Source of the DNA: Candidatus Eiseniibacteriota bacterium
Lineage (GTDB): Bacteria > Eisenbacteria > RBG-16-71-46 > CAIMUX01 > VGJL01
DNA length: 64,000 bases
Direction of reading: 5' to 3'
Assembly (NCBI GenBank): GCA_041946735.1
Contig: JBHGAY010000023.1
Coordinates: 15,900 to 79,899, forward strand
Part shown: positions 1 to 64,000 of the stretch, one piece after another
Numbering within the stretch: position 1 is the first letter of the stretch
Layout of the letters: the number at the start of each line of letters is the position of its first letter
Notes under the pieces: generated by a model
The model's database searches: none
What the model was told of the DNA's origin: nothing
Seen by the model: only the letters and a program-made list of their open reading frames with translations
Position numbers and translations under genes: made by a program

Positions 1-50
1 CGCGCGCGATCCGGCCCGAGCGATCGTCGCGTCCCGCCAACGGACCGAGA

Positions 51-2624
51 TTGGAGAACTTACTCGTCAAGCTGCTCTTCCTCCTGCTCGGAGGCGTCCT
101 GCTGCTGGCCCCCGGACTGGGGATCGTGGGGTTCGTCCCTGCATTCCGGCGTTCGCTGCGCCCGGCCGAGCAGATCCCGGTCGCTCTCCTGCTTTCGACG
201 GCGGTCAGCGGGCTCGCGGCGATGGCCGGCAAAGCGGCCGGGATGCGCATCGGCCCCTGGTCGTGGATCCTGCTCTCCGTGTCCCTGCTCCTTCTGGCGG
301 CCGGCACCGTCGCTCGGGCTCGGGCGCGGGCGCGGGCACGAGCGCGGGCGCGAGCGGGGCGGGGCGAGCGGCAGGCGGCGCAGACGGCCCTGGCCGCGCC
401 CGATGGCCGGCCGAAGGGAAGGCGCTACCACCTCTTCCTGATCCTCCTCGGCGCGTTCGCGTTCCTGCTGATGGCGCGAAGCGGCGGCTCACTGGGCCCC
501 GTGCACGACTCGCTCGACTTCGTCGCCTTCGTGCACGAGACGCTCGAGACCGGCGACCTCTCCCCCGCCTCGCCGATCTACGCGGTTCCTCCCGGCACGC
601 CGCCCGATCCGCGGCGGGGGACGTTCCACACGATCGTGGCCGCGATGTGCCGGCTCTCCGGGACGCTGCCGACCGACGCCTGGCGCTGGCTGCCGATGCT
701 GCTCGCGCCGCTCGCGATCGTCGGGCTCGCCGCCCTCTATCGCGCCTGGCTCGGCGAGAAGGTCGCCGTGCTCGGGACGCTGATCTTCGTCGCGTCGACC
801 TTCTTCACCTCCGACCGCTTCATCCAGAACCTCGGCTACGCGAGCCGCTTCGGCTGGGTGGTGGGATGGGGAGCCTTGCTTCTTCTCGCGCGGGGTCTGC
901 AGGCGGCGCGCGACCCGGATCACGCAGGAGCCGGCGCCGCACGCCAACGGCGCAAATGGCTTCTCGGGCTCGCGGCTCTCGGCCCCGCGATCCTGATCCC
1001 GATGCACCTGCTGAGCGGCTTCCAGGTGCTGCTCGCGCTCGGCTGCGCGGGTCTCGCCGTGCTCGTCGATCGGGCGGCCTCGGCGAGCGAGCGTCGCGAC
1101 ACGATCCTGACGGTCGTCGCGGCGACGGTTCTGATCGTCCCGGCCGTGCTGCTCAAGCTGAGGGGAGGCGCGAGCATCGGGAATCCCCTCTTCGATCATC
1201 TCTACGGGGTGCTGCTCGTCGCGCCCGGATGGCCGGTACTGCATCCGGCCTATCTGATCGACCGGTTCGGGATCGCGGGGATCGTCGGCTCGGCGCTCGG
1301 CCTCGCGCTGCTGCCGGTCGCGCGCCGGGACCGCGGGGCGGGCTTCCTTGCCTACTCGACGCTCGTGCCGCTCGCGATCCTCTTCGTGCCGCCGATCGTG
1401 CGAGTGGTCGTCGAGGCGCATGCGCACAGCATGCTCTTCCGCGTGATCCTGACGATCCCGTTCGCCGGGACACTCGCCTTCTGCGCCCTGCGTGCGGCGC
1501 GGACGCTCGCGCAGCCAGCGCCCGCCGGCGGGCGAACGGCGTGGCGGCGGGCAAGAGCCGGCTTCGTCCTGCTGCTCGTGGCGGGCGGGCTCACGGGGCA
1601 GGCGATCGCGACGCGATCGTCGTGGGCGGTGCCCGAGAAGCTGCGGCGGCAATACGAGGAGAGCCAGCCTCTCGTCGCGGCGCTGGACTTCCTCGAACAC
1701 CGCTATCCGCAGCGCCTGACGATCCTCTCCGACCCGATTTCGAGCTACGCGATCCCGGCCTACACGCACCACGACGCTGTCTCGCCGTTCCAGCAGCACT
1801 CCTCGCCGTCCGATTCGACCGTCGACGACCGCCTGCGCGACGTCCAGGAAGCGCTGAACGGCTCGGTCGGGCCGGCCCGCACCTTCGAAGTGCTTCGCCG
1901 GTACGGCGTCGACATGATCCTGCTCAATCAGAGCTGGGGGAGTTTCGTCGACGCCTACTACGTCTTCATCTCGCCGCTCGCCTACGAACGGCAGCGGAAG
2001 AAGTTCGACGGAGCGCCGGATCTCTTCGAGAAGGTCTACGACGCGGATGGTATCGCACTCTACGCGGTGCACGACCCGGGACCGACGGTCGCGCTGCCGC
2101 AGGGGCCGCCCCCCGAGTGGCGCACTGAGGATCCGGGGAACGCGCCGATCCTGCGCGCCGGGCCGGTGGCGCTGCTGCGCGCCGCGCCGCGCGATTCCAT
2201 CGCGCCGATCGACGGCTGGCTCTGCTTGGACCTCCTGTGGCGGAGGACCGAGGAGCCGTACCGGTTGCCGGCCGGCGCGGAGATCAAGGTGCAGCACCAC
2301 ACCGAAGACGGCCGCTACGGGGTTCCTGTGCTCGGCCGCCTGCTTCGCGTGATCGATGCTACGAGCGGGAAGCGGATGACGCGCTTCGGCCAACCATTCC
2401 GCCCTCTCGCGACCTTCTATCCGGACTTCTTGTGGAAGCCCGGCGAGGTGTATCGCGACGAGCTGTGGTTGCACGTTCCCGAGATCGCCATCCCGGGGAT
2501 GTACGACATCTACCTCCGGCTCGGCGTCGAGCCATACGCACCGGTCGCCTGGCTCGACGAGATGGTGTCGAACCGCCTGCGGGACGATTGGAAGAAGGTC
2601 GGAGAGGTGAGGATCGGCGACTGA
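51..2624 (+). CDS. Polytopic membrane protein with large soluble C-terminal region, possibly GT-C-like glycosyltransferase
   Basis: 857-aa ORF (TTG start) with more than 10 hydrophobic segments, an early loop containing HDSLD and a soluble C-terminus; GT-C resemblance is from architecture only. Confidence 0.55.
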   Translation: MENLLVKLLFLLLGGVLLLAPGLGIVGFVPAFRRSLRPAEQIPVALLLSTAVSGLAAMAGKAAGMRIGPWSWILLSVSLLLLAAGTVARARARARARARARAGRGERQAAQTALAAPDGRPKGRRYHLFLILLGAFAFLLMARSGGSLGPVHDSLDFVAFVHETLETGDLSPASPIYAVPPGTPPDPRRGTFHTIVAAMCRLSGTLPTDAWRWLPMLLAPLAIVGLAALYRAWLGEKVAVLGTLIFVASTFFTSDRFIQNLGYASRFGWVVGWGALLLLARGLQAARDPDHAGAGAARQRRKWLLGLAALGPAILIPMHLLSGFQVLLALGCAGLAVLVDRAASASERRDTILTVVAATVLIVPAVLLKLRGGASIGNPLFDHLYGVLLVAPGWPVLHPAYLIDRFGIAGIVGSALGLALLPVARRDRGAGFLAYSTLVPLAILFVPPIVRVVVEAHAHSMLFRVILTIPFAGTLAFCALRAARTLAQPAPAGGRTAWRRARAGFVLLLVAGGLTGQAIATRSSWAVPEKLRRQYEESQPLVAALDFLEHRYPQRLTILSDPISSYAIPAYTHHDAVSPFQQHSSPSDSTVDDRLRDVQEALNGSVGPARTFEVLRRYGVDMILLNQSWGSFVDAYYVFISPLAYERQRKKFDGAPDLFEKVYDADGIALYAVHDPGPTVALPQGPPPEWRTEDPGNAPILRAGPVALLRAAPRDSIAPIDGWLCLDLLWRRTEEPYRLPAGAEIKVQHHTEDGRYGVPVLGRLLRVIDATSGKRMTRFGQPFRPLATFYPDFLWKPGEVYRDELWLHVPEIAIPGMYDIYLRLGVEPYAPVAWLDEMVSNRLRDDWKKVGEVRIGD
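312..356 (+). repeat. Hexamer repeat encoding (Ala-Arg)n
   Basis: GCTCGG/GCGCGG/GCACGA units encode ARARARARARARARA in the 51..2624 frame. Confidence 0.85.
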
Positions 2625-2728
2625 GCGGCGACCAGGCTAAGCCTACAGCCTGGCGCTGCGGCATCCGCCGCGCCAGGAGGAGAAGCGCTTCGGCGAGCGG
2701 GTGATGACGTAGCCGCAAGACCCGAGGA

Positions 2729-3376
2729 TCAAGCTCTCCGCTCGATCAGCGCACGCATGAGACGGGTTCCCGCCGCAATCACCGGCCCTCCCATCGGATC
2801 TTTCGAGAGAACGTCGAGCGGCGCCTCTCCGAAGTGCAGGCCCGAGGCGGTCAGCATGTTGATGCGGGCGCTGCCTGCCGGCGGAGCGCCACGCCTCGCG
2901 CCCGCCCAAGGTCCGATGACGTCCGCGACCCGTTGCCCCTCCTCGATCAGCGCGTCGATGAGGCCGTCGATCGTGGCGTCCGATCCCGCAGCTTCCCAGA
3001 GGATCACCGCGCCCCCGTGATGGAGGAACCGGGCCGTACGATCCGCATAGGCAGCGAGCGTGTCGAGACCCTCCGGAAGATGGACTTCCAGCACGACGCC
3101 GCGCACGCGTTTGCCTTCCCCGGGCCCCGGCTCCACGCCCATCTCCCTCATGAAGTGCCACGCCTGCAGCGTCTGCCTCGATTCCAGGTCGCTCCTGCCC
3201 GCGATCTCGCGCAGCAGCCGGACAGCTTCGTTCCGATCGCCCCGCGCCAGCGCGCCGCGCGCGTCCTCGAAGCCGCGCCACGCCTCGGATCCCGCAGCCG
3301 CCGCAACCACCTCGTCGCTTGGCGTCCACTCAGCAAGCGGGACATCGGCGAAAAGCATGTCTCGAAGGTCAGGCAT
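2729..3376 (-). CDS. Hypothetical protein
   Basis: ATG at 3376 (MPDLRDMLFADVPL) with GGAGGA upstream; globular composition; no recognised motif. Confidence 0.7.
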   Translation of the reverse strand: MPDLRDMLFADVPLAEWTPSDEVVAAAAGSEAWRGFEDARGALARGDRNEAVRLLREIAGRSDLESRQTLQAWHFMREMGVEPGPGEGKRVRGVVLEVHLPEGLDTLAAYADRTARFLHHGGAVILWEAAGSDATIDGLIDALIEEGQRVADVIGPWAGARRGAPPAGSARINMLTASGLHFGEAPLDVLSKDPMGGPVIAAGTRLMRALIERRA

Positions 3377-3624
3377 CGGTCGTTCCTCCAAATTGGGGCG
3401 GAGCCGGGTGGCATCGCTTCACGGCTGCGGGACATGCGAGCATACACGGACGCGTTCCGACCGGCCCCCATCGATTCGCAGTTGTCGCTTCAAAGACGCC
3501 CGGGCGGAGTCTAGAATCAGGGTTGCGAATCGTGCGTGACCAGGTCCCGCCGGCCGGCGAGTCGCCGATCCGGCAGGGACATTTCCATCGATCACCCATT
3601 CGTCTCCAGAAGGGGTCCTTCGAG

Positions 3625-5091
3625 ATGTTCCGGTCGTCGTCGCCGCAGCGTCGCCGGTTTTTTGCGCTCGTCTTCGTTCTGCTGATCGCCCCACTCGGCT
3701 TCTCGGCCGTTCTCGGTCTCTCCGCCGCCCTTGCCGACACCTGGTTCGGAGATCCGATCGTCACCCCCGTCGACCGACGCCAGCTCGGCCTGCGGGTCGC
3801 CGATCTCGACCGGGACGGAACGGACGAGGTCATCGCGTCCAACACCGCCTCCCAGTACGTGGTCTACCGTGCCGACTCCACGGGAATGTTCACCGCCGGC
3901 CAGATGCTCCCCGGGTATCTGTGGGGCGCGTTCACAGCCCTCGATGACAATCAGGACGGATGGCCGGACCTGCTCGTTCAGGAAACCCAAAGCCTGCTTC
4001 GCCTGTGGCGCAACGACGGCTCTGGGCAGCTCGTCGACTCGGGGTTCACGATCCCGCTGCAATCCACGATCCTCTCGGTGGGCCGGCTTCCAGGAGACTC
4101 GGTTCCCGATCTGATGGTTCGGGGAAGCGACGCGGATCTTCTTCTCCTCCACCATGGCATGGTCACGGGACTCTTCTCGACGCCCGACTCCGTCCTGCTG
4201 CGCCTCACCGGAGAGCCGCCCAACACGTTCGCCGCGAACATGGCTGTCCTCTACGATCTGAACCTCGACGGTCTCGCCGACGTGTTCGCGTCCGGATGGC
4301 GTCCGGCGGAATGGCTGCCGGAGATTCGCTGGAGGCTGTCGCGTCCCGACGGGTCCTTCGGACCGATCCGCCGCTTCTTGCACGAGAGCCCGATGAGCGA
4401 GTTCAACCATTTCACGATCAAGGACATGGACGCGGACGGGGATCCGGAGATCGCCGTGATGTGGGTCGGCTTCGAATGGGGCAACACCTTCATCTACTCG
4501 TATCGTCGCGCGACCGACGATCTGGACTATCTCTGCACGGCGCCGGGCTACGGCCTGCCGGTCGTCGAGCACCTCGACGACGATCTTCGCGCCGACCTCA
4601 TGATGACCGATTACGGGACGACGAGCGTCTACCGCTACCTCGGAGGATCGTCGTTCCAGCTCGTGCAGTCCTTCCCGGGAGAGAACATGACGCTCGCCTC
4701 GATCCTCGGGTTCGAGGCCCGCGATCTCGTCTACTCGAGGAGGGATCCCAACGAGATCCACGTCCGCCGCAGCCTCGTCGCCCCCGCCTCTACGGAGGAG
4801 CCCTCGCTCGATGGTCGGGTGCGACTCGTCGCCGCCCCCAGCGTGGCGGTGAACGACGTCCGTATCGGCTTCCGCGGGCTCACCCGGCCGATGCGCGGCG
4901 CCCAGGACCGGATCGAGATCTTCGACGTAGCCGGCCGCGAGGTGCGCAGGCTGCCCCTCGGTCCCGGTACGGTGGCGACGACTTGGGACTTGCGGGCCGA
5001 CTCCGGCGCCCGGGTCGCGCCCGGCGTCTATTTCCTGCGCGCGACCCTCGGCGGCACCCTCTGTCGAGGCAGGGTTCACGTGCTGCGATGA
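3625..5091 (+). CDS. Secreted FG-GAP/VCBS repeat protein with FlgD-Ig/T9SS-like C-terminal domain
   Basis: Signal peptide; DLDRDG, DDNQDGWPD, DLNLDG, DMDADGD repeats; tail IFDVAGREVRRL..WDLRADSGARVAPGVYFLR. TAGAAT at 3512-3517 upstream. Confidence 0.85.
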   Translation: MFRSSSPQRRRFFALVFVLLIAPLGFSAVLGLSAALADTWFGDPIVTPVDRRQLGLRVADLDRDGTDEVIASNTASQYVVYRADSTGMFTAGQMLPGYLWGAFTALDDNQDGWPDLLVQETQSLLRLWRNDGSGQLVDSGFTIPLQSTILSVGRLPGDSVPDLMVRGSDADLLLLHHGMVTGLFSTPDSVLLRLTGEPPNTFAANMAVLYDLNLDGLADVFASGWRPAEWLPEIRWRLSRPDGSFGPIRRFLHESPMSEFNHFTIKDMDADGDPEIAVMWVGFEWGNTFIYSYRRATDDLDYLCTAPGYGLPVVEHLDDDLRADLMMTDYGTTSVYRYLGGSSFQLVQSFPGENMTLASILGFEARDLVYSRRDPNEIHVRRSLVAPASTEEPSLDGRVRLVAAPSVAVNDVRIGFRGLTRPMRGAQDRIEIFDVAGREVRRLPLGPGTVATTWDLRADSGARVAPGVYFLRATLGGTLCRGRVHVLR

Positions 5092-5122
5092 AGGCGAAAG
5101 CGACCCTTCGCCTCCGTCACCG

Positions 5123-7096
5123 TCACTTCAAGAGGATCACGCGAACCGTCCTGCTCGCCCCGCCGGCTCGCAGGCGGCAGAAGTAGACGCCGTTCGAGAG
5201 CGCGGCGCCCTCCTCGCCGGTACGATCCCACGCGACTGCGTGCGTCCCGGCGCCGAGCGGTCCCAGGACGAGCCTGCGGACGCGCCTCCCGGCCGCGTCG
5301 AAAACCGAGAGATCGACGACGGAAGCTTCGGCCAGTGCGAACGTCAACGTCGTCCGTCCCGAGAACGGGTTGGGGCTGGCCCGGAGGTCCGCCGGTCCCA
5401 GCCCGATCTCCTCCGCGGCGATGCCGGACGCCCCGGTATTCTCGAAGTAGTTGAAGGTGCCGGAGTAGTTGCCGACGGTGAGATCGAGGTCATGGTCGCC
5501 GTCCAGGTCACCGAACGCGGGAGCCGCGTTCTGCCCGACCACGAGGCCCGCAACGACCGTCGGATCCTCCTGCCAGGCGGTCCCTACGTGCCGGAAGAAG
5601 CGGAGCTCGTGCGAGAGCGTGCCCGCGAGCAGATCGATGTCGCCGTCCCGGTCGTAGTCCGCGAGGGTCGGCGAGCAGTTCGATCCGACGTCGATCGACC
5701 CGAAGTACGAGGGGACCTCCTGCCACGCCATCGTCTCCTCGCCGACGTTCTGGAAGTAACGCAGCCGGCCGGCTTCGTTCCCGACCACGAGGTCGAGGTC
5801 GCCGTCTCCGTCCATGTCGACCAGGCGCGGGACCGACCACGCGCCGACGTTGATCCCGGCGAACACGCTCGGGTCGTACACGAAGCCCGATCCGGTGTTG
5901 TGGTGGAAGAACAGGTTGCCCGAGAGGTCGCCGACCACGGCATCCGGAAGATCGTCCCCGTCGAGCATGCCGAGCGCGATCGCCGAGTAGATGGAATGAT
6001 CGATGTCCACGAAGAGCTGGTGCGCGGCGAGCCATGCGGGCGCCTCGACCGTCCCGACGTTCTCGTAGTACTTGATGTCGCCGAGCTGGCTGCCGCTCGC
6101 GAGATCGAGGTCTCCATCGCGATCGAAATCGTAGAGGAACGGCGAACTGGCCGCGCCGACGTCGAGCACGCCGCCGAAGAGCGAGGTGTCGACGACCCAG
6201 ACGGGATCGGCCGGCGGGCCGCCATTGACGTAGTACTGCAAGCTTCCGGCGCTCGTGCCGAAGACGAGGTCCGGCAAGCCGTCGCCGCCGAGATCGCTCA
6301 AGGACGGAGAGTTCCAATAGGTCGATGCGCCGAGTCCTTCGAAGACGTTCGGGTCTTCGACCCAGGCCCAGGCCGTCGGATTGCCGTCGTTCCTGTAGTA
6401 GACGAAACCATGCTCGTCGCGGCCGGCGACCAGGTCGACGTCGAGGTCGCCGTCCAGGTCGACCAGGTAGGGATAGGCGTAGAGGCCGATGTCGAACCAG
6501 GACTGCGCTTGGGCCTCGGAGAACGCCGGGGCGCCGGGCGTCCCGATGTTGGGGAAGAACTTGATCATTCCGCTCTCGCTCAGACCGGCGACCAAGTCCA
6601 GGTCGTGATCCTGGTCGAGGTCGGCGAGGGCCGGCACGGGGCTGGGGCCGGTGACGAGACCGGAGAAGAGGTCGGTGCGCCGGAGAAAGGCCGGAGCCGT
6701 CGCGGTTCCCGTGTTCTCGAAGAAGATCAGCCCGTAGAAGCCCCCGGTGACGAGATCGAGATCGCCGTCGCCGTCGAGGTCCCCGCAGACGCCGACCTCC
6801 GCGTCGAGCGGTCCGACGGGAGCGAAGATGTCGGGGCCGGGGGCAAACCTCGGCGCGACCGGCGTCCCGGTGTTCTCGTAATAGAGGAGCGTCGTCTCGG
6901 TGCTGCCGAGCATGAGGTCCATGTCCCCGTCCGCATCCAGATCGGCGAAGCGCGGCTGCGAGAAGGTGAGCGAAGGAATCCCGCTGGGATTGAAGATCGA
7001 GTCGTCCTGCCGCCAGTTCTGCGCCTGGGAGGCGCTGGCGGCGGCGAGCATTGCGAGGAGCGAGCCGAGGAGGATCGATCTGCCGGGGGTGCGCAC
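5123..7096 (-). CDS. Secreted FG-GAP/VCBS repeat protein with FlgD-Ig/T9SS-like C-terminal domain
   Basis: GTG at 7096 with GGAAGGAG SD; signal peptide; about 10 DxDxDGDxD repeats; tail PNPF..VFDAAGRRVRRL..WD..NGVYFCRL. Confidence 0.9.
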   Translation of the reverse strand: MRTPGRSILLGSLLAMLAAASASQAQNWRQDDSIFNPSGIPSLTFSQPRFADLDADGDMDLMLGSTETTLLYYENTGTPVAPRFAPGPDIFAPVGPLDAEVGVCGDLDGDGDLDLVTGGFYGLIFFENTGTATAPAFLRRTDLFSGLVTGPSPVPALADLDQDHDLDLVAGLSESGMIKFFPNIGTPGAPAFSEAQAQSWFDIGLYAYPYLVDLDGDLDVDLVAGRDEHGFVYYRNDGNPTAWAWVEDPNVFEGLGASTYWNSPSLSDLGGDGLPDLVFGTSAGSLQYYVNGGPPADPVWVVDTSLFGGVLDVGAASSPFLYDFDRDGDLDLASGSQLGDIKYYENVGTVEAPAWLAAHQLFVDIDHSIYSAIALGMLDGDDLPDAVVGDLSGNLFFHHNTGSGFVYDPSVFAGINVGAWSVPRLVDMDGDGDLDLVVGNEAGRLRYFQNVGEETMAWQEVPSYFGSIDVGSNCSPTLADYDRDGDIDLLAGTLSHELRFFRHVGTAWQEDPTVVAGLVVGQNAAPAFGDLDGDHDLDLTVGNYSGTFNYFENTGASGIAAEEIGLGPADLRASPNPFSGRTTLTFALAEASVVDLSVFDAAGRRVRRLVLGPLGAGTHAVAWDRTGEEGAALSNGVYFCRLRAGGASRTVRVILLK

Positions 7097-7256
7097 CTGG
7101 CATCTCCTTCCTTGTGGGTTCGTCGGCCGTCGCCGTTGTGCGAGTGCGACATGCAATCGTGAGCGATATCGATGATAGGCGACCGCACGGGGATCGTCAA
7201 CGCGTTCGGCCGGCAGGCGGCCGGATCGAGTACGCCGATGACGGCCGGCCCGGCGG

Positions 7257-7311
7257 GCGCCGGGCTGGCGAGCGCCGGGCTGGCGAGCGCCGGGCTGGCG
7301 AGCGCCGGGCT
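7257..7311. repeat. 15-bp tandem repeat (GCGCCGGGCTGGCGA, about 3.7 copies) in a divergent intergenic region
   Basis: Three perfect units plus a partial one, with no spacers. Confidence 0.9.
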
Positions 7312-7413
7312 TGTACGAAAGGCGACATTCTCGTAGCCTTTCCTCTTGCACAGATCGAATAGCCGGAAGTTGAAGGGCAGGGTCGGAAGTCGAGGGGCAA
7401 AGTCGGAAAGGAG

Positions 7414-8934
7414 ATGAGAATTCCGATGCGGCCGCACCGCTCCCGGAGAGCTGCCTCGAGTCGCCCGCGATTCGCTCGACCGATCCCCGCCATGTTTCGC
7501 GCCTCCCTCGTCCCCCTCGCCGTTCTCCTGGTCGGCCTCCCGCTCGGCGGCTGCTCTGACGACGACTCGCCGGCAGCCGATCGCGTGGCGCCCGCGCAGG
7601 CCGCGATCTTGACCGTCCAGGTCCATCCGACGGGGGTGTTCCTCGCCTGGACGGCCCCCGGGGATGACGGCAACACCGGGACGGCGGCCGAATACGAGAT
7701 TCGATATTCCACCGGATGGATCACGCAGGAGAACTGGGATACCGGCACCCTGGTACGCAATGTCGAAGCTCCCGAGGAAGCAGGCACGACGCAGGTTGCG
7801 TTCGTCCTCGACCTGGCGCCAGGGACCCTCTACTTCTTTTCCGTTCGGACCGCCGACGAAGCGGGCAACTGGTCTCCGATCTCGGACCCGGTCTCGGCCG
7901 TCACGATCGGCGACAACCCCGAGGACTCACACTGGTGGGACGGATTCGGCAACGAGTCGGCTCCCTTCGGCGACGTGCTCGCCTTGACGGTGCACGACGG
8001 CGAGCTGATCGTGGGCGGCCTGTTCAATCACGTCGGCTCGATGCCCGCAGACGCGGTCGCCGCATGGAACGGAACGAGCTGGCGGGCGCTGGGGAACTCC
8101 AGCGGCCTCGAGACCGTGCAGGCGCTCACTTCGTGGAACGGGAACCTGATCGCGGCCGGACGCGCCGCCATGGCGAAGGGACCGGAGCGCTACATGGTCG
8201 CCTCCTGGGACGGTTCGTCCTGGACTCCGCTCGGACCCGCGACCTGGATCGAAGCGGATGACGAGGTCCGCGCTCTCGCCGTCTTCGAAGGAGACCTGAT
8301 CGCCGGGGGCAGCTTCAATCTCTGTGCGGGAGGCTCATGCCCCAACGTCGCGCGCTGGGACGGCGATTCGTGGTCGCTTCTCTCGGGCGGGCTCGACGGT
8401 CCGGTGCGCGCCCTTCTCGTCCACGACGGCACCCTCTACGCGGCAGGCCACATCGGCGCCGGGACGGTCGGCGTCGCCGCATGGGACGGATCGCACTGGA
8501 AGCCTGTCGGCTCGGGAATCGAAGGGACGGTGACCGCGCTCACCGTCTTCGAAGGCGACCTCGTCGCGGCCGGAGACATCTGCCGGTCGGGCGGATCGGC
8601 GTCGGAGCGGGTCCTGCGCTGGAACGGAAGCTCCTGGTCTGGGGTGGGCGGCAGCGTCCCGATGACATGTCTGCTGTCTCTCGGCGTCCACGACGGCGCC
8701 CTGATCGTGGGGGGGATGTTCGGCCACCAGGGGGCAACGAGCTGCCCGAGTCCGTTCCGCATGCTCTCCGCCTGGGACGGGATCGCCTGGCGCTCCCCCG
8801 GTTCCGGCCTTCTGTCCAGCACCGAGGATGCCGGCGTAGCCGCAATCCAGGCTTACGACGGCGACTTGTATGTTGGCGGCGTATTCCTCGAAGCGGGAGG
8901 TAAGCCGTCGATCTGCATCGCGCGCTGGCGGTGA
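7414..8934 (+). CDS. Lipoprotein with fibronectin-III domain and beta-propeller repeats
   Basis: Lipobox LGGC; FN3-like LAWTAPGDDG..YEIRYS..LYFFSVRTADEAGNWS; repeated W(D/N)GxxW blades. Start may be 7426 or 7492. Confidence 0.8.
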   Translation: MRIPMRPHRSRRAASSRPRFARPIPAMFRASLVPLAVLLVGLPLGGCSDDDSPAADRVAPAQAAILTVQVHPTGVFLAWTAPGDDGNTGTAAEYEIRYSTGWITQENWDTGTLVRNVEAPEEAGTTQVAFVLDLAPGTLYFFSVRTADEAGNWSPISDPVSAVTIGDNPEDSHWWDGFGNESAPFGDVLALTVHDGELIVGGLFNHVGSMPADAVAAWNGTSWRALGNSSGLETVQALTSWNGNLIAAGRAAMAKGPERYMVASWDGSSWTPLGPATWIEADDEVRALAVFEGDLIAGGSFNLCAGGSCPNVARWDGDSWSLLSGGLDGPVRALLVHDGTLYAAGHIGAGTVGVAAWDGSHWKPVGSGIEGTVTALTVFEGDLVAAGDICRSGGSASERVLRWNGSSWSGVGGSVPMTCLLSLGVHDGALIVGGMFGHQGATSCPSPFRMLSAWDGIAWRSPGSGLLSSTEDAGVAAIQAYDGDLYVGGVFLEAGGKPSICIARWR

Positions 8935-8968
8935 TCAGCGGACGTCCTTCCGAGCCTTACGGACTCGC

Positions 8969-9059
8969 CACGAGATCCTTAGCGGATTCCCTCGCGAGAT
9001 CCCTTTGCGGTTCCCTCACGAGATCCTTAGCGGTTCCCTCACCGATTCCTGCGTTCCCT
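8969..9059. repeat. Degenerate 20-24-bp tandem repeat (CACGAGATCCTTAGCGGTTCCCT-like, 4 copies)
   Basis: Units at 8969, 8993, 9017 and 9040, contiguous; TAGAAT follows at 9077-9082. Confidence 0.8.
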
Positions 9060-9149
9060 CGCGATGCCGGTTCCGCTAGAATCGGGACCGCTGAAACGGC
9101 ACATGGTCGCATCGTCTTTCCGCCAGCAGCAACCAGGGGGAACCTCGCC

Positions 9150-10745
9150 ATGGCAAGGACAGCAACGCGGAAGTCCGCAGGGCAGCTTCCATCGAACGCC
9201 AGAATCGGCGTGGCGCTTGCAGCCACCGCCCTCTCGACGCTTCTGATCCTCTCGGGTGCCTTTGCGGTGGCCGCCGCCGCGGACTGGAACAACAAGGGTG
9301 GCAACGCGCAGCGCAACGGACTGACCAGCGAGACCGGGCCGACCTCCGCGACCGTCGCCTGGTCGGGGGCTCGCACGTCGCTGATCGCCTGGCTCCCCGT
9401 CATCGAGGGAGATGACGTCTTCACCGTCCGCCAGGCGAACTGGCCGGGCCAGGTCCACGACGCCTACGTCGTCTGCATGGATCTCATTTCCGGAGGCGAG
9501 CGCTGGGCGGTGGAGCTTCCCGCCGACGAGGGCGACTGGACTCCCTGGATCGCCGGCGTGCGAGACGGCAAGGTGTACGCCTCGCGCTCCGGCAACGGGG
9601 CGAGCGTGTGGGCACCGATGTACTGCCTCGACGCGCAGGACGGCCACACGATCTGGGTGAGCAGCATCGAGCAGAGCGGCGGTCCCTACGACGGCTGCGT
9701 CTTCGCCCCCGACGGCGATCTCATCGTCGCATCCTTCATGGACATCTGGCGATTCGACGCGGCCGACGGCACCGTCGTCTGGCACGCTTCCCGAGTCGGC
9801 TCGGTCAGCGGCAGCTGCGGCGGCGCGTTGTACGGGGATGCGCTCTACGTCGCCGACGCGGTTCCGGGCGGCAACGCGATCGTCTGCTTCGACATCGAGA
9901 CCGGCGCCCGCCGCTATCAGAGCGAGACGATGAGCGGCTTCTTGATCCAGAACACCCCGATGTGCGGCGCGGACGGAACGATCTACCTTGCGCGGACGCA
10001 GAACAATCCCGCCGTCGACTACTACTACGCGTTCACCGACACGGGGACCGAGCTCGTGGAGAAGTGGCACATTCCGGCCGGATACTCCGCCTTTGCGGAG
10101 TTCGCGGCCGGTCCGGACGGTTCGCTCTACTTCATCGTCCCCGGGCCCCGGCTCGCGCGCATCGACCGGGAGACGGGCGAGATCGTCGATCAGACCGATG
10201 TGCTCTCCGGCCTCTCCGCGGCTCACGTTGCGGTCGACGCCGGCGGCAAGGTCTTCTTCTCGAACGGCGGCTTCGCCTCCGGGCGCCTGACATCCTATGA
10301 GGCCGACCTCACGGAACGCTGGAGCGTGCCGGTCCCGAACATCAACATCGGCGGTCCGGCGATCGGACGCTACGGGACGCTCGTCGTCTGCGGCACCGGC
10401 AGCGACATGCGCGCCTACCGCACCCAGGACCCCGCGGACGTCGGCCCGTCGACGGACTTCGCCGCGGGCGGGATCGCGATGCGCGCGGCGCCGAACCCCT
10501 TCGCCGGCGCCACGACGATCGCCTACCGCCTCGTCCGGAGCAGTCCGGTGAGTCTCGAGGTGTTCGCCGCCGATGGGCGTCGCATCGCGCAGCTTCTGTC
10601 GGGCGAGGAGCAGCCCGCCGGCGATCATGCCTTGACGTGGGAAGGCCGTGACGACGCCGGCCGCCCGGTCGCCTCGGGGATCTACTACCTGCGCCTCAGC
10701 GGCGACGGCGAGCTTGGGAGGACGCGAGTTCTGCTCGCGAGATAG
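9150..10745 (+). CDS. Secreted PQQ-like (BamB-type) beta-propeller protein with FlgD-Ig/T9SS-like C-terminal domain
   Basis: Signal peptide, DWNNKGGNAQRNG N-motif, (L/F)DxxxGxxxW blades, tail PNPF..WEGRDDAGRPVASGIYYLRL. Confidence 0.85.
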   Translation: MARTATRKSAGQLPSNARIGVALAATALSTLLILSGAFAVAAAADWNNKGGNAQRNGLTSETGPTSATVAWSGARTSLIAWLPVIEGDDVFTVRQANWPGQVHDAYVVCMDLISGGERWAVELPADEGDWTPWIAGVRDGKVYASRSGNGASVWAPMYCLDAQDGHTIWVSSIEQSGGPYDGCVFAPDGDLIVASFMDIWRFDAADGTVVWHASRVGSVSGSCGGALYGDALYVADAVPGGNAIVCFDIETGARRYQSETMSGFLIQNTPMCGADGTIYLARTQNNPAVDYYYAFTDTGTELVEKWHIPAGYSAFAEFAAGPDGSLYFIVPGPRLARIDRETGEIVDQTDVLSGLSAAHVAVDAGGKVFFSNGGFASGRLTSYEADLTERWSVPVPNINIGGPAIGRYGTLVVCGTGSDMRAYRTQDPADVGPSTDFAAGGIAMRAAPNPFAGATTIAYRLVRSSPVSLEVFAADGRRIAQLLSGEEQPAGDHALTWEGRDDAGRPVASGIYYLRLSGDGELGRTRVLLAR

Positions 10746-10849
10746 GACCTAGGGCATTTCCTTCCCGGGCTTACAGGCCCGGCGGCTCTGCCTCTGCGTC
10801 CCTAACGGCTCTGCCCTCAGCCCGCAGCCGCTCTGCCTTCAGCCCTCTG

Positions 10850-10873
10850 CCCCGGCGCCCTATGGCGCCGGGG
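10850..10873. terminator. GC-rich hairpin, possible terminator or processing stem
   Basis: CCCCGGCGCC-CTAT-GGCGCCGGGG perfect 10-bp stem; no clear U-tract. Confidence 0.3.
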
Positions 10874-10999
10874 TATCAGAGGACCGAACAGTTCGACTCC
10901 TGATGTCCTCGACCTTCCGCCGGTACGCTTGGACGGCGGAAGCTGCTTCCGGATCGCCGTCTTGCCGGCGGAGAGCCCGGCCGCCCGAAGGAGGAACGA

Positions 11000-13354
11000 A
11001 TGATCCCGCACCGCATCTCGGCCCCTCGATCGTCCCTGGCGCTCGTCCTCCTGTTCCTCGTTTCCGCCTGTCCGGCGATCTCGGTGATGATCGGGATCGC
11101 GGCGCCGGCGCCGGCTCTCGCGCAGCCGCCGGATTGGAGCGTTCTCCGTCCCAGCAATTCAGGCATTCCGGGCGAAGAGATCCGTTGCCTTCGATTCGCT
11201 CCGGACGGCGGGTTCTGGGTAGGCGCCCGCTGGCCGTTCTGGCAGGAAGGCGGCATCGGCATCTACGATTCGGCCGCAGACGTATGGACCGACTACTCGA
11301 ACTTCGAGACGCCGATCCCGAGCGAATACGTGAACGATCTCGCCTTCGCGCAGGACGGAAGCGTCTGGATCGCGACGGACGCCGGGCTCGTGCACAAGGG
11401 GGGAGACACCTGGACGGTGTACACCACCGCCAATGCGCCCTTTCTGCATAATGTGATTCGCGAGGTCGAGATCGACTCGGCGGGACGCGTCTGGGTGAAC
11501 AACACCAACGTGCAGAACCAGAATGCAGCGGTGCTGGTCTGGGACGGCTCCACCTGGCGCTCCTTTCGCGTACCGACCGACATCCCGTGGCAGGACCCGT
11601 GGCGTCAGCTTCAAGGGCTCCTCGTCGACCGGCAGGATCATGTCTGGATCGGCAACATGACCTTGCCGGGCGTGGCCGAGTACGACGGGCAGTCCTGGAT
11701 CCTCCGCGGGCAGAACATCGATCTTCTCGTGCCGCACGCCGCCGATCTGGCGAACGGGGTCTGGATGATCACGGGAAACCTGGGCTACCAGGTCTATCGA
11801 TGGAACGGCAGCCAGTTCGTCCTCTTCGGCGGAACGCCGCCGCCGCTGAGCAACACGACGATCACGGAGGTCGCAGTCGACGGCTCCGGCGCGGTCTTCA
11901 TCGGCAACTGGGTTGGAGAGACGGTCAAATCCACGAACCTGGGGCAGGCGTGGGCGCCTTTCACCGTCGTTTCGGACAGGGTCACCGGATTCGCTTTCGA
12001 TGCGGACGGCGCAGAGGTGTGGATCGGAAGCGCGGGGGCGATCCACCGCTTCTCGGCCGGTGCGCAGCCGATCCACGTCTACAACACCTACAACACGGGC
12101 ATCCCCGACTTCTGGATCGATCGCATGTCGACCGACCGCGACGGCTACTTCTGGCTTGCGACCGGAGAAGCGGGGTTGTCGCGATTCGACGGGCTCCGAT
12201 GGCGGAACTGGGGCGACCACAATGCCGGCTCCGAGCCGTATCCCTTCGCCGGCAACGAACCGATGGGCTGCGCGTACCAGGATCGGTCGGGAACCCATTG
12301 GTTCGGCGGCAACGGCATCGCGCGCTGGGACTCCGGCACCGGGCAGTTCACCGGCTTCTGGAACTGGCAGAACAATCCCGGAATGGGTGTGGGACTTTGG
12401 ATCGCCTTCGCGGAGGACATGGCGGGGAAGCTCTTCTCCGCCGAGGAGTATGGATCGATCTACCGGTTCGACGAAGGGCAGCAACGATGGGTGCGGGAGC
12501 CGGTTCAACCGTACGCCCCCCTCGGGCTGCCCGGAATGCAGGCGGACAGCCACGGCAATGTCTGGATCGCCGGCTGGTTCGATCTGTACAAATGGGACGG
12601 GTCGACCTGGTCGACAGTCACGCTCCCCGATCCGAACTACTTCTTCGACCTCGGGGGCATCTCCTGCCTGGACATCGGGCCGGATGGGACGTTCTGGATC
12701 GGCACCGGGGGCGGGCTCGTGCGGTGGGACGGGACGACCTTCACGTTATTCGATCCGTCCCAGGTTCCCTTGCCCGCGAACTTCGTAAGCGGCGTAGACG
12801 CGCGGGAGGACGGGCTGCTGGCCCTGGCGGCCGCGGACGACCAGGCTCATAGCGGCGTCTGCCTGATCGACGGAGATCCGGCCGTTCCTTCCAACTGGAC
12901 GGTGTACCAATACGGCAGCTCTCCTCTGCAGCACTGGCAGCTCGGGACCGTCGCCTTCGACGGCAACGGCGACCTGTGGGTCAGCTGTCTGAGCATGGGA
13001 GTGGTGATCCTGCGGATCGGACAATCTCCGGCCAACGTCGCGCAAAACGGATCGCCTGTTCCCGGCGAGATGCTCGCGGTCGGCTCCCCATCGCCGAACC
13101 CCTTCCACGACGCAACCTCGATGCGCTACTCGATCGCGCGGGCGGCAGCCGTGACGTTCGACATTTTCGATCCGCAGGGGCGGCGGGTGCGCCGTCTCGT
13201 CGACGCGCACCAGAGCGCGGGAGAGTACGTGGTGGGATGGACGGGAACCGACGAGGCCGGCCGGCCGGTGCCGAGCGGCGTCTACTTCGGCCGGATCCAA
13301 TCCTCGGACCCGGCGGGTGGGACACGTACGATCCGGATCGTCAAGACCGAGTGA
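11000..13354 (+). CDS. Secreted two-component-regulator-propeller (Reg_prop-like) repeat protein with FlgD-Ig/T9SS-like C-terminal domain
   Basis: GAAGGAGGA SD; signal peptide; many DxxGxxW(I/V)(G/A) blades; tail PNPF..IFDPQGRRVRRL..WTGTDEAGRPVPSGVYF. Confidence 0.88.
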   Translation: MIPHRISAPRSSLALVLLFLVSACPAISVMIGIAAPAPALAQPPDWSVLRPSNSGIPGEEIRCLRFAPDGGFWVGARWPFWQEGGIGIYDSAADVWTDYSNFETPIPSEYVNDLAFAQDGSVWIATDAGLVHKGGDTWTVYTTANAPFLHNVIREVEIDSAGRVWVNNTNVQNQNAAVLVWDGSTWRSFRVPTDIPWQDPWRQLQGLLVDRQDHVWIGNMTLPGVAEYDGQSWILRGQNIDLLVPHAADLANGVWMITGNLGYQVYRWNGSQFVLFGGTPPPLSNTTITEVAVDGSGAVFIGNWVGETVKSTNLGQAWAPFTVVSDRVTGFAFDADGAEVWIGSAGAIHRFSAGAQPIHVYNTYNTGIPDFWIDRMSTDRDGYFWLATGEAGLSRFDGLRWRNWGDHNAGSEPYPFAGNEPMGCAYQDRSGTHWFGGNGIARWDSGTGQFTGFWNWQNNPGMGVGLWIAFAEDMAGKLFSAEEYGSIYRFDEGQQRWVREPVQPYAPLGLPGMQADSHGNVWIAGWFDLYKWDGSTWSTVTLPDPNYFFDLGGISCLDIGPDGTFWIGTGGGLVRWDGTTFTLFDPSQVPLPANFVSGVDAREDGLLALAAADDQAHSGVCLIDGDPAVPSNWTVYQYGSSPLQHWQLGTVAFDGNGDLWVSCLSMGVVILRIGQSPANVAQNGSPVPGEMLAVGSPSPNPFHDATSMRYSIARAAAVTFDIFDPQGRRVRRLVDAHQSAGEYVVGWTGTDEAGRPVPSGVYFGRIQSSDPAGGTRTIRIVKTE

Positions 13355-13406
13355 CGGCGCGGGGAGACCGAGTGACGGCACGGGGAGACGGAGTGACGGC
13401 GCGGCG
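13344..13406. repeat. 21-bp tandem repeat x3 that includes the upstream gene's stop codon
   Basis: AGACCGAGTGACGGCGCGGGG / AGACCGAGTGACGGCACGGGG / AGACGGAGTGACGGCGCGGCG. Confidence 0.85.
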
Positions 13407-13424
13407 CCGCCGGGAGGGACTTTC

Positions 13425-14123
13425 ATGAACACGATCGGGATCCTCGGCGGCCTCGGGCCCCAAGCGACGATCCACTTCCAGCAGCTCGTTCTCGAGGTCT
13501 CCCAGCGGCTGCTGCCTCGCAACATGAACCTTGGCTATCCGCCGATGGTCGTGCACTTCCACCGCGGCTCGCCAATGGCTATGGACGATTCCGGCAAGCT
13601 GCTCGTGCCTCCACAGCCCGCGCCAAGTCTCCTCGAGACGGCGAGGCGAATCGGGCGGGATGCCAACATTCTCGTCTTCGTCTCGAACGGGGTTCACCTG
13701 TTCGCCCGGGACCTCGAAGCCGCATCCGGCATTCCGGTCCTGAACCTGATCGACCTCGTCCTCGCAGAGGTCCGGCAGCGCGGGTGGAAGAAGGTGGGCG
13801 TGTTGACCTACTACGACCCGCGGATCTACGAGCAGCCGGTGCGCGAGAGCGGCTTGGAGCCGGAGACGTTGGGAAAAGACCTGCAGGCTCCCCTCGACGC
13901 GGGGATCGAGGCGGTGATCGAAGGCCGGGCGGGAGCCGATCATGCGGCGAACGCGCAGCGCGCGCTGTCCGCCCTGCGCGCTCGACAGGTGGACGGCACG
14001 ATCCTCGGCTGCACCGAGATCCCTTTCCTTCTCGACGAACGCGCCCGGCCCGACTCCCCCGATCTGATCGATCCCCTGCCGCTACTCGCCGAAGCGGCCG
14101 TCAGGCGCGCCGCGCATTCCTGA
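13425..14123 (+). CDS. Aspartate/glutamate racemase family protein
   Basis: MNTIGILGGLGPQAT N-terminus and ILGCTEIP motif; first catalytic position reads VSNGVH. Confidence 0.9.
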   Translation: MNTIGILGGLGPQATIHFQQLVLEVSQRLLPRNMNLGYPPMVVHFHRGSPMAMDDSGKLLVPPQPAPSLLETARRIGRDANILVFVSNGVHLFARDLEAASGIPVLNLIDLVLAEVRQRGWKKVGVLTYYDPRIYEQPVRESGLEPETLGKDLQAPLDAGIEAVIEGRAGADHAANAQRALSALRARQVDGTILGCTEIPFLLDERARPDSPDLIDPLPLLAEAAVRRAAHS

Positions 14124-14180
14124 AGCGGGAGCTTCCGCGCGCCTGCAACCGGCACACGCGCGGCGCACCCGGCGCCCTCA

Positions 14181-14501
14181 TCACCCGGCATCCTCATCCC
14201 AGGAGACGATGAAGAGGACGACCGGCTCAGAGCCGGGATTGCCGGCTCGATGCTCGGTCCCCGCATCGATCTCGAAGCCATCACCTTGCTCGATGGTCAA
14301 GGAGCCGTTCCGGAGTTCGAAGCGCAGCGCTCCGCCGAGGACGTAACCGGCATGCCCGCGAGCGCACCAGTTCGGATCGGCGAAGCCGGGCTCGAACGCG
14401 AGCATGGCCGCGCGCGCGCCGGGAAGGCTCTTCTTGCGCTCGAGCGGATGCCCACCCGGTTGCCAAGGAAGCTGTCGAAAGGGAATTCCCGTTTCGTTCA
14501 T
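14181..14501 (-). CDS. Cupin domain protein
   Basis: ATG at 14501 with GGAGGAG SD; WCARGHAGYVLGG and GDGFEIDAGTEH cupin motifs; 106 aa. Confidence 0.8.
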   Translation of the reverse strand: MNETGIPFRQLPWQPGGHPLERKKSLPGARAAMLAFEPGFADPNWCARGHAGYVLGGALRFELRNGSLTIEQGDGFEIDAGTEHRAGNPGSEPVVLFIVSWDEDAG

Positions 14502-14787
14502 GCGCTCTCCTCCTGCCGAATGGCGTCCGGAGCGCCGAACGTAGATGCCGTCGAACCGAGGGTCAAGGATCGCAGCGGGCCCGGCGGGTCCGCGCCCCCG
14601 GCCAGTCCGCCGCCCTCGCCGGCTCGCGCCCGGTCGCAGCGCCGTGGCGACAGACACCGCATGGCCGCCTCAGTGCCATCACCTAGCATCAGTCACCTCT
14701 CGCCCATACGACCGTGGAGCGCGTACAATTGCCCCCGGCTGACTGGAAGAGCCTTGCGTGAACAGTGGCAGTGGAAAGGAGGAGGTC

Positions 14788-15738
14788 ATGCGAGCACTGG
14801 CCGCATCGTTGCTCGCCTCTTTGATCCTGTCCGTGCCGGCGATTGCCGCCACCTATGTCGTCGATCCCTATGGCACCGGCGACTACCCGACGATCCAGGC
14901 CGCCGTGAACGGTTCCGCCAGCGGCGATGTGATCGAGCTGACCGATGGGACCTTCACCGGCCCCGGCAACCGGGACATCCGGTTCAATGGAAAGGACCTC
15001 ACCGTCCGGTCGCAGAGCGGCGATCCCACACGCACGGTCATCGACTGCGAGCTGGCGGAGCAGGCGTTCCTCATCTGGGAGGGCGAAGAGGTGCACTTCC
15101 AGGGAATGACGATGACCCGGGGGCGCGACTCCTCCTGGGGAGGAGCCGTCTGTGTGGAGATGGCGGCTCACGGAGTTTTTCGGGACTGCATCTTCAGCGA
15201 CAACAGCGCGCCGGGCAACGCCGGAGCCGTGATGATCATGAACTGCGGGTACGCGGAGTTCGAGGGGTGCACCTTCATCGACAACTCCAGCTATGCGGGC
15301 GGCGCCGTATGCACCTGACCCGGTGACATTGCACTGGTCCAGTGCACCTTCTACGACAACCAGGCCGAGGAAGGCAGCGCGATCTCCTTCCGCGGCGGTT
15401 GCGGAGTGGAGCTACGCGTCGAGAACACGATCATCGCCTTCAACAACGGCGGCTCGGCCATCGAGGGCGGCGCCGATGCCTTCTTCAGCTGCGTGGACAT
15501 CTATGGCAATCCGGGCGGCGACTGGACGCCGGCGATCGTCGACCAGCTCGGCCTGCGCGGAAACATCAGCGACGACCCGCTCTTTTGCGACGCTGCGGGC
15601 GGAGACCTTCGCCTGAATGAGGGCTCCCCCTGCGCGCCGGGCGGCGAGTGCGACAGGATGGGCGCCTGGCCGGTCGGGTGCGAGGCGACCGCCATCCGCG
15701 AGGCGAGCTGGGGCGAGGTCAAAGCGCTGTTCCGGTAG
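14788..15738 (+). CDS. Secreted right-handed parallel beta-helix protein with in-frame UGA (putative selenocysteine, residue 177) and SWG C-terminal tail; 316 aa
   Basis: AGGAGG SD + ATG 14788; signal peptide; DYPTIQAAV start; GGA(V/I)..CxFxDN repeats continue in register across TGA 15316-15318 into ORF 15406..15738 (same frame); SECIS-like hairpin follows. Confidence 0.8.
15319..15348 (+). promoter_or_regulatory. Putative bacterial SECIS element
   Basis: 11 nt after UGA: TGCACTG-GTC-CAGTGCA (stem 15330-15336/15340-15346); loop G at +19; GGUC apex like the E. coli fdhF SECIS. Confidence 0.75.
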
Positions 15739-15851
15739 AGGCGGCCCCGGCTCATCGGCGGATCGAGTTTCGTGGGATCGAGCTTCGACAGAGGCGCGGC
15801 AGGGAGCGAGACCCGGCCGCGCTTCCTCTACGGGCTCGTGAAGGTTCGCCG

Positions 15852-17108
15852 CTACTTGCCGATCAGCACCAAGACGGCCGAGCCGATCGCGAGGACTGCC
15901 AGCGCCGCGCACAGCAGGATGCAGGCGATGTTGTAGGCGAGAGAGTTCGTCCGCTCCCCCATGATCCGGCGGTCGTTGATCAGGATCAGCATGAAGACCA
16001 GGACGATCGGTAGGACCATGCCGTTCACCACCTGGCTCACGTACATGACCCCGAGCAGCGAGATCTTCGGGATCAAGACGGCCCCGGCCCCGATCGCGAT
16101 CAACGCGGTGTAGAGGATGTAGAACTCCCGCGCTTCGTCGAAGGAACGGCTGATCCCCGACTCCCATCCGAACGATTCGCAGATCGTGTAGGACGTCGAA
16201 AGCGGCAGGATGCTGGCCGCGAACACCGAGGCGTTCAGCAGTCCGAACGCGAAGAGCAACGACGCGTACCGCCCGGCGATCGGAGCGAGGCCGCGCGCCG
16301 CATCGGCGGCGGACTCGATCCGCATCCCCTGGGCGTGCAGGTTCGTCGAGCAAACGACGACGATGAAGACGGCGACGACCGTGACGGAGAGGCATCCGAC
16401 GATCGTGTCGATCCGGGAGAGATAGTAATCCTCCACGCGGATGTTCTTTTCGACGACCGCAGCCTGCTGGTAGAACTGCATCCACGGCGCGATCGTCGTC
16501 CCGACGAGCGCAATCAGCATGATCAGGTAGTCGGCATCCCCCTGCAGATGGGGGACGAGCAGCGCATGCGCGACCTCGCCTGCCGGTGGATGGCTCACGG
16601 CTCCCGCCACGATGTAGCTGATGTAGAACGTGCAGGCGACGAGGAACACCTTCTCGACCGTCCGGTAGCTCGACCGAAGGACGATCGCCCAGACGAAGAG
16701 CGCCGCGATCGGAACCGCGACCCAGCGCGGGACTCCGAAGATCTCTCCCGCCGCCGCCACTCCCGCGAACTCGGCCAGGATGTTGCCGAAGTTCGTCACC
16801 AGGAGCCCGGCCATCAGATAGAAGGTGATCTTGACGCCAAACCGCTCCCGGATCAGGTCGGAAAGCCCCTTGCCGGAAACGACCCCCATCCGGTTGGACA
16901 TCTCCTGCACCACGATCAGCGCGAGGCAGAGCGGCAGGAAGATCCAGAGCGTCGCGAGTCCGTAGCGGGAGCCGGCTTGCGAGTAGGTGGTGATGCCGCC
17001 CGCATCGTTGTCGACGTTCGCCGTGATGACACCGGGTCCGAGGATCGCGAGGAAGAGGCCCAGGCGGGCGCCGATGCCGCGGACCGCCCCGCGAGCCCGC
17101 ACCTTCAA
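15852..17108 (-). CDS. NRAMP-family divalent cation transporter, NRAMP-related magnesium transporter type
   Basis: About 11 TM segments; GPGVITANVDNDAGG (in place of DPGN) and GTTIAPW (in place of MPH). Confidence 0.88.
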   Translation of the reverse strand: MKVRARGAVRGIGARLGLFLAILGPGVITANVDNDAGGITTYSQAGSRYGLATLWIFLPLCLALIVVQEMSNRMGVVSGKGLSDLIRERFGVKITFYLMAGLLVTNFGNILAEFAGVAAAGEIFGVPRWVAVPIAALFVWAIVLRSSYRTVEKVFLVACTFYISYIVAGAVSHPPAGEVAHALLVPHLQGDADYLIMLIALVGTTIAPWMQFYQQAAVVEKNIRVEDYYLSRIDTIVGCLSVTVVAVFIVVVCSTNLHAQGMRIESAADAARGLAPIAGRYASLLFAFGLLNASVFAASILPLSTSYTICESFGWESGISRSFDEAREFYILYTALIAIGAGAVLIPKISLLGVMYVSQVVNGMVLPIVLVFMLILINDRRIMGERTNSLAYNIACILLCAALAVLAIGSAVLVLIGK

Positions 17109-18385
17109 GCTCGTCCTTCCCGCCGGAAGTCGGGAAGCAGCTCGTCGAAGGCGTGCTTGATCAATACGACGCCGATCATCCGCATCTCCTCATCGACGAC
17201 CGGGCAGCCGAGGAAGGAGTACTTCTGGAACACCTCGGCCACCTCGCGCCGGTGCTCGTCCGGGCCGACGGTCACCAGCCGGCGCTCCATGATGTCGGCG
17301 ACCTTGTCGGCCGCCTGCGCCCTGAGCAGCGTTCGCAAGGTCGTCACCCCGAGGAGCCGGTGCTCCGGGTCGAGGACATAGACGTAGTAGATCCCCTCGA
17401 TCTCCGGCGCCATCCGGCGGACCTCTTCCATCGCCTCGGCGACGGTCGCCGTCGGGCCGACCGACACGAACTCCGGTGTCATCAGCGACGCGGCCGTCTT
17501 CTCCTCGTACTCGATCAGCTGCTCGAGCTGCGCGCGCTCGGGCGCCTCGACTTCCGCGATGATCTCCTCCGACTGGGCGTCGGGGAGGTTGGTGAGGATG
17601 TCGGCCGCTTCGGACGGATCCATCTCCTCGAGGATGTCGGCCGCGACCTCCGGATCGAGCTGAGCGATGATCGAGGCCTGCATCTCCTCCTCGACCTCCT
17701 CCAAGGCATCCGCCGCCGCCTCGGGACCCAGCGAGTGAAGGATCGCGACGCGTTCGTTGCGGTCCAGCTCCTCGAGGATGTCCGCAACCTCGCCCGGGTG
17801 CAGGTCGCGGATCCTCGCCTGCTCCACGCGGAGCCGGAGCGGCTCACCGACGCTCGACGGATCGGCGAGGGGCTGGACGAACTTCCAGGAGATCAGGTCC
17901 TCCGGCTCGGGACGGCCGACCGCCTTCCAGATCGGGCGCGCCGCCCTCTCCACCCCCATGCGGCGCAGGAGCCCGCTGAAGCCGACGTCGACGTGGACGA
18001 TCCAGACTCGGTCGGTGACGAGCAGATGGACGTCGTTCACCCGCTCCACCTTCGCTCCCTGGACGTCGACGATCTGCTTGTCGAGGAGAAGCTCACGAAC
18101 CAGGAAATCGTTCGGTTCGAGTTGCGGGATGACCAGCTCGCGCGTCCCGAGATGGATCGCGCTCTTGCGGCTGCGCGAGTCCCGCATCGCGGGGATCGGC
18201 ACCGGCGCGGCGAGCCTTGGGCCGCGACCGCTGCGGATCACGATCGCGCGGACGACGGGGTACATCTCGCCGCTCGTCGCGATGAGATCGACCACCCTGC
18301 CGATCCTTCGCCCCTCGGGGCCCCGGACGCGCCGGCCCAGGATCTCGGAGACGAAAACGAAGGCGAATCCGCTGGAATGGCTCAT
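17105..18385 (-). CDS. PRC-barrel + MgtE intracellular N-domain + CBS pair protein, no membrane domain
   Basis: LHPGEVADILEEL, acidic AADILEEMDP repeats, TAASLMTPEF and YYVYVLD CBS motifs; 4-nt overlap with the NRAMP gene. Confidence 0.88.
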   Translation of the reverse strand: MSHSSGFAFVFVSEILGRRVRGPEGRRIGRVVDLIATSGEMYPVVRAIVIRSGRGPRLAAPVPIPAMRDSRSRKSAIHLGTRELVIPQLEPNDFLVRELLLDKQIVDVQGAKVERVNDVHLLVTDRVWIVHVDVGFSGLLRRMGVERAARPIWKAVGRPEPEDLISWKFVQPLADPSSVGEPLRLRVEQARIRDLHPGEVADILEELDRNERVAILHSLGPEAAADALEEVEEEMQASIIAQLDPEVAADILEEMDPSEAADILTNLPDAQSEEIIAEVEAPERAQLEQLIEYEEKTAASLMTPEFVSVGPTATVAEAMEEVRRMAPEIEGIYYVYVLDPEHRLLGVTTLRTLLRAQAADKVADIMERRLVTVGPDEHRREVAEVFQKYSFLGCPVVDEEMRMIGVVLIKHAFDELLPDFRREGRA

Positions 18386-18706
18386 CCGGACCTCGAATGC
18401 CCCTGCCGCGTCGATCCCCCCGAGGGAGGTTGGACGCGACTTCGATTCAGATCAAGACCCGAATCGGCGGGCTGCGAAGTTCGCGAGCGGCGGGTGCGTG
18501 GGAGGGCGCGTGAGCGGGCGGATGCGCGGGCGGGTGCGCTGACCGCGAAGCTTGCCGTTACCCTTGCCCGTTGCGTCGCTCTCAGCCTTGAGCTTGCCCG
18601 CGGCGTTACTCTCGGCCTTCCCCGTTGGCTTGCCCTCGGCCTTCCCCTTGCCCTTGCCTTTGCGTTGGCCCCTGACCTTGCGCCGGCCCTCGCGTTCCGC
18701 CCTTCC

Positions 18707-19615
18707 TCACGCGGCTGGCGCTTGCCCCTCGGTCTCCCGCCAGATCTGGAGCAGGAGCTCCACCGAGCCCGGGGCGAATCCGGCGTAGTGATTGTTGAAG
18801 TAGCAGAAGACGTCGGCAACGCGGCCGGTCAGTGTGCGGAGGACCGGGATCCAGGCCCGCATCTCGGCCGATCGGTCGATCACCAGCTCGTTCCAGTCCC
18901 CCGTCTTCTCCCCCTTCTCGCGCTTGTCGGCAATCAGCTCGTCCATCGCGTGGTGGTCGCCCAGAAAGCGCACGTAGGAGAAGTCGGAGGTGATGGGATC
19001 GCAACGGTCGAACCAGCGTTCCGGCTGCGGCATCGTCACGTAATCGACGAGGGCGAGAGCGATGTTGCGCGAGCGCAAGAGATCGCAGAGAGGGGAGGCG
19101 ATCCAGGTGGGATTGCGGATCTCGACGACGTAGAGACGTCCCTCGGGCAGCAAAGGAAGGAACGCCTCCAGCCGGCGCAGAAAGCCCGAGCCGGTCTCGT
19201 GCTCCTTGGGATCCTGCCGTTTCGAAACGGCCGGAAACTGAAAGAGCAGCGGCCCGAGCTTCGAGCCCAGCCCTTCCATCGTCTCGAGGAAGTACTTCCA
19301 GTCGTCCCCGCAGTCGAGAAGCTGCTTCTCGTGCGTGATCGTCTTCGGCACCTTCGCGGAGAAGAGGAAGCCGGGCGGGACTTTGCGCTCCCACGCGGCG
19401 ACCGTCTTGGCTCCCGGCATGAAATGCCAGGTGGCGTCGATCTCCACCGTGCGGAACGTGCGCGCGTAGTGCGTCAGGAACTCGTGGGGAGGGAGGTCCG
19501 CCGGGTAGAAGCTGCCGCACCAATCGGGAGCGCTGAACGAGGAGGTGCCGACGTGCAATCGGGGCGGCAGCACCGAGAGATCAAGAACCAAGGGATCCCC
19601 CGGTTCGATTCTCAC
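18707..19615 (-). CDS. DUF72 (YecE-like) TIM-barrel protein
   Basis: VGTSSFS, TVEIDATW, FSAKVP..ITHE, LGPLLFQFP, VEIRN, YVRFLG, YFNNHYAG. Confidence 0.92.
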   Translation of the reverse strand: MRIEPGDPLVLDLSVLPPRLHVGTSSFSAPDWCGSFYPADLPPHEFLTHYARTFRTVEIDATWHFMPGAKTVAAWERKVPPGFLFSAKVPKTITHEKQLLDCGDDWKYFLETMEGLGSKLGPLLFQFPAVSKRQDPKEHETGSGFLRRLEAFLPLLPEGRLYVVEIRNPTWIASPLCDLLRSRNIALALVDYVTMPQPERWFDRCDPITSDFSYVRFLGDHHAMDELIADKREKGEKTGDWNELVIDRSAEMRAWIPVLRTLTGRVADVFCYFNNHYAGFAPGSVELLLQIWRETEGQAPAA

Positions 19616-20462
19616 GCACGCGGATCCCGCTGCGCATGCGCACGTCGTGGAACTCGCGCGCCTCGATCCAGAGATAGTTCGCGATCAGGCGCAGCTCGAG
19701 AAGCTCCGACTCGTCGATCTCTCCATCGGAGGCGGCCCCGCCGAAGAGGCTCTCGAGCAACGCGATCCTCTCCTCGATCTCGCTGACGCGGTTGAACGAG
19801 GCGCACAGGCGCTGGCGATCGAGATCGTCGAGGGTGCGGGCGCGCACGAGCCCCAGGATCCGCTCCGCTTCGTCCGTCCCGAACCCGAAGCGGTCCTGCA
19901 GCTGGCGGCGGAGGTAGCGGGTCTCCTCCGGCGCCACCTCGCCGTCGCCGAGGATCACGCGAAAGTGAATGGCGGCGAAGAGGAGCGCGCGTTGGAAGCG
20001 CTCCTCGTCCTCCCTGATCGGAGCGCGAGGGACCGTCCGGCGGAGGAGGCCGCGAACGCGTGACAGGACGGTGGGGGCGGCGCTGGCATCTGCCGCCTCG
20101 ATCGCCTCCCGCATGCGGGAGAGCAGGCGGCTCTCCCCGCCGCTCCGCCGCCCGTCGGCGCCGGCGAGCGACTCGATCCGGGCGAGCACGCGCTCGCGGT
20201 CGGTTGCCGGAATGCCGGTCACGAAGTCGACGGCGAGCTTCTCGGCCTCCTCGATCGGGACCGGCCGGTCCAGCATCGGGCGCAGGCCGGCCCATTCGGC
20301 GGCGTCCAGGCCGACGTCGCGGGCCACACCTTCGAGATACTCGGTTTCTTGCGGGGAGAGATCGCCGTCGGCCCAGGCGGCCGCCACGAGCAGCCTCACC
20401 AGGGCGACCTCGGTCCTTTCGTTCACCAAACGATTTGCCTCCACGGGGTAACTTGCGGCCAC
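19581..20462 (-). CDS. Tandem TerB-like domain protein
   Basis: Repeated A(W)ADGxxxxxE motifs (AWADGDLSPQE, LGDGEVAPEE, AASDGEIDESE); start uncertain. Confidence 0.8.
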   Translation of the reverse strand: MAASYPVEANRLVNERTEVALVRLLVAAAWADGDLSPQETEYLEGVARDVGLDAAEWAGLRPMLDRPVPIEEAEKLAVDFVTGIPATDRERVLARIESLAGADGRRSGGESRLLSRMREAIEAADASAAPTVLSRVRGLLRRTVPRAPIREDEERFQRALLFAAIHFRVILGDGEVAPEETRYLRRQLQDRFGFGTDEAERILGLVRARTLDDLDRQRLCASFNRVSEIEERIALLESLFGGAASDGEIDESELLELRLIANYLWIEAREFHDVRMRSGIRVRENRTGGSLGS

Positions 20463-20730
20463 TCTAGGCAGCCCGGCTTCGGCCTGTCAATCGGGGCGCC
20501 GGCGAGCGCGCGCGCGCCGGCGAACGCCAACGGTCGGTGGCCGCCCGCGCGTCAGCGAACGTGGACGGTCGGTGGGCCGCCCGCGCGCCAGCCGCGTGCC
20601 GCCCGCGCGCCGCCCGCGCGATCCATGACAGCCCCGGGCGCAGGCGGTACCCTCGCCCAGGCACCGACGACGGCGGGAGGGACTCGGCAGGAGCCGGAGC
20701 CCGCTCTCCGTCCGATTCATGGAGGAGCCG

Positions 20731-23700
20731 ATGACCGCTCGCCGCTTCATCTGGATCGCCCTGGGGATCGTTCTCGCTCTCTCGTTCGCCGGTCGCGCGA
20801 TGCTTCGCAGCCAGCCGCGCGGGGAGCCGGCGCCCGGCGAGCTGACCGTGACGCTCGCCTCTCCCCGGGGAGAGGTGGCGAGGCTCTACTCCGTCGACGT
20901 CCTGTTCAGTTCGGCGATGAAGCCGCTCGGGGAGCGCGGCCCGTCCGGCCCGGTCCGTGCGGACGGCAAGAAGATCCCGCTCGAGATCGACCCGCCGATC
21001 GAAGGGAGCGCGACCTGGATCGGAACCCGCGCCCTTTCGTTCGCGCCTCGCGAGCCGGTCCCCGCCGCGAGCCGCCTCACGTGCAAGGTGCCGGCCGGCA
21101 CGCGCGCGCTCGACGGCTCGACGCTCCCCTCCGACGTCGTGTGGGAGATCTTCGTCCGGCCGCCCCGCCTGCTCCGAAGCGTTCCGGAGGACGCCTCCCT
21201 CTACGCGCCGGGCGAGACGATCTACCTGCTCTTCAATGCGCCGGTCCGTCCCGGAGCGGAAGACTCCGTCCGTTTCGCCGGCCCGGACGGTCCGATTCCC
21301 CTGACGCGCGTCGCCCCCGACTCCGCGGCGATCGTCGAGCTTCTCGGACGGCGCGGGCCATCGGGCCCGATTCCGACTCCTGAGGAGGCGGAGCAGCGGG
21401 GACTGCTCGCTCTCCGGCCCACAGGGACGGTCCCGCCCGCCGCATCGCTTTCGCTCGAGATCGCCCCCGGGATCCCGCTCGGCGCCGGAGAGGTGGGGCT
21501 CGAGGAGCCGGTCGAGGTCTCGTTCGCCTCCTATGGACCTCCGCGCTTCGTCGACGCCCAGACGGGGCCGACGACCATCGACCTCACCCTCGGAGGGCCG
21601 GTCGATCCCGAGGCGCTCCGCGAAAACCTGCAGATCGAGCCGCCGGTGCCGAACCTCGCGATCGACCCGCGCAGCGGCACGGAGTTTCACATTCGCGGGC
21701 GCATCCGCTCCGGCACGACCTATACATTGACGCTTCGCGCAGGGTTGACGTCCCTGCTCGGCGCCCGCCTCGAAACGGCGGACCGCCTCACGGTGGCGAC
21801 GGCGCATGACTTTGCGGAACTTTCGATCGTCCCCTCGAGCGGGTACCTGCTGCGCACCGATGATCCCCGGATCCGGATCGAAGGGGTGAACGTCGACTCC
21901 GTCACGATCCGCGGCGCGTGGGTTCCGGCCGACAGCATGCCGTCGAGCCTCGCGCACGAGACCTGGGAGCCGCCGCTCGGCCCACTGCCGCTGCTCGGTC
22001 GATGGGGCGAGCCGGCCGCGACTCCCGACAGCCTCCGCGCGATCCATCTCGATCTCTCGCGCTTCGGCAAGCGGCCGAAGGGAGCGCAGGCCGTGCGCGT
22101 CCAGGTGCGCTCCCGCGCCCTGTTCCCGGATCCCTCCGGGGAGCGCGAGACGTTGCGCGGGGAGGCGCTGCTCCAGATCACCGATCTCGGCATCTCGGCC
22201 ATCGCGGCGCATGAGAAGAGCCTGGTCTGGGTCACGCGGCTCTCGACCGGCAAGCCGGCCGCCGGGGCGACCGTGCGCTTGTGGCTTCCGGGACGGCGCC
22301 GCCCCCTCGGCTCGGCGACGAGCGACGCCGACGGGATGGCATGGCTTCCCGGCGTCGCGCCGCTGTCGCGCGGGGATCGCCCCGTGATCGAAGTGCGGAC
22401 GGAGAGCGACGCCGCCTGGATCCGCGTGTCGCCCGAGGTCTACCAGGCGGGCAGCGAGGCGGGCCCCGAGTTCGCCGGCGCTCCACCGGCCGGGTACGTC
22501 TTCACCGACCGGCCGCTGTACCGGCCGGGCGAGGCCGTCTCGTTCGTGGCCCACGTGCGCCGGAGCGGCTCGCAGGGGATCGCCGGCGCCGGCATCCCGG
22601 CCGTCCACTACGAAGTGAGCGCCTCGGAGGGCGGCACGGTGATCGGCGAAGGGGAACTCGCGCTCGCCCCTCCGGGCGACGGCTCGCTCACCGTGACGCT
22701 CCCCGCCGATGCGCCGCTCGGCTACTACGCCATCGCGCTCACGCTGCCGCGCGCCCCCCAGAAGGAGACGCCGGAGTCGAAGGGGCAGCCTGGAGGCGAT
22801 GAGGAGGACGGCGGAGGCCGCCGCGCCTATCCGGTCGCCTACGGAGGCTTCCAGGTCGAGGAGTACCGGCTGCCCCGCTTCGAGGCGGCGGTACGCGGAC
22901 CCGCCGAGCCGGTGATCGCCGGCGAGGAAGCGACCGTCACGGGACGGTTCGCCTACCTCGGCGGCGGCCCGCTCGGAGGCGTCCCGGTGCGCTGGACCGT
23001 CTCGCGATCCGCTTATTGGGAGGCGCCGGAAGGATACGAGGACTATCAGTTCACCGACGAGCGGCCACGCGGGATGGAGGAGGTGCGGCCGATCTACGGG
23101 ATGGACCGCGTGGCGGCGGGCGAAGGGACGCTCGACAAGGAGGGGCGGATCGCAATCCACGTGACCCCGGACATGTCGGGCCTCGGCGCCGACCAGACCT
23201 ACATGGTCGAGATGGGCGCGCGCGACTTGGCCGACCGCTCCGCCTACGACGTCGGGACGTTCACCGCGTTGCGCGCGGGGCTCCGCGCCGGCATCCGGAC
23301 CGAGTCGTTCCCCGCCGCCGGCGAGGAGCCGGAGCGGGTGCAGCTCGCGGCGATCGCGCTCGATCCGTCCGGCAAGCCGCTCGCCGGCGTCCCTTTGACG
23401 CTGCGGATCGAGAAGCGGCTCTGGCGGACGGTCCGCGTGCGCCGGATCGGCAGCGCGTTCGGCTACGAAAACGTGCCGCAGGACAGCCTCGTCTCGTCCG
23501 AGGAGGCGGCGTCCGGCTCGGAGCCGGTCGTCCGCACGTTCACGCCCCGGAGTCCCGGCACCTATTCGTTCGTCGTGGAGGCGCGAGACGATGCGGGCCG
23601 CTTCACGAGCGCGCGCAGCTTCGCCTACGTGGCGGGACGGTCCGCGGCCGGCTGGTACCGCGGCGACCAGGCCTGGCTCGAGCTGAAGCCTGACGAGCGA

Positions 23701-26700
23701 AAGTACATGCCGGGCGACACCGCGCAGGTGCTCGTTCCCGCGCCGGCGATTCCGACCGAGGCGCTCGTCCTGATCAGCGACAACGGCATCCAGCGCGCGC
23801 GCCGCCTTTCGGGGCTGCGCGGGGCGCCGCGCGTGGCGGTCCCGCTCGCCCCGTATTCCCCGCCGGCAGTCTGGATGCAGGCGATCCTCGTCGGGCCGAC
23901 CGTGGTGCCGGAGCCGGGCGGAGCGATCGAGCACCTCCCGTATTACGGGTGGGGACAAACGGCGCTCACGATGTCGCTCGATCCGTGGAAGCTCGACTTC
24001 GACGTCACGACCGACCGCGCGGTCTACGAGCCGGGGAACGAGGTGACGATCGTCGTGACAGGCGGCGACGCGGCGCGCGCGGCCGGCGGAAAGGTGACGC
24101 TGGCCGTCGTCGACGACGCGATCTTCCAGCTCTCCGGCGAGCCGTCGGTCGATCCGTGGAACGCGATCTTCCAGTGGCGCGGGCCGGGCACCGACTACAA
24201 GGACGTCCGGCAGGATCTCCATCTGCCGGCGCGCGGCGAGAAGGGGCGGATCACCCCCGGCGGCGACGGCGGCGAGGAGGGAGGCGGTCCGCGCAAGCGG
24301 TTCGTCCCGACGGCGGCGTTCGCGCCGCTGCTTCCGATCGGCGCCGACGGCCGGGCCGTCTATCGCTTCCGCCTTCCCGACGACTTGACGCGCTTTCGCG
24401 TGCGCGCGCTGGCGAGCGCCGGCGTCGATCTCTTCGGGTACGAGGAGACGAAGTTCGACGTCCGCAAAGGGCTGCAGCTCGAATGGTCGGCTCCCCGCTT
24501 CGTGCGCGACGGCGACCGCCTCGACCTCGTCGCCGTGGCGCGCAACAACGGCCCGGAGAAGATCGACGCGCGCGTGAGCGTGTCGGTGCGCGGGGCGCGG
24601 ATCGACGGCAAGGCGGAGAAGAAGCTGTCCAAGATCCCGGCGGGGGGCGGCGCGCGAGCCGTCTTCACGATCCGCGACCCGGCGGCGCCCGGCATCGAGG
24701 TCACGATGCGGGCGCAGGCGGGCGGCGGGCTCGAGGATGCCGCCACGTTCACGATCCCCTTCGAGAAGCCGGTGCTCTGGGAGAGGGACTTCCTGGCGGC
24801 GCGGCTCGAGCCGTCCTATCGGACGACGATCGCGCTCGACCGGACGGCGATTCCCGACCTCGGCGGATTGACGACGACGATCGGGCCGTCGCTGCTGTCG
24901 GGCATCGGACCGGCGCTCGCCTCGACGATCGACTATCCCTACGGCTGCCTCGAGCAGCTCTCCAGCTCCCTGCTCGCCGCCGTTGCGGCGCGCACGGCGG
25001 CGCAGCATCTGGGCGAGGAGCCCGACTCGCTCGTCGGCGCCGGAGACGCCGGAGGCGCGGGCGGCGCCGAAGGCGCGGGCAGCCGCGGCATCGATCTGGA
25101 GACACGGGCGAAGCGCGCCTCGGAGCAGATGGCCGCGGCCGTCCAGCCTTGGATGGTCCTCTCCTGGCCCGACATGCAGTCACCGCCGGCGAGCGACTAC
25201 GTCGTCGGCTACGCGCTGCTCGCCGCCACGCACGCGCGCGCTGCAGGGCTCCCGTTCCCCGAGGAGGCATGGAGCCGCCTCGATCAGGAGACGGCGCGGC
25301 GCCTCGAGAGCGCGTGGTCCGGCTGGAACGCATGGAACGAGCAGGACCGGCGAGGGCGCGACCGTTCGGGAGGCAGCGCGGAGCCGGAAGAAGGCGGCCT
25401 CGAGCCAGGCGGCGAGCCGGAGGCCGGCGGCTTCGACCGGCCGAGGGATCACGGCGAGTCGTCGCTGCGACAGCTGCGCGAGACGATCCCCTGGCTGCTC
25501 TTTGCGCAAACCGAGTCGGAGCGGCTCGCGCCGGGGGCCGCCGCCGGAGCGGGCGGAGCGGGCGAAGCCGTCGAAGCGGGCGCAGCGGGCCAAGCGGCCG
25601 AGCCGCGCGCGCGACGGGACGATCTCGAGAGCCTGTTCGCGCGCCATGGCGAGCTTCCTCTTCCGTCGCGGATCGTCCTCGCCCTCGCCCTGCAGAACCG
25701 CGCGGAGAGCGAGACCGGAGAGCCGAAGGCGCTTTGGAGCGGGTACGTGGAGGCGATCGTCGGCGAGGTGTTGCAGAGCAGCCTGCAGCGGACGGGCCGC
25801 TTCGTCTGGATTCACGAGGAGGACGAGACCTGGGCGGACGGCATGGGAAGCGACGAGGAGGCGACCGCGTTCTTCCTGCGGCTGCTCGCCGCTCACGATC
25901 CGCAGAACGAGCAGATTCCCGGGCTCGTCTCCTGGCTGCTGGATCGCCGCCGTCCCTCGTCCGGGATGTGGGCGAGCCAGCACGCCTCGGCGCTCGTGCT
26001 CGACGTCGTCACCTCGACGGTCGCGCGCCTGGAAGGACCGCTCTCGCAGGTGACCGGACAGGTCGCGGTCGGTGAGAGGTTCGAGCCGTTCCGCTTCACG
26101 GGCGGCGATCGCGTCGTGCGCTCCTTCTTCCCGCTCGCGGATCTCTTCCGGATGGCGGGGACGAACGATGCGATCCCGCTGCGCGGAGATTCCGACGGAA
26201 GGCGCACCGTCTATCTCACCGCGACTCTCGACGTCGCCCATCCCGCGCTGGATGCCGGGTCGGTCGAGCGCGGCATGATCCTCTCGAGGGAGTGGGTCGA
26301 CGCGGCGGGACGGCCGTACGGCGATCGCCTTCCGTTGGCCGAGCCGCTCTACGTCCATCTCGCGATCGTGGCGCCGCGGGACGCGCGGATGCTGGCGATC
26401 GAGGACCCGCTCCCGGCGGGCGTCGAGGCGGTCAACCTTGCCTTCGCCAACGCTCCGAAGCTCTCGCTCTCCGAGACGCCGGATGGGGCGGCCGAGTTCT
26501 CCCCGGCGGGAGGCGACTACGGCATGGGATATGGAGGCGGAGGCGGCGGAGGAGAAGAGGGCGGCGGCCCGTACGACGGCGGCGAGGGTGGCGGCGAGCT
26601 GTGGATCGTGCACAAGGAGCTGCGCGACCGCCGCGTGCTCGCATTCGCGGAGGACGTGCGCGCGGGGATCTACCACCTCTACTACCCGGCGGTCGCGACC

Positions 26701-26811
26701 GTCGCCGGCACCTACAGGGTGCCGGGCGCCCGCGTCGAGATGATGTACAGCCCGGAGATCTACGCGACGACGCCCGCGACGACGGTGCGCGTGGAGGAGA
26801 AGACGCGATGA
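20731..26811 (+). CDS. Bacterial alpha-2-macroglobulin family protein
   Basis: About 2026 aa; FTDRPLYRPGE, VEEYRLPRFE, LPDDLTRFR, intact thioester YPYGCLEQ (CLEQ 24946-24957), EDPLPAGVE, EMMYSPE. ATG 20731 has a GGAGGAG SD (20719 alternative). Confidence 0.95.
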   Translation: MTARRFIWIALGIVLALSFAGRAMLRSQPRGEPAPGELTVTLASPRGEVARLYSVDVLFSSAMKPLGERGPSGPVRADGKKIPLEIDPPIEGSATWIGTRALSFAPREPVPAASRLTCKVPAGTRALDGSTLPSDVVWEIFVRPPRLLRSVPEDASLYAPGETIYLLFNAPVRPGAEDSVRFAGPDGPIPLTRVAPDSAAIVELLGRRGPSGPIPTPEEAEQRGLLALRPTGTVPPAASLSLEIAPGIPLGAGEVGLEEPVEVSFASYGPPRFVDAQTGPTTIDLTLGGPVDPEALRENLQIEPPVPNLAIDPRSGTEFHIRGRIRSGTTYTLTLRAGLTSLLGARLETADRLTVATAHDFAELSIVPSSGYLLRTDDPRIRIEGVNVDSVTIRGAWVPADSMPSSLAHETWEPPLGPLPLLGRWGEPAATPDSLRAIHLDLSRFGKRPKGAQAVRVQVRSRALFPDPSGERETLRGEALLQITDLGISAIAAHEKSLVWVTRLSTGKPAAGATVRLWLPGRRRPLGSATSDADGMAWLPGVAPLSRGDRPVIEVRTESDAAWIRVSPEVYQAGSEAGPEFAGAPPAGYVFTDRPLYRPGEAVSFVAHVRRSGSQGIAGAGIPAVHYEVSASEGGTVIGEGELALAPPGDGSLTVTLPADAPLGYYAIALTLPRAPQKETPESKGQPGGDEEDGGGRRAYPVAYGGFQVEEYRLPRFEAAVRGPAEPVIAGEEATVTGRFAYLGGGPLGGVPVRWTVSRSAYWEAPEGYEDYQFTDERPRGMEEVRPIYGMDRVAAGEGTLDKEGRIAIHVTPDMSGLGADQTYMVEMGARDLADRSAYDVGTFTALRAGLRAGIRTESFPAAGEEPERVQLAAIALDPSGKPLAGVPLTLRIEKRLWRTVRVRRIGSAFGYENVPQDSLVSSEEAASGSEPVVRTFTPRSPGTYSFVVEARDDAGRFTSARSFAYVAGRSAAGWYRGDQAWLELKPDERKYMPGDTAQVLVPAPAIPTEALVLISDNGIQRARRLSGLRGAPRVAVPLAPYSPPAVWMQAILVGPTVVPEPGGAIEHLPYYGWGQTALTMSLDPWKLDFDVTTDRAVYEPGNEVTIVVTGGDAARAAGGKVTLAVVDDAIFQLSGEPSVDPWNAIFQWRGPGTDYKDVRQDLHLPARGEKGRITPGGDGGEEGGGPRKRFVPTAAFAPLLPIGADGRAVYRFRLPDDLTRFRVRALASAGVDLFGYEETKFDVRKGLQLEWSAPRFVRDGDRLDLVAVARNNGPEKIDARVSVSVRGARIDGKAEKKLSKIPAGGGARAVFTIRDPAAPGIEVTMRAQAGGGLEDAATFTIPFEKPVLWERDFLAARLEPSYRTTIALDRTAIPDLGGLTTTIGPSLLSGIGPALASTIDYPYGCLEQLSSSLLAAVAARTAAQHLGEEPDSLVGAGDAGGAGGAEGAGSRGIDLETRAKRASEQMAAAVQPWMVLSWPDMQSPPASDYVVGYALLAATHARAAGLPFPEEAWSRLDQETARRLESAWSGWNAWNEQDRRGRDRSGGSAEPEEGGLEPGGEPEAGGFDRPRDHGESSLRQLRETIPWLLFAQTESERLAPGAAAGAGGAGEAVEAGAAGQAAEPRARRDDLESLFARHGELPLPSRIVLALALQNRAESETGEPKALWSGYVEAIVGEVLQSSLQRTGRFVWIHEEDETWADGMGSDEEATAFFLRLLAAHDPQNEQIPGLVSWLLDRRRPSSGMWASQHASALVLDVVTSTVARLEGPLSQVTGQVAVGERFEPFRFTGGDRVVRSFFPLADLFRMAGTNDAIPLRGDSDGRRTVYLTATLDVAHPALDAGSVERGMILSREWVDAAGRPYGDRLPLAEPLYVHLAIVAPRDARMLAIEDPLPAGVEAVNLAFANAPKLSLSETPDGAAEFSPAGGDYGMGYGGGGGGGEEGGGPYDGGEGGGELWIVHKELRDRRVLAFAEDVRAGIYHLYYPAVATVAGTYRVPGARVEMMYSPEIYATTPATTVRVEEKTR

Positions 26812-29351
26812 GATCCGGCCGGCAGGAGCGAGGGCGGGGAGCGGCTCCTTCTTTCCCGCTCCTCGCCCTCCTCCTCCTTCTCGTCCTCGTCCTCGTCTTC
26901 GGTGGACTCGTCGTCGCGCCGCGGATCGTTCCGCTCCCGAGCGAGCTGACCGCCGACCCTCCGTCCTCCGTCGTGCTGCTCGATCGTGGCGGTGGTCTGC
27001 TCGAGGAGCGGCGAGCGCCGGACGGCGACGCGCGCCTCGCCGTCCCGCTCGGAGGGATCGATCCCCTCTTGCGCCGTGCCACGCTCGCCGCCGAGGACCG
27101 CCGCTTCTTCCGCCACGTCGGTGTCGATCCGCTCGCGCTGGGCCGCGCCGTCGTGCGCTCGATCGCGCGCGGCGCGGCCGTGCAAGGCGCGTCGACGATC
27201 TCCATGCAGACCGTCCGGCTCGCGCGCGGCCGCCCGCACGGAGCCATGGCACGAGGCGTCGAGGTGTTCTGGAGCCTCGCGCTCGACGCGCAGTGGGGGA
27301 AGGATCGCATCCTCGAGGCGTACCTGAACCGCGCGCCCTACGGCCCGCGCGTGACCGGCGCCGGCGCCGCCTCGCGCCGCTACTTCGGCAAGCCTCCGGC
27401 GCATCTCTCGCTCGCCGAGGCCGCGCTTCTCGCCGCGATGCCGCGCGCTCCGAGCCGGCTGGATCCGCTGCGTCACCCGGAACGGGCGCAGGGGGCTCGC
27501 GACGCCGTGATCGCGCGGATGCTCCGGCTCGGGTGGGTCAGCGAGAGCGACGCGCAGCGCGCCCGCTCCACCCCGATCGATCTCGTCTCGGCCGCCAGCG
27601 GGGCGGCGGCAGAAACGGCCGCGCATCACTTCGCCGAGGTCGTCCTCGTGGACCTCGCGGGCGCCCCGGCCGCCGCCCGGGTCCGGACGACCCTCGATCC
27701 GGCCCTCCAGGCGGCCGCGGAAAGCGCGTTGCGCGCGCGGATCGAGGCGCTGCGCGAGCGCCACGCGAGCAGTGGGGCCGTCGTCGTCCTCGACACGCGA
27801 AGCGGCGAGCTGCTCGCGCTCGTCGGCTCCCCCGACTTCGCTTCGAAGAACGCGGGACAGTGGAACGCGGCGCTGGCTCCACGCCAGCCGGGCAGCGCGG
27901 TGAAGCCGTTTGCCTATGCCGCCGCCTTCTCGAGCGGTCTCCGCCCGAGCACGGTGCTCGCCGACGTCCCGGCTTCCTACCGTGGCCCGGACGGCGTCTT
28001 CGCACCGCGCAACTACGCGCAGCGATTCTCCGGACCGATTCCGGCTCGTGAGGCGCTCGCGAACTCCTACAACGTGCCGACGGTCGAGGTGATCGCCCGC
28101 ACGGGGATCGACCGGGTGGCGGCGGTGTTCCGCGCGTTCGGGCTCTCCTGCCCGGAGCCGGAGCGGCTCGGCCTCGGGATCGGGCTCGGCGTGGGCGAGA
28201 CGTCGCTCCTCGATCTGGCGGCCGCCTACGCGACGCTCGCGCGCGGTGGCGAGCGGATCGCGCCGCGGACGATCCTCGAAGCGCGCGATGCGGCGGGCCG
28301 TCCGCTGCCGCTCGACGAGCCACCGCCCGAGCGGGCGATCGATCCCATCTCCTGCGCCTGGGTGAACGAGATCCTGTCCGACCCCGCCGCGCGCGCCGCG
28401 GCCTTCGAGCGCGGAGGTCCTCTCGAGATGGAAGGGCGCCCGATGGCGGGAAAGACGGGGACCTCGTCGGACTGGCGCGACGCATGGGCCGTCCTGTATA
28501 CGACCCGCCACACGGTCGCCGTCTGGATGGGCAATCCCGACGGCTCGCCGATGGACGAAGTGGTCGGCGTCGCCGGCCCGGCGGTCGTGGCGCGCGACAT
28601 CCTGGAGCGGCTGGAGAGCCGGGAGCCGTCGCCGGCGTTCCCCGTCCCGCAGGGGATCGAGCGGCGCGCCGTCTGCCCGCTCTCTGGAAGGGCCGCGGGC
28701 AAGGACTGCCCGCAGGCGGACTGGGAACCGTTCCGCTCGAGCGATCCGCCGCTCGGCCCCTGCGACGTGCACCGGGGCCTCCGCGTCGACGCCGCGACGG
28801 GGCTTCTGGCGCGTCCCTGCACGCCCGCCTCGCGCATCCACAGGATGGTGTTCGTCGATCTCCCGCCTCGCTTCGCGCTCTGGCGCGCGGACGAGGCGCG
28901 GCCGGCGCCGCCCGCGGAAGCGACGCCCTGCCTCTGCGGCTCGCCCGCCTGTCGCCCGCTCGACGCGCCCGCGCTCGGCGGCGACGGTCGTGACGGTGAT
29001 GGCAACGTCGACGGCGATGGCTGGGGTTTCGCGATCCTCCGCCCGATCGAAGGGACGATCCTCGTGATCGACCCTACCCTTCCGCCGAGCCAGCAACAGC
29101 TCGCCCTCGAGGCGGCGATGCCGCCCGGGGAGCGCGTGGAGTGGCGCGTCGACGGCGCGCGGGTGGCGACGACCGGCCCCGGCGAGCGGGCGTTCTGGCC
29201 GCTCGCCGCCGGAGACCACCAGATCGAGGCGCGCGCGCTCCGCCCCCCGGGCGGCGCCGGGCGCTCCTCCCGGTTCTCCGGTCCGCCCTTCCGCGACGTC
29301 CGGACCGTCCGCGTCCTGGCTGGAGGGGAGCGATCGGGGATTCTCCCCTAG
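26808..29351 (+). CDS. pbpC: Penicillin-binding protein 1C
   Basis: ATGA overlap with A2M; transglycosylase EDRRF and GASTISMQ; transpeptidase SAVK, SYN, KTG; C-terminal Ig-like domain. Confidence 0.93.
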   Translation: MRSGRQERGRGAAPSFPLLALLLLLVLVLVFGGLVVAPRIVPLPSELTADPPSSVVLLDRGGGLLEERRAPDGDARLAVPLGGIDPLLRRATLAAEDRRFFRHVGVDPLALGRAVVRSIARGAAVQGASTISMQTVRLARGRPHGAMARGVEVFWSLALDAQWGKDRILEAYLNRAPYGPRVTGAGAASRRYFGKPPAHLSLAEAALLAAMPRAPSRLDPLRHPERAQGARDAVIARMLRLGWVSESDAQRARSTPIDLVSAASGAAAETAAHHFAEVVLVDLAGAPAAARVRTTLDPALQAAAESALRARIEALRERHASSGAVVVLDTRSGELLALVGSPDFASKNAGQWNAALAPRQPGSAVKPFAYAAAFSSGLRPSTVLADVPASYRGPDGVFAPRNYAQRFSGPIPAREALANSYNVPTVEVIARTGIDRVAAVFRAFGLSCPEPERLGLGIGLGVGETSLLDLAAAYATLARGGERIAPRTILEARDAAGRPLPLDEPPPERAIDPISCAWVNEILSDPAARAAAFERGGPLEMEGRPMAGKTGTSSDWRDAWAVLYTTRHTVAVWMGNPDGSPMDEVVGVAGPAVVARDILERLESREPSPAFPVPQGIERRAVCPLSGRAAGKDCPQADWEPFRSSDPPLGPCDVHRGLRVDAATGLLARPCTPASRIHRMVFVDLPPRFALWRADEARPAPPAEATPCLCGSPACRPLDAPALGGDGRDGDGNVDGDGWGFAILRPIEGTILVIDPTLPPSQQQLALEAAMPPGERVEWRVDGARVATTGPGERAFWPLAAGDHQIEARALRPPGGAGRSSRFSGPPFRDVRTVRVLAGGERSGILP

Positions 29352-29607
29352 CCCGCTGTCTCCTCCTCTCCCCTAACCGGTTGTCTCCTCCCCGATAACG
29401 CCGGTCCTTCTCTCCCTCGCGCCTCAAGATGGCGCCTCCCACGTCCGATCTGTGGAAGGAGCGCGAAAAGCGCCCTGCGCGCGCGTGACGGACGGCGTAC
29501 GCGGAGGTCGTGGAGCTTGGATGCGCAACGGTCCGCTCGAGGACCGCGCTGGCCGCTCGAAAGCCGGGAGCAGCGGACGGGCGGCGCGATCGTTCCCTCG
29601 GGGGAGG

Positions 29608-34770
<5,163 letters not shown>

Positions 34771-34928
34771 GACATCGACAGCCCCGCCGCGGCGCGGACA
34801 CGCACGAGTCTCGCGCCGCTGCGGCTGTCTGAAGAGAGCGCCGGGGCGGGCCCATCGCCCCGGCGATTCCGTTCTTCCCGACAGGACAGCCCGCTGGACA
34901 GATCCTCGTTCGATGGGCGGCCGGGCGA

Positions 34929-34937
34929 TGGTAGAAT
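34929..34937 (+). promoter_or_regulatory. Putative extended -10 promoter (TGG-TAGAAT)
   Basis: TGn-TAGAAT about 70 nt upstream of ATG 35007. Confidence 0.45.
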
Positions 34938-35006
34938 TCCTCCGCGTCTCCTAATGGAGTCCGGCTCTGCCTCGAGCGACTTCGATTGAGAAAGGCGGTA
35001 CTGGAA

Positions 35007-35978
35007 ATGGGTCGCGTGATTGGTCCGCATCTCCTGCGGCTCCTCGTCCTCTCGCTGTTCCTGACCGCGGTCGCTTGGCCGGCCCTGGCCGCCGCTCCCG
35101 TACTCGGCAGGCCGGGCTCCGGCATCGATCCTTACCATCCCGCCCTCCCGCGCGAAGTCGTCTGGCAGCAAGACCCGAACGTGGCCGGATACGTCTTCAC
35201 CTCCGAGGAGTTTCCCGACTTCCATTCGGAGACGGCCAACGACTTCGTCCTTCCGCAAGCCGCCACCGTCCGATCGGTGACCTGGTGGGGCGGCTTCTTC
35301 AACGGCCCGCCGCACGTGGAACTGGCGGGCTTCTGGTTCCGCTGGTTCCGGGACGGCGGCGGCTGCGCCCCCGCGGAGATGATTCGCGAAGAGCTGATCC
35401 TCGGTGATTGCGAGGAAAGCCAAATTCCCGGCTCGGAGATCTACGCCTACCGCGCCGACGTCTCGCCCGTCGACCTCGAGGGCGGGGTTCGCTACTGGCT
35501 CGTCATCCAGGCGCGCAACTGGTACTTCCCTCCCCAGTGGGGACGGGTCGCCGCCCTGGCGGTCGAGGAATGCGAAAGCGTTTTCCGATGCCCCGAGGCC
35601 GGATATCCCGACTGGACCGTCGTCTCCTCGGTCATCGGTGAACCGTACGACGCTTCCTTCGCCCTCTCCACCGATTCGGACGCGGAGGCCTGCTGCTGGG
35701 GCGAGGGGTTCTGCTCGATGGTCCCGCCCGAAGACTGCACGCTCCAATATGGCGGCACTCCTCAGGGACCCGGCAGCAGCTGCGTCCCGAACGCCTGCCC
35801 TCCGCCGCCGATCGGAGCGTGCTGCCTCGGCGAGGATTGCCAGGTGATGACCGAGGGCGGCTGCTGGATGGCAGAAGGCGACTTCCAGGGGCCGGACACC
35901 GACTGCGATCCGAATCCCTGCATCGTGATCGCGGTCGAGGAGAAGAGCTGGGGCAACGTGAAAGCGATGTTCCGCTAG
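35007..35978 (+). CDS. Secreted protein with two Cys-rich repeats and SWG C-terminal tail
   Basis: Signal peptide; ETANDF..VTWWGG domain; two ACC..C..C..G.(F/P)QGP...C.PN.C repeats; ends AVEEKSWGNVKAMFR. Confidence 0.82.
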   Translation: MGRVIGPHLLRLLVLSLFLTAVAWPALAAAPVLGRPGSGIDPYHPALPREVVWQQDPNVAGYVFTSEEFPDFHSETANDFVLPQAATVRSVTWWGGFFNGPPHVELAGFWFRWFRDGGGCAPAEMIREELILGDCEESQIPGSEIYAYRADVSPVDLEGGVRYWLVIQARNWYFPPQWGRVAALAVEECESVFRCPEAGYPDWTVVSSVIGEPYDASFALSTDSDAEACCWGEGFCSMVPPEDCTLQYGGTPQGPGSSCVPNACPPPPIGACCLGEDCQVMTEGGCWMAEGDFQGPDTDCDPNPCIVIAVEEKSWGNVKAMFR

Positions 35979-36012
35979 ATCCCTCTCCGCGCGCCGGTCC
36001 CTTGCGTGCGTG

Positions 36013-37803
36013 TCAGCGGGAGGGCAGGACGATCGCCTCGCCCCGGGCCGATCGCGACCCGCGGCTTCGGACCTCGAGGACATAGCGTCCCGGCGCGAGC
36101 CGGCTCGCGTCCCACGACACGGTCGCCGTTCCTTCCCGGAGACTTGCGGGCCCGACACGCCCGACCTGCCGCCCATCGATGGAGAACAGCTCGACCCAGA
36201 TGGGAACCGCGTCGTCAGCGTGGCGGCCACCGTCCGGTAGCGTGATCGTCACGCGCGCTCCGCTCCTCGGATCCACCGGATTCGGGACCACGCGGATCGT
36301 CCCGGAGTCAGCGCCGTCGAGCACTTCTGCTTGCTGCGCGGGCGGCTCCGGCGCCGCGGCCGCCACGCCCGCCTGGAAGAAGACGAAAAGCGAGTCTGCG
36401 TTCTCGTCGACGACCGAGAGGTCGAGGTCGCCATCTCCATCCAGGTCGTGCGCCCAGGTATAGGAGCCGGATTGGGCGACCGGCAGCGTGGTCGCGTAGG
36501 CGAGCAGCCCGTTCCCCGGATTGCGAAACAGATCGACCGTCCCGCCCGCATAGTTCGAGGAGGTCGCATCCACGTCGCCGTCGCCGTCGAGGTCGGCGAC
36601 GAAGACGCCGAGCGGAAAGGCTCCCGTCGAGACGAGATGGGAGGTCCCGAAGCCGCCCGATCCGTCGTTGAAGAGGACGATCAACCGGTTCGCGTACGAG
36701 GCGACGGAAGCGAGATCGAAGTCTCCGTCTCCATCGAAGTCGTTTCCGTTCAGGCACCACGGCCCGTTCGCCATCGCCCAGGTTCCGGTGCGCGCGAAGA
36801 CGCCTCCGCCTTGGTTCGTGAGGACCGTCAGGCTGTCGGCATCCTGGCAGGCGACAGCGATGTCGAGGCGCCCGTCCGGATCGAGGAGCCCGGTGCGGAT
36901 CGCAAACGGGCCGGCCGAAACGGCCGTGATCGGCGGCAGTGGGACGAATGTGCCATCTCCATTGTTGAGGTAGACATGGACCCGGTTCTGGCCTCGCGAC
37001 GTTGCGCAGAGATCGACATCATTGTCCCCGTCGAAGTCGCCGCCATGGATCTGCCTGCACTGGCCGCCGGCCGGGTAGTTCGTCGCCGGCGCAAAGGTAC
37101 CGTCGCCGTGGTTCAGGAGAACGGAGACATTCCCCGATTGTATGTTGGCGGTCGCGAGGTCCTGATCCCCGTCGTTGTCGAAATCCTCTCCGAAGATCGA
37201 CGAGGGCACCTGCCCCACCGCGTATTCCTGACGCAGCGGGAACGATCCGTCGCCGCCCGTATTCCGGAAGATCGAGACGTCGTGCGTCCCCTCGTTGGGA
37301 GCCGCTACGTCCGGGCTTCCATCACCGTCCAGGTCGCCGCCGTAGATGAAGTACGGGACGTCGGAGGCTCCCCAGCCTTGCCGGTCCTGCCAGGCGAACG
37401 TCCCGGCGCCCGAGGCGATCGTGAAGGCGCTCGTGTAGCCGCCTGTGAGACTGTCGCCGGTCACGCTCGCGATGTCGTTGCGATAGTTCACAACAACCAT
37501 CTCGCCACGCAGGAAGGGACGCAGACCGTTATGGAAGGTGACGGCATCGTCCACGACCGTGACCGTCCCGTCGTGCAGGCCCGACATCGTTCCGGAGACT
37601 CGCACGGCGCCGGGCGGCACCGATGCCACAGGCGCGGAGAAGATCGCCTGGATTTCTGTCAGGTACGATGGAACGGCGAGCGCATACCGGGCCGGGGTGA
37701 CCGATTGAACCTGCAGGACGGCGGACGCGGGGATCGGCAGCGCGAGACCGACCAGCCCGGCGGCCGTCGGAGCGAGCATGGCGAGCTTCGTCGCGAGTTT
37801 CAT
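36013..37803 (-). CDS. Secreted Ig-like + FG-GAP/VCBS repeat protein with T9SS-like C-terminal domain
   Basis: Signal peptide; seven D(L/F)DGDG-type repeats; tail VPNP..LFSIDGRQV..WDASRLAPGRYVL. Confidence 0.88.
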   Translation of the reverse strand: MKLATKLAMLAPTAAGLVGLALPIPASAVLQVQSVTPARYALAVPSYLTEIQAIFSAPVASVPPGAVRVSGTMSGLHDGTVTVVDDAVTFHNGLRPFLRGEMVVVNYRNDIASVTGDSLTGGYTSAFTIASGAGTFAWQDRQGWGASDVPYFIYGGDLDGDGSPDVAAPNEGTHDVSIFRNTGGDGSFPLRQEYAVGQVPSSIFGEDFDNDGDQDLATANIQSGNVSVLLNHGDGTFAPATNYPAGGQCRQIHGGDFDGDNDVDLCATSRGQNRVHVYLNNGDGTFVPLPPITAVSAGPFAIRTGLLDPDGRLDIAVACQDADSLTVLTNQGGGVFARTGTWAMANGPWCLNGNDFDGDGDFDLASVASYANRLIVLFNDGSGGFGTSHLVSTGAFPLGVFVADLDGDGDVDATSSNYAGGTVDLFRNPGNGLLAYATTLPVAQSGSYTWAHDLDGDGDLDLSVVDENADSLFVFFQAGVAAAAPEPPAQQAEVLDGADSGTIRVVPNPVDPRSGARVTITLPDGGRHADDAVPIWVELFSIDGRQVGRVGPASLREGTATVSWDASRLAPGRYVLEVRSRGSRSARGEAIVLPSR

Positions 37804-37942
37804 GCGTTCCTCCGTTCCAGCGGCCACCTTCCTCAGGAACGAAGGAGGATATCAGCGCAGACCTCGGGAGGCGCGGGAGAAGCTTCGTTCGCCCCCTGCC
37901 GACGCCCGGTCCAACCATCCGGCTGTTTGCGGTCTCTGGACG

Positions 37943-38458
37943 CTACGCGGTCTGCCCAGCCCGCATCGCTTCGCCTCTCCGCTCCGATCGACCGGCGCGA
38001 AGCGCATCGAGACTCCATGGCCCGGGACCCGCCGCCGACAGGTAGAGCCACACGAAGCAATAGAGGATCGCCGGCTGCCCGTTGTTGATGATCGGCCAGA
38101 ACGAGACCGGCGCGTGGAACTGGAAATAGGCGACCGCCATCTCGCCGGCCAGGACGAACGCGACGGGACGCGTGAACAGCCCGAAGAGCAGGAGCAGCCC
38201 GCCTGCGAACTCGAGGATTCCCCCCGCCCCCGTCTGTGTGAGCAGGCGGGCAGTGGCGTTGTCGGGCGGCATCCCGATCGGAAAGGCGAAGAGCTTCATC
38301 GTCCCCGCCGTCACGAACATGAAGGCTGCGACGATTCGAAGCAGGCTTCGGATCTGCGGTGCCCAGGTCGCCCACCTCGCGGTAAGCGTCATGGTGCCGT
38401 TCGCCACTTCGTCCTGGACGCCGCCTCGGGGAACGGTGCCGTGTGGAGTGGTTCCCAT
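37943..38458 (-). CDS. DoxX family membrane protein
   Basis: LLRIVAAFMF..GTMKLF, LEFAGGLLLLFGLFTR, GEMAVAYFQFH, GPGPWSLD; AGGAGG SD. Confidence 0.93.
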   Translation of the reverse strand: MGTTPHGTVPRGGVQDEVANGTMTLTARWATWAPQIRSLLRIVAAFMFVTAGTMKLFAFPIGMPPDNATARLLTQTGAGGILEFAGGLLLLFGLFTRPVAFVLAGEMAVAYFQFHAPVSFWPIINNGQPAILYCFVWLYLSAAGPGPWSLDALRAGRSERRGEAMRAGQTA

Positions 38459-38699
38459 CGCTTTCTCCTCCTTCTCGTGCGGCCGCCTTCACATCTAGCT
38501 TCTTGCCTTGACGACGATCTGCCTAGGCTGGGATCGACAGGCGGCGCCGAGCCGGGTCTCGTGCCGGGTGGAGGCTCGCGCCAGGTCGCGGGGCACGACG
38601 AAATCCGCTATCCTCAGCGGGCCCGATCCGAGGAGCGGGAGCTCGGAGCTCGGGGCCCGGATCGAGAGGGATGGACCGAATCGAAGAGGAGGCGCCGCC

Positions 38700-39542
38700 A
38701 TGCGTTGGACTTCCGGTCGACGGAGCACGAACGTCGAGGACCGCCGCGGTCGGGGAACCGGACTGGCGATCGGTGGAGGCATCACCACGCTGATCGCGCT
38801 CGCGGTCGCGCTCCTGTTCGGCGCCGACCCCAGGGCGCTGCTGGAACAGGTCACGACGAGCGAGACGAGCCAGGGGGAGTACCAGGCGAGCCCGCAGGAG
38901 CAGCAGCTCGCCGACTTCGTCTCCGTCGTCCTCGGCAGCACCGAGGACGTGTGGAAGCAGCTGTTCCAGGAGTCCGGAATGAGCTATCAGGACCCGATCC
39001 TGGTCCTCTTCACCGATCAGGTGCAGTCCGCTTGCGGGATCGCGGGAGCGGCGGTCGGCCCTTTCTATTGCTCCGAGGATCACCGGCTCTACATCGACCT
39101 CGGTTTCTACGACGAGTTGCGCGAACGTTTCGGCGCGCCGGGCGACTTCGCGCAGGCCTACGTGATCGCGCACGAGGTCGGGCACCATGTGCAGAACCTC
39201 CTCGGAACGCTGAACGAAGTACACAACGCACAGCAGCAGGCGAGAAGCGAGCGTGAGGCGAACGCGCTCTCCGTCCGCCTCGAGCTGCAAGCGGACTATC
39301 TGGCCGGAGTCTGGGCGCATTACGCGCAGCAAGAGGGACTGCTCGAACCCGGAGACATCGAAGAGGCGCTGAACGCGGCGAGCGCGATCGGCGACGACCG
39401 GCTCCAGCGCGAGATGCAGGGGCGGATCGTGCCGGACAGCTTCACGCACGGCACCTCGGCCCAGCGGGTCGAGTGGTTCCGCCGCGGGCTCCAGTCCGGA
39501 GACCCGGGCGGCGGCGACACGTTCGACGCGCCGGATCTGTGA
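38700..39542 (+). CDS. YpfJ-like neutral zinc metallopeptidase
   Basis: MRWTSGRRSTNVEDRRG start, GPFYC, HEVGHHVQ, LELQAD, SFTHGTSAQR; GAGGAGG SD. Confidence 0.93.
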   Translation: MRWTSGRRSTNVEDRRGRGTGLAIGGGITTLIALAVALLFGADPRALLEQVTTSETSQGEYQASPQEQQLADFVSVVLGSTEDVWKQLFQESGMSYQDPILVLFTDQVQSACGIAGAAVGPFYCSEDHRLYIDLGFYDELRERFGAPGDFAQAYVIAHEVGHHVQNLLGTLNEVHNAQQQARSEREANALSVRLELQADYLAGVWAHYAQQEGLLEPGDIEEALNAASAIGDDRLQREMQGRIVPDSFTHGTSAQRVEWFRRGLQSGDPGGGDTFDAPDL

Positions 39543-39666
39543 GATCGGCCTGAGGAGAAGGTCCGCGGCCTGCGAGGTCGCAGCCGGCGAGGTCGCGGCC
39601 GCTTGGACCGAGCGGCGGATCCTCGACGGCGAGGCCCCCGCCCTTCGGATCGAGGCTTCGTCTACG

Positions 39667-39695
39667 TTGCCAACTCCCAACCGCTCGTATAGTCT
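39667..39695 (+). promoter_or_regulatory. Putative sigma-70 promoter TTGCCA-N17-TAGTCT
   Basis: -35 at 39667-39672, -10 at 39690-39695 (overlapping TATAGT), upstream of the leader ORF. Confidence 0.5.
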
Positions 39696-39781
39696 GCCCC
39701 GTTCCCCGGCGCCACACCGGCGACCGGGGCCCATCGACTTCGCCTCCCCGCACAAGGGGAAAGGAGAACGAAGGTTCGCAG

Positions 39782-39889
39782 ATGAATCGCAGGACCTGAA
39801 ACCGCCGACGGCCTGAGGGACTCAGGCCTGGCCGTCGAGCGATCCTTCGCGCGCCCGCGGAGGTCCGGAGCGCTTCCACGTTCTTCTGA
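39782..39889 (+). CDS. Putative selenocysteine-containing leader peptide MNRRT-U-NRRRPEGLRPGRRAILRAPAEVRSASTFF (35 aa)
   Basis: AAGGAG and GAAGGT upstream; ATG 39782; TGA 39797-39799 followed by a SECIS-like hairpin; next in-frame stop 39887-39889. Confidence 0.55.
39800..39837 (+). promoter_or_regulatory. Putative bacterial SECIS element in leader ORF
   Basis: 11 nt after UGA: GCCTGAG-GGA-CTCAGGC (39811-39817/39821-39827), loop G at +19; lower stem CGAC/GTCG possible. Confidence 0.6.
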
Positions 39890-39900
39890 TCGCTCCTCCG

Positions 39901-39941
39901 CCTCCTCCCGTCACGCGAAGACTCGCTGGACCGGGAGGAGG
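39901..39941 (+). promoter_or_regulatory. Shine-Dalgarno-sequestering hairpin
   Basis: CCTCCTCCCG (39901-39910) is the exact reverse complement of CGGGAGGAGG (39932-39941), which contains the SD of the TTG start at 39946. Confidence 0.7.
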
Positions 39942-39945
39942 AACG

Positions 39946-41106
39946 TTGATCGAATCCCACGACACCGAACCGAGTGGCCGCTTCCGTTTTGAAGACCATC
40001 ACGAGACGCTCGAGCGCATCGCCGTCGACGTCACGGCGCGACATGCGCCCGAAGTCGACGCGACCGCGACCTTTCCCTCCGCCTCGATCGATGCCCTCGC
40101 CGCCGCCCGCCTTCTCGGGATGGTGAGCGCCCCTGAGGTCGGCGGGCTCGGAGGCGGCATTGCCGGCGCGGCGGCCGTCGTCCGCCGCCTCGCGCGCGAA
40201 TGTCCCTCCACGGCGATGGTCGTCACGATGCACTACTGCGGCACCGCCGTCCTCGAGCAGCACGCGGACGAGGCGACGCGCCGCCAAGCAGCGTCCGGCC
40301 GCCACCTTTCGACCCTCGCCTTCTCGGAAGCGGGATCGCGTAGCCACTTCTGGGCCCCTACCAGCACGGCCCGGCGCACGAAAGACGCGATCGAGCTCGA
40401 CGCGCGGAAGAGCTGGGTCACTTCGGCCCATCACGCGAGCGCCTACGTCTGGTCGAGCCGTCCGGTCGAGGCGGATGGAGCGAGCACGCTCTGGCTCGTG
40501 CCCGCGACCGCGCCGGGACTCGAAGCGCCCGAGCGCTTCCAGGGCCTCGGCCTTCGAGGGAACGACTCGACGCCGGTCACGGCGAAGGGGGTGCGCGTGC
40601 CGGAGTCGGCGAGGCTCGGCGAGGACGGGCAGGGCTTCAGCATCATGATGCAGACGGTGCTGCCGATCTTCGACGTGCTGATCTCCGCCTGCTCGGTGGG
40701 GATCATGGAAGCAACGACGTCACGCGCTGCGGCGCACGCGTCGGGCCAGCGCTACGAGCACATGGAGGCGGCCCTCGCCGACCTTCCGACGATCCGGGCG
40801 TACCTCGCGCGGATGCGGGTGAAGACCGACCAGGCGGCGACGCTTCTCGAGGACACGATCGCCGCCCTCACGCACGGCCGCGAGGACACGATGCTGCGCG
40901 TGCTCGAATCCAAGGCGGCGGCCGGCGAGCTTTCCCTCGAGGTCGTCGCGCTCGGCATGCGGGTCTGCGGCGGAGCCGCCTACCGCAAGGACCTCGGCAT
41001 CGAGCGCTTCTTCCGCGACGCGCAGGCGGCGAACGTCATGGCTCCGACCACCGACGCTCTCTACGACTTCATCGGCAAGGCGATCTGCGGGATGCCGCTG
41101 TTCTAG
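39946..41106 (+). CDS. Acyl-CoA dehydrogenase-fold flavoprotein (atypical)
   Basis: PEVGGLG, LAFSEAGS, KSWVTS, LGLRGNDS, CGGAAY..IERFFRDA; the usual C-terminal YEGT-type Glu is replaced (VMAPT). Confidence 0.92.
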   Translation: MIESHDTEPSGRFRFEDHHETLERIAVDVTARHAPEVDATATFPSASIDALAAARLLGMVSAPEVGGLGGGIAGAAAVVRRLARECPSTAMVVTMHYCGTAVLEQHADEATRRQAASGRHLSTLAFSEAGSRSHFWAPTSTARRTKDAIELDARKSWVTSAHHASAYVWSSRPVEADGASTLWLVPATAPGLEAPERFQGLGLRGNDSTPVTAKGVRVPESARLGEDGQGFSIMMQTVLPIFDVLISACSVGIMEATTSRAAAHASGQRYEHMEAALADLPTIRAYLARMRVKTDQAATLLEDTIAALTHGREDTMLRVLESKAAAGELSLEVVALGMRVCGGAAYRKDLGIERFFRDAQAANVMAPTTDALYDFIGKAICGMPLF

Positions 41107-41145
41107 CGGCTGCGTCGAGTCGCGGACCACGAGAAAGGAACGACG

Positions 41146-42045
41146 ATGCAGAGGAGAACCGAACTGATCCTGGGAGCGGTCGCATACGACCCCAAGGTCG
41201 TCACGATCTGGGAGGGCTTTCAGCGCTACTTCGACGAGCGGAGCCTCCCGTTCGACTTCGTCCTGTTCACCCGCTACGAGCGCCAGGTCGAGTCGCACCT
41301 CGCCGGCCAGATCGACGTCGCGTGGAACTCCCCTCTCGCCTGGATCGAGACCGAGCGGCTTGCGGCGCGCGCCGGACGGAAGGCGCGGGCGATCGCGATG
41401 CGCGACACCGACCGCGATCTCACCTCGGTCATCGTCGTGAGAGAGGACTCGCCGATCCGGACCGTCGAGGAGCTGCGCGGGCGGCGGGTCGCAGTCGGCG
41501 CGGCCGATTCCCCGCAGGGGCGTCTGATCCCGCTCGGATTCCTCGCTCGCTTCGGACTCGAGCCGGGCGAGGACCTTTCCGTCGTCCCGCACGATCTGCT
41601 CGTCGGCAAGCACGGCGACCACGTTGGCGGGGAGCGTGAGGCGGTGCGCGCGCTCCTCGCGGGACGCGCCGACGCCGCCTGCCTGCTCGACGCCAATCTC
41701 CTGCAGTTCGCGCAGGAGGGAACGTTGCCGGCGGGCTCCCGGCGCGTTCTCGCCCAGACGCCCCCGTACGACCACTGCAACTTCACGGCCCTCGACGTAG
41801 CCGGGCCGGAGAAGGAGGAGCTCCTCACGCGCTTCCGGGAGGAGCTGCTCGCCATGTCGTACGACGACGCGCGTGTGCGTCCCCTGATGGATCTCGAAGG
41901 GCTCAAGCGCTGGCTGCCGGCGCGCACCGAAGGCTACGAGCAGTTGAACCGTGCGGTGGACCGATTCGGGACGATCGAAGCCTGGCTCGCGTCCGCCTCC
42001 GGCGCGGCCGGCGTTCCTTCGCCGGGCGACGAGGTCCGCGCGTGA
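41146..42045 (+). CDS. PhnD/SsuA-like substrate-binding-fold protein without signal peptide
   Basis: GQIDVAW, SVIVVREDSPI..VEELRGRRVAVGAADSPQG, LLAGRADAA; no hydrophobic N-terminus. Confidence 0.85.
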   Translation: MQRRTELILGAVAYDPKVVTIWEGFQRYFDERSLPFDFVLFTRYERQVESHLAGQIDVAWNSPLAWIETERLAARAGRKARAIAMRDTDRDLTSVIVVREDSPIRTVEELRGRRVAVGAADSPQGRLIPLGFLARFGLEPGEDLSVVPHDLLVGKHGDHVGGEREAVRALLAGRADAACLLDANLLQFAQEGTLPAGSRRVLAQTPPYDHCNFTALDVAGPEKEELLTRFREELLAMSYDDARVRPLMDLEGLKRWLPARTEGYEQLNRAVDRFGTIEAWLASASGAAGVPSPGDEVRA

Positions 42046-43268
42046 GGACCGGCTCGGTTCAGGCGGTGGTCGACCTCGGCAATCTCTCGCTCGATCGAGG
42101 CGGGCGCCTGCTCCTGCAGCGGGCGATCGCCCCTCTCGTCCCGGGCGAGCGGCTCGAGGTGCGCGGTTCCGATCCGGAGCTGCCGGTGCATCTGCGCGCC
42201 TGGTGCCGCTCTCGCGGCTATCGATTCGAGACCGGCGCCGTGGGCGAGAACGGCTCCGGCGCACTGGCCGTCGTCATCGGAGAAAGCGGATCGGGGGGAC
42301 GATGGAGCGGCGCGGAGCCGGCCGGGCGCGCAAGCCGTACGGCGTCCGGAGCGGTCGTGGACAGGCCGCCCGCCCGCTGGGGCCTCGCCCCCCGCGGCGC
42401 CTCGGTCGAGATCGGGACGCCGTCCTTCGACTTCGATCTCGACGCCAAGGAGCAGGTCTGGTCCGACGATGCCGCTCGCCTCTATGCGCAGGCGTGCGCA
42501 GCGCAGTGGGATCCCGAGAAGGCGATCGACTGGCGCTCGTCAGCCGACCTGCCCGGCGAGATCGAGCAGGCGGTCGTGCAGATCATGACCTACCTGATCG
42601 AGAACGAGACCGCCGCGCTGGTCGTCCCGGCGCGCTTCCTCGGACGGATCCATCCTCACTTCCGCGAGGTGCAGCAGCTCCTCGCGATCCAGGTGGCGGA
42701 CGAGGCGCGCCACATCGAGGTGTTCACGCGCCGGGCGCTGTTGCTGGGCGACTCGCTCGGACTGTCGACGGCCGGCGGCCAGGAATCGCTGAAGACCCTG
42801 CTCGATGAGCCGGACTTCGCGATCGCCTCCTTTTTGCTCTCCGTCCTCGGCGAAGGGAGCTTCCTCTCGCTCCTGCACTTCCTCGACGAGAACGCGCCGG
42901 ATCCGGTCACGCGGCAAGTGTGCCGTCTCGCCGGACAGGACGAGGCGCGCCACGTCGCCTTCGGCCTATCGCATCTGAGGCGGCATCTGGAGATCGATCC
43001 ATCGCTGCGCGCCCGCCTCGCCGCGTCGGTCGATCGCCGGCATCGGGCGCTCCAGCATTCGGCCGGGTTGAACGAGGAGGTCTTCGACGGGCTGGTGCTG
43101 CTGGCGGCGGGATCGTGGGAGCCCGATCGCATCGCGCACGGCCACGAGCAGGTCGCCGCCCTCCAGCACGACATGGACGAGGGACGGCGGGCGCGCCTCG
43201 CCCGCCTCGGGTTCACCCAGGGGGAGGCGGAGGCGCTGTCGAGCCTGCATACGAAGAACTTCATGTAG
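42042..43268 (+). CDS. TusA-like N-terminal domain fused to ferritin-like diiron domain
   Basis: N-term VVDL..LVPGERLEVRGSDP..LRAWCRSRGY; diiron ligands IENE, DEARH, LGEG, DEARH; GTGA overlap with the upstream gene. Confidence 0.85.
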   Translation: MRTGSVQAVVDLGNLSLDRGGRLLLQRAIAPLVPGERLEVRGSDPELPVHLRAWCRSRGYRFETGAVGENGSGALAVVIGESGSGGRWSGAEPAGRASRTASGAVVDRPPARWGLAPRGASVEIGTPSFDFDLDAKEQVWSDDAARLYAQACAAQWDPEKAIDWRSSADLPGEIEQAVVQIMTYLIENETAALVVPARFLGRIHPHFREVQQLLAIQVADEARHIEVFTRRALLLGDSLGLSTAGGQESLKTLLDEPDFAIASFLLSVLGEGSFLSLLHFLDENAPDPVTRQVCRLAGQDEARHVAFGLSHLRRHLEIDPSLRARLAASVDRRHRALQHSAGLNEEVFDGLVLLAAGSWEPDRIAHGHEQVAALQHDMDEGRRARLARLGFTQGEAEALSSLHTKNFM

Positions 43269-43430
43269 GGACATAGGGGCGGACGGAGTCCGTCCCGGCG
43301 CCCCACGCTGCACCCACGCCTCACCGCCCGGGCCGCCGGCCTCACAAGTCCCCGCCCACCTGCGCGTGCCCGGCCAGCCCAGGCCTGTCCCCGGCGGCCG
43401 GCGGCCGCCGCATCTTCTTCCTTCTTCCCG

Positions 43431-43457
43431 GCAACTTTCGGCAGCCTCTCGCGTCTA
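43431..43457 (+). promoter_or_regulatory. Putative ECF sigma-dependent (autoregulatory) promoter GCAAC-N16-CGTC
   Basis: GCAAC 43431-43435 and CGTC 43452-43455, about 90 nt upstream of the ECF sigma gene; matches the general AAC/CGT ECF pattern. Confidence 0.55.
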
Positions 43458-43544
43458 CGGGTTGGGAGGTCCATCGTTTGGGCCGGAATCGACCCTCGCT
43501 GGGTCGGCGGCTCCCTTCGGGAGACATGGAGGAGCGGTCGGTCG

Positions 43545-44096
43545 ATGAGAACGGATGCGGAACTCGCGAGCGCCTTCCGGGACGGGGACGACCGGGCATT
43601 CGCGATCCTGTACGACCGCTACAAAGGACCGCTGTTCGTCTTCGCCTGCAAGATGCTGGGCAACGAGGAGAGGGCCCGCGATCTCGTCCAGGATGTGTTT
43701 CTGAGCTTGTACGAGAAGCGGCTGCAGCTCGCGCGACCCGAGAGCTTCCGAAGCTGGCTCTTCGCGAGCGGACGAAACCGGTGCCTCTCGCAGTTGCGGC
43801 GGACGGACACGGACTCTCCGCTCGACGATGGCTGCTTCGCGGTGCCGATTCCCGCGAGCATGCTCCCCGATGCCCGCCTGGAGGCGGGCGAAGAGATGCG
43901 GAGACTGCGGCACGCGCTGGCGCGCCTACGTCCCGAGTACCGCGAGGTCCTGGTGCTGAGGGAATACGAGGACATGTCCTACCAGGAGATCGCGAGAATC
44001 ACGGAGACGGCCGAGAGCGTGGTCCGGTCGAGGCTGTTCAAGGCCCGCAAGGCGCTCCATGACGCCCTGGTCTCGACGGCGCCGGGAGGGAGATGA
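43545..44096 (+). CDS. ECF RNA polymerase sigma-70 factor
   Basis: DLVQDVF, FRSWLF, LVLREYEDMSYQEIA..VVRSRLFKAR. Confidence 0.95.
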   Translation: MRTDAELASAFRDGDDRAFAILYDRYKGPLFVFACKMLGNEERARDLVQDVFLSLYEKRLQLARPESFRSWLFASGRNRCLSQLRRTDTDSPLDDGCFAVPIPASMLPDARLEAGEEMRRLRHALARLRPEYREVLVLREYEDMSYQEIARITETAESVVRSRLFKARKALHDALVSTAPGGR

Positions 44097-44097
44097 C

Positions 44098-44589
44098 ATG
44101 CAGTGTGACGATGCGAAGTCGATGCTGAGTCTCTTCGCCGATTCGAATCTCGAGGGAGAGGAGCTGCAGGGCGCGATGTTCCGACACCTGCAGGAGTGCT
44201 CCGATTGCCGCGGCTTCTTCGACTCGATCCTTCGGCAGAGAAAAGCGGCGTCGGTCGAGCGGGAGATGCTGCTCCGAGAAGCGGACGAGCTTCTGCCGGC
44301 CGCCGAATCCCTTCTGGCGCGAGCGCGAAGCGGCCGGGCAGAGCGTCGGTCGCTTTCGGTCTGGCAGCGGATCCTGGCGGGCGGCGGCATGCGGATGCCG
44401 GTGCCGGTCGCCATCAGCATCGCGATCGTGCTGCTCCTGGCCGGCATCGTGCTAGGCACCCGTATCGCGGGACGGCCGGGGCAGGACGGCCTCAGGATCG
44501 ATCGACTCGAACGCGCCTCCCGCTCCGAGGTCGTCGTGGTCTGCGGGTTGCCGGAAGTGCAGGTGGTCGGATCGACCCCGAAGCGTTGA
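44098..44589 (+). CDS. Zinc-binding (ZAS) membrane anti-sigma factor
   Basis: MQC..HLQECSDC (HxxxCxxC), one TM helix; starts 1 nt after the sigma stop. Confidence 0.88.
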   Translation: MQCDDAKSMLSLFADSNLEGEELQGAMFRHLQECSDCRGFFDSILRQRKAASVEREMLLREADELLPAAESLLARARSGRAERRSLSVWQRILAGGGMRMPVPVAISIAIVLLLAGIVLGTRIAGRPGQDGLRIDRLERASRSEVVVVCGLPEVQVVGSTPKR

Positions 44590-44659
44590 AGGGCCGGGGG
44601 CTGCGGGAACGGTGCCTCGTCGTGCAGAGGCGGCGGAACGCTGCGAAGGAGGAATGCAG

Positions 44660-45124
44660 ATGAAACGACACGTGAAGGTATGGCTTTGGCCGGTTCTCGT
44701 TGCCGTCTTGTCGGTCGCGGTGACGTCGTGCGCCGCGAAAGAGGACCAGGCGAGCGAGCAGCCGTCACGGGAGGGCGTCACCGAGCAGGCCCCCGGGCAA
44801 GACCAGGCCCAGGCGCCGGCGATTCCGGTCGAGGAGATGCCGAAGCTTCTGTCGAGCGAACCGCCCGACTATCCGGAGGAGGCAAGAGCCAACGGAGTCG
44901 AAGGCACGGTCTTCGTGCGTGCTCTCGTCGGGAAGGACGGAACGGTGCAGAGCGCGACGTCCGATCCGGCGAAGCCCGCGCCTGCCGTCCTCGAGAAGGC
45001 GGCGGTCGATGCGGTGCGCGGCTGGACGTTCTCGCCGGCAAAGTCCAAGGGCGATGCGGTCGAGACGTGGGTCGTGGTACCGGTCAGGTTCGTGCTGGAT
45101 TCGGACTCGAAGAAGACGCAGTAG
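44660..45124 (+). CDS. TonB C-terminal domain protein with predicted lipoprotein signal
   Basis: AGGAGG SD; LSVAVTSC lipobox; PDYPEEARANGVEGTV..AAVDAVRGWTFSPA..VPVRF. Confidence 0.88.
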   Translation: MKRHVKVWLWPVLVAVLSVAVTSCAAKEDQASEQPSREGVTEQAPGQDQAQAPAIPVEEMPKLLSSEPPDYPEEARANGVEGTVFVRALVGKDGTVQSATSDPAKPAPAVLEKAAVDAVRGWTFSPAKSKGDAVETWVVVPVRFVLDSDSKKTQ

Positions 45125-45169
45125 TGCGCCTGCGCTGCGCAGCCGGGGACGATCGGAAGGCGACAGGAA

Positions 45170-45328
45170 TCAGAACAAAGCGTAGATGAACGGGGCGATC
45201 GCGCTGCTTCCACTCAGGATCACGAAGACTCCGAGCACGAGCAGCATCAGGATGACCGGCAGGAGCCAGAACTTCTTCCGCTCCCTGAGGAAATCCCACA
45301 GATCGCGCAGCATCGAGATTCTCTCCAT
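45170..45328 (-). CDS. SxtK-like/DUF5989 small membrane protein (52 aa, below the ORF-track cutoff)
   Basis: MERISMLRDLWDFLRERKKFWLLPVILMLLVLGVFVILSGSSAIAPFIYALF; AGAAGGAAGG SD. Confidence 0.9.
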   Translation of the reverse strand: MERISMLRDLWDFLRERKKFWLLPVILMLLVLGVFVILSGSSAIAPFIYALF

Positions 45329-45386
45329 CGCCTTCCTTCTCCCCGCCGTGCCGCTTCTCGATCGCCCCTTAGCCGCTCCGAACGGT

Positions 45387-45788
45387 TCAGAACGGCCGCC
45401 GGTACCGCTCCCGCGTCGCCTGTGACGGCGTCTTCGGGAGCCACGACGTCCTCTCCCCCTTCCCCCAGCGCAGATCGATCCCCGATCTTCCCAGCGCCCG
45501 CACGATCAGCCCGACCGGCGTCACGATCACGAAGAAGAAGGTCGCGAGCAAAAGGACGGTGATCGCCTGTCCGATCCAGCCGGCGATGCGAAGCCACCCG
45601 CGATGGATCGGCATCCACACCGCCGGCAGCGCCCACGCGAGCGCAGGCGCCACGAGCGCGCACCCGCCGAGGATAGCAGCGCGCAGCGGATGATGGCGCA
45701 GCAACGAGACGATGGTCCAGAGCAGCAGCGCCCCGGCCAGGATCAGGGAGAATCGGCGCGATTCGCGCTTCTCGTTTCCCGGCTTCAT
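45387..45788 (-). CDS. SxtJ family membrane protein
   Basis: RRFSLIL, PIHRGWLRIAGWIG, FFFVIVTPVGLIVRALG, ends YRRPF; sits between the carbamoyltransferase and DUF5989. Confidence 0.88.
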   Translation of the reverse strand: MKPGNEKRESRRFSLILAGALLLWTIVSLLRHHPLRAAILGGCALVAPALAWALPAVWMPIHRGWLRIAGWIGQAITVLLLATFFFVIVTPVGLIVRALGRSGIDLRWGKGERTSWLPKTPSQATRERYRRPF

Positions 45789-45836
45789 CCCTTGCGATCC
45801 TTCGCCCGCATTCGCACCGGCGCCCCCCTCCCCCTC

Positions 45837-47711
45837 TCAATCCAGCGGGATCGCGCTCTGCCACGACGTGTCGACCGGCGGCAGATCCAGCTTCTCCCGC
45901 TCGATCACGAACGGTCCCAGGACGAGAACGTCCATCTGCGTCCGCCGGAAGCAGAGCCAGGCATCCTGCGGCGTGCATACGATCGGCTCGCCCCGAACGT
46001 TGAACGACGTGTTCACGATCATCGGGCAGCCGGTCTTCTCGCCGAACTTCTCGATCAACCGGTGATAGAGAGGATGGTCGTCGCGTCCGACCGTCTGGAC
46101 GCGCGCCGACCCGTCAACGTGCGTGATGGCCGGCACGACCGAACGCGGCTGCTGCAGGAGCGCCAGGCCGCGGGCCGCCGGATCGGCCACCGGGAGCCGC
46201 TTCTCCGCCCGCACGGTCGCCACGAGGAGCATGTACGGGCTCTCGTGCTCGAGGTCGAAGTACTCGCGCGCCGCCTCCGCGAGCACCGACGGCGCGAAGG
46301 GCCGGAACGACTCGCGGAACTTGATCGCGAGGTTCATCCGCGATTGCATCTTCGGATCGCGTGGATCGCCGAGGATCGAGCGGCTGCCGAGCGCGCGCGG
46401 GCCAAACTCCATCCTCCCCTGGAACCAGCCGACGACCTTCCCCTCGGCAAGCAAGGTCGCGACGCGATCGGCGAGCGACTCCTCATCCGCGTACCGCTCC
46501 GCCGCCGCCGCAATCCCCTCGTCTTCGAGGAAGCGAGCGATTTCCGCGTCGTCGAACCGCGGACCGAGGAGGCTCGCCTTCTGCCGATCCTTCACAGTGA
46601 CGCCGGCCGCGGCGCCGGCCCCGCCGGCGCGGCCCTCGCCGTCCCCGGCGGGCGTCCGCGCGGCTCCCTCGATCTGATGGTGGACGAACAGCGCCGCGCC
46701 CAAAGCGCCGCCCGCATCGCCTGCCGCCGGCTGGATCCAGATTCTCCGGCAGAGCTGCTCGCGCAGGAGCATCCCGTTGGCGACGCAGTTCAGCGCGACG
46801 CCGCCCGCCAGGACGAGATCGTCGATCCCCGTCTCCTTGCGCGCGAACCGCACCATCTTGCGCAGAATATCCTCGGTGACGACCTGGATCGACGCGGCGA
46901 GATCCATCTCGCGCTGCGTGAGCGGAGACTCCGGATGCCGCGGCGGCCCGCCGAAGAGCCGCGCGAAGCGCCCGTTCGTCATGCGTAATCCGGCCGCGTA
47001 GTCGAAGTAGCGAAGATTCAATCGGAACGAGCCGTCCTCGTACACCTCGACCAGCTCGCGCCGGATCGCGTCGGCCCATCGCGGCTCGCCGTACGGCGCG
47101 AGCCCCATCAACTTGTACTCTCCGCTGTTGACCTTGAAGCCGCAGAAGTACGTGAAAGCCGAATAGAGAAGTCCGAGGGAATGCGGGAAGTGGATCTCGC
47201 GCAAGATGCGGATCCGGTTCCCCTCGCCGATCCCGAGGCTTGCCGTCGCCCACTCGCCGACGCCGTCGGTCGTGAGGATGGTCGCCCGCTCGAACGGTGA
47301 CGGGAAGAAGGCGCTCGCCGCGTGCGCCTCGTGATGCTCCGTGAACAGCACCTCGCCCCGGTAGCCCAGCTCCCGGCGGATCTCGTCGCGCATCCACAGC
47401 TTCTGCTTCAGCCACAGGGGCATCGACTTCAGGAACGACGGCAGCCCGGCCGGGGCAAAGCGCAAATACGTCTCGAGCAACCGCTCGAACTTGACCAGCG
47501 GCTTGTCATAGAAGACGACGCAATCGAGCCGGTCCGCGCTCTCGATCCCACCCTCCTGCAGGCAGCAGGCGGCGGCGCGCGAGGGGAATCGATGATCGTG
47601 CTTGCGCCTCGTGAAGCGCTCTTCCTGGGCGGCCGCGACGATCTCGCCGTCTCGAAGGAGACAGGCGGCGCTGTCGTGATAGAAGGCCGAGATACCGAGG
47701 ATGGTGCTCAC
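45837..47711 (-). CDS. O-carbamoyltransferase (NodU/CmcH/SxtI family)
   Basis: ILGISAFYHDSAA, EERFTR, EHHEAHAASAF, DGVGE, GEYKLMGLAPYG, EFGPRALGSRS, FRPFAP, NTSFNVRGEP. Confidence 0.96.
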   Translation of the reverse strand: MSTILGISAFYHDSAACLLRDGEIVAAAQEERFTRRKHDHRFPSRAAACCLQEGGIESADRLDCVVFYDKPLVKFERLLETYLRFAPAGLPSFLKSMPLWLKQKLWMRDEIRRELGYRGEVLFTEHHEAHAASAFFPSPFERATILTTDGVGEWATASLGIGEGNRIRILREIHFPHSLGLLYSAFTYFCGFKVNSGEYKLMGLAPYGEPRWADAIRRELVEVYEDGSFRLNLRYFDYAAGLRMTNGRFARLFGGPPRHPESPLTQREMDLAASIQVVTEDILRKMVRFARKETGIDDLVLAGGVALNCVANGMLLREQLCRRIWIQPAAGDAGGALGAALFVHHQIEGAARTPAGDGEGRAGGAGAAAGVTVKDRQKASLLGPRFDDAEIARFLEDEGIAAAAERYADEESLADRVATLLAEGKVVGWFQGRMEFGPRALGSRSILGDPRDPKMQSRMNLAIKFRESFRPFAPSVLAEAAREYFDLEHESPYMLLVATVRAEKRLPVADPAARGLALLQQPRSVVPAITHVDGSARVQTVGRDDHPLYHRLIEKFGEKTGCPMIVNTSFNVRGEPIVCTPQDAWLCFRRTQMDVLVLGPFVIEREKLDLPPVDTSWQSAIPLD

Positions 47712-47996
47712 CGCCGCATTTTAGGTCAGCCGTCCGGAGACCCGCAATTGGCAGGGGGCCCAAGGGCGACGCAAGACGCGAGGACCTGCGCGCCGCCGAT
47801 TTCTCGCCGGCCGCGAGGCGCGGCGACGGGCACAGAGCGCCGCATCGCCGTCTCGGACACACGAGCGCGGCATCTCGGACTTCCGCCTGGGAGGCGCCGC
47901 GCGGGGATGCTACGTTTGTCGGCGACCGCCGCGGCCTTTGACGGTCCGGCCGGCCGAGGGAAGCCGAGGGAACAGGGACAGGGGGAAGCCCGGCAG

Positions 47997-50051
47997 ATGA
48001 AGACGGGAGGCGGGTCGGGGCGCGCCGGTGCCGGCAGACGAGGAGCAGGCCGGGGCGCGTCCGGGGGCTCCGGCGGAACCGCCGGCGCCGCACGGTCCAC
48101 CCGCTCCGCTCCGGCGCTCGCCCGCTCCGGCTGGCTCACTCCCCTCGCCGACCGCCGCACGCTTCTCATTCTCGTCGGGATCCTGATCGCCGGAGCGCTC
48201 CTGCGCGGCTTCTACCTCGCCGAGTTCGTGCACTATCCCGATTTCACCGTCCCGCACGTCGACGCGGACTTTCACAACTACTGGGCGCGCGGCCTCGCCT
48301 TCGATCAGTGGACGCCACCACACGGCGAACCCGATCCGCTCATCCGGACGACGCCGTACTTCCGCCCGCCTGGATATCCGTACTACCTGGCCGCTTTGTA
48401 CAAGCTGACCGGTCCGGGATACGTCGGTCCGCGTATCGTCCAGATGCTCCTGGGACTCGTGAACGTCTTCCTCGCGTTCCTGCTCGGCGCGCGCCTGCGC
48501 GGGCGCATCGCCGGCCTCGTGTTCGCGGCGATGATGGCGACGTACTGGATCTTCATCTTCTTCGAGGGGGAGTTCCAGGAGCCGGTGCTGATGATCCTCC
48601 TGGTGCTGCTCCTCGCGATGGTCTTGATGGACTGGACGCGGCAGCGCACCTGGCGTCGCGCCGCGCTCGCCGGCGCCCTCGTCGGGCTCGCCGGCTTGAT
48701 CCGGCCCAACGCGCTCCTCGTCCTGCCGGTGATCGCCCTGTGGATGTTGTGGGTCTACCGCCGTCGCGAGCGCCCGCTACCCTGGAGGCCGGCGATCAAG
48801 GCGATCGTCGCCGCGGGCATCGCGACCTTCCTCGTGATCCTGCCGGCGACGTTGCGCAACCTGATCGTCGCGCACGACTTCGTCCTGATCTCGAGCAACG
48901 GGGGGATCAACCTCTACATCGGCAACAACAACCGCGCCGATGGAATCGTGCGCGGCGCGCTGCCGGAGATCGGCGTCCTCGACACCTGCTATGACTGGCC
49001 GGAGATCGTGAGCAACGTCGAGCGAAAGGTGGGCCGCCCGATGTCCCACTCGCAGGTCTCCGATTACTTCTCGAAGGGCGCGACCAACTGGATGCTCCAT
49101 CACCCGCTCGGCGTCGCGGAACTCGCCTGGAAGAAGACGCTCCTCTTCTGGGGACCGGCGGAACCGCAGGACAACAAGGAGGTCGACGAGGACCGCCGCT
49201 TCTCGCACACGCTTCGGGCGATCCCGTGGAACTTCCCGCTCGCGCTTGCGATCGGCCTCGCGGGGGCAGGGCGGCTGTGGATGGAGCGACGTAGGAGGGG
49301 AAACGGCGGGGCGACGGCAGACCGGAGCGGCCCAGCCGCCCTTACGTCGACGAGCGAATCGGCTTTCGAGATCGCCGTCCTCCTCGGCCTGATCGCCCTG
49401 ATCTGGTGGATCTCCTACCTCCCCTTCGCCATCACTTCGCGCTACCGCGTGCCGGTGATCCCGGTGCTTCTCTTCTTCGGATCGGTTCTCGTGGTCGATC
49501 TCGCGCGCTACGTGAGCGCTCGGCGCTGGCGCGACGCCGGCGTCTGGGGCGGAGCGGCGATCGCGCTCTTCTTCGTCGCCGGGATCAACTTCGCGGGATA
49601 CGAGTCGAGCCCGGCGCGCTGGCATTACCAGCGCGGGATGGCCTACAACGCGCGGGGAAAGGCGCAGGAAGCGGTACGGGAGTTCGAGGCGGCGGTGAAG
49701 GCGAATCCCAACTACGTCGCCGTCTACAACGATCTGGGGGCGACGCTCGCGTCGAACGGCCGGGTCGCGGAGAGCATTCCGTACTTTCAGCAGAGCGTCC
49801 GTTTGAATCCGAACAATGCCGCCGCGCACGCGAACCTCGGGGCGGCGCTGGAGCTGACCGGCCGGTTGCGGGAGGCGGGCGCCGAGTATCAGGAAACGTT
49901 GCGCCTGCGTCCCGGGCATCCGCGCGCGATGGAGGGGCTGCGTCGCGTGCAGGAAGCGCTTGCCAAAGGAGCGAGCGGAGCGACGGCGCCGGCTGCTTCC
50001 TCGTCTTCTTCCGGCGCTCGCGCGAGCGCTGCGCCCGCCGGCGGCCGCTGA
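47997..50051 (+). CDS. GT-C (GT39/PMT-like) glycosyltransferase with C-terminal TPRs
   Basis: VDADFHNYWA, FRPPGYPYYLA, IRPNAL, SSNGGINLYIGNN, RYRVP, then 3-4 TPRs; ATG 47997 preferred over 47322. Confidence 0.88.
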   Translation: MKTGGGSGRAGAGRRGAGRGASGGSGGTAGAARSTRSAPALARSGWLTPLADRRTLLILVGILIAGALLRGFYLAEFVHYPDFTVPHVDADFHNYWARGLAFDQWTPPHGEPDPLIRTTPYFRPPGYPYYLAALYKLTGPGYVGPRIVQMLLGLVNVFLAFLLGARLRGRIAGLVFAAMMATYWIFIFFEGEFQEPVLMILLVLLLAMVLMDWTRQRTWRRAALAGALVGLAGLIRPNALLVLPVIALWMLWVYRRRERPLPWRPAIKAIVAAGIATFLVILPATLRNLIVAHDFVLISSNGGINLYIGNNNRADGIVRGALPEIGVLDTCYDWPEIVSNVERKVGRPMSHSQVSDYFSKGATNWMLHHPLGVAELAWKKTLLFWGPAEPQDNKEVDEDRRFSHTLRAIPWNFPLALAIGLAGAGRLWMERRRRGNGGATADRSGPAALTSTSESAFEIAVLLGLIALIWWISYLPFAITSRYRVPVIPVLLFFGSVLVVDLARYVSARRWRDAGVWGGAAIALFFVAGINFAGYESSPARWHYQRGMAYNARGKAQEAVREFEAAVKANPNYVAVYNDLGATLASNGRVAESIPYFQQSVRLNPNNAAAHANLGAALELTGRLREAGAEYQETLRLRPGHPRAMEGLRRVQEALAKGASGATAPAASSSSSGARASAAPAGGR

Positions 50052-50055
50052 GGCC

Positions 50056-51945
50056 CTACCGTCCTGTTCCCGCCCCCGGCGCTGTTCCCGCCCCCGGCGC
50101 TGTTGCCGCTCCCGGCGCTGTTCCCGCCCCGGCCGCTGTTCCCGCCGCTGCCGCTGCCGCCCGCCGCAGGAGATCCGCCGCACGCGCATCCGCCGGATTC
50201 CACACGCGGGCGCGCTGCGCCGCCATCGAAGCCGCCCGCGCGTCCCCGATCCGCAGCAGCACCTCGCCGTAGTCGTCCCAAAGGGTGGGATCGACCGGGA
50301 AGAGGCTCGTCGCGGCGGAGAACTCCCGCGCCGCGCCAAAGAGCTCGCCGCGCGCCGCCCGGCCGCGCGCGAGCCGCGCGTGGGCGTCGAGCAGGTCGAT
50401 CCGCTTCGATAGGAGGCCCTGCACGAGCTGGTCCTCTTCGGTGTCGTTCGTCCGCATGTAGAGCGCCCCCGACGAATCCCCCGCCGACGCGAGCAGCTCC
50501 GCCGCCTCCTCCCGGACCGACCGCGCGACGTACGGATACGGGGGCGCGGTGTCGCCTTCCCTCGTGTACGGCCAGCGGCGCAGGAGCTGATCGATCCGCG
50601 CGTCGGCGAACGCGAGATCGAGCCGCGTGAGCGCGGAGCCGCGCAGCCAGCACGCCGCCTCCCGCGCGTCGACCGGAGTGATCGTCCGCCCGAGAATCCG
50701 GTCCGCGACCGCGGCCGCGATGCGCGCATTGCCGAGGAAGGTCGGATGCAGATGCTCGACGAACGACTCCGCGCCCGGCGATCCAAACGGAGCGGCCTCG
50801 CGAAAGATGCGATCGACGGGGACGACCTCGACGTTCTGCCGGGCAGCAACCTCGCGCAGGGCGGCGTCGATCGCATCGGGCGCGCGAAACGGCACGCGGT
50901 CGAGATTGCGCGCCCGCGCGAGGTCCTCTCGGCCGCCCGCATCCCCGGTCGCCAGCCGCGCGATCCCGCGCAGGTAGGCGGCTCCGGCGTCCTGCGATTG
51001 CGCCGTGGCCAGCCGGTCCAGCTCCGGCAGCGCGTCGCGCGCCACCTCGGCCGCCGGGTTCGCGCCCGTCCATGACGCTCCCCTCGCGATCTGCGTCGCG
51101 CTCGGCGATCCCGGCCCGAACGGATAGAGGTCGCGCTCGTTCGAGACGACCTCGCACAGGATCACCTTCGTCCCCCGCTTCCGCGCGGCGTCGACAATGC
51201 GCTCGAGCGACCGCCGATAGCGCGCCGCCGCCTTCGCCCGCAAAGGACTGTCGATCGGGATCGTCGCGCGCGCGGCCAGTCGCTCCATCAGCGTCCCCGG
51301 ACGCTGTTCGGCCCGCGGCTTCAGCAGGACGCGCTCGAGCACCCGCGCAATCCGGAGGCTGCGCAGTCCCATCCCTTTCGTCCCCGCGCCATCGACGCCG
51401 TAGAACTCGTTGTGCCCGAGATAGACGACGAGGATGTCGGGATCGGCCTCGAGCATCTCCTCGGCGAAGGACGCGACGGTGCTCGAGCTGATCCCCGTCA
51501 TCCCGCAATTGATGACTTCCCAGCCGCCCGACGGCTCGCGCTCGTCCAAGATCTGCTGGAGCAGCGCGGGGAATCCGCCGGTCACGGGGAAGGGAAACCC
51601 CGCGGTCGTCGACTCGCCGATGCAGAAGATCCGCTTCGTCCCGGCCGGCTTCTCGGCCGGAAGCACCTGGAAGTTGGGGGACGGAGTGACGCCTGCGAGC
51701 GCGGGCGGGAAGTAGCGCTTGCCGAGGTCCGGGTTGATCTGCAGCCAGGTGCGGCCGCCGATCTCACGCGAGAGGTAGAAGGATGGCGGCCGGGCGACGC
51801 CCGTCAAACGCAACGCGCCCTCGATCCCCGCGAGCAGGACCCAGGGAAGCGCGATCAGGATCAGCCAGAAGCTCCAGGGAGTGCGGGTGCGCTGCCGCGG
51901 CGCGCGCTTCCCCGCGCGGTCCGCGGGGCCCTCGGTCTTCGGCAT
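50056..51945 (-). CDS. Membrane-anchored SGNH/GDSL hydrolase-like protein with TPRs
   Basis: N-terminal TM; IFCIGESTT, INCG, YLGHNEF, VEHLHP; ATG 51945 with GGAGG SD. Confidence 0.85.
   Translation of the reverse strand: MPKTEGPADRAGKRAPRQRTRTPWSFWLILIALPWVLLAGIEGALRLTGVARPPSFYLSREIGGRTWLQINPDLGKRYFPPALAGVTPSPNFQVLPAEKPAGTKRIFCIGESTTAGFPFPVTGGFPALLQQILDEREPSGGWEVINCGMTGISSSTVASFAEEMLEADPDILVVYLGHNEFYGVDGAGTKGMGLRSLRIARVLERVLLKPRAEQRPGTLMERLAARATIPIDSPLRAKAAARYRRSLERIVDAARKRGTKVILCEVVSNERDLYPFGPGSPSATQIARGASWTGANPAAEVARDALPELDRLATAQSQDAGAAYLRGIARLATGDAGGREDLARARNLDRVPFRAPDAIDAALREVAARQNVEVVPVDRIFREAAPFGSPGAESFVEHLHPTFLGNARIAAAVADRILGRTITPVDAREAACWLRGSALTRLDLAFADARIDQLLRRWPYTREGDTAPPYPYVARSVREEAAELLASAGDSSGALYMRTNDTEEDQLVQGLLSKRIDLLDAHARLARGRAARGELFGAAREFSAATSLFPVDPTLWDDYGEVLLRIGDARAASMAAQRARVWNPADARAADLLRRAAAAAAGTAAGAGTAPGAATAPGAGTAPGAGTGR
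50064..50153. repeat. 18-bp tandem repeat x5 encoding a (GTAPGA)-type C-terminal tail
   Basis: CTGTTCCCGCCCCCGGCG units at 50064, 50082, 50100, 50118 and 50136. Confidence 0.85.
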
Positions 51946-52083
51946 TCCTCCGCCTCCTCCCCCATTCCTCGGTAGTAGATCGAATCGACGGCCGCCTCCG
52001 GGCGACGGCCGTCGTCCAGCGTATCGCATCGGATCGCGGGCGAGGGAGCGCTTATCGAACGGGGGCCGACCGCGCACCCGCCA

Positions 52084-52569
52084 CTAGTCGTAGCCCAGAT
52101 CGAGAGGCCCGATCACCTGCGTCAGAACAATGGCATCGGTCACGAGACCGAGGGCGATCGCGATCGGCACGCCGATCCAGCCTTGGCGCAGCCGGACCCA
52201 CTCCAGATCGCGCATCGCGACCTTCTCCGTCTCCGTGCCGAAGTCGATCCGGAGGAGAACCGAGTCGGCGCCGCCGGGCTCGGCCGAGCCGTCGGGCGCC
52301 GCTGCGGCCGTGTCGAAACCGAGGAAGAGGCCGGTCTCCTGCCGCCGCCCCTCCCTCTTGAACGTCACGGTGCGCGAGGTGGTCAGGGCGCGAAGCGTAT
52401 CGGGCGGCAGCCGGTCCTTGCGGAGCTTCTCGCCCTCGATGACCGAAGCGACGGTGGGCATGAGGACGGTGCAGCCGCTCGGGACGAACCCGAGCAAGAG
52501 CATGATCGCGGCCAGGCGCACGTGCCGGTAGCGCGGGGCTGCGGCGGCCCACGAAGTCACTCGCATCAC
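52084..52569 (-). CDS. Hypothetical lipoprotein with C-terminal TM helix
   Basis: IMLLLGFVPSGC signal; beta-rich core; hydrophobic C-terminus. Confidence 0.6.
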   Translation of the reverse strand: MMRVTSWAAAAPRYRHVRLAAIMLLLGFVPSGCTVLMPTVASVIEGEKLRKDRLPPDTLRALTTSRTVTFKREGRRQETGLFLGFDTAAAAPDGSAEPGGADSVLLRIDFGTETEKVAMRDLEWVRLRQGWIGVPIAIALGLVTDAIVLTQVIGPLDLGYD

Positions 52570-52657
52570 GCCGGGAAAGGTACCGCAGCGAGCGCCGCAG
52601 CGGCAAGGAGCGAGCGAGCCTCACCTGCGCGCTCCGCTCCCCAGGAGCGAAGGAAGC

Positions 52658-52666
52658 TGGTACAAT
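52658..52666 (+). promoter_or_regulatory. Putative extended -10 promoter (TGG-TACAAT)
   Basis: TGn-TACAAT about 70 nt upstream of ATG 52738. Confidence 0.45.
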
Positions 52667-52737
52667 CGAGATCGCGTGATCGAGAGCCAGCGACGCCCGA
52701 GTCGCCAACCAGCAACCGCCGTGGAGCGATGTGAAGC

Positions 52738-54573
52738 ATGAAGAACACGACGATCCGTCCGATCCTCCTCGCCGTCTTGATCCTGCTGCTGCCGATGGTC
52801 CTCCTCACTCTCCGATTCGCTTCTCGCAAGGATGTTGCGTCGCCAGCCGGCGGCGCGGGCGAGAGCGCCGGCCTCGCTGGGGCCCCCGCGAACCTCGCCA
52901 CGCCGCCGGCCGAGGGCACCCCGCACGACAGCATCGTCGTCTCCCCTGCCGGCCACGTCTGGCGGTGGGGCCAGGTCGACGATCTCGGCTACGTGCTGCC
53001 GCTCGACGTGCGGCGCCCGAAGCCGCAGCACCCGCTCGGCCTGCCGCCGTCCCGCGAAGAGATCCTCGCTGCGCGCGCTCGAGAGGGCCAGAGGCCCGAG
53101 CCGCTGATCGAAGAGCACCGAGTCAGCCCGGACGATGGCCACACGCAGAACGAGACGGCGATCGACACCGACGGGGAGACGGTCCTGGCGGCGTTCCACC
53201 GTTTCGGCAACAACACGCTCGTCCTCGGGGTGGCGCGCTCTCTCGACGGCGGCCACACCTGGGATGGCGCCGAGGTCTCCGGCTCGCACACCGTCCTGAC
53301 CGATCCGTGCGTGAAGTCGGCGGGCGGCGGGCTGTGGATCCTCTCCTATCTCGCCTCCGGAGGCATCGGCGGATCGGACTACGACGTGTTCGCGCGCCGC
53401 TCGACCGACAACGGAGCGACCTGGGGCGCGCCGGTCGCTGTCGTGAACGACAACGGCCACGACGACAAGCCTTACACGGCGGCATCCGGCGAGTACGTCG
53501 TCGTCGGCTATGCAGACTTCGGCTTCTCCCCGGCGAAGGTCCGCGCCGTCCGCTCGACGAACGGCGGCGTCTCCTTCGATCACGACACGATCCTCGCGAA
53601 CAATTCCGGTGGCGGGAACGGCGCCTGCCCCATCATCGATCCCTCCGGGATCTTTCACGTTTTCTGGCGCGACAGCTACCAGGACAGCCTCTGGGTCTCC
53701 CATTCGACCGACCAGGGACTCACCTGGTCGGCCGACCGCGGGATCGTCGAGATGCATCCGCTCCCCTCGACGCTCCCGCCCGGCTTCCGGATGGTGAACC
53801 TGCCGTCCGCCGCAGCCGATCCGCTCACCGGCGCGATCGTCGTCGTCTGGAACGATCAGCTCTACGGAGATCCCGATATCCTCTCCGTGCGCTCGACCGA
53901 CGGCGGACAGACCTGGTCGGCTCCGATCCGCGTGAACGACGACGCGCCCGGCGCCACCCAGTTCTTCCCCTGGATCGCCTTCGACCCGCACGGAACCGCG
54001 CACGTCTGCTGGTACGACAGGCGCGAGAACGGCTCCGACATCGACGTCTACTACGCGAAGTCGCCGGATGACGGGGCGAGCTGGGACGCGAATGTACGCG
54101 TGACGCCCGCGTCCTTCCCGCCGATCCTCCCCTGGGACACGACGACCCCCTTCCTGGGCGACTACAACGCGATCGCCGCCAACGCGACGACCGTCTTCCC
54201 CTGCTACATGGACGCGCGCGAGGGGAACCAGGACGTCTACGTCGCCCTGCTGCCCGGCGGTCCGGCAGGCTCGGTGGCAGACGGCGCTCCGCTCGCGGCG
54301 GGACGGTTCAACGCGCAGCCCTTGCTGGCGGCCCCGAGCCTCTTCGGCGCCGGCGAGGTCGTGACGCTGCGCGCGGCGCGGCCGGCTCCCGCCGGCTCGG
54401 TCGTCGAGATCGTGACCGCCGACGGGCGGAAGGTGCGCGAGCTGGCGCTCGGCCCTGGCGGGACGGTGAGCTGGGAAGGCAGCGACGGCGACGGTGCTGC
54501 ACTGCCGAGCGGCGTCTACTTCGCCCGCTTGCGCGGGGTCGAGGGGGCGACGAGGCTCGTGAAGCTGCGGTGA
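52738..54573 (+). CDS. Secreted BNR/Asp-box (sialidase-like) beta-propeller with FlgD-Ig/T9SS-like C-terminal domain
   Basis: Six SxDxGxTW-type Asp boxes; QNET, DKP and FLGDY motifs; tail WEGSDGDGAALPSGVYFARL. Confidence 0.88.
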   Translation: MKNTTIRPILLAVLILLLPMVLLTLRFASRKDVASPAGGAGESAGLAGAPANLATPPAEGTPHDSIVVSPAGHVWRWGQVDDLGYVLPLDVRRPKPQHPLGLPPSREEILAARAREGQRPEPLIEEHRVSPDDGHTQNETAIDTDGETVLAAFHRFGNNTLVLGVARSLDGGHTWDGAEVSGSHTVLTDPCVKSAGGGLWILSYLASGGIGGSDYDVFARRSTDNGATWGAPVAVVNDNGHDDKPYTAASGEYVVVGYADFGFSPAKVRAVRSTNGGVSFDHDTILANNSGGGNGACPIIDPSGIFHVFWRDSYQDSLWVSHSTDQGLTWSADRGIVEMHPLPSTLPPGFRMVNLPSAAADPLTGAIVVVWNDQLYGDPDILSVRSTDGGQTWSAPIRVNDDAPGATQFFPWIAFDPHGTAHVCWYDRRENGSDIDVYYAKSPDDGASWDANVRVTPASFPPILPWDTTTPFLGDYNAIAANATTVFPCYMDAREGNQDVYVALLPGGPAGSVADGAPLAAGRFNAQPLLAAPSLFGAGEVVTLRAARPAPAGSVVEIVTADGRKVRELALGPGGTVSWEGSDGDGAALPSGVYFARLRGVEGATRLVKLR

Positions 54574-54610
54574 TGCCGAGTCTCGGGTGTCCGGCCGGAG
54601 AGTGAGATCG

Positions 54611-55066
54611 ATGAAGACCTGGCCGCGTTCGTTCGCGTTCCTCCGGGTCGCGCTCGCGTTGTTGCTCGTCCTCGCCTGCGGCTGCGGACTGAAACGGGTC
54701 TGCCCGCGCGCGCCCGAAACGGACGTCACCGCCGATTGCATCGCCGAGCGGGTGAGGCCCGGGGATGAGGTATGGGTCTACTCCCGATCCGGGGAAGCGC
54801 ATCGCGGGTCGCTCCTGCGGGTCGAGGGCGAGGCGGGCGGGGGCGGCGGCATCCCCGGTGGCGGTCTCGTCCTGGTCCAGCGTGGCGGCGCCTCGGTCGC
54901 CGCCCGCAACGACACCATCCGGCTCGCGCTCGCCGACATAGAGAAGATCGAGAAGTCCCGGGACGACAGCTCGTCCGTGCTCCTCGCCGGCGTCGTCGCC
55001 GGAGCTGTCGCCGTCACGGTCGCCTACCTGTGGATCGTTTCGGGGATCGGGGACGCGCTGAAGTAG
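54611..55066 (+). CDS. Hypothetical lipoprotein with C-terminal TM helix
   Basis: LALLLVLACGC signal; beta-rich core; hydrophobic VLLAGVVAGAVAVTVAYLWIV tail. Confidence 0.65.
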   Translation: MKTWPRSFAFLRVALALLLVLACGCGLKRVCPRAPETDVTADCIAERVRPGDEVWVYSRSGEAHRGSLLRVEGEAGGGGGIPGGGLVLVQRGGASVAARNDTIRLALADIEKIEKSRDDSSSVLLAGVVAGAVAVTVAYLWIVSGIGDALK

Positions 55067-55120
55067 GGCCCGGCGGAGCACACGAACACGCGACACGCTC
55101 CCACCCGGTGGACGCTCCTC

Positions 55121-55159
55121 AAGAAAAGATCCCCCGGCCGGTCATGAGGCCGGGGGATC
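55121..55159 (-). terminator. Rho-independent terminator
   Basis: GATCCCCCGGCC/GGCCGGGGGATC 12-bp stem with AAGAAAA on the left (U-tract on the minus strand), between convergent genes. Confidence 0.8.
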
Positions 55160-55218
55160 CCCATTCAATCCGAGTCTATTCGTCTGCTCCTTGATCCGCC
55201 GCAAGGACGAACCATGTG

Positions 55219-56289
55219 TCACGGGCAGTCGCAGTCCGGGTGCTCCACGGTCCCAGGAACGTAGTCACCGTGCGCCAGATGCTTGGGCAGCGCGTCGAGA
55301 CTGATCTCGATGCACTGGTACTCTCCCTCGTCATTCAAATGCGCCACCTTGACCTTGCTGGGCATGATGTCCCCGCCGTGGTTTGCATATTTCGTCATCG
55401 TGTAGCCGATGAATGTCGCCCAGCCAGTCTCCGTATCGATCCTCATGACGGGAGACCCGTCCGGAGGATCCCAGAAGGTGGTCAGACCGGTGCCATGAAG
55501 TACGTCGTGGTCATCGAAGGCGATCGACATCACTTCCTGGTGGTGCGGCGGCCCGGCTTCGGGCACGTTGTAGATGGGAGTCACGAGCGTGGATGCGCCC
55601 GTTTCGGTGTCGATGGTATACAGCTCGTTGTCGAAGGTGCCCCACAGCGTTCCATGGGAGTCGAATGCCAAGTCCATCCAGTTCGTATGGCCCGTGTCGC
55701 CGATCTGGGTGAAGACACCAGTCGCCTTGTCGATCTTCCAGAGATATGAGTTGCCCCAGATGTAGCCGAGATGGTTGACCTGGAATCCGCAGACATACAT
55801 GTTGCCGCATGCGTCAATGTCCGATCCTGCAGTGTTGAACGGTACAGGATCGCCGATGATCGTCACTTCTCCCGTTTTCGAGTCGATGCGCGAGAGGCGC
55901 GATTCGACTTTCGTCGGGTCGAAGGAGATCAGATTCATCGTGGCGTAGATGGTCCCGTCGACATCGAAGCAGATGCCGAACGTAAGGGGTCCCATGGCCT
56001 CCGGATCCTGGCCGGGATAAGGGTCGGGGCGCAGGACCCACTGGATGTCACCCGCACGACCATTGTGGAAATTGATCATCCTCAGGTCCGAGTAGCCGCC
56101 AGGGTCATCAGAGAAGAAGAGCGAGTAGTAACCTCCCGGGAGCAGCCCTGGCCGGCCCAGCGCTGTGCCGCCTAACGCATCGGAACCAAGGTCCGCGTTG
56201 ATCGGTGATGGTGGTGGTGCCTGGTCCTCTGTGCAGCCGGCAAACAAGAAAGCGAGTCCCACGCACGCGAGAACGAGGAGAGTCTTCAT
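55219..56289 (-). CDS. Lipoprotein with beta-propeller repeats and a small His/Cys C-terminal module
   Basis: LFAGC lipobox; five IDxxTG blades; tail KVKVAH..ALPKHLAHGD..HPDCDCP; GGAGG SD. Confidence 0.82.
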   Translation of the reverse strand: MKTLLVLACVGLAFLFAGCTEDQAPPPSPINADLGSDALGGTALGRPGLLPGGYYSLFFSDDPGGYSDLRMINFHNGRAGDIQWVLRPDPYPGQDPEAMGPLTFGICFDVDGTIYATMNLISFDPTKVESRLSRIDSKTGEVTIIGDPVPFNTAGSDIDACGNMYVCGFQVNHLGYIWGNSYLWKIDKATGVFTQIGDTGHTNWMDLAFDSHGTLWGTFDNELYTIDTETGASTLVTPIYNVPEAGPPHHQEVMSIAFDDHDVLHGTGLTTFWDPPDGSPVMRIDTETGWATFIGYTMTKYANHGGDIMPSKVKVAHLNDEGEYQCIEISLDALPKHLAHGDYVPGTVEHPDCDCP

Positions 56290-56767
56290 CGCTAGCCTCC
56301 ATCTGTCGTTCAGTAACGGTAAGGGGTTTCAGACCAGCGGCAGGCACTCTACCCACGCGCCGTGCGCCGGTCAATGGCTCGGTGGTGCCAGGTGCTGCAT
56401 CGGGTTCTGTTGGCCAACAATTCCTCCGACATGCGGGGGGGATCCGCCTTCGGGGAAGACCTACGACGAATGCGACTGCGCTCTCGGGCTCCCGACCGGG
56501 CCTTCTCACGCGGCGCGGAGGCAGAACCACGGACGGGACAGCCCGTCCTCGCCGTCAGGCAAAGACGAGGCACGCTTGACCATGCGGAGGCTTTCGAGGC
56601 TCCTTTCATCTCGCGCCCTCCGATGCGCTAAGCTGCTGAGCGTCGAGGCGGTCGGCTGGAGGCGAACGGAACGGCCTCCACCGAACGCCTCTCTGCTATC
56701 CCTGAGTTACAGAAGCGAGGAGACGCTCGGCGATGCTCGACGGCGGGAATGCGAGGCCAGCCCGACG

Positions 56768-58231
56768 ATGAAGACCAACCGCACGATGGTCGTGATCGCG
56801 CTGCTGCTCAGCGTCTTCATGGCGGCGATGGAGTTCACCGTCGTCTCGACCGCCATGCCGACCGTGATCGGCGACTTGGGCGGCATCCGGCTCTATTCGT
56901 GGGTCTTCACGGCCTACATGCTGGCGTCCACCGTGACGGTCCCGATCTACGGCAAGATCGCCGACCTGCGCGGCCGCAAGCCGGTCATGCTGTTCGGCCT
57001 CGTGCTCTTCCTCCTCGGGTCGATGGCCAGCGGACAGGCGCACTCGATGCCGCAGCTGATCGCCTTCCGCACGCTGCAGGGGCTCGGCGCCGGCGCGATG
57101 CAGCCGATCTCGCTCACAATCATCGGAGACATCTTCAGCGTCGAGGAGCGCGCTCGGATGCAGGGGCTCTTCGGCTCCGTCTGGGGTTTCGCGGGTCTGG
57201 TCGGCCCGCTCCTCGGAGGGATCATCGTCAAGGTCCTCTCCTGGCGATGGGTGTTCTACATCAACGTGCCGTTCGGCATCGCCTCCGGGCTCCTTCTGAT
57301 GACCGCGCTGCACGAAGGGATCGAGAAGCATCCGCACACGCTCGACTGGGGCGGCGTCGCCCTCTTCACGATCGCGTGCGTCGCGCTCCTGATGGGAGCG
57401 CATGGCGGTATGCTGGCCGCGATCGGGCTCCCGATCGCCGCGCTCGGCTTCGCGCTGTTCTTCCGAGCGGAGCGCCGCTCGCCCGAGCCGATCCTCCCGC
57501 TCGAGCTGTTCAGCCGCCGCGTCATGGCAGTGTCAAGCGCCGCCGGTGTGCTCGTCGGCGCCGTCATGATGGCTTCCGTTACGTACATTCCCCTGTACGT
57601 CCAAGGCGTGCGCGGACTGTCGCCGACGCAGGCGGGCGCCACGCTGACGCCGATCGTGATCGGTTGGCCTGTCGCGAGCGCGATCGGAGGCCGGCTCTCG
57701 CTCCGCCTCGGCTACAGGCACCTCGTCATCTGGGGCCTCGCGCTCGTCGCCGGCGCGAGCGTGCTGCTCGCCTGGTCGCTGGCCCACACGACCGGCCTGG
57801 CGATCCCCCGTATCGCGATGGGAATCATGGGAGCTGGCATGGGATTCTCGACGATCGCGATCCTCCTCGCCGTCCAGACGAGCGTCGAGTGGAGCCAGCG
57901 TGGAGTCGCGACCTCGAGCACGATGTTCTTCCGCATCATGGGCGGCGCGATCGCCATCGGGATCCTGGGCGCGATCCTCGCCTCGCACCTCGAAGGCGTC
58001 CCCTCCGCGTCGCCGGACCAGGCCAACCAGCTTCTCGGACCCACCCACGGGCACGGCCTTCCGCCGCAGGTCTTCCGGGCGCTTGCCTCCGCGCTCGACC
58101 AGAGCCTGATCACGATCTTCTGGGTGATCGCGGCAATCGCGGTGCTCGCCTTCCTCGTGTCGCTCTCCTTCCCGTCGCTCCGCTCGCCGCGAACGGGCGA
58201 AGCCCCGGCGGCCAGCGGCGCAGAAGGCTGA
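56768..58231 (+). CDS. MFS multidrug efflux transporter (DHA2, 14 TM)
   Basis: TVVSTAMPTV, YGKIADLRGRK, FRTLQGLGAG, GPLLGG..WRWVFYINVPFG. Confidence 0.95.
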   Translation: MKTNRTMVVIALLLSVFMAAMEFTVVSTAMPTVIGDLGGIRLYSWVFTAYMLASTVTVPIYGKIADLRGRKPVMLFGLVLFLLGSMASGQAHSMPQLIAFRTLQGLGAGAMQPISLTIIGDIFSVEERARMQGLFGSVWGFAGLVGPLLGGIIVKVLSWRWVFYINVPFGIASGLLLMTALHEGIEKHPHTLDWGGVALFTIACVALLMGAHGGMLAAIGLPIAALGFALFFRAERRSPEPILPLELFSRRVMAVSSAAGVLVGAVMMASVTYIPLYVQGVRGLSPTQAGATLTPIVIGWPVASAIGGRLSLRLGYRHLVIWGLALVAGASVLLAWSLAHTTGLAIPRIAMGIMGAGMGFSTIAILLAVQTSVEWSQRGVATSSTMFFRIMGGAIAIGILGAILASHLEGVPSASPDQANQLLGPTHGHGLPPQVFRALASALDQSLITIFWVIAAIAVLAFLVSLSFPSLRSPRTGEAPAASGAEG

Positions 58232-58426
58232 GTCCTCCCGAGCGAGCACGCCCCGCTCCATTCCGCGCCGCGTCCTCCCGTCCTCACCGCTCCCGTCGCC
58301 GCCCTCGTGTGTCGTCACCCTGGGATCCCCGCGGACTTGATGCTACTGTCGTTGCCGTCAACGAGCGGGTGAGCAGCAACGAGCGATCCCTGCGGTAAGT
58401 GGGCCGGCTCACAAGGAGGTCACGCC

Positions 58427-60667
58427 ATGCGCCCCCGTCTTCTCTCTTCCGTCGTGTTGGTTCCGCTGTTCATCTTCGCGGCCATATCGGCTCGTGCCGA
58501 CTGCATCGACTACGAGGACTACTTCCATCTCGTCACCCGATTGAGGACCCAAGGAGCCAGCTTCGGAATCGACCTTTCAGGCAATTACGCCTATCTGGTG
58601 GAGTCCAATTATGTCGCCCACTCCTGTATGGAGGTCGTCGACGTCTCCGATCCGCTGGTTCCCCTCGCAGTCGCAAGCCTCCCGCTCCATGAGGACGGAG
58701 TCCGGATCGACGTGTCCGGGAACTATGCCTATGTGACGGAGGAGGGATACGGACAGCAAGCTCCAGCCTTGCAGGTGATCGACGTCACCGATCCACGCTT
58801 CCCGCAACCGGTGGGACTTCTGCCTCTCCCGCCCGGCGTGAACGGCGTTGCCGTTCTCGGCACGCAGGCATTTGTTGCGAACGGAAGGGAAGGTCTGCAG
58901 ATCGTCGACGTCTCCGATCCCGCCAGTCCGCGCCTGGTCGGTAACGTCGCCACCCGTGACTCCGCGATCGGGGTGGCCGTGCGGAGGGATCCGCACGATC
59001 CTCGGCGCATCTACGCATACGTCGCGGACGGGGGCAGCGGCTTGACCGTGATCGAGGCCGGCGCGCGGAGAATCCCCCGCATCGCGGGAAGCGCATCCTT
59101 CGATGAGCCGGACGGGGAGGCCTGGGACGTCGTCGTCGTGGAGGATTACGCGTACATTGCCGGAGGTTTTCGGGGCCTCTTCGTCTTCGATGTTTCCGAT
59201 CCTACGCGCCCCACTCTCGTCGGTCATACCGACACCGCCGGCTGGGCCTACGGTGTCGCCGTCTCGGGCGCCCGCGCCTGCATCGCGGATGCAAACCGAG
59301 GACTTCAGGTCATCGACGTCTCCGACCCAGCCGACCCAAGGACTCTCGGCAGCGTCGCTTCGGGGTACCTGCATGATTGCATCGTCTCCGGCGACTACGC
59401 GCTGGTCGCCGAGTTGGGGGGATTCGAAGTCATCGATGTCTCGGGCTCCGAGAACGCTCACGACATCGGCAGCTTGGAAATCCCTGGACAACCCCAAGGC
59501 GTAACCGTTTCCGGTCACTACGCCTACTTCGGATGCGGGGAAGAGGGACTCCAGGTCCTCGACCTGGCCGATCCCGAGAATCCCGTCCTCGTTGGAAGCC
59601 TCAACACCGGAGGCTGGGCGGAGAGGCCGGTCATCTTGGGCAGCTATGCCTACCTGATGGACGGCGGGCGCGTGATCCGGGTGATCGACGTAAGTGATCC
59701 CGCGCACCCGGTACCGGTCTCGAACATGATGGTCGCACATGACCCGGTCGGAATTGCCGTGGACGACCGATACGCCTACGTGTCGGAGGATTATGACTAC
59801 TTCGAGGTGTTCGATCTGGCGAGCCCGGAGGATCCTGTACTCATCTCCCACATCGCCGGGATCCGGACGGGACCAATCGTCGTTGCCGGAGACTACGCGT
59901 ACATGGCTGCGCGGTACGACGGATTGCGTGTCGTCTGGATTGCCGACCCCTACAATCCGGTGCCATCGGCAATCGTGCCGATCGATTCGCCCATTGGTGT
60001 CTGTGTCTCCGGCAACCTGGCGTGCGTTGTCTCCGCCTCTCTCTCAAGAGTGATCATCATAGACATCACCGTCCCGCACTTCCCCCAGCTGCGTGGCAGC
60101 ATCGCCAACCCGTGGTTGGTATACGGGGTCGCGGCGTCGGGAGACGACTTCTACGTCGCGTCCGAGGTAGGACTCGAGGTCATCGACACGACGGACCTTG
60201 CCCATCCTCGGTTGCTCGGTCAGGCGCCCACCCCAGACATGGCGAACGGGGTAGATGTCGGCAACGGCCTTGTCTGCATGTCCCTCTTCGGCGGCGGGGG
60301 CTTCTCCGGTCTCGACATCTTCCCGATACAGTGCCCGGATCGCGGGGCCGGCGAGGGAGTCGTCGAGCGAGCGTCGCGGCGAGCCACGGGTCGATTCGGC
60401 GGCGTGCTCGTCCGTCCAAATCCGATGCATGAGACCGCGACGCTCTGTCTCACGCTTCCAGCAGCGGGCGCCGTGCGGGCGGCCATCCACGACGCGTCCG
60501 GGCGCGTCGTCCGGATTGTCCAGGACGGCGTCCTTCCCGCCGGTCCGGTACGCATCGACTGGGATGGCCGAGCCGTGGATGGGCATCGCCTCGCGGCCGG
60601 CTTCTATTGGGCGAAGGTCTCGGGTCCCGGCGGGACCGAGACGGCGAAGATCGTGATCGCGAGGTAG
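58427..60667 (+). CDS. Secreted LVIVD-repeat protein with FlgD-Ig/T9SS-like C-terminal domain
   Basis: AAGGAGG SD; signal peptide; more than 10 YAY..GL(Q/E)V(I/V)DVSDP repeats; tail PNP..IHDASGRVVR..WDGRAVDGHRLAAGFYW. Confidence 0.92.
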   Translation: MRPRLLSSVVLVPLFIFAAISARADCIDYEDYFHLVTRLRTQGASFGIDLSGNYAYLVESNYVAHSCMEVVDVSDPLVPLAVASLPLHEDGVRIDVSGNYAYVTEEGYGQQAPALQVIDVTDPRFPQPVGLLPLPPGVNGVAVLGTQAFVANGREGLQIVDVSDPASPRLVGNVATRDSAIGVAVRRDPHDPRRIYAYVADGGSGLTVIEAGARRIPRIAGSASFDEPDGEAWDVVVVEDYAYIAGGFRGLFVFDVSDPTRPTLVGHTDTAGWAYGVAVSGARACIADANRGLQVIDVSDPADPRTLGSVASGYLHDCIVSGDYALVAELGGFEVIDVSGSENAHDIGSLEIPGQPQGVTVSGHYAYFGCGEEGLQVLDLADPENPVLVGSLNTGGWAERPVILGSYAYLMDGGRVIRVIDVSDPAHPVPVSNMMVAHDPVGIAVDDRYAYVSEDYDYFEVFDLASPEDPVLISHIAGIRTGPIVVAGDYAYMAARYDGLRVVWIADPYNPVPSAIVPIDSPIGVCVSGNLACVVSASLSRVIIIDITVPHFPQLRGSIANPWLVYGVAASGDDFYVASEVGLEVIDTTDLAHPRLLGQAPTPDMANGVDVGNGLVCMSLFGGGGFSGLDIFPIQCPDRGAGEGVVERASRRATGRFGGVLVRPNPMHETATLCLTLPAAGAVRAAIHDASGRVVRIVQDGVLPAGPVRIDWDGRAVDGHRLAAGFYWAKVSGPGGTETAKIVIAR

Positions 60668-60854
60668 CCAGCGTGCTCGGCGCCTCAGCCCAGGCGGCGA
60701 GGCGGTGCGGCGTCGGATGGTCGGGCACCTTCCGACCGACCCCCGAGGGAGACTTGCCGGGCGATCCCGCCGGCCCTACGGTTCTACCGTCCTCGTAACT
60801 GTCGGCGCCCCGATCAGGGTTGACGCGCACGACGAAGAAGAGGGAGGTTCCGCC

Positions 60855-61181
60855 GTGTGGCGATGCCAGAACTGCGGCGCGGAGACGGACGATCTGCTTG
60901 ACCAATGCTCCCGGTGTCACATGGAGCGATCGGCAGACTCGGAGAGGGTGCCGAATCGCGCGAACGCCGCCGGACTGCGGCCGCGGGTCTCCTCGGCCGC
61001 AGTCCCGGTCCAAGTCGTGGTGACCGACGTTCACATGAGCTTCGGGTCCATGGTCGGCTTCATGGTCAAGTGGGCGATCGCCTCCATTCCGGCTTTCCTC
61101 ATCCTATTCATTCTCGGTCTGCTCGCGGCGAGTCTGCTGATCACGACGTGCGGCCTGTCCCTGAGGTCGCTCCTGAGGTGA
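60855..61181 (+). CDS. Zinc-ribbon membrane protein
   Basis: GGAGG SD + GTG; WRCQNC..QCSRC; C-terminal VTDVHMSFGSMVGFMVKWAIASIPA hydrophobic domain. Confidence 0.75.
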   Translation: MWRCQNCGAETDDLLDQCSRCHMERSADSERVPNRANAAGLRPRVSSAAVPVQVVVTDVHMSFGSMVGFMVKWAIASIPAFLILFILGLLAASLLITTCGLSLRSLLR

Positions 61182-61319
61182 ATCCGGACTCTGGCGCGCC
61201 CCATTCGTATGCCAATACTCCAAAGCGAATCGACATGGAGCCTCTCGGAGGGTTCATCGGATTCTCCCAGGACCCGGCGACTTGGCTCTGGAGGTTCTGT
61301 AGTCCTGTAAGGAGGTCTC

Positions 61320-61799
61320 ATGCCCGCGAAGAAGAAGACGCAAAAGGCTGCCGGAAGCGCGCCCGCGAGCAGCAAGAAGTCGACAGGATTCACCGAGGAG
61401 GAACGGGCCGCCATGAAGGAGCGCGCCCAGGAGCTGAAGGCGGCGGCGCGCGCGACCAAAGGCGGCGCGGACGGGGAAGCGGACGTGCTTGCGAAGATCG
61501 CCGAGATGCCGGAACCGGATCGCGCCATGGCGGAGAGGCTCCACGCGATCGTCAAGGCCACCGCTCCAGCCCTCTCGCCGAAGACGTGGTACGGCATGCC
61601 CGCATATGCCAAGGACGGCAACGTCGTCTGCTTCTTCCAGGCCGCGCAGAAGTTCAAGACGAGGTACGCTACGTTCGGTTTCAGCGACAAGGCAGAGCTC
61701 GATGAAGGCGGCATGTGGCCGACCGCCTTCGCTCTGAAGCAGCTGACCGCCGCCGAAGAGGCCCGAATCGCCGCGCTCGTAAAGAAGGCGATGGGCTGA
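61320..61799 (+). CDS. DUF1801 (YdhG-like) protein
   Basis: [39 protein letters not shown]. Confidence 0.9.
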
Positions 61800-61826
61800 T
61801 CCTGGTCGGCGCCTGCCGGCCAGACC

Positions 61827-62399
61827 GTGGCGAGGGAGCGAATGACCCGGAAGCCTGTTGACGACGTAGCGTTCGAGGAGTGGGACGATCCCCATCCTCG
61901 CTATCCGGAATTCCTCCGATTCCTCGCCGAGGTGGCGCCGGAGCAGGTCCCGTTCGTCACCGGCGAGCGCTACGCGCCTTACGCCTCGCATCTGATCGTC
62001 GGCTTGCAGGCCGGAGAGCTCGCCGGGGCGATCCGCTTCGCAGTGCAGCCGATCGGCCCGGAAGCGCACTGCCCCACTCTTCACAACGACGGGCGCCAGC
62101 TTACCGAGGCGAAGATCCATGTGTTCGCGGTTCGGCCCGCATCGCGCGGTCACGGCATCGGCACGGAGCTTCAAAAGTTGACGATCGCGTGCGCTCGCGA
62201 GCTTGGCTGTCATCAGGTAGCTTCCTATAGCTGCTACGACAAGGTGGCCAACTATCACATCAAGCTATCGCTGGGTTTCGCGGCCCAGCCCGAAGTTCAC
62301 GGGGACAACGAGCAGGGCGTCTACTTCCTGATGCCGCTGCGCGAAAGAGCGGATCCGAACCCCGCCCAAACGACCCCCCGCTCACTCTCTGCGCAGTAA
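61827..62399 (+). CDS. GNAT family N-acetyltransferase
   Basis: FAVRPASRGHGIG acetyl-CoA motif, SLGF; start may be ATG 61842. Confidence 0.85.
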   Translation: MARERMTRKPVDDVAFEEWDDPHPRYPEFLRFLAEVAPEQVPFVTGERYAPYASHLIVGLQAGELAGAIRFAVQPIGPEAHCPTLHNDGRQLTEAKIHVFAVRPASRGHGIGTELQKLTIACARELGCHQVASYSCYDKVANYHIKLSLGFAAQPEVHGDNEQGVYFLMPLRERADPNPAQTTPRSLSAQ

Positions 62400-62494
62400 C
62401 CGATGCCACTCCGTACTGCCGGACTGCAGCGGATCTACCCAGACTCGACCACATCTGATACAGTCCGGCGCGTGAAGAGAGGGGCCGCACGAGC

Positions 62495-63073
62495 ATGACA
62501 GGCATGGAGCAGGCACACCGCCGCCACGTCTGCCCCGCCTGGGCGGGCCCTCTCCTCGCCAGTCCCATCCGAGCTCTCTTTCAGAACCCGCGGAAGATTC
62601 TCGCCCCCCACGTGGCTCCCGGCATGCGCGCCCTCGACGTCGGACCCGGGATGGGCTTCTTCACGTTGCCGCTTGCCAGGCTCGTCGGCGCGGAAGGACG
62701 AGTGATCTGCGTGGACATTCAGGAGAAGATGCTCGCCGGTCTCATGCGCCGCGCGCGCAGCGCGGGACTGGCCGATCGGATCGAAACGAGAGTCTGTGAT
62801 GCGGAGAGCTTGCGCGTCGCGGATCTTGCTTCCACGATCGACTTCGTGCTCGCCTTCGCGGTCGTCCACGAGATCGGCGATGCGCCGCGATTCTTCCATG
62901 AGATCAGCACCGTCCTGAGACCAGGCGGACGGATCCTGTTCGCCGAGCCGAAAGGACACGTGTCGAAGGGAGCCTTTCAGGAAGCGATCTCGATCGCGAA
63001 GCGCACGGGCATCGAGAGAGTCGCTTCTTTGCGAATCTTCCGCAGCCATGCGGCCGTTCTGGAACGTGCTTGA
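62495..63073 (+). CDS. Class I SAM-dependent methyltransferase
   Basis: ALDVGPGMG, VDIQEKML, LRPGGRILFAEP. Confidence 0.92.
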   Translation: MTGMEQAHRRHVCPAWAGPLLASPIRALFQNPRKILAPHVAPGMRALDVGPGMGFFTLPLARLVGAEGRVICVDIQEKMLAGLMRRARSAGLADRIETRVCDAESLRVADLASTIDFVLAFAVVHEIGDAPRFFHEISTVLRPGGRILFAEPKGHVSKGAFQEAISIAKRTGIERVASLRIFRSHAAVLERA

Positions 63074-63102
63074 ATGAACCGAATGAACCGAGGTAACAGC
63101 AA

Positions 63103-63852
63103 ATGGACATCTGGAAGTTCTACGACGTAACCCACCGACACCAGCTGATCTGCAACCCGACCAGCCGCGAGAAGCTCGAGCAGCTGGTCGAGCTTCTGCG
63201 GCTTCCCGCGGGGGCGTCGGTGGTCGATATCGCGAGCGGCAAGGGCGAGTTCCTGGTACGTCTCGCCGAGACGTATGGCGTGTCGGGGGTCGGCATCGAC
63301 GCCTCCCCGCACTGCACGCGCGACGCCAGCGCAAAGCTCACCGCCCGCGTGCCGCAATCGGGCGTCGTCTTCCGCGAGATGGACGGAGCCGCCTTCGTCC
63401 CTGACAAGCCGCACAGCTTCGCGCTCGCGTCCTGCATCGGAGCGAGCTGGGTCTTCGGCGGCCATGGCAAGACGATCGACGCGCTCCTCGGTTTCGTGCG
63501 ACCGGGAGGGTGGATCGTCGTCGGCGAACCGTTTTGGCGGCGCGAACCGGCGGCGGAGTACCTCGAAGCCTTGGGAATGCCTCGCTCGAGCTTCACCACG
63601 CACGCCGAGAACGCTGCGGCCGGCGAAGGGCGGGGACTCGAACTCGCATACACGTTGGTGAGCAGCGAGGACGACTGGGACCGATACGAGGGGCTCCAGT
63701 GGTTCGGCGTGTCCGAGTATGCGCGCTCCCACCCCGAGGATCCGGATCTGCCCGAGCTCCTGGAGCGGATCGCGAAGCAGCGGACCGACTACCTCCGTTG
63801 GGGGCGAGACACGCTCGGGTGGGCGATCTACGTTTTCCGGCAGCGGATCTAG
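63103..63852 (+). CDS. Class I SAM-dependent methyltransferase (YjhP-like)
   Basis: ICNP, VVDIASGKGE, CIGASW, RPGGWIVVGEPFW, DDWDRYE. Confidence 0.9.
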   Translation: MDIWKFYDVTHRHQLICNPTSREKLEQLVELLRLPAGASVVDIASGKGEFLVRLAETYGVSGVGIDASPHCTRDASAKLTARVPQSGVVFREMDGAAFVPDKPHSFALASCIGASWVFGGHGKTIDALLGFVRPGGWIVVGEPFWRREPAAEYLEALGMPRSSFTTHAENAAAGEGRGLELAYTLVSSEDDWDRYEGLQWFGVSEYARSHPEDPDLPELLERIAKQRTDYLRWGRDTLGWAIYVFRQRI

Positions 63853-63875
63853 CGACCGTCGGCGCCCGAATCGAT

Positions 63876-64000
63876 CGGCGGCTTGCCTCCGGGGCAAAGA
63901 GCGCCGGGGCTTACGACGTCATATGGGATGGACGGAATAGAGAGGGCCGAATTGTAGCATCAGGAACCTACTTCGTCCGCCTGCGTCTGGGGTCCTACGA
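63876..64000 (+). pseudogene. Orphan fragment of a FlgD-Ig/T9SS-like C-terminal domain (runs off the window end)
   Basis: Translates to RRLASGAKSAGAYDVIWDGRNREGRIVASGTYFVRLRLGSY, matching the second half of the tails of other genes here; no plausible start or passenger domain upstream. Confidence 0.7.

Follow-up and report, generated by a model that had tools for sequence, protein, structure and literature searches.

A probable selenoprotein gene for an exported beta-helix protein, split in two by gene callers, in a Candidatus Eiseniibacteriota genome

The window, that is, the whole 64,000-nucleotide stretch of Candidatus Eiseniibacteriota DNA analyzed here, contains on its plus strand two open reading frames (14758..15318 and 15406..15738) that share a common frame and are separated by a sole intervening stop codon, TGA 15316-15318. 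An earlier, sequence-only reading of this DNA had proposed that the two frames are halves of one selenoprotein gene, and re-reading of the window agrees with its description of the frames. With TGA translated as selenocysteine (Sec, U), the ATG at 14788 starts a gene of 316 codons followed by a TAG stop (14788..15738, plus strand), whose product of 316 residues carries Sec at position 177, in the context ...NSSYAGGAVCT-U-PGDIALVQCTFYDNQAEEGSAISF.... As had also been claimed, the register of the GGA[VI]...C.F..N repeat remains unbroken across the TGA in this translation (...AGGAVCT-U-PGDIALVQCTFYDN...). A Shine-Dalgarno-like sequence read directly from the window, AAGGAGGAGG (14776..14785, plus strand), is located 2 nt 5' of the start codon, and a scan of 14500-16000 for promoter and terminator consensus sequences yielded no match. 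Residues 1-20/21 (14788..14850, plus strand) constitute a candidate signal peptide recognized by eye (MR, a hydrophobic core and A-I-A), with no lipobox Cys in this region, and a similar hydrophobic N-terminus is found in all 19 rows of an alignment of family proteins (A1).

The UGA itself (15316..15318, plus strand) is read as Sec on the evidence of the orthologues described below and of the corresponding column of A1, which holds U in 18/18 rows of the class of genes to which the window gene belongs (class A, see below) and C in the remaining protein, P0024. Downstream of it, the C-terminal 139 codons (15319..15735, plus strand), which are translated only if the UGA is decoded, encode the last helix coils, a Cys-rich cap (CxDIYGN.GGDW ... 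SPCAP ... GAWPVGC) and a WG.[IV]K.LF tail; this part is conserved through the common tail in A1, and the selection analysis below bears on it as well. Logan contigs from three runs of three studies (industrial waste, soil and rhizosphere metagenomes) have the same sequence as the window over the TGA, the first two being possibly the source of this very DNA and the third, the rhizosphere run, covering only 15092-15346 at a depth of 4. The tail at 15700-15735 of the window belongs to a wider pattern, [ST]WG.[ILV][KR].[LF][FY], which ends most single-module proteins of the family, including the products of other genes of this genome, and may serve in sorting or anchoring, or else represent no more than the module's last helix.

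Homologs were collected from 61 related genomes, from further loci, and from a scan in which each GTDB species was represented by a single genome. Most of the source records are titled Candidatus Eisenbacteria or Eiseniibacteriota, and a few are labelled Krumholzibacteriia, Fibrobacteraceae or other groups. The resulting set comprises 168 distinct homologous genes, 38 of which contain an in-frame TGA. The repeat register slipped in the first MAFFT alignment of all homologs (L017 was misaligned), and the TGA-bearing genes were then assigned to classes by the local motif. Class A, the type of the window gene, consists of 23 distinct paralogous genes from several Eisenbacteria-type genomes, with up to ~7 copies per genome (G007), and is characterized by the motif ...GG[AG].x.-U-x(3-6)-A-L-V-[QE]-C-T-F.... 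Each class A gene contains exactly one internal TGA, always at the motif, and no non-TGA gene among the 168 homologs encodes ALV[QE]C. The C-T-U motif emphasized in the sequence-only reading is present in the window gene but is not general: the residue at position -2 is Cys in 11/23 class A paralogs, Arg in 8/23 and another residue in 4/23. Eleven of the 23 genes also terminate with TGA, which implies that TGA is still a terminator in these organisms. In the genomes searched, the family has a patchy distribution, with local expansions in Eisenbacteria-type bacteria.

Immediately 3' of the UGA lies a SECIS-like hairpin, U-GCACUG-GUC-CAGUGC-A (15330..15346, plus strand). The sequence-only reading had placed it exactly 11 nt after the UGA, where it was indeed found; it begins 11-12 nt 3' of the UGA. 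The prototype of genes decoded by SelB through a SECIS is fdhF of Escherichia coli, in which the SECIS starts 11 nt after the UGA and has a GGUC apex; more generally, a bacterial SECIS is recognized as a stem-loop at a fixed short distance 3' of the UGA with G/U in the apical loop. The core 5-bp stem of the hairpin pairs 15331-15335 with 15341-15345, and the structure overlaps codons A182-C186. Alone, the hairpin has a predicted energy of -8.8 kcal/mol, and the 66-nt stretch 15310-15375, which includes the UGA, folds better than its shuffles (z = -2.5). An Rfam scan of 15200-15500 at E<=10 gave no match.

The hairpin, of the form GCACUGGUC(C/G)AGUGC, is present in 23/23 class A genes, with an apical loop of GUC or GGUC(C/G). 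In 20 of the genes, the spacer between UGA and stem is 12 nt long, and in the other 3 it is 15 nt. The core pairs (GCACU with AGUGC) are formed in 115/115 cells, and the few changes in the stem all keep the pairing (G:C to A:U in L020, A:U to G:U in L015 and C:G to U:G in L046). Because the class A stem barely varies, the covariation statistic is weak: 79/500 shuffles reach the observed score, and 13/500 reach the observed number of pairs changed on both sides. The stronger arguments are synonymous constraint, exclusivity to the TGA forms and genome-wide specificity. The Ala codon within the stem is GCA in 20/21 class A cases versus 104/767 (13.6%) elsewhere in the same genes, that is, the hairpin forces a rare codon. 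In line with the expectation that the hairpin would accompany only the TGA forms, it is absent from 55 non-TGA homologs, and the median energy of the corresponding 21-nt window is -7.9 kcal/mol in 21 class A genes versus -1.0 kcal/mol in these 55 genes. In the 4.9 Mb genome, both strands taken together, the hairpin motif occurs a single time. Across the phylum, the 17-nt pattern has 19 occurrences in 7/206 genomes, compared with 0 for a reversed control, and 18 of the 19 are located 12-15 nt 3' of an in-frame TGA within a beta-helix repeat. The remaining occurrence, L155 (G023:C1:7426-7442), is an exact copy of the hairpin that is closely preceded by an in-frame TGA and TAA and lacks a beta-helix frame on its 5' side, apparently a degenerate, 5'-truncated remnant of a class A gene.

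Seven proteins that are 65-99% identical to the window protein are found in a collection of 5.8 billion proteins, and all seven are 176 residues long and end in ...GGAVCT, indicating that gene callers stop at the same codon everywhere. Metagenome contigs provided the full gene of two orthologs, L141 (78% identity) and L142 (72%). In both, codon 177 is TGA, the 316-codon frame is whole and begins and ends where that of the window gene does, and the hairpin is retained, in L142 as a Q-to-E variant (GUCGAG). For the three pairs, Nei-Gojobori estimates of dN/dS are 0.14-0.18 for codons 178-316, downstream of the UGA (dS 0.75-0.88), versus 0.11-0.20 for codons 22-176, upstream of it (dS 0.94-1.26). 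Purifying selection downstream is as strong as upstream, which implies that the stretch after the UGA is translated; the relaxed selection that would have spoken against a selenoprotein is not seen. By these estimates, the UGA has survived approximately one synonymous substitution per site.

The genome has the means to decode it. The window lies on contig C16 of an assembly of 4.89 Mb that is 94.8% complete, and the search for Sec genes that the sequence-only reading had called for detected selD (388 bits), selA (479 bits) and selB (349 bits), all above the curated NCBIfam cut-offs, as well as a 96-nt tRNA-SeC(tca) on contig C10 (aragorn). The selD gene (L001, G000 contig C2:108941-109867, minus strand) itself contains one in-frame TGA at the active-site position (...CAG-U-ASKIAPG...), followed by a 7-bp hairpin that begins 12 nt 3' of the UGA, a geometry that matches that of the window gene. 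Furthermore, selA is present in 57/61 related genomes and in 45/45 of the high-quality ones, suggesting that Sec use is general in this class. The window gene thus resembles known genes with an intragenic SECIS of the fdhF type in its in-frame UGA, in the hairpin 11-12 nt downstream with a GGUC-like apical loop, and in the presence of selA, selB, selD and tRNA-Sec in the same genome; it differs from them in its short stem of 5-7 bp, which lacks a bulged U, and in a host protein that is not an oxidoreductase.

Taken together, the complete machinery, the retention of TGA in orthologs and paralogs and the selection downstream bear out the Sec interpretation of the sequence-only reading, and we consider it very likely that the mis-split gene is one real selenoprotein gene that relies on ordinary bacterial Sec recoding. 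The single gene at 14788-15738 (plus strand) would produce an exported right-handed beta-helix protein of 316 residues, with the UGA at codon 177 decoded as Sec via the canonical bacterial route: the mRNA hairpin over the A-L-V-Q-C codons would act as the SECIS and recruit SelB with Sec-tRNA(Sec). Since this RNA signal would lie inside the reading frame, it would freeze the ALV[QE]C peptide motif along with the synonymous sites in it. The sequence data demonstrate a conserved UGA and hairpin, the Sec machinery and purifying selection on the frame downstream; from there we infer that the residue inserted at 177 is Sec rather than another one, and that export proceeds via the Sec translocon.

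The main competitor of this interpretation is programmed read-through, or regulated termination, without Sec, in which the UGA would be read by a near-cognate tRNA for Trp, Cys or Arg, the hairpin would slow termination, and both a short and a long product would be made. A translated downstream frame and a conserved hairpin would fit the insertion of another residue as well, and the site is variable in the non-Sec relatives. However, the genome has the full Sec machinery, the 12-nt spacing of the hairpin is that of the Sec-containing selD of the same genome, a Cys form exists (P0024), and the short product of 176 residues would, on the structural model, be half of a beta-helix without its cap. 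In addition, the G/U-containing apex of the class A hairpin presumably corresponds to the SelB-binding type. We therefore regard read-through without Sec as improbable. Still less credible is the arrangement in which table 11 ORF calling results and in which the relatives are stored in databases, namely two genes, one for a secreted protein of 176 residues ending at the TGA and the other for a protein of 110 residues starting at GTG 15406. The family's best-conserved motif falls within the 29 codons that separate the TGA from this GTG, all of which are conserved in frame. The downstream part lacks a signal peptide, neither the repeat register nor the fold is interrupted at the TGA, and the arrangement is seen again in 23 paralogs, among which the distance to any start codon further downstream differs.

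Broken genes most commonly show themselves by one stop within the frame, which would speak for a pseudogene, or for a TGG or TGC that was turned into TGA by faulty sequencing or assembly. As far as sequence comparison goes, this explanation is refuted, and we assign it next to no weight: the TGA is kept in orthologs at a dS of ~0.8-1.2 and in 23 paralogs, dN/dS downstream is ~0.15, and the contigs from three runs, two of which may themselves have yielded this DNA, agree with the window at the site. Equally implausible is that this lineage has turned TGA into a sense codon for Trp or Gly. Such a change would explain the open frame, which is all that speaks for it, but not the presence of a single internal TGA per gene, always at the motif, or the 11/23 class A genes that terminate with TGA, and the genome is of high G+C content and has the full Sec machinery.

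The sequence-only reading had expected TGA or Cys at codon 177 of the homologs. The TGA is indeed kept, and Cys is found in the Sec column of P0024, a full-length protein of 310 aa that is 45% identical to the window protein (...GAICI-C-AVGSALVQCTFYDN...), but the closest non-Sec relatives are mostly variable there, with V, Q, S, N or E in the others. In an exhaustive profile search, in which the best 150 matches were giant multi-module proteins, the class A motif with Cys appeared only in P0024, so that the classical Sec/Cys pairing rests on a single sequence. An HMM tally of the Sec column gave C in 78/506 filled cells, a figure biased by the C that the profile held at this position and blurred by the repeat register. 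A quick maximum-likelihood tree of 84 single-module homologs united 20 of the 21 class A rows and P0024 in a group that comprises 25 rows in all (SH-aLRT 91, not starred) and placed L020 elsewhere with weak support; the underlying alignment retained the Sec columns, which favors clustering of class A. On this tree, class A may be of single origin. Because the non-Sec relatives are variable at this column, the Sec site looks like a variable surface position that gained Sec rather than an old catalytic Cys. Selenoproteins do not usually show such variability, and it is here that the case is weakest.

The product matches the Pfam families Beta_helix (PF13229; 38.2 bits versus a gathering cut-off of 25.9) and Chlam_PMP (PF02415, GGA[ILV]/FxxN; 29.2 bits versus 20.6), the best stretch of the latter being residues 161-176, just before Sec; this PF02415 match concerns the repeat only and not the autotransporter architecture. 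No NCBIfam model is significant for the window protein (P0001). The module is very common: at E<=0.001, the profile is matched by 191,574 library proteins, many of which consist of giant tandem arrays. An AlphaFold2 model built from a 19-row alignment (pLDDT 80, pTM 0.82; pLDDT ~90 near residue 177) is predicted to consist of stacked short strands in a right-handed beta-helix pattern. The leading matches in a Foldseek search against the PDB are all beta-helices and generic, the best one being the pectin methylesterase 1xg2 (E 2.3e-4, TM 0.36). Pectin methylesterases and PL6/PL9 lyases share with the window protein the general beta-helix fold only, and differ from it with TM scores of 0.3-0.46 and identities of 8-15%, with 2.3e-4 as the best E-value. 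No Pfam match to pectin methylesterase or polysaccharide lyase families was obtained at E<=1, and these matches offer no basis for assigning either activity to the protein. Much closer are the PF13229/PF02415 beta-helix repeat proteins that abound in Candidatus Eisenbacteria: they have the same N-terminal cap, GGA.../C.F..N coils, Cys-rich cap and WG.IK.LF tail, and differ in having no UGA, no hairpin and a variable residue at the Sec column.

In the family pattern, positions 174 and 176 are hydrophobic and 175 and 177 variable, which suggests that U177 and C175 face the solvent at a strand end, beside a P/G-G turn; the same ladder position is occupied by Met and Arg in the neighboring coils. 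It is conceivable, if somewhat doubtful, that U177 is exposed to solvent on a strand bordering the last full coil and that its selenol is used in redox or metal/chalcogen chemistry. A Cys at -2 or in the next coil could serve as its partner in some family members. No catalytic signature or function-indicating neighborhood was found for the beta-helix protein.

The sequence-only reading did not recognize the family as described, and it is likewise absent from the selenoprotein catalogs consulted, in the parts covered: the table within the text of the 87-family catalog of 2022 lists no beta-helix selenoprotein family (PMC9312934), and that of the 119-family catalog of 2026 mentions neither such a family nor Eisenbacteria (PMC13188914). 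No beta-helix selenoprotein appears in the covered part of deep-Sep (PMC12013277), in the covered part of the BSepDB main text (PMC13326102), or in the covered part of the Haft preprint on eight families. Full-text searches of papers available without subscription found no literature linking Eisenbacteria with selenocysteine, and only unrelated papers on selenocysteine with the parallel beta-helix. The exported beta-helix selenoprotein family is thus apparently new, and the recoding mechanism is a known one. In the covered parts of the same sources, predicted extracytoplasmic selenoproteins include a TonB-dependent receptor (FCYXU type), an MtrB/PioB-like outer-membrane barrel and SaoB/SaoC (PMC12013277, PMC9312934, PMC13188914, Haft preprint). 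As described there, these resemble the protein discussed here in having Sec in a signal-peptide protein that works outside the cytoplasm; they have other folds and no sequence relation to it.

Most known bacterial selenoproteins are thiol-oxidoreductase-like. According to the covered part of the 2022 catalog, the majority have a Trx-like fold (PMC9312934). Sec on the surface of an exported beta-helix would widen the range of places where selenium is used and point to a function that could not be guessed from the fold. The family also exposes a systematic annotation error, its genes being cut in two by gene callers; with the genes stored as 176-residue stumps, selenoproteome counts for the phylum are too low. 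Furthermore, it would provide a clean example of an RNA signal that fixes both a peptide motif (ALV[QE]C) and the synonymous sites of that motif.

Thirteen other TGA-bearing homologs, denoted class B, are mostly longer proteins with the predicted Sec near the first coils, usually in the context ...G-U-P-x-C-[NDS]-G-G-G-[VF]-x-C (a U-x-x-C motif) or U-SGSKGGG. Their hairpin is of a different type, GGCGG(U/C)GGGGUC(U/C)(A/G)CUGCC, for which RNAalifold predicts 8 pairs; pair 30-38 is U:A in 5 sequences and C:G in 4, a switch that couples a synonymous Gly site to a Tyr/His-versus-Arg codon. Eight of these sites (L066, L068, L079, L086, L095, L111, L127 and L064) are in multi-module beta-helix proteins of 400-770 aa from Eisenbacteria MAGs. 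The genome of the window gene has two tandem beta-helix genes on the minus strand of contig C5 (G000), near the contig end, which cuts one of them. Both contain an in-frame TGA in ...EG[MT]-U-P-[WY]-C-S-GGGVRC, the hairpin GGCGGCGGGGUCCGCUGC and a FlgD-Ig/T9SS-like C-terminus, and they are class B selenoprotein candidates by sequence. A TGA in a beta-helix-like frame on contig C23 of the same genome was rejected, since the upstream frame does not read as this protein.

Putting the two classes together, one may tentatively picture in Eisenbacteria and their neighbors a radiation of extracellular beta-helix selenoproteins in which Sec was gained at least twice, at a variable position on the surface of the last coil in class A and in a U-x-x-C loop close to the first coils in class B, in neither case from an ancient catalytic Cys; we consider this a genuine possibility, short of a likely one. 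If it were true, it would imply an unrecognized cell-surface selenium chemistry, such as redox reactions, metal/chalcogen capture or covalent catalysis on a polymer-binding scaffold, and the class A SECIS would have turned into the most conserved 'protein motif' of the family. In two further genes, L023 (G034:C102; ...VAFS-U-EGEAVF...) and L114 (...AEDG-U-KREIAL...), the TGA lies outside both motifs and is accompanied by neither type of hairpin; these TGAs may mark further Sec sites or broken genes.

Finally, the neighbors of the window gene (a propeller/FlgD-Ig protein, an Asp/Glu racemase, a cupin, Nramp and an MgtE-like gene) give no functional hint. Three consecutive plus-strand genes at 7414-13354 of the window encode exported propeller-type proteins (Rax2/fn3, PQQ_2/BamB-like and Reg_prop), of which the PQQ_2/BamB-like and Reg_prop proteins have FlgD Ig-like C-terminal domains. 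This arrangement suggests a putative surface-protein cluster upstream of the selenoprotein gene.

Follow-up and report, generated by a model that had tools for sequence, protein, structure and literature searches.

Regulation by the stopping position of a ribosome on a leader peptide is known from the attenuators trpL, hisL and pheL, from ermC and from tnaC of E. coli. A second kind of precedent concerns selenium: the 5′ UTR of E. coli selAB reportedly carries a SECIS-like element, ascribed to work by Thanbichler and Bock in 2002, at which SelB is said to bind near the translation start with no translated UGA frame involved. In Treponema primitia, passages of a published study describe how, when selenium is limiting, translational uncoupling cuts the fdhF(Sec) transcript short past its SECIS, and they report an effect on fdhF(Cys) for which those same passages give no mechanism (PMC3892789). 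We found no mechanism for bacterial selenium-status sensing, or for the choice between a selenoenzyme and its Cys back-up, in the literature searched, which also held no description of a UGA/SECIS mini-ORF leader, in line with the original prediction that no attenuator of this kind had been described.

Here we analysed a window of 64,000 nucleotides from a Candidatus Eiseniibacteriota genome (G000), in which the plus-strand region 39667–39942 precedes a three-gene operon. We consider it likely that this region is transcribed as the 5′ leader of a selenium-linked operon and that, by way of the translating ribosome, it senses how well the cell can decode UGA as selenocysteine (Sec).

Anatomy of the leader

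Direct reading of the window recovered every sequence element of the original prediction at its position, including both SD-like motifs, the mini-ORF at 39782–39799 and the frame of a 35-aa read-through peptide ending at 39889 (Table 1). GAAGGT lies 6 nt 5′ of the mini-ORF ATG, and purine-rich elements 5–7 nt 5′ of the uORF ATG were also seen by eye in the orthologous leaders L009, L033, L025 and L052. The predicted read-through product comprises 35 residues including Sec. In the SECIS-like hairpin the upper stem is formed by 8 bp between GGCCTGAG (39810–39817) and CTCAGGCC (39821–39828), and the enclosed GGA loop (39818–39820) begins at +21 from the U of the UGA (39797). The proposed promoter, TTGCCA-N17-TAGTCT, stood as far as its letters and spacing are concerned, but a strict sigma-70 consensus scan of 39500–40000 returned no promoter-like site, so the assignment rests on a weak consensus match together with a TAnAnT box seen by eye at a comparable place in orthologous leaders L006, L009, L033 and L025/26. 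An alternative −10 box, TATAGT (39688–39693), is a better match, but its spacer to TTGCCA is only 15 nt.

Table 1. Coordinates of leader and operon features in the window.
Feature	Position	Strand	Details or basis
Promoter-like region	39667..39695	+	TTGCCA 39667–39672; TAGTCT 39690–39695; N17 spacer
5′ leader hairpin ahead of mini-ORF	39696..39730	+	MFE and centroid fold
SD-like purine-rich elements of mini-ORF	39761..39775	+	AAGGAG 39761–39766; GAAGGT 39770–39775
Mini-ORF ATG AAT CGC AGG ACC TGA (MNRRT then UGA)	39782..39799	+	Direct reading
SECIS-like hairpin	39801..39835 (approximate, including lower stem)	+	Direct reading and folds
Read-through extension, 29 codons (NRRRPEGLRPGRRAILRAPAEVRSASTFF)	39800..39889	+	Ends at TGA 39887–39889
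Terminator-like hairpin and T-rich tail within read-through frame	39859..39887	+	Weak: 6 pairs, 3 G-C
Pyrimidine-rich anti-SD repeats (CTCCTCCG CCTCCTCCCG) and SD-pairing helix	39893..39942	+	MFE folds
Gene 1, Rv1679/FadE16-like acyl-CoA-dehydrogenase-fold flavoprotein	39946..41106	+	Pfam; NCBIfam NF049984
Gene 2, Rv1680-like SBP-fold protein (PhnD/SsuA superfamily)	41146..42045	+	PF12974; NF049985
Gene 3, TusA-like N-terminal domain and AurF/R2-like diiron domain (both names tentative)	42042..43268	+	PF01206, PF11583

A hairpin hiding the SD of the next gene just past the read-through stop, as originally proposed, does appear in MFE folds, where 39901–39912 is predicted to pair with 39930–39941 and thereby with the SD GGGAGGAGGA (39933–39942) of the gene 1 TTG start at 39946. 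Counted from the first base of the read-through stop, this modelled helix starts 14 nt downstream. Relative to 200 shuffled versions, the 265-nt leader as a whole has the more stable fold (z = −3.19), and none of the 200 equals it. A terminator scan returned 1 terminator-like site against 0.2 expected; this sole site is weak, and no convincing intrinsic terminator was found in the leader. Searches of Rfam gave no match at gathering score in the whole window, and at thresholds up to E = 10 the sole match in 39500–40100 was a chance-level miRNA. Pfam gave no family for the minus-strand ORFs that overlap the leader (39442–40434, 38523–39755 and 39822–39965) or for a 49-aa plus-strand frame (39667–39816), and all of these were treated as non-coding.

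Conservation in orthologous operons

We scanned approximately 300 nt upstream of orthologous operons for a TGA that has a start codon in frame no more than 30 codons away and is followed by a hairpin whose loop lies at +21 to +24 and whose stem of 6 bp or more holds no more than one G-U pair. The unit of uORF, UGA and hairpin was scored at 12 of 15 Eiseniibacteriota loci, 2 of 2 Acidobacteria loci and 1 of 1 Acidimicrobiales locus, at 0 of 1 Planctomycetes locus and at 1 of 25 Proteobacteria loci, the sole proteobacterial match (L037, with an ACAT loop) looking like chance. A further 9 of 29 loci were scored on metagenome contigs, approximately 8 of them convincing. The distance from UGA to loop is fixed in more than 20 leaders, and at least 11 different stem sequences occur among them, all still paired; those seen are GGCCUGAG, GCCUGAG, GCCGGGA, AGACCCGAG, CCCGGC, GUCGCCC, CCCGGG, GGCUCGA, GGAUGG, GGGUGG, GGGGGG and GGGCGG. 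Aligning the two leader clades jointly with MAFFT put the UGA out of register; this alignment was dropped, and covariation was taken from anchored sequences in its place. We also discarded a rule that a purine always follows the UGA, which was true for the first 19 leaders, on finding C and T at this place in metagenome leaders. MAGs make up most of the genome set, and leader and operon may have travelled together; not every instance is an independent one.

The uORFs of the window and of L006 encode the same MNRRT despite 5 nucleotide differences, all of them synonymous; among 7 clade-2 leaders with a G-F-G-UGA end, variation touches each of the 3 wobble positions and none of the 6 others. This divergence has the codon-level signature of translation, and the uORFs are predicted to be translated. 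As a control, the stop codon anchoring the hairpin was tallied in 15 leaders (TGA in 15, TAA in 0, TAG in 1) and in dinucleotide shuffles of the same leaders the tally averaged 0.51 and never exceeded 4 of 15, a comparison that is circular because these leaders had been picked by the motif, such that the unbiased count is that of the upstream scan. The exclusive use of TGA is itself only moderately telling, since TGA is the commonest stop in G000, closing approximately 61% of open frames of at least 400 codons.

SECIS likeness and selenocysteine machinery

The source genome encodes tRNA-Sec (72.1 bits), SelB (349 bits), SelA (479 bits) and SelD, all above curated cut-offs, and its selD contains an in-frame TGA with a SECIS of its own (TGA, 12 nt, GCTCCGGG GGA CCTGGAGC; an 8-bp stem with the loop at +23). 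The leader hairpin is identical to this element in stem length (8 bp) and in its GGA loop, which stands at +21 versus +23. A similar likeness was seen in G206, where the selD SECIS has 7 bp and a GGT loop at +23 and the leader hairpin has 6 bp and a GTG loop at +21. Within the window, the site at 15316 (TGA, 11 nt, TGCACTG GTC CAGTGCA) was confirmed to share the geometry of the leader hairpin. In the bacterial SECIS consensus used by bSECISearch, the loop lies approximately 16–37 nt past the in-frame UGA and a G is found among the first loop bases. The leader has its loop at such a distance and a G within it, as do 15 genome and 8 metagenome leaders in all; the loops of clade-2 leaders are of the CGGGU type, with the G at position 2.

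Counting every TGA followed at +19 to +26 by the G-first loop of a hairpin of at least 7 bp gave 425 sites over 9.78 Mb of G000 on both strands, or an expectation of approximately 0.017 such sites per 400-nt strand. This single-genome chance figure is modest alone, and the case is made by cross-genome conservation. A hunt through the 425 sites for further leaders in G000 left 31 short-frame candidates, none of them convincing; TGA-plus-hairpin filters are too noisy in this genome, which is G+C-rich. The exact sequence of the leader hairpin occurs only once in G000.

The original prediction expected the unit to be conserved upstream of orthologues and limited to Sec-decoding genomes, and both expectations were borne out: each of the 15 genomes with the leader encodes SelB (13) or SelA (2), and four operon-bearing betaproteobacteria in which SelB and SelA were not found (G209, G210, G211 and G212) have a different leader, itself without an Rfam match. 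G209–G211 nevertheless have SelD. The operon also occurs without this leader in the Sec-decoding genomes G013, G031, G021, G213 and G214, and probably in L029. Across the phylum a correlation with the Sec trait is uninformative, since SelB scored above cut-off in 177 of 206 genomes (a tally including the unpublished genome G079, on which nothing else here depends).

The operon and its link to selenium

Gene 1 scored 391.7 bits against NF049984, under the 600-bit cut-off, and its TTG is the sole in-frame start found; gene 2 scored 248 bits against NF049985, under the 400-bit cut-off. Gene 3 overlaps gene 2 by 4 nt, and both of its domain names are tentative because their Pfam scores lie under the cut-offs (PF11583, 25.8 bits against 29.6; PF01206, 23.3 bits against 28.6). 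The active-site motif of TusA is CPxP, and the TusA-like domain of gene 3 has no CP cysteine.

None of the operon genes contains a Sec codon. The operon is selenium-linked by its gene neighbourhood in two proteobacterial MAGs: in L029 the three operon genes are preceded by selA, selB and tRNA-Sec (80.9 bits), in this order, and followed by selD, and in L027 selD follows the operon. Those parts of the Rv1679/Rv1680 literature that were covered held nothing on function, and the searched passages of a preprint by Haft (10.1101/2022.07.06.499078) mention neither leader nor operon. The selenium tie gives a first functional handle on this widespread type of operon.

A covariance model built on the clade-2 leader identified new copies ahead of other genes. 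Of four copies inspected, three stand ahead of Cys paralogues (..TSPCGC..) in the UshA-like (seleno)protein family NF041198, and the Sec paralogues (..TSPCG-TGA-H..) are located elsewhere in G049 and G084, without a match to the model. The genes behind leaders of this type, for an UshA-like protein and a porin-like protein, are unrelated to the operon. On balance we favour, with some reserve, the wider proposal that the leader belongs to a widespread and apparently undescribed class of bacterial selenium-status sensors, whose regulon would include selenium-trafficking operons by selD and Cys paralogues of selenoproteins, and which would explain Sec/Cys isoenzyme switching. In such a class the sensor would be made up jointly of the translating ribosome, SelB and a SECIS lying behind a sacrificial UGA mini-ORF.

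Proposed mechanism and direction of the switch

In the mechanism that we propose, a ribosome would start at ATG 39782 and arrive at the UGA, codon 6, where the hairpin 21 nt downstream would act as a SECIS for the host SelB. In the presence of SelB-GTP-Sec-tRNASec, Sec would be put in and translation would proceed for 29 more codons to the UGA at 39887–89, which abuts the gene 1 SD helix; in its absence, a release factor would terminate at codon 6 or the ribosome would stall there. These two ribosome positions would result in different fates for the downstream RNA: the SD might be masked or unmasked, translation might be coupled, or the C-rich RNA left untranslated might be exposed to polarity. 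In this way they would set the expression level of the operon. The idea of a Sec-sensing leader draws support from the anatomy, the conservation, the signature of translation at codon level, the SECIS match, the restriction to Sec-decoding genomes and the selenium setting of the operon; Sec insertion at the leader UGA, and any regulatory output, are what we infer from these features of the sequence.

The second stop lies 38–63 nt 5′ of the operon start in 12 of 14 leaders of the type found in the window; L006 and L146 lack it at the conserved place, and their read-through frame continues over the operon start. Read-through in clade-2 leaders covers only 4–15 codons and stops 78–186 nt 5′ of the operon start, and folds and read-through mapping gave no evident expression platform in these leaders. 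Among 7 leaders folded by MFE, the SD is held in a long helix in 3 (that of the window, L009 and L033). We then compared the unpaired probability of the SD with and without a ribosome parked at the read-through stop. In this static model the probability rose in the window leader (0.33 to 0.36), L009 (0.16 to 0.29), L033 (0.34 to 0.46), L119 (0.26 to 0.52) and L147 (0.41 to 0.54) and fell in L123 (0.41 to 0.35) and L052 (0.41 to 0.25), effects that are small and mixed overall.

For the window leader we lean slightly towards activation by read-through, which the geometry of a stop abutting the helix and the precedent of polarity after UGA/SECIS would suggest; induction on Sec shortage is nearly as likely, since a sister leader stands ahead of Cys paralogues of a selenoprotein. 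The original prediction implied a switch without naming its direction, and on this point geometry and gene content disagree.

Alternative explanations

The frame could instead encode a real small selenopeptide of 23–36 residues that works with the operon, for instance as a selenium carrier or as a ribosomal precursor modified by the three enzymes. This would account for the peptide residues kept ahead of the UGA (MNRRT twice; in clade 2, ..S-G-F-G-U and ..E-Y-G-U) and for the position of the frame directly upstream of enzyme genes, but past the Sec nothing is conserved beyond what the hairpin imposes, the length there varies between 4 and 30 codons, and Sec has different neighbours in different leaders (T-U-N, L-U-T, R-U-A, C-U-K). 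The operon moreover lacks any such frame in the SelD-positive betaproteobacteria where SelA and SelB were not found, and the leader type also precedes the unrelated UshA-like and porin-like genes, such that we regard a functional peptide as improbable.

The preservation of the frame also bears on a SelB operator without translation, in which SelB would repress or stabilise the mRNA from a SECIS-like site in the 5′ UTR and the mini-ORF would be there by accident. All 15 genome leaders and 8 metagenome leaders keep an in-frame start and a UGA at +21 to +24 from the loop, and the uORFs evolve by synonymous change, which argues against an incidental frame even though the hairpin is built like a genuine SECIS from its own genome and the operon is selenium-linked. 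The hairpin is approximately 105 nt upstream of the SD at 39933–42 and therefore not at the regulated SD; the leader does not show the arrangement of a selAB-type operator, with its hairpin at the RBS and no translated UGA, and we judge this explanation very unlikely.

An ordinary short-ORF leader or an RF2/termination-efficiency sensor, with a generic hairpin whose SECIS likeness is a G+C-rich coincidence, seems scarcely credible: the frequency of TGA as a stop of long frames in G000, the 425 genome-wide hairpins past TGA and the lack of an Rfam family would suit it, but the UGA-to-loop distance is fixed across many leaders with varied stems, TGA anchored the hairpin far more often than other stops or shuffles did (in the motif-selected, hence circular, set), and the unit is limited to Sec-decoding genomes and selenium-linked genes.

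Comparison with known systems

With the sensor of Sec-decoding capacity as the preferred reading, the leader can be set beside four kinds of described element. It resembles a bacterial SECIS, as represented by that of selD in G000, in having a spacer of 10–14 nt, a stem of 6–9 bp and a small G-first loop approximately 21–24 nt past the UGA; unlike a genuine SECIS, it accompanies a frame of 5 codons with no conserved protein around the Sec position. With the E. coli selAB element it shares a SECIS-type hairpin in the leader of selenium genes and SelB as the likely reader, and it differs in its conserved ATG frame with a UGA at SECIS distance and in the separation of its hairpin from the SD. As in the passages on T. 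primitia fdhF(Sec), selenium supply is proposed to gate passage of a UGA/SECIS and hence the downstream transcript, whereas the UGA described in those passages lies inside a selenoprotein gene and here it lies in a dedicated mini-ORF before genes without a Sec codon.

If our reading is correct, the Sec recoding event would itself be the measurement, making for a direct and economical sensor, and the combination of mini-ORF, UGA and SECIS would be a compact, portable part that can be tested with simple reporters. Like the leader-peptide attenuators, the locus has a short 5′ leader ORF on which the stopping point of the ribosome is proposed to decide the fate of the downstream RNA, a predicted SD-sequestering helix downstream (in the window, L009 and L033) and a second stop at the helix edge as in trpL. 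Unlike them, it has a single sensing codon in place of a run of regulatory codons and no convincing intrinsic terminator, and its input would be neither an ordinary charged tRNA nor a small molecule in the tunnel; it would be the recoding of a stop codon that needs a cis SECIS, SelB and Sec-tRNASec, by which stop-codon recoding would join the known inputs of ribosome-mediated attenuation.

Conservation of the UGA leader upstream of orthologous operons

The three-gene operon is preceded by a mini-ORF ending in UGA and a SECIS-like hairpin, and all of the sequence elements listed in the original prediction, which proposed a selenocysteine-sensing leader peptide, were present when the window was read directly. 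The fold of the leader was more stable than 200 of 200 shuffled sequences (z = -3.19). A strict consensus scan found no promoter at the leader, a terminator scan found a single weak terminator-like site, no Rfam family matched the leader or the window, and no Pfam family matched the ORFs overlapping the leader.

Features of the leader and of a second TGA-plus-hairpin site in the window
Feature	Position	Strand	Remark
TTGCCA promoter-like box	39667-72	+	read in sequence
TAGTCT	39690-95	+	overlaps better -10 box TATAGT, 39688-93
SD-like AAGGAG and GAAGGT	39761-75	+	read in sequence
Mini-ORF ATG AAT CGC AGG ACC TGA	39782-39799	+	read in sequence
Perfect 8-bp hairpin GGCCTGAG GGA CTCAGGCC	39810-39828	+	lower stem to about 39801-39835
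Read-through frame, 29 further codons	to TGA 39887-89	+	read in sequence
Weak terminator-like site	39859-77		terminator scan
Helix	39901-12 with 39930-41	+	predicted folds; pairs SD GGGAGGAGGA of TTG start 39946
Right-handed beta-helix protein	14758-15735	+	signal peptide; PF13229, 38.3 bits
In-frame TGA of beta-helix frame	15316-15318	+	..GGAVCT-U-PGDIALVQC..

Orthologues were collected from relatives of the window's genome, from GTDB at one genome per species, from the whole phylum Candidatus Eiseniibacteriota and from metagenome contigs, the sample consisting mostly of MAGs or metagenome contigs. With L008 (the same place as L033) and two loci without upstream sequence (L053 and L084) left out, 44 genome loci were scanned using a single fixed rule: a TGA with an in-frame start at most 30 codons before it and, after it, a stem of 6 bp or more that contains no more than one G-U pair and closes a 3-6 nt loop starting at +21 to +24. 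The conserved short ORF, UGA and hairpin that had been proposed as a test were found in 12 of 15 Eiseniibacteriota loci, 2/2 from Acidobacteria and 1/1 from Acidimicrobiales, compared with 0/1 from Planctomycetes and 1/25 from Proteobacteria, where the single match (L037, with an ACAT loop) is probably due to chance. Seven of 36 metagenome loci were dropped as match fragments or for lack of usable upstream sequence, and nine of the 29 scanned carried the unit, eight convincingly and one (L142) doubtfully; L144 and L052 appear to be one leader.

Leaders of the window's type consist of ATG, 3-7 codons and UGA, with the peptides MNRRT (twice), MLRVC, MSLMRL, MNYRL, MQRR, MWIELKRT, MNRL and MFRL. 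Clade-2 leaders, which accompany more distant operon orthologues of the same phylum, have a longer frame, with S-G-F-G-UGA or E-Y-G-UGA at its end, and their hairpin reads GGRUGG CGGGUY CCAYCC. Perfect pairing was retained across at least 11 different stem sequences, and the window's exact hairpin was present in four metagenome leaders; joint transfer of leaders with their operons is possible.

The mini-ORF also carries signs of translation. Five nucleotides differ between the window and the orthologous locus L006, where the operon protein is 69% identical, and all five differences are synonymous; the last three codons of the seven S/Q-G-F-G leaders vary at each of their three wobble positions and at none of the six other positions. 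A SelB operator acting without translation would leave the conserved start, frame and synonymous evolution unexplained. The fixed spacing, the SECIS match and the selenium context are accounted for neither by chance nor by a generic sensor of RF2, with the caveat, in weighing a sensor against every rival, that TGA is the commonest stop in the window's genome (61%).

Selenocysteine decoding in leader-bearing genomes

The window's genome is predicted to decode selenocysteine: it encodes tRNA-Sec, SelB and SelA, together with a SelD whose frame contains a single TGA, which we take to be at the position of the active-site Cys/Sec. In selD this TGA is followed after 12 nt by the hairpin GCTCCGGG GGA CCTGGAGC, which equals the leader hairpin in stem length (8 bp) and has the same GGA loop, the loops lying at +23 and +21, respectively. 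The two hairpins of the acidobacterial genome G206 are likewise alike in kind (selD SECIS of 7 bp, GGT loop, +23; leader of 6 bp, GTG loop, +21). The geometry claimed to be shared between the leader and position 15316 was confirmed, with TGA, 11 nt and TGCACTG GTC CAGTGCA at the latter and both loops at +21. The beta-helix frame is open across this one TGA; the gene may encode a new selenoprotein or else be broken. Further in-frame TGA-plus-hairpin sites, selenoprotein-like and with GTT, GTA and GGTC loops, were seen on contigs C71, C7, C38 and C45 of this genome, one in a peroxiredoxin-like (..FYPEANTGG-U-TAE..) and another in a thioredoxin-fold-like context (..WHPT-U-GAC..).

Restriction of the leader to Sec genomes held in the genomes checked: all 15 genome-derived carriers had SelB (13) or SelA (the remaining two, G206 and G072), and four betaproteobacterial operon carriers in which SelB (G209, G210) or SelA (G211, G212) was not found had no UGA leader. 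Inside the phylum SelB is nearly universal (over the cut-off in 177 of 206 genomes), and the trait test therefore has no power there.

G209-G212, the first three of which have SelD, carry a different structured leader in its place. This conserved element, ~190 nt long, precedes the operon at L030:3695-3885 and 16 other betaproteobacterial loci, in Nitrosospira, Gallionella, Rhodoferax and similar MAGs. Of the 42 pairs predicted in it, 10 show compensatory changes, and it has no Rfam match. Exactly one copy was present in each of five genomes, always at the operon; SelB or SelA was not found in 4/4 of these tested, and SelD was found in 3/4. The element is a candidate new riboswitch and is possibly selenium-related.

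Selenium context of the operon and leaders before other genes

The three closely spaced genes 3' of the leader encode an acyl-CoA-dehydrogenase-fold protein (nearest family Rv1679/FadE16), a PhnD/SsuA-type binding-protein fold (nearest family Rv1680) and a TusA-like domain fused to an AurF/R2-like diiron domain. All NCBIfam matches were below curated cut-offs, so these names denote nearest families only, and both domain names of the third protein are tentative because its Pfam matches also fell below theirs. Its TusA-like domain lacks the cysteine of the CPxP motif. The gene order is maintained in nearly all orthologous loci fetched. A Methyloversatilis MAG (L029:1-8116) has the order selA, selB, tRNA-Sec, the three genes and selD, and in a Methylococcaceae MAG (L027:685-4776) selD lies immediately 3' of the operon. 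From gene order we infer that the operon belongs to selenium metabolism; this placement is a first functional clue for an operon of the Rv1679/Rv1680 type.

Judged by sequence similarity, leaders of this kind also stand before other genes. When 151 phylum genomes were searched with a covariance model (R1) built on the clade-2 leader, seven of its training loci were recovered, as were additional copies in G049, G006, G084 and G150, with frames ending E-Y-G-UGA or D-G-UGA plus a hairpin. In three of the four (L096, G049:C15; L098, G084:C410; L099, G150:C29) the gene that follows encodes a UshA-like protein carrying a cytochrome c554 domain, with NF041198 'UshA-like (seleno)protein' as its nearest family and Cys at that family's Sec position (..TSPCGC..). 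G049 and G084 have Sec paralogues elsewhere (L101, L102) with TGA at the same position (..TSPCG-TGA-HTPKGG..) and no R1 match; the leaders before Cys paralogues may form a Sec/Cys isoenzyme switch. The fourth copy (L097, G006:C55:80036-80098; frame MFFHRLFDFEYG-UGA) is followed by the gene of a 427-aa protein that has a signal peptide and weakly matches a DcaP-like outer-membrane protein; it could be a selenium-related porin. In the E-Y-G-type leaders L080, L096 and L098, the stretch that separates the SECIS-like hairpin from the downstream start contains a second conserved hairpin, ~60-90 nt past the UGA (CCGGRAUC GUC GAUYCCGG; 8 bp, GUC loop, compensatory changes), with no UGA at SECIS distance.

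A functional selenopeptide would not explain why conservation ends after Sec, why the operon occurs without the frame in genomes that gave no match to SelA or SelB, or why the same leader stands before unrelated genes.

Proposed mechanism and direction of the switch

What is conserved is a start codon, a few codons, UGA and a SECIS at the correct distance, to which the window type adds a second stop. In 12 of 14 leaders this stop lies 38-63 nt ahead of the operon start, and it is closely followed by a pyrimidine-rich anti-SD and an SD-containing hairpin. In the other two (L006, L146) the second stop is missing and the read-through frame runs across the operon start. On the simplest reading, the place where the ribosome ends, at codon 6 or at the second stop, would report whether UGA is readable as Sec. 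When a mask the size of a ribosome was applied in static folding, the changes were small and inconsistent, and clade-2 read-through ends 78-186 nt from the start, with no output structure identified in those leaders; we accordingly regard a ribosome-based sensor of Sec decoding as likely and hold its direction close to balanced. A full-text literature search, covering journals other than subscription titles, found no description of a UGA/SECIS leader ORF.

For the window, activation of the operon by read-through is rated slightly above even and induction on shortage slightly below. Activation would fit the second stop abutting the SD-sequestering helix, a geometry of translational coupling, and the C-rich read-through region, which would be prone to polarity if left untranslated. 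Induction on shortage is favoured by the sister leader's place before Cys but not Sec paralogues, by the company that the operon keeps with selD, and by L006 and L146, where read-through ribosomes would cross the operon's ribosome-binding site. Activation by read-through also has a precedent in T. primitia, where failure to pass the UGA/SECIS was shown to truncate downstream transcription (PMC3892789).

Follow-up and report, generated by a model that had tools for sequence, protein, structure and literature searches.

In the E. coli selenocysteine insertion element (SECIS), the hairpin lies ~11 nt past the UGA codon, and the G of its apical loop is ~20-24 nt from that codon. The leader described here resembles the bacterial SECIS elements of E. 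coli fdhF and of the selD gene of its own genome in having a UGA, a spacer of ~11 nt, a G-loop hairpin at ~20-24 nt and an open frame. Known bacterial SECIS elements, however, sit within enzymes that have a catalytic selenocysteine (Sec), which is not the case here. Instead, the UGA lies in a leader frame of 15-35 codons that encodes an unconserved peptide, with the putative Sec at codon 4-11, and the stop of this frame lies at the base of the hairpin in which the SD of the next gene is buried. A SECIS-like element in the 5' untranslated region of E. coli selAB is said, after work by Thanbichler and Bock in 2002, to control translation without recoding. That element is likewise a SECIS-type leader hairpin linking expression to the selenocysteine machinery, but SelB bound to it reportedly represses the neighbouring start without any UGA being decoded, whereas the leader described here has a start codon, a UGA at a fixed distance, a placed second stop, and a hairpin 60-100 nt away from the controlled start.

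Textbooks describe leader peptides whose signal is an antibiotic or an ordinary amino acid. As in ermC and cat attenuation and in translational coupling, a short leader frame here lies 5' of a hairpin that buries an SD, and the position of the ribosome would set access to it. The third, antisequestor segment of the classical systems is shared by a subset of the loci described here, whereas most of them lack it and have a leader stop that abuts the helix. The event sensed would also differ, namely the recoding of a stop codon by SelB and Sec-tRNA rather than stalling caused by an antibiotic or a scarce aminoacyl-tRNA. In Treponema primitia fdhF-Sec, according to excerpts of a 2013 paper, the outcome at a UGA-SECIS site also sets downstream expression, but the site is within the selenoenzyme gene and acts on transcription, whereas here a dedicated leader stands before Sec-free genes (PMC3892789). 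The excerpts state that a natural attenuator operating via incorporation of a rare amino acid was unreported at that time (PMC3892789). Our full-text literature search returned no description of a leader peptide that senses via stop-codon recoding to selenocysteine. Judged from its sequence, the arrangement seems to be conserved among bacteria and to link a single operon to selenium status in a manner not described before. Among protein families, the first two genes of this operon are closest to Rv1679 (FadE16) and Rv1680 of Mycobacterium tuberculosis (NCBIfam NF049984 and NF049985), both with scores under the curated cut-offs (E 3.7e-117, 391.7 of 600 bits, and E 1.1e-73, 248.2 of 400 bits, respectively; the latter family is described as SBP-like). 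We know of no leader for the Rv1679/Rv1680 pair.

The features on which the analysis rests are listed below, in coordinates of the window, i.e., the whole 64-kb stretch of DNA that was analysed. We tentatively read positions 39782-39948 as a leader that recodes a UGA to selenocysteine and thereby controls translation of the three-gene operon behind it, and we put this reading at a little under an even chance. Every sequence named in an earlier, sequence-only reading of this DNA is present where that reading had placed it.

39782..39799, + strand: leader frame up to the recoding site; ATG at 39782-84, four sense codons, and UGA as codon 6 at 39797-99
39800..39889, + strand: read-through part of the leader frame; second in-frame stop UGA at 39887-89, 35 codons in all
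39810..39828, + strand: SECIS-like hairpin, GGCCUGAG / loop GGA / CUCAGGCC; inverted repeats I6 and I5
39857..39901, + strand: upstream helix with the proposed competitor; GCGGAGG 39857-63 / CCUCCGC 39895-901 and GGAGCG 39867-72 / CGCUCC 39891-96; inverted repeats I7 and I15
39901..39941, + strand: SD-sequestering hairpin; anti-SD arm 39901-10, SD arm 39932-41 (GGGAGGAGG); inverted repeat I3
39946..41106, + strand: first gene, acyl-CoA-dehydrogenase fold; TTG start at 39946, all three Pfam Acyl-CoA_dh domains match
41146..42045, + strand: second gene, substrate-binding-protein-like; Pfam Phosphonate-bd (E 8.6e-33)
42042..43268, + strand: third gene, TusA-like N-terminal part and ferritin-like diiron (AurF-like) part; sub-threshold Pfam matches

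The leader frame implied by the sequence-only reading can be read directly in the DNA, from the ATG at 39782 through the UGA at 39797-99 to the UGA at 39887-89. The specificity for UGA was assessed by applying one and the same hairpin criterion to TGA and eight other codons at 80 orthologous loci. By this strict automatic criterion, short frames of 3-10 codons end in TGA at 47 of the 80 loci; the corresponding counts are 1 for TAG, 1 for TAA, and 0-2 for each of six sense codons. The leader set used in what follows comprises 41 loci, namely the window and 40 orthologous loci from several phyla; it was filtered for a frame open through the hairpin, the leader calls come partly from our own scripts, and some loci were left out of it. 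In an unfiltered pass, too, the frame extended beyond the hairpin in the canonical leaders listed.

Across the leaders, 2-9 residues separate the start Met from the Sec position, the read-through tails vary between clades, and the peptide that follows the Sec position depends on the register in which the hairpin is read; the same hairpin translates as RPGVPGS or as ARRARA according to the length of the spacer (10 or 11 nt). The conserved entity is the RNA and not the peptide. A Sec-containing N-terminal extension of the dehydrogenase was ruled out, as the read-through frames end upstream of the gene and in mixed frames. A second recoding event at the UGA at 39887 was considered because the SD hairpin begins 11 nt downstream of it; as a family feature it was ruled out, the second stop being TAG in 17 of the 41 leaders.

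The SECIS-like hairpin of the window starts 10 nt past UGA6 and may have an additional lower stem (CGAC / GUCG, within 39806-13 / 39830-37). It has nearly the same shape as the SECIS element of the Sec-containing selD of the same genome. When the 41 sequences are aligned, 94.8% of the cells are paired and all seven pairs show compensatory change, a degree of pairing and covariation that none of 500 shuffles matched, and the 41 leaders hold 29 distinct 5' arms. The spacer between UGA and hairpin is 10 nt in 20 of the 41 leaders and 11 nt in 11; in 40 of them, the first nucleotide of the loop is 20-22 nt away from the U of the UGA. The apical loops include CGUGC, CGGGA, CGUGU, GGA, GGC and GGU, among others; all contain a G, which was itself a search criterion. 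The leader thus combines an in-frame UGA in an open frame, a G-loop hairpin at a fixed distance, and a host with selA, selB, selD and tRNA-Sec, which were the tests for a recoding site, and we infer that its UGA is decoded by SelB. Rfam 15 gave no match in the window at the gathering score, and a search of 39500-40050 gave only a microRNA family at chance level (E 5.9).

To search for further copies, we scored 150 candidates per genome with a covariance model, R1. In the genome of the window, the model matches only this leader, and in four of five other genomes its best match is the known dehydrogenase leader; in the remaining one, G206, the known leader gave no score and the 150 candidates gave only weak matches elsewhere. 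These scans yielded no further firm copies among the 150 candidates per genome and do not support the leader as part of a regulon.

The genome of the window encodes selA, selB, a Sec-containing selD and tRNA-Sec. More broadly, selB is present in 45 of 49 leader-bearing genomes, and the other four each carry selA, a selD containing an in-frame TGA, or both. The Rv1679/Rv1680-like cassette also occurs in Nitrosomonas that are selD-positive and selB-negative, and no leader was found at the nine Nitrosomonas loci without selB. A tblastn search with the SelA, SelB and SelD of this genome found no sel genes within ~4 kb of the cassette at the 80 loci. Three conserved parts, covariation, a fixed geometry and restriction to selenocysteine-decoding genomes characterise the leader.

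The sequence-only reading had proposed that the SD of the first gene is sequestered in a hairpin, and this is borne out. The segment CCTCCTCCCG (39901-39910) is a 10/10 inverted repeat of CGGGAGGAGG (39932-39941), with an inner stem formed by GCGA (39915-18) and TCGC (39923-26). The hairpin is the dominant predicted structure, appearing in both the MFE and the centroid of 39700-39960, a region whose fold has a z of -3.28 and is equalled by none of 200 shuffles; the SD core has an unpaired probability of 0.00. A 10-bp perfect inverted repeat is by itself not rare in the window, which contains 17 of them against 7.5 +/- 4.2 in shuffles. The hairpin stands above chance because it is positioned on the SD and is conserved: in 40 of the 41 leaders, an equivalent stable hairpin occupies the interval from the second stop to the acyl-CoA-dehydrogenase-like gene, with a helix that ends 0-4 nt upstream of the start codon.

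As the hairpins vary in length, alignment of the stop-to-start intervals with MAFFT and RNAalifold recovered 0 pairs from 35 sequences and 3 pairs from 12. In place of sequence-based alignment, conservation was therefore assessed by comparing cognate with non-cognate arms and by shuffling. The arms covary, with -22.6 kcal/mol for cognate against -12.5 kcal/mol for non-cognate combinations, and positions -13 to -5 are paired in 82%, compared with 59% after shuffling of the 5' half. Opening the ribosome-binding site costs 11.6 kcal/mol at the leader loci and 5.5 kcal/mol at 21 leader-less loci. Because both the leader and the SD hairpin are conserved, and because the ribosome-binding site of leader-less orthologues is far more open, we consider that the two belong together.

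The stop at which a read-through ribosome would terminate is placed next to this helix. It lies 0-13 nt upstream of the SD helix in 26 of 34 loci, while stops in the two alternative frames do so in 0 and 2 of 34, which suggests that the read-through frame is in use. The median gap is 5 nt; the 11 nt of the window are at the long end. Termination beside a sequestering helix, the arrangement tested for as a sign of translational coupling, is thus found across the family. In one relative, L122, which has no UGA and no SECIS, the same hairpin is preceded by an ordinary PEP-CTERM gene whose stop codon is the homologous one, so that termination there must be compatible with expression. In L123, L127 and L151, which share the SECIS sequence of the window, a ribosome at the second stop cuts the opening cost from 8.5-13.6 to 4.6-5.0 kcal/mol, and in L019 and L020 the read-through frame passes through the ribosome-binding site.

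We propose that a ribosome would start the six-codon frame and meet the UGA at 39797, where the hairpin ten bases further on would act as a bacterial selenocysteine insertion element. If SelB and Sec-tRNA were available, which needs selenium, selenocysteine would be inserted and ~30 further codons translated. Termination would follow at 39887, where the SD hairpin of the dehydrogenase gene has its foot; there the ribosome would either invade or destabilise the base of the helix or remain beside it, so that the dehydrogenase start would become usable and read-through would mean ON. With no charged Sec-tRNA, the ribosome would be released at UGA6, the SD hairpin would stay closed, and the operon would be OFF. 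That is, read-through probably delivers the ribosome to the foot of the helix and so turns the operon on. We infer this polarity, and favour it, because the median distance from the second stop to the helix is 5 nt and because an ordinary gene ends there in one relative. The sequence-only reading had mentioned it as also possible; it is the better fit to the geometry of the family, but would not be predicted from the 11-nt gap of the window. Given that gap and a duplicated anti-SD, with a second copy (CTCCTCC 39893-99, in addition to 39901-08) located between stop and helix, a static footprint does not explain the opening step in the window. Excerpts of a study in E. coli put in vivo recoding at a UGA-SECIS site at 30-40% and state that it requires sufficient selenium in the medium (PMC4513850). 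Partial read-through would suit an ON design better than an OFF design.

The main proposal of the sequence-only reading was the reverse. There, the read-through segment acts as an antisequestor that frees the SD, so that release at UGA6 under low selenium means ON, whereas ribosomes that read through mask the segment, the SD hairpin closes and the operon is OFF. On such a model the operon would serve selenium starvation. The base pairing on which it relied is real, in that GGAGCG (39867-72) pairs with CGCTCC (39891-96) and GGAGG (39859-63) is complementary to CCTCC (39901-05). The energetics in the window, however, do not support a switch, as the competitor amounts to -16.8 kcal/mol and the SD hairpin, from the pairs of that reading alone, to -26.0 kcal/mol, a deficit of ~9 kcal/mol. 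Moreover, GCGGAGG (39857-63) has a better and non-competing partner in CCTCCGC (39895-39901), the loop of the resulting helix holding the second stop codon. The best fold of 39857-39948 (-44.7 kcal/mol) retains this upstream GGAGG helix together with the SD hairpin, the two being able to coexist because CCUCC is present twice. Constrained folding with ribosome masks gives an opening cost of 13.0 kcal/mol for the free RNA, 13.0 with a ribosome at UGA6 and 13.7 with one at the second stop; in predicted equilibrium folding, SD accessibility is thus the same in both ribosome states, an outcome which that reading had itself named as speaking against its logic. Across the 41 loci, the medians are 11.0, 10.7 and 11.3 kcal/mol, and the effect of a ribosome at the second stop has no consistent direction, with drops in cost of 3 kcal/mol or more in 10 loci and rises of that size in 14. 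The SD core is mostly paired in the free RNA (median unpaired probability 0.14, above 0.5 in only 2 of 41).

In the family, the evidence on a competing helix is divided. The read-through segment complements the anti-SD arm better than its dinucleotide shuffles do at z < -2 in 8 of 41 loci, the window (z -2.67) among them, whereas the majority lack such a signal; a control segment, made up of the 5' part and the SECIS, reaches z < -2 in only 1 of 41, so that the SECIS arms are ruled out as a general antisequestor. Complementarity is found in 10 of 15 loci where the gap is at least 7 nt, but (at z < -1.5) in only 1 of 25 where it is shorter, so that the compact majority has no antisequestor, and part of the signal may be a by-product, since an SD-like GGAGG automatically complements any anti-SD. 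A true competitor helix is present in about a quarter of the relatives, and in some clades it is long, covarying and equal in strength to the SD helix. In L087, L042 and L027 and in the Dehalococcoidia loci, long competitor helices carry compensatory differences. In the first three, the competitor is as strong as the SD helix (-30.3 vs -27.9 kcal/mol in L087, -30.5 vs -30.1 in L042) and includes the stop codon, which predicts a polarity opposite to read-through-ON, and there the opening cost goes up by 5-13 kcal/mol when a ribosome is placed on the second stop. In transcripts ending before the SD arm, pairing of the anti-SD core with the read-through segment has P >= 0.5 in 14 of 39 loci and reaches 0.64 in the window. 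Excerpts of one paper also describe selenium-repressed back-up enzymes as a known pattern (PMC11097638). A mutually exclusive helix with ribosome-dependent SD access is thus a property of a subset of the family and is not seen in the window, and L122 and the loci of the L123 type point in the opposite direction. As an account of the leader, we consider release at UGA6 as the ON state unlikely.

The leader might instead act on transcription, release at UGA6 uncoupling the ribosome so that Rho or a weak intrinsic terminator stops the transcript, read-through preventing this, and the SD hairpin being a constant damper. The read-through part does contain one terminator-like site, with a stem at 39859-39877 and a U-rich tail, where shuffles lead one to expect 0.2, and selenium-dependent transcript elongation past a UGA-SECIS site inside T. 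primitia fdhF-Sec appears in the excerpts cited above (PMC3892789). Yet the stem, with 6 pairs of which 3 are G-C, is weak and its tail poor, inspection of other leaders by eye showed no U-rich tail, and neither the placement of the second stop at the foot of the SD helix nor the covariation between helix and SD is explained, which leaves this account quite improbable. To much the same degree we doubt that the UGA is the ordinary stop of a tiny frame and the hairpin an operator for SelB or another protein, or otherwise undecoded, in the manner in which the E. coli element reportedly controls translation without recoding. The placement of the second in-frame stop, 0-13 nt short of the helix in 26 of 34 loci (0 and 2 of 34 in the other frames), can be understood only if translation continues beyond the UGA; in addition, no codon other than UGA is used at the fixed distance of 20-22 nt from the loop, and the SECIS-like hairpin is 60-100 nt away from the ribosome-binding site to be controlled. 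Lastly, the read-through product of 15-35 residues could be a functional small selenopeptide, a carrier or substrate co-translated with the enzymes of its pathway. A radical SAM/SPASM gene is found in some orthologous operons (L032), this family often being linked to peptide modification, and the third gene has a TusA-like part; but a peptide with 2-9 residues before the Sec position, a register-dependent middle and clade-specific tails is not conserved, and we regard such a function as very improbable.

Returning to read-through as the ON state, we lean slightly towards a ribosome-based natural selenium sensor, in which a Sec codon in the leader would report on the pool of charged Sec-tRNA and SelB and switch a selenium-linked three-gene operon in at least five phyla, so that selenoprotein synthesis would take precedence over a second use of selenium in the cell. 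If true, this would provide a direct genetic handle on bacterial selenium sensing, a poorly understood matter, and would mark the Rv1679/Rv1680-like cassette as selenium metabolism. It would also add a class of very short selenocysteine-containing frames that selenoprotein searches miss, as well as a compact expression switch responsive to selenium.

The gene context of the orthologous loci was read from plus-strand ORFs with Pfam. The genes behind the leader contain no Sec codon. The second gene, which in addition matches weakly the putative selenate-binding family TIGR04553 (E 1.1e-19), stands directly 3' of the dehydrogenase in 9 of 10 other loci inspected. The sub-threshold matches of the third gene are to AurF (7e-6) and TusA (5.6e-5), and an AurF-like gene is found at the same place in L035, L021 and L060.

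The leader of the acyl-CoA-dehydrogenase-like gene in the window consists of a short frame ending in UGA at codon 6 (UGA6), a SECIS-like hairpin, and a second hairpin that buries the Shine-Dalgarno sequence (SD) of the dehydrogenase. The sequence-only reading had proposed that the pairing partner of the SD, the anti-SD arm, is contested by competing helices; direct reading of the sequence confirmed that all the elements on which it relied are present where it had placed them.

Elements of the leader (window positions, forward strand)
39543-39945: intergenic gap of 400 nt between a zinc metallopeptidase gene and the gene with the acyl-CoA-dehydrogenase fold
39782: ATG of the leader frame
39797-39799: UGA, codon 6 of the leader frame
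Ten bases 3' of the first UGA: SECIS-like hairpin GGCCUGAG-GGA-CUCAGGCC
39859-39863: GGAGG, complementary to CCTCC at 39901-39905
39867-39872: GGAGCG, pairs with CGCTCC at 39891-39896
39887-39889: second in-frame UGA
39901-39910: anti-SD arm CCTCCTCCCG, a perfect 10-nt inverted repeat of the SD arm; inner stem of the hairpin, GCGA/TCGC
39932-39941: SD, CGGGAGGAGG
39946: TTG start codon of the dehydrogenase

Upon folding of 39700-39960, the SD hairpin appears in both the MFE and the centroid structure, with z = -3.28 and none of 200 shuffles folding equally well; no Rfam family matched the leader region. Other features were also noted. The SD hairpin starts 11 nt after the second UGA, and the next stop of the leader frame after 39887 is a TGA at 39947-39949, which overlaps the TTG start as TTGA and is relevant only if the second UGA is also read through. 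A 25-nt long-range inverted repeat (39827-39851/39914-39938, 76% complementary) connects the post-SECIS segment with the SD hairpin, at its loop and SD arm, and is a possible alternative pairing. A terminator-like stem, GGAGGT/GCTTCC with a U-rich tail, occupies 39859-39889, within the read-through part and directly ahead of the second stop; it is the single site of this kind, versus 0.2 expected.

The dehydrogenase is uncommon in the phylum of the window (5 of 206 genomes at E <= 1e-90) and widespread outside it, with 471 relatives in a scan of one genome per species. The best 80 of these 471, from Eisenbacteria, Myxococcota, Planctomycetota, Acidobacteriota, Dehalococcoidia, Binataceae, Nitrosomonas and others, were sorted by scripts, inspection by eye and covariance-model matches. 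A three-part leader like that of the window precedes 49 of them (47 of 80 by a stricter automatic criterion), and a longer variant precedes three (L049, L053 and L089); in six a radical SAM/SPASM gene lies before the dehydrogenase, two are atypical, two have too little upstream DNA, and 18 are without a leader. Quantitative tests were carried out on 41 loci, i.e., the window and 40 others; of 46 automatic calls, three false hairpin calls (L032, L064, L074), one with the wrong frame chosen (L079) and one with a mis-called start (L020) were dropped. Also excluded were L036, L040, L043, L073, L075 and L096, where start-codon calling failed, and L019, whose read-through frame passes the start. The 41 include L084 (genome G271, flagged unpublished), and no claim depends on this locus alone.

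By its form, the first hairpin is a putative selenocysteine insertion element. In the E. coli SECIS the essential loop bases lie at about +23/+24, and the best spacer is 11 nt. Counted from the U of UGA, the loop here starts at 20 nt in 20 loci, 21 in 16, 22 in four and 24 in one, and 31 of 41 have a spacer of 10 or 11 nt between UGA and hairpin. The 41 loci contain 29 different 5' arms, and 94.8% of the cells of the 7-pair helix are paired in a MAFFT alignment (A2). All seven pairs have changed on both sides, no shuffle out of 500 matches any of these measures, and shifting the partner by one column reduces pairing to 51-58%. When the same criterion for the hairpin is applied, 47 loci have TGA at that distance, one has TAG and one TAA, with 0-2 loci for each of the sense codons TGG, TGC, TGT, CGA, GGA and AGA. 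The peptide after the UGA depends on the register, reading RPGVPGS with a 10-nt spacer and ARRARA with an 11-nt one; thus, what is conserved is the RNA and not the peptide. An element of the same shape is found in the selD gene of the window's own genome, where an in-frame TGA is followed about 12 nt later by an 8-bp stem with loop GGA.

That genome encodes selB (349 bits), selD with the TGA (388 bits), selA (479 bits) and tRNA-Sec (72 bits). Among the genomes of the 80 loci, selB scored above the cut-off in 29 of 40 and 37 of 40, and it is present in 45 of the 49 that bear a leader; the other four all have selD, which contains an in-frame TGA in three, and three have selA. Both selB and the leader are absent from all nine Nitrosomonas loci, and selD is present in all five Nitrosomonas tested. 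The resulting count, 45/4 versus 11/9 (Fisher p = 0.001), is descriptive only, because the nine Nitrosomonas are a single clade. No sel genes lie within about 4 kb of the cassette in the 80 loci. In five selB-negative Nitrosomonas with a leaderless cassette (L117-L121; genomes G216, G217, G221, G225, G231), the selD match sits in an open frame of about 730 residues, which suggests a fused SelD protein; the pattern fits a use of selenium other than in selenocysteine.

The SD hairpin is conserved and goes together with the leader. Between second stop and start codon, 40 of 41 leaders fold best into a hairpin (-12 to -41 kcal/mol) that carries the SD in its 3' arm and leaves 0-4 nt to the start codon. 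Pairing of positions -13 to -5 amounts to 82%, versus 59% when the 5' half is shuffled, and the mean energy is -23.9 versus -16.9; for 28 of 41 loci, no more than 5 shuffles in 100 fold equally well. The arms covary: cognate pairs reach -22.6 kcal/mol, non-cognate ones -12.5 (sd 5.4), and of 39 loci, 17 have the cognate arm as their best partner and 28 have it in the top three. Opening -13 to +2 costs 11.6 kcal/mol in leader loci, versus 5.5 in 21 leader-less ones and 6.4 in the seven of these that are GC-rich (one-sided Mann-Whitney p = 0.017).

The position of the second stop would link this hairpin to translation of the leader. When the SD helix was defined independently of the stop, from folds that spanned the SECIS end through the start, the SD had an upstream partner in 34 of 41 loci. 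In 26 of these 34 the stop of the read-through frame lies 0-13 nt before the helix (median 5); for the other two frames the first stop falls in that range in none and two, respectively, and mostly lies far beyond. The second stop is TGA in 24 loci and TAG in 17. The placement ties the termination site to the SD helix and is difficult to account for unless ribosomes continue through the first UGA. The read-through frame of L019 (94 codons) and that of L020 (49 codons) meet no stop ahead of the dehydrogenase start, and cross the SD and start codon in a different frame.

The sequence-only reading held that a ribosome stopping at UGA6 leaves the competing segment free to capture the anti-SD arm. 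This was assessed by masking a ribosome footprint that reaches 15 nt upstream and 12 nt downstream of the first base of the A-site codon; the ensemble energy needed to open the ribosome-binding site was then computed.

Opening cost of the ribosome-binding site in kcal/mol (window; median of the 41 loci)
Free RNA: 13.0; 11.0
Ribosome at UGA6: 13.0; 10.7
Ribosome on the SECIS: 13.9; 10.9
Ribosome at the second stop: 13.7; 11.3

Accessibility in the window is alike with the ribosome at UGA6 (13.0) or at the second stop (13.7), and the competing-helix logic is thus refuted there at equilibrium, under the refuting condition that the sequence-only reading had itself set. The SD core is unpaired in the free RNA with probability 0.00 in the window (median 0.14; above 0.5 in two of 41 loci), and the proposed competitor has -16.8 kcal/mol versus -26.0 for the SD hairpin. 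A better partner of GCGGAGG (39857-39863) is CCTCCGC (39895-39901), and the best fold of 39857-39948 (-44.7) contains this helix alongside the SD hairpin. The anti-SD is duplicated, so that competition is not needed. A kinetic version of the logic could still operate: when folding is limited to a transcript that ends ahead of the SD arm, the read-through segment captures the anti-SD core with P = 0.64, but only about five base pairs are contested. Across the 41 loci, placing the ribosome at the second stop makes opening cheaper by 3 kcal/mol or more in 10 and costlier by 3 or more in 14.

Some relatives do have a real antisequestor helix. The duplex between read-through segment and anti-SD arm has z < -2 against 200 dinucleotide shuffles in eight of 41 loci (the window, -2.67; L027, L035, L041, L042, L048, L063; and L087, -6.5), versus one of 41 for a control segment; the median is -0.24. 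In L087, L027, L042 and the Dehalococcoidia loci the helix covers the whole arm, often including the second stop codon, equals the SD helix in strength, and shows compensatory changes between loci. Values below -1.5 occur in 10 of 15 loci with a stop-helix gap of at least 7 nt, versus one of 25 with a shorter gap (Fisher p = 3e-5). The family thus has two forms: a compact one, whose stop lies right against the helix and which lacks an antisequestor, and an extended one. The window is extended by its gap, yet its competitor is weak.

Regarding the direction of the switch, we tentatively favor a model in which selenocysteine insertion at UGA6 opens the operon, a reading that falls a little short of probable. 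It is favored by the placement of the second stop at the SD helix, and by three loci with the SECIS sequence of the window (L123, L127, L151), in which a stop-bound ribosome cuts the opening cost from 8.5-13.6 to 4.6-5.0. It is also favored by L019 and L020, where the read-through frame crosses the ribosome-binding site, and by L122 (1-470 of a metagenome contig), where an ordinary gene of PEP-CTERM type (...LLRRRR-stop) terminates at the stop homologous to the second stop of the leader. There, a homologous SD hairpin (-42.2 kcal/mol) and the dehydrogenase follow, and UGA and SECIS are absent; L122 could be a natural sensor replacement or an assembly chimera. That read-through closes the operon through the antisequestor, as the sequence-only reading preferred, is unlikely; it draws on the extended loci that have this helix, and on selenium-repressed back-up enzymes, a known pattern (PMC11097638). 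UGA-SECIS recoding in E. coli is 30-40% efficient in vivo and requires sufficient selenium in the medium (PMC4513850), and such partial read-through would suit a design in which it opens the operon better than one in which it closes it. The remaining probability is shared among other rivals, and the sequence of the window itself does not settle the direction.

The operon core is the dehydrogenase and an SBP-like protein, whose gene lies 3' of the dehydrogenase in nine of ten other loci inspected and was not found in the tenth, L042. An AurF-like diiron protein is frequent; in some loci a radical SAM/SPASM gene or family III CoA-transferases also occur. The two core genes match best to the families of Rv1679 and Rv1680 of M. 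tuberculosis, with both scores below the cut-offs; the accessible literature mentioning them contained nothing on function. Full-text searches, subscription journals excepted, turned up no account of a selenocysteine codon in a bacterial leader peptide, though an earlier one may exist.

A -10-like TANNNT box lies 4-12 nt 5' of the leader start codon in 23 of 41 leaders versus 11 of 123 control windows, and translation of many of these frames may thus start on leaderless transcripts. Such boxes were noted just 5' of the ATG among L021-L098 (e.g., L093, L088, L021). The window is unlike these, with about 90 nt of structured RNA 5' of its ATG; a pair that the promoter scan did not call, TTGCCA/TATAGT (39667-39672/39688-39693, 15-nt spacing), is a candidate promoter. 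In the predicted free folds of L087 and L027, the extreme 5' end of the transcript, leader AUG included, pairs with the SD/AUG region of the dehydrogenase, a possible long-range 5'-3' interaction in Binataceae-type leaders. In the Chloroflexota loci L032, L046, L054, L058, L061 and L090 the dehydrogenase is directly 3' of a radical SAM/SPASM gene (Pfam matches were obtained for L032 only), and any leader would be further upstream. Finally, the longer frame of L049, L053 and L089, about 200-330 nt upstream of the dehydrogenase, ends in ...G-F-G-UGA or ...Y-G-UGA followed by a conserved stretch, GACCCGCGGTCGCGAGCGTC; in L089 the post-UGA frame meets another stop after four codons. These three may represent a second type of UGA leader.
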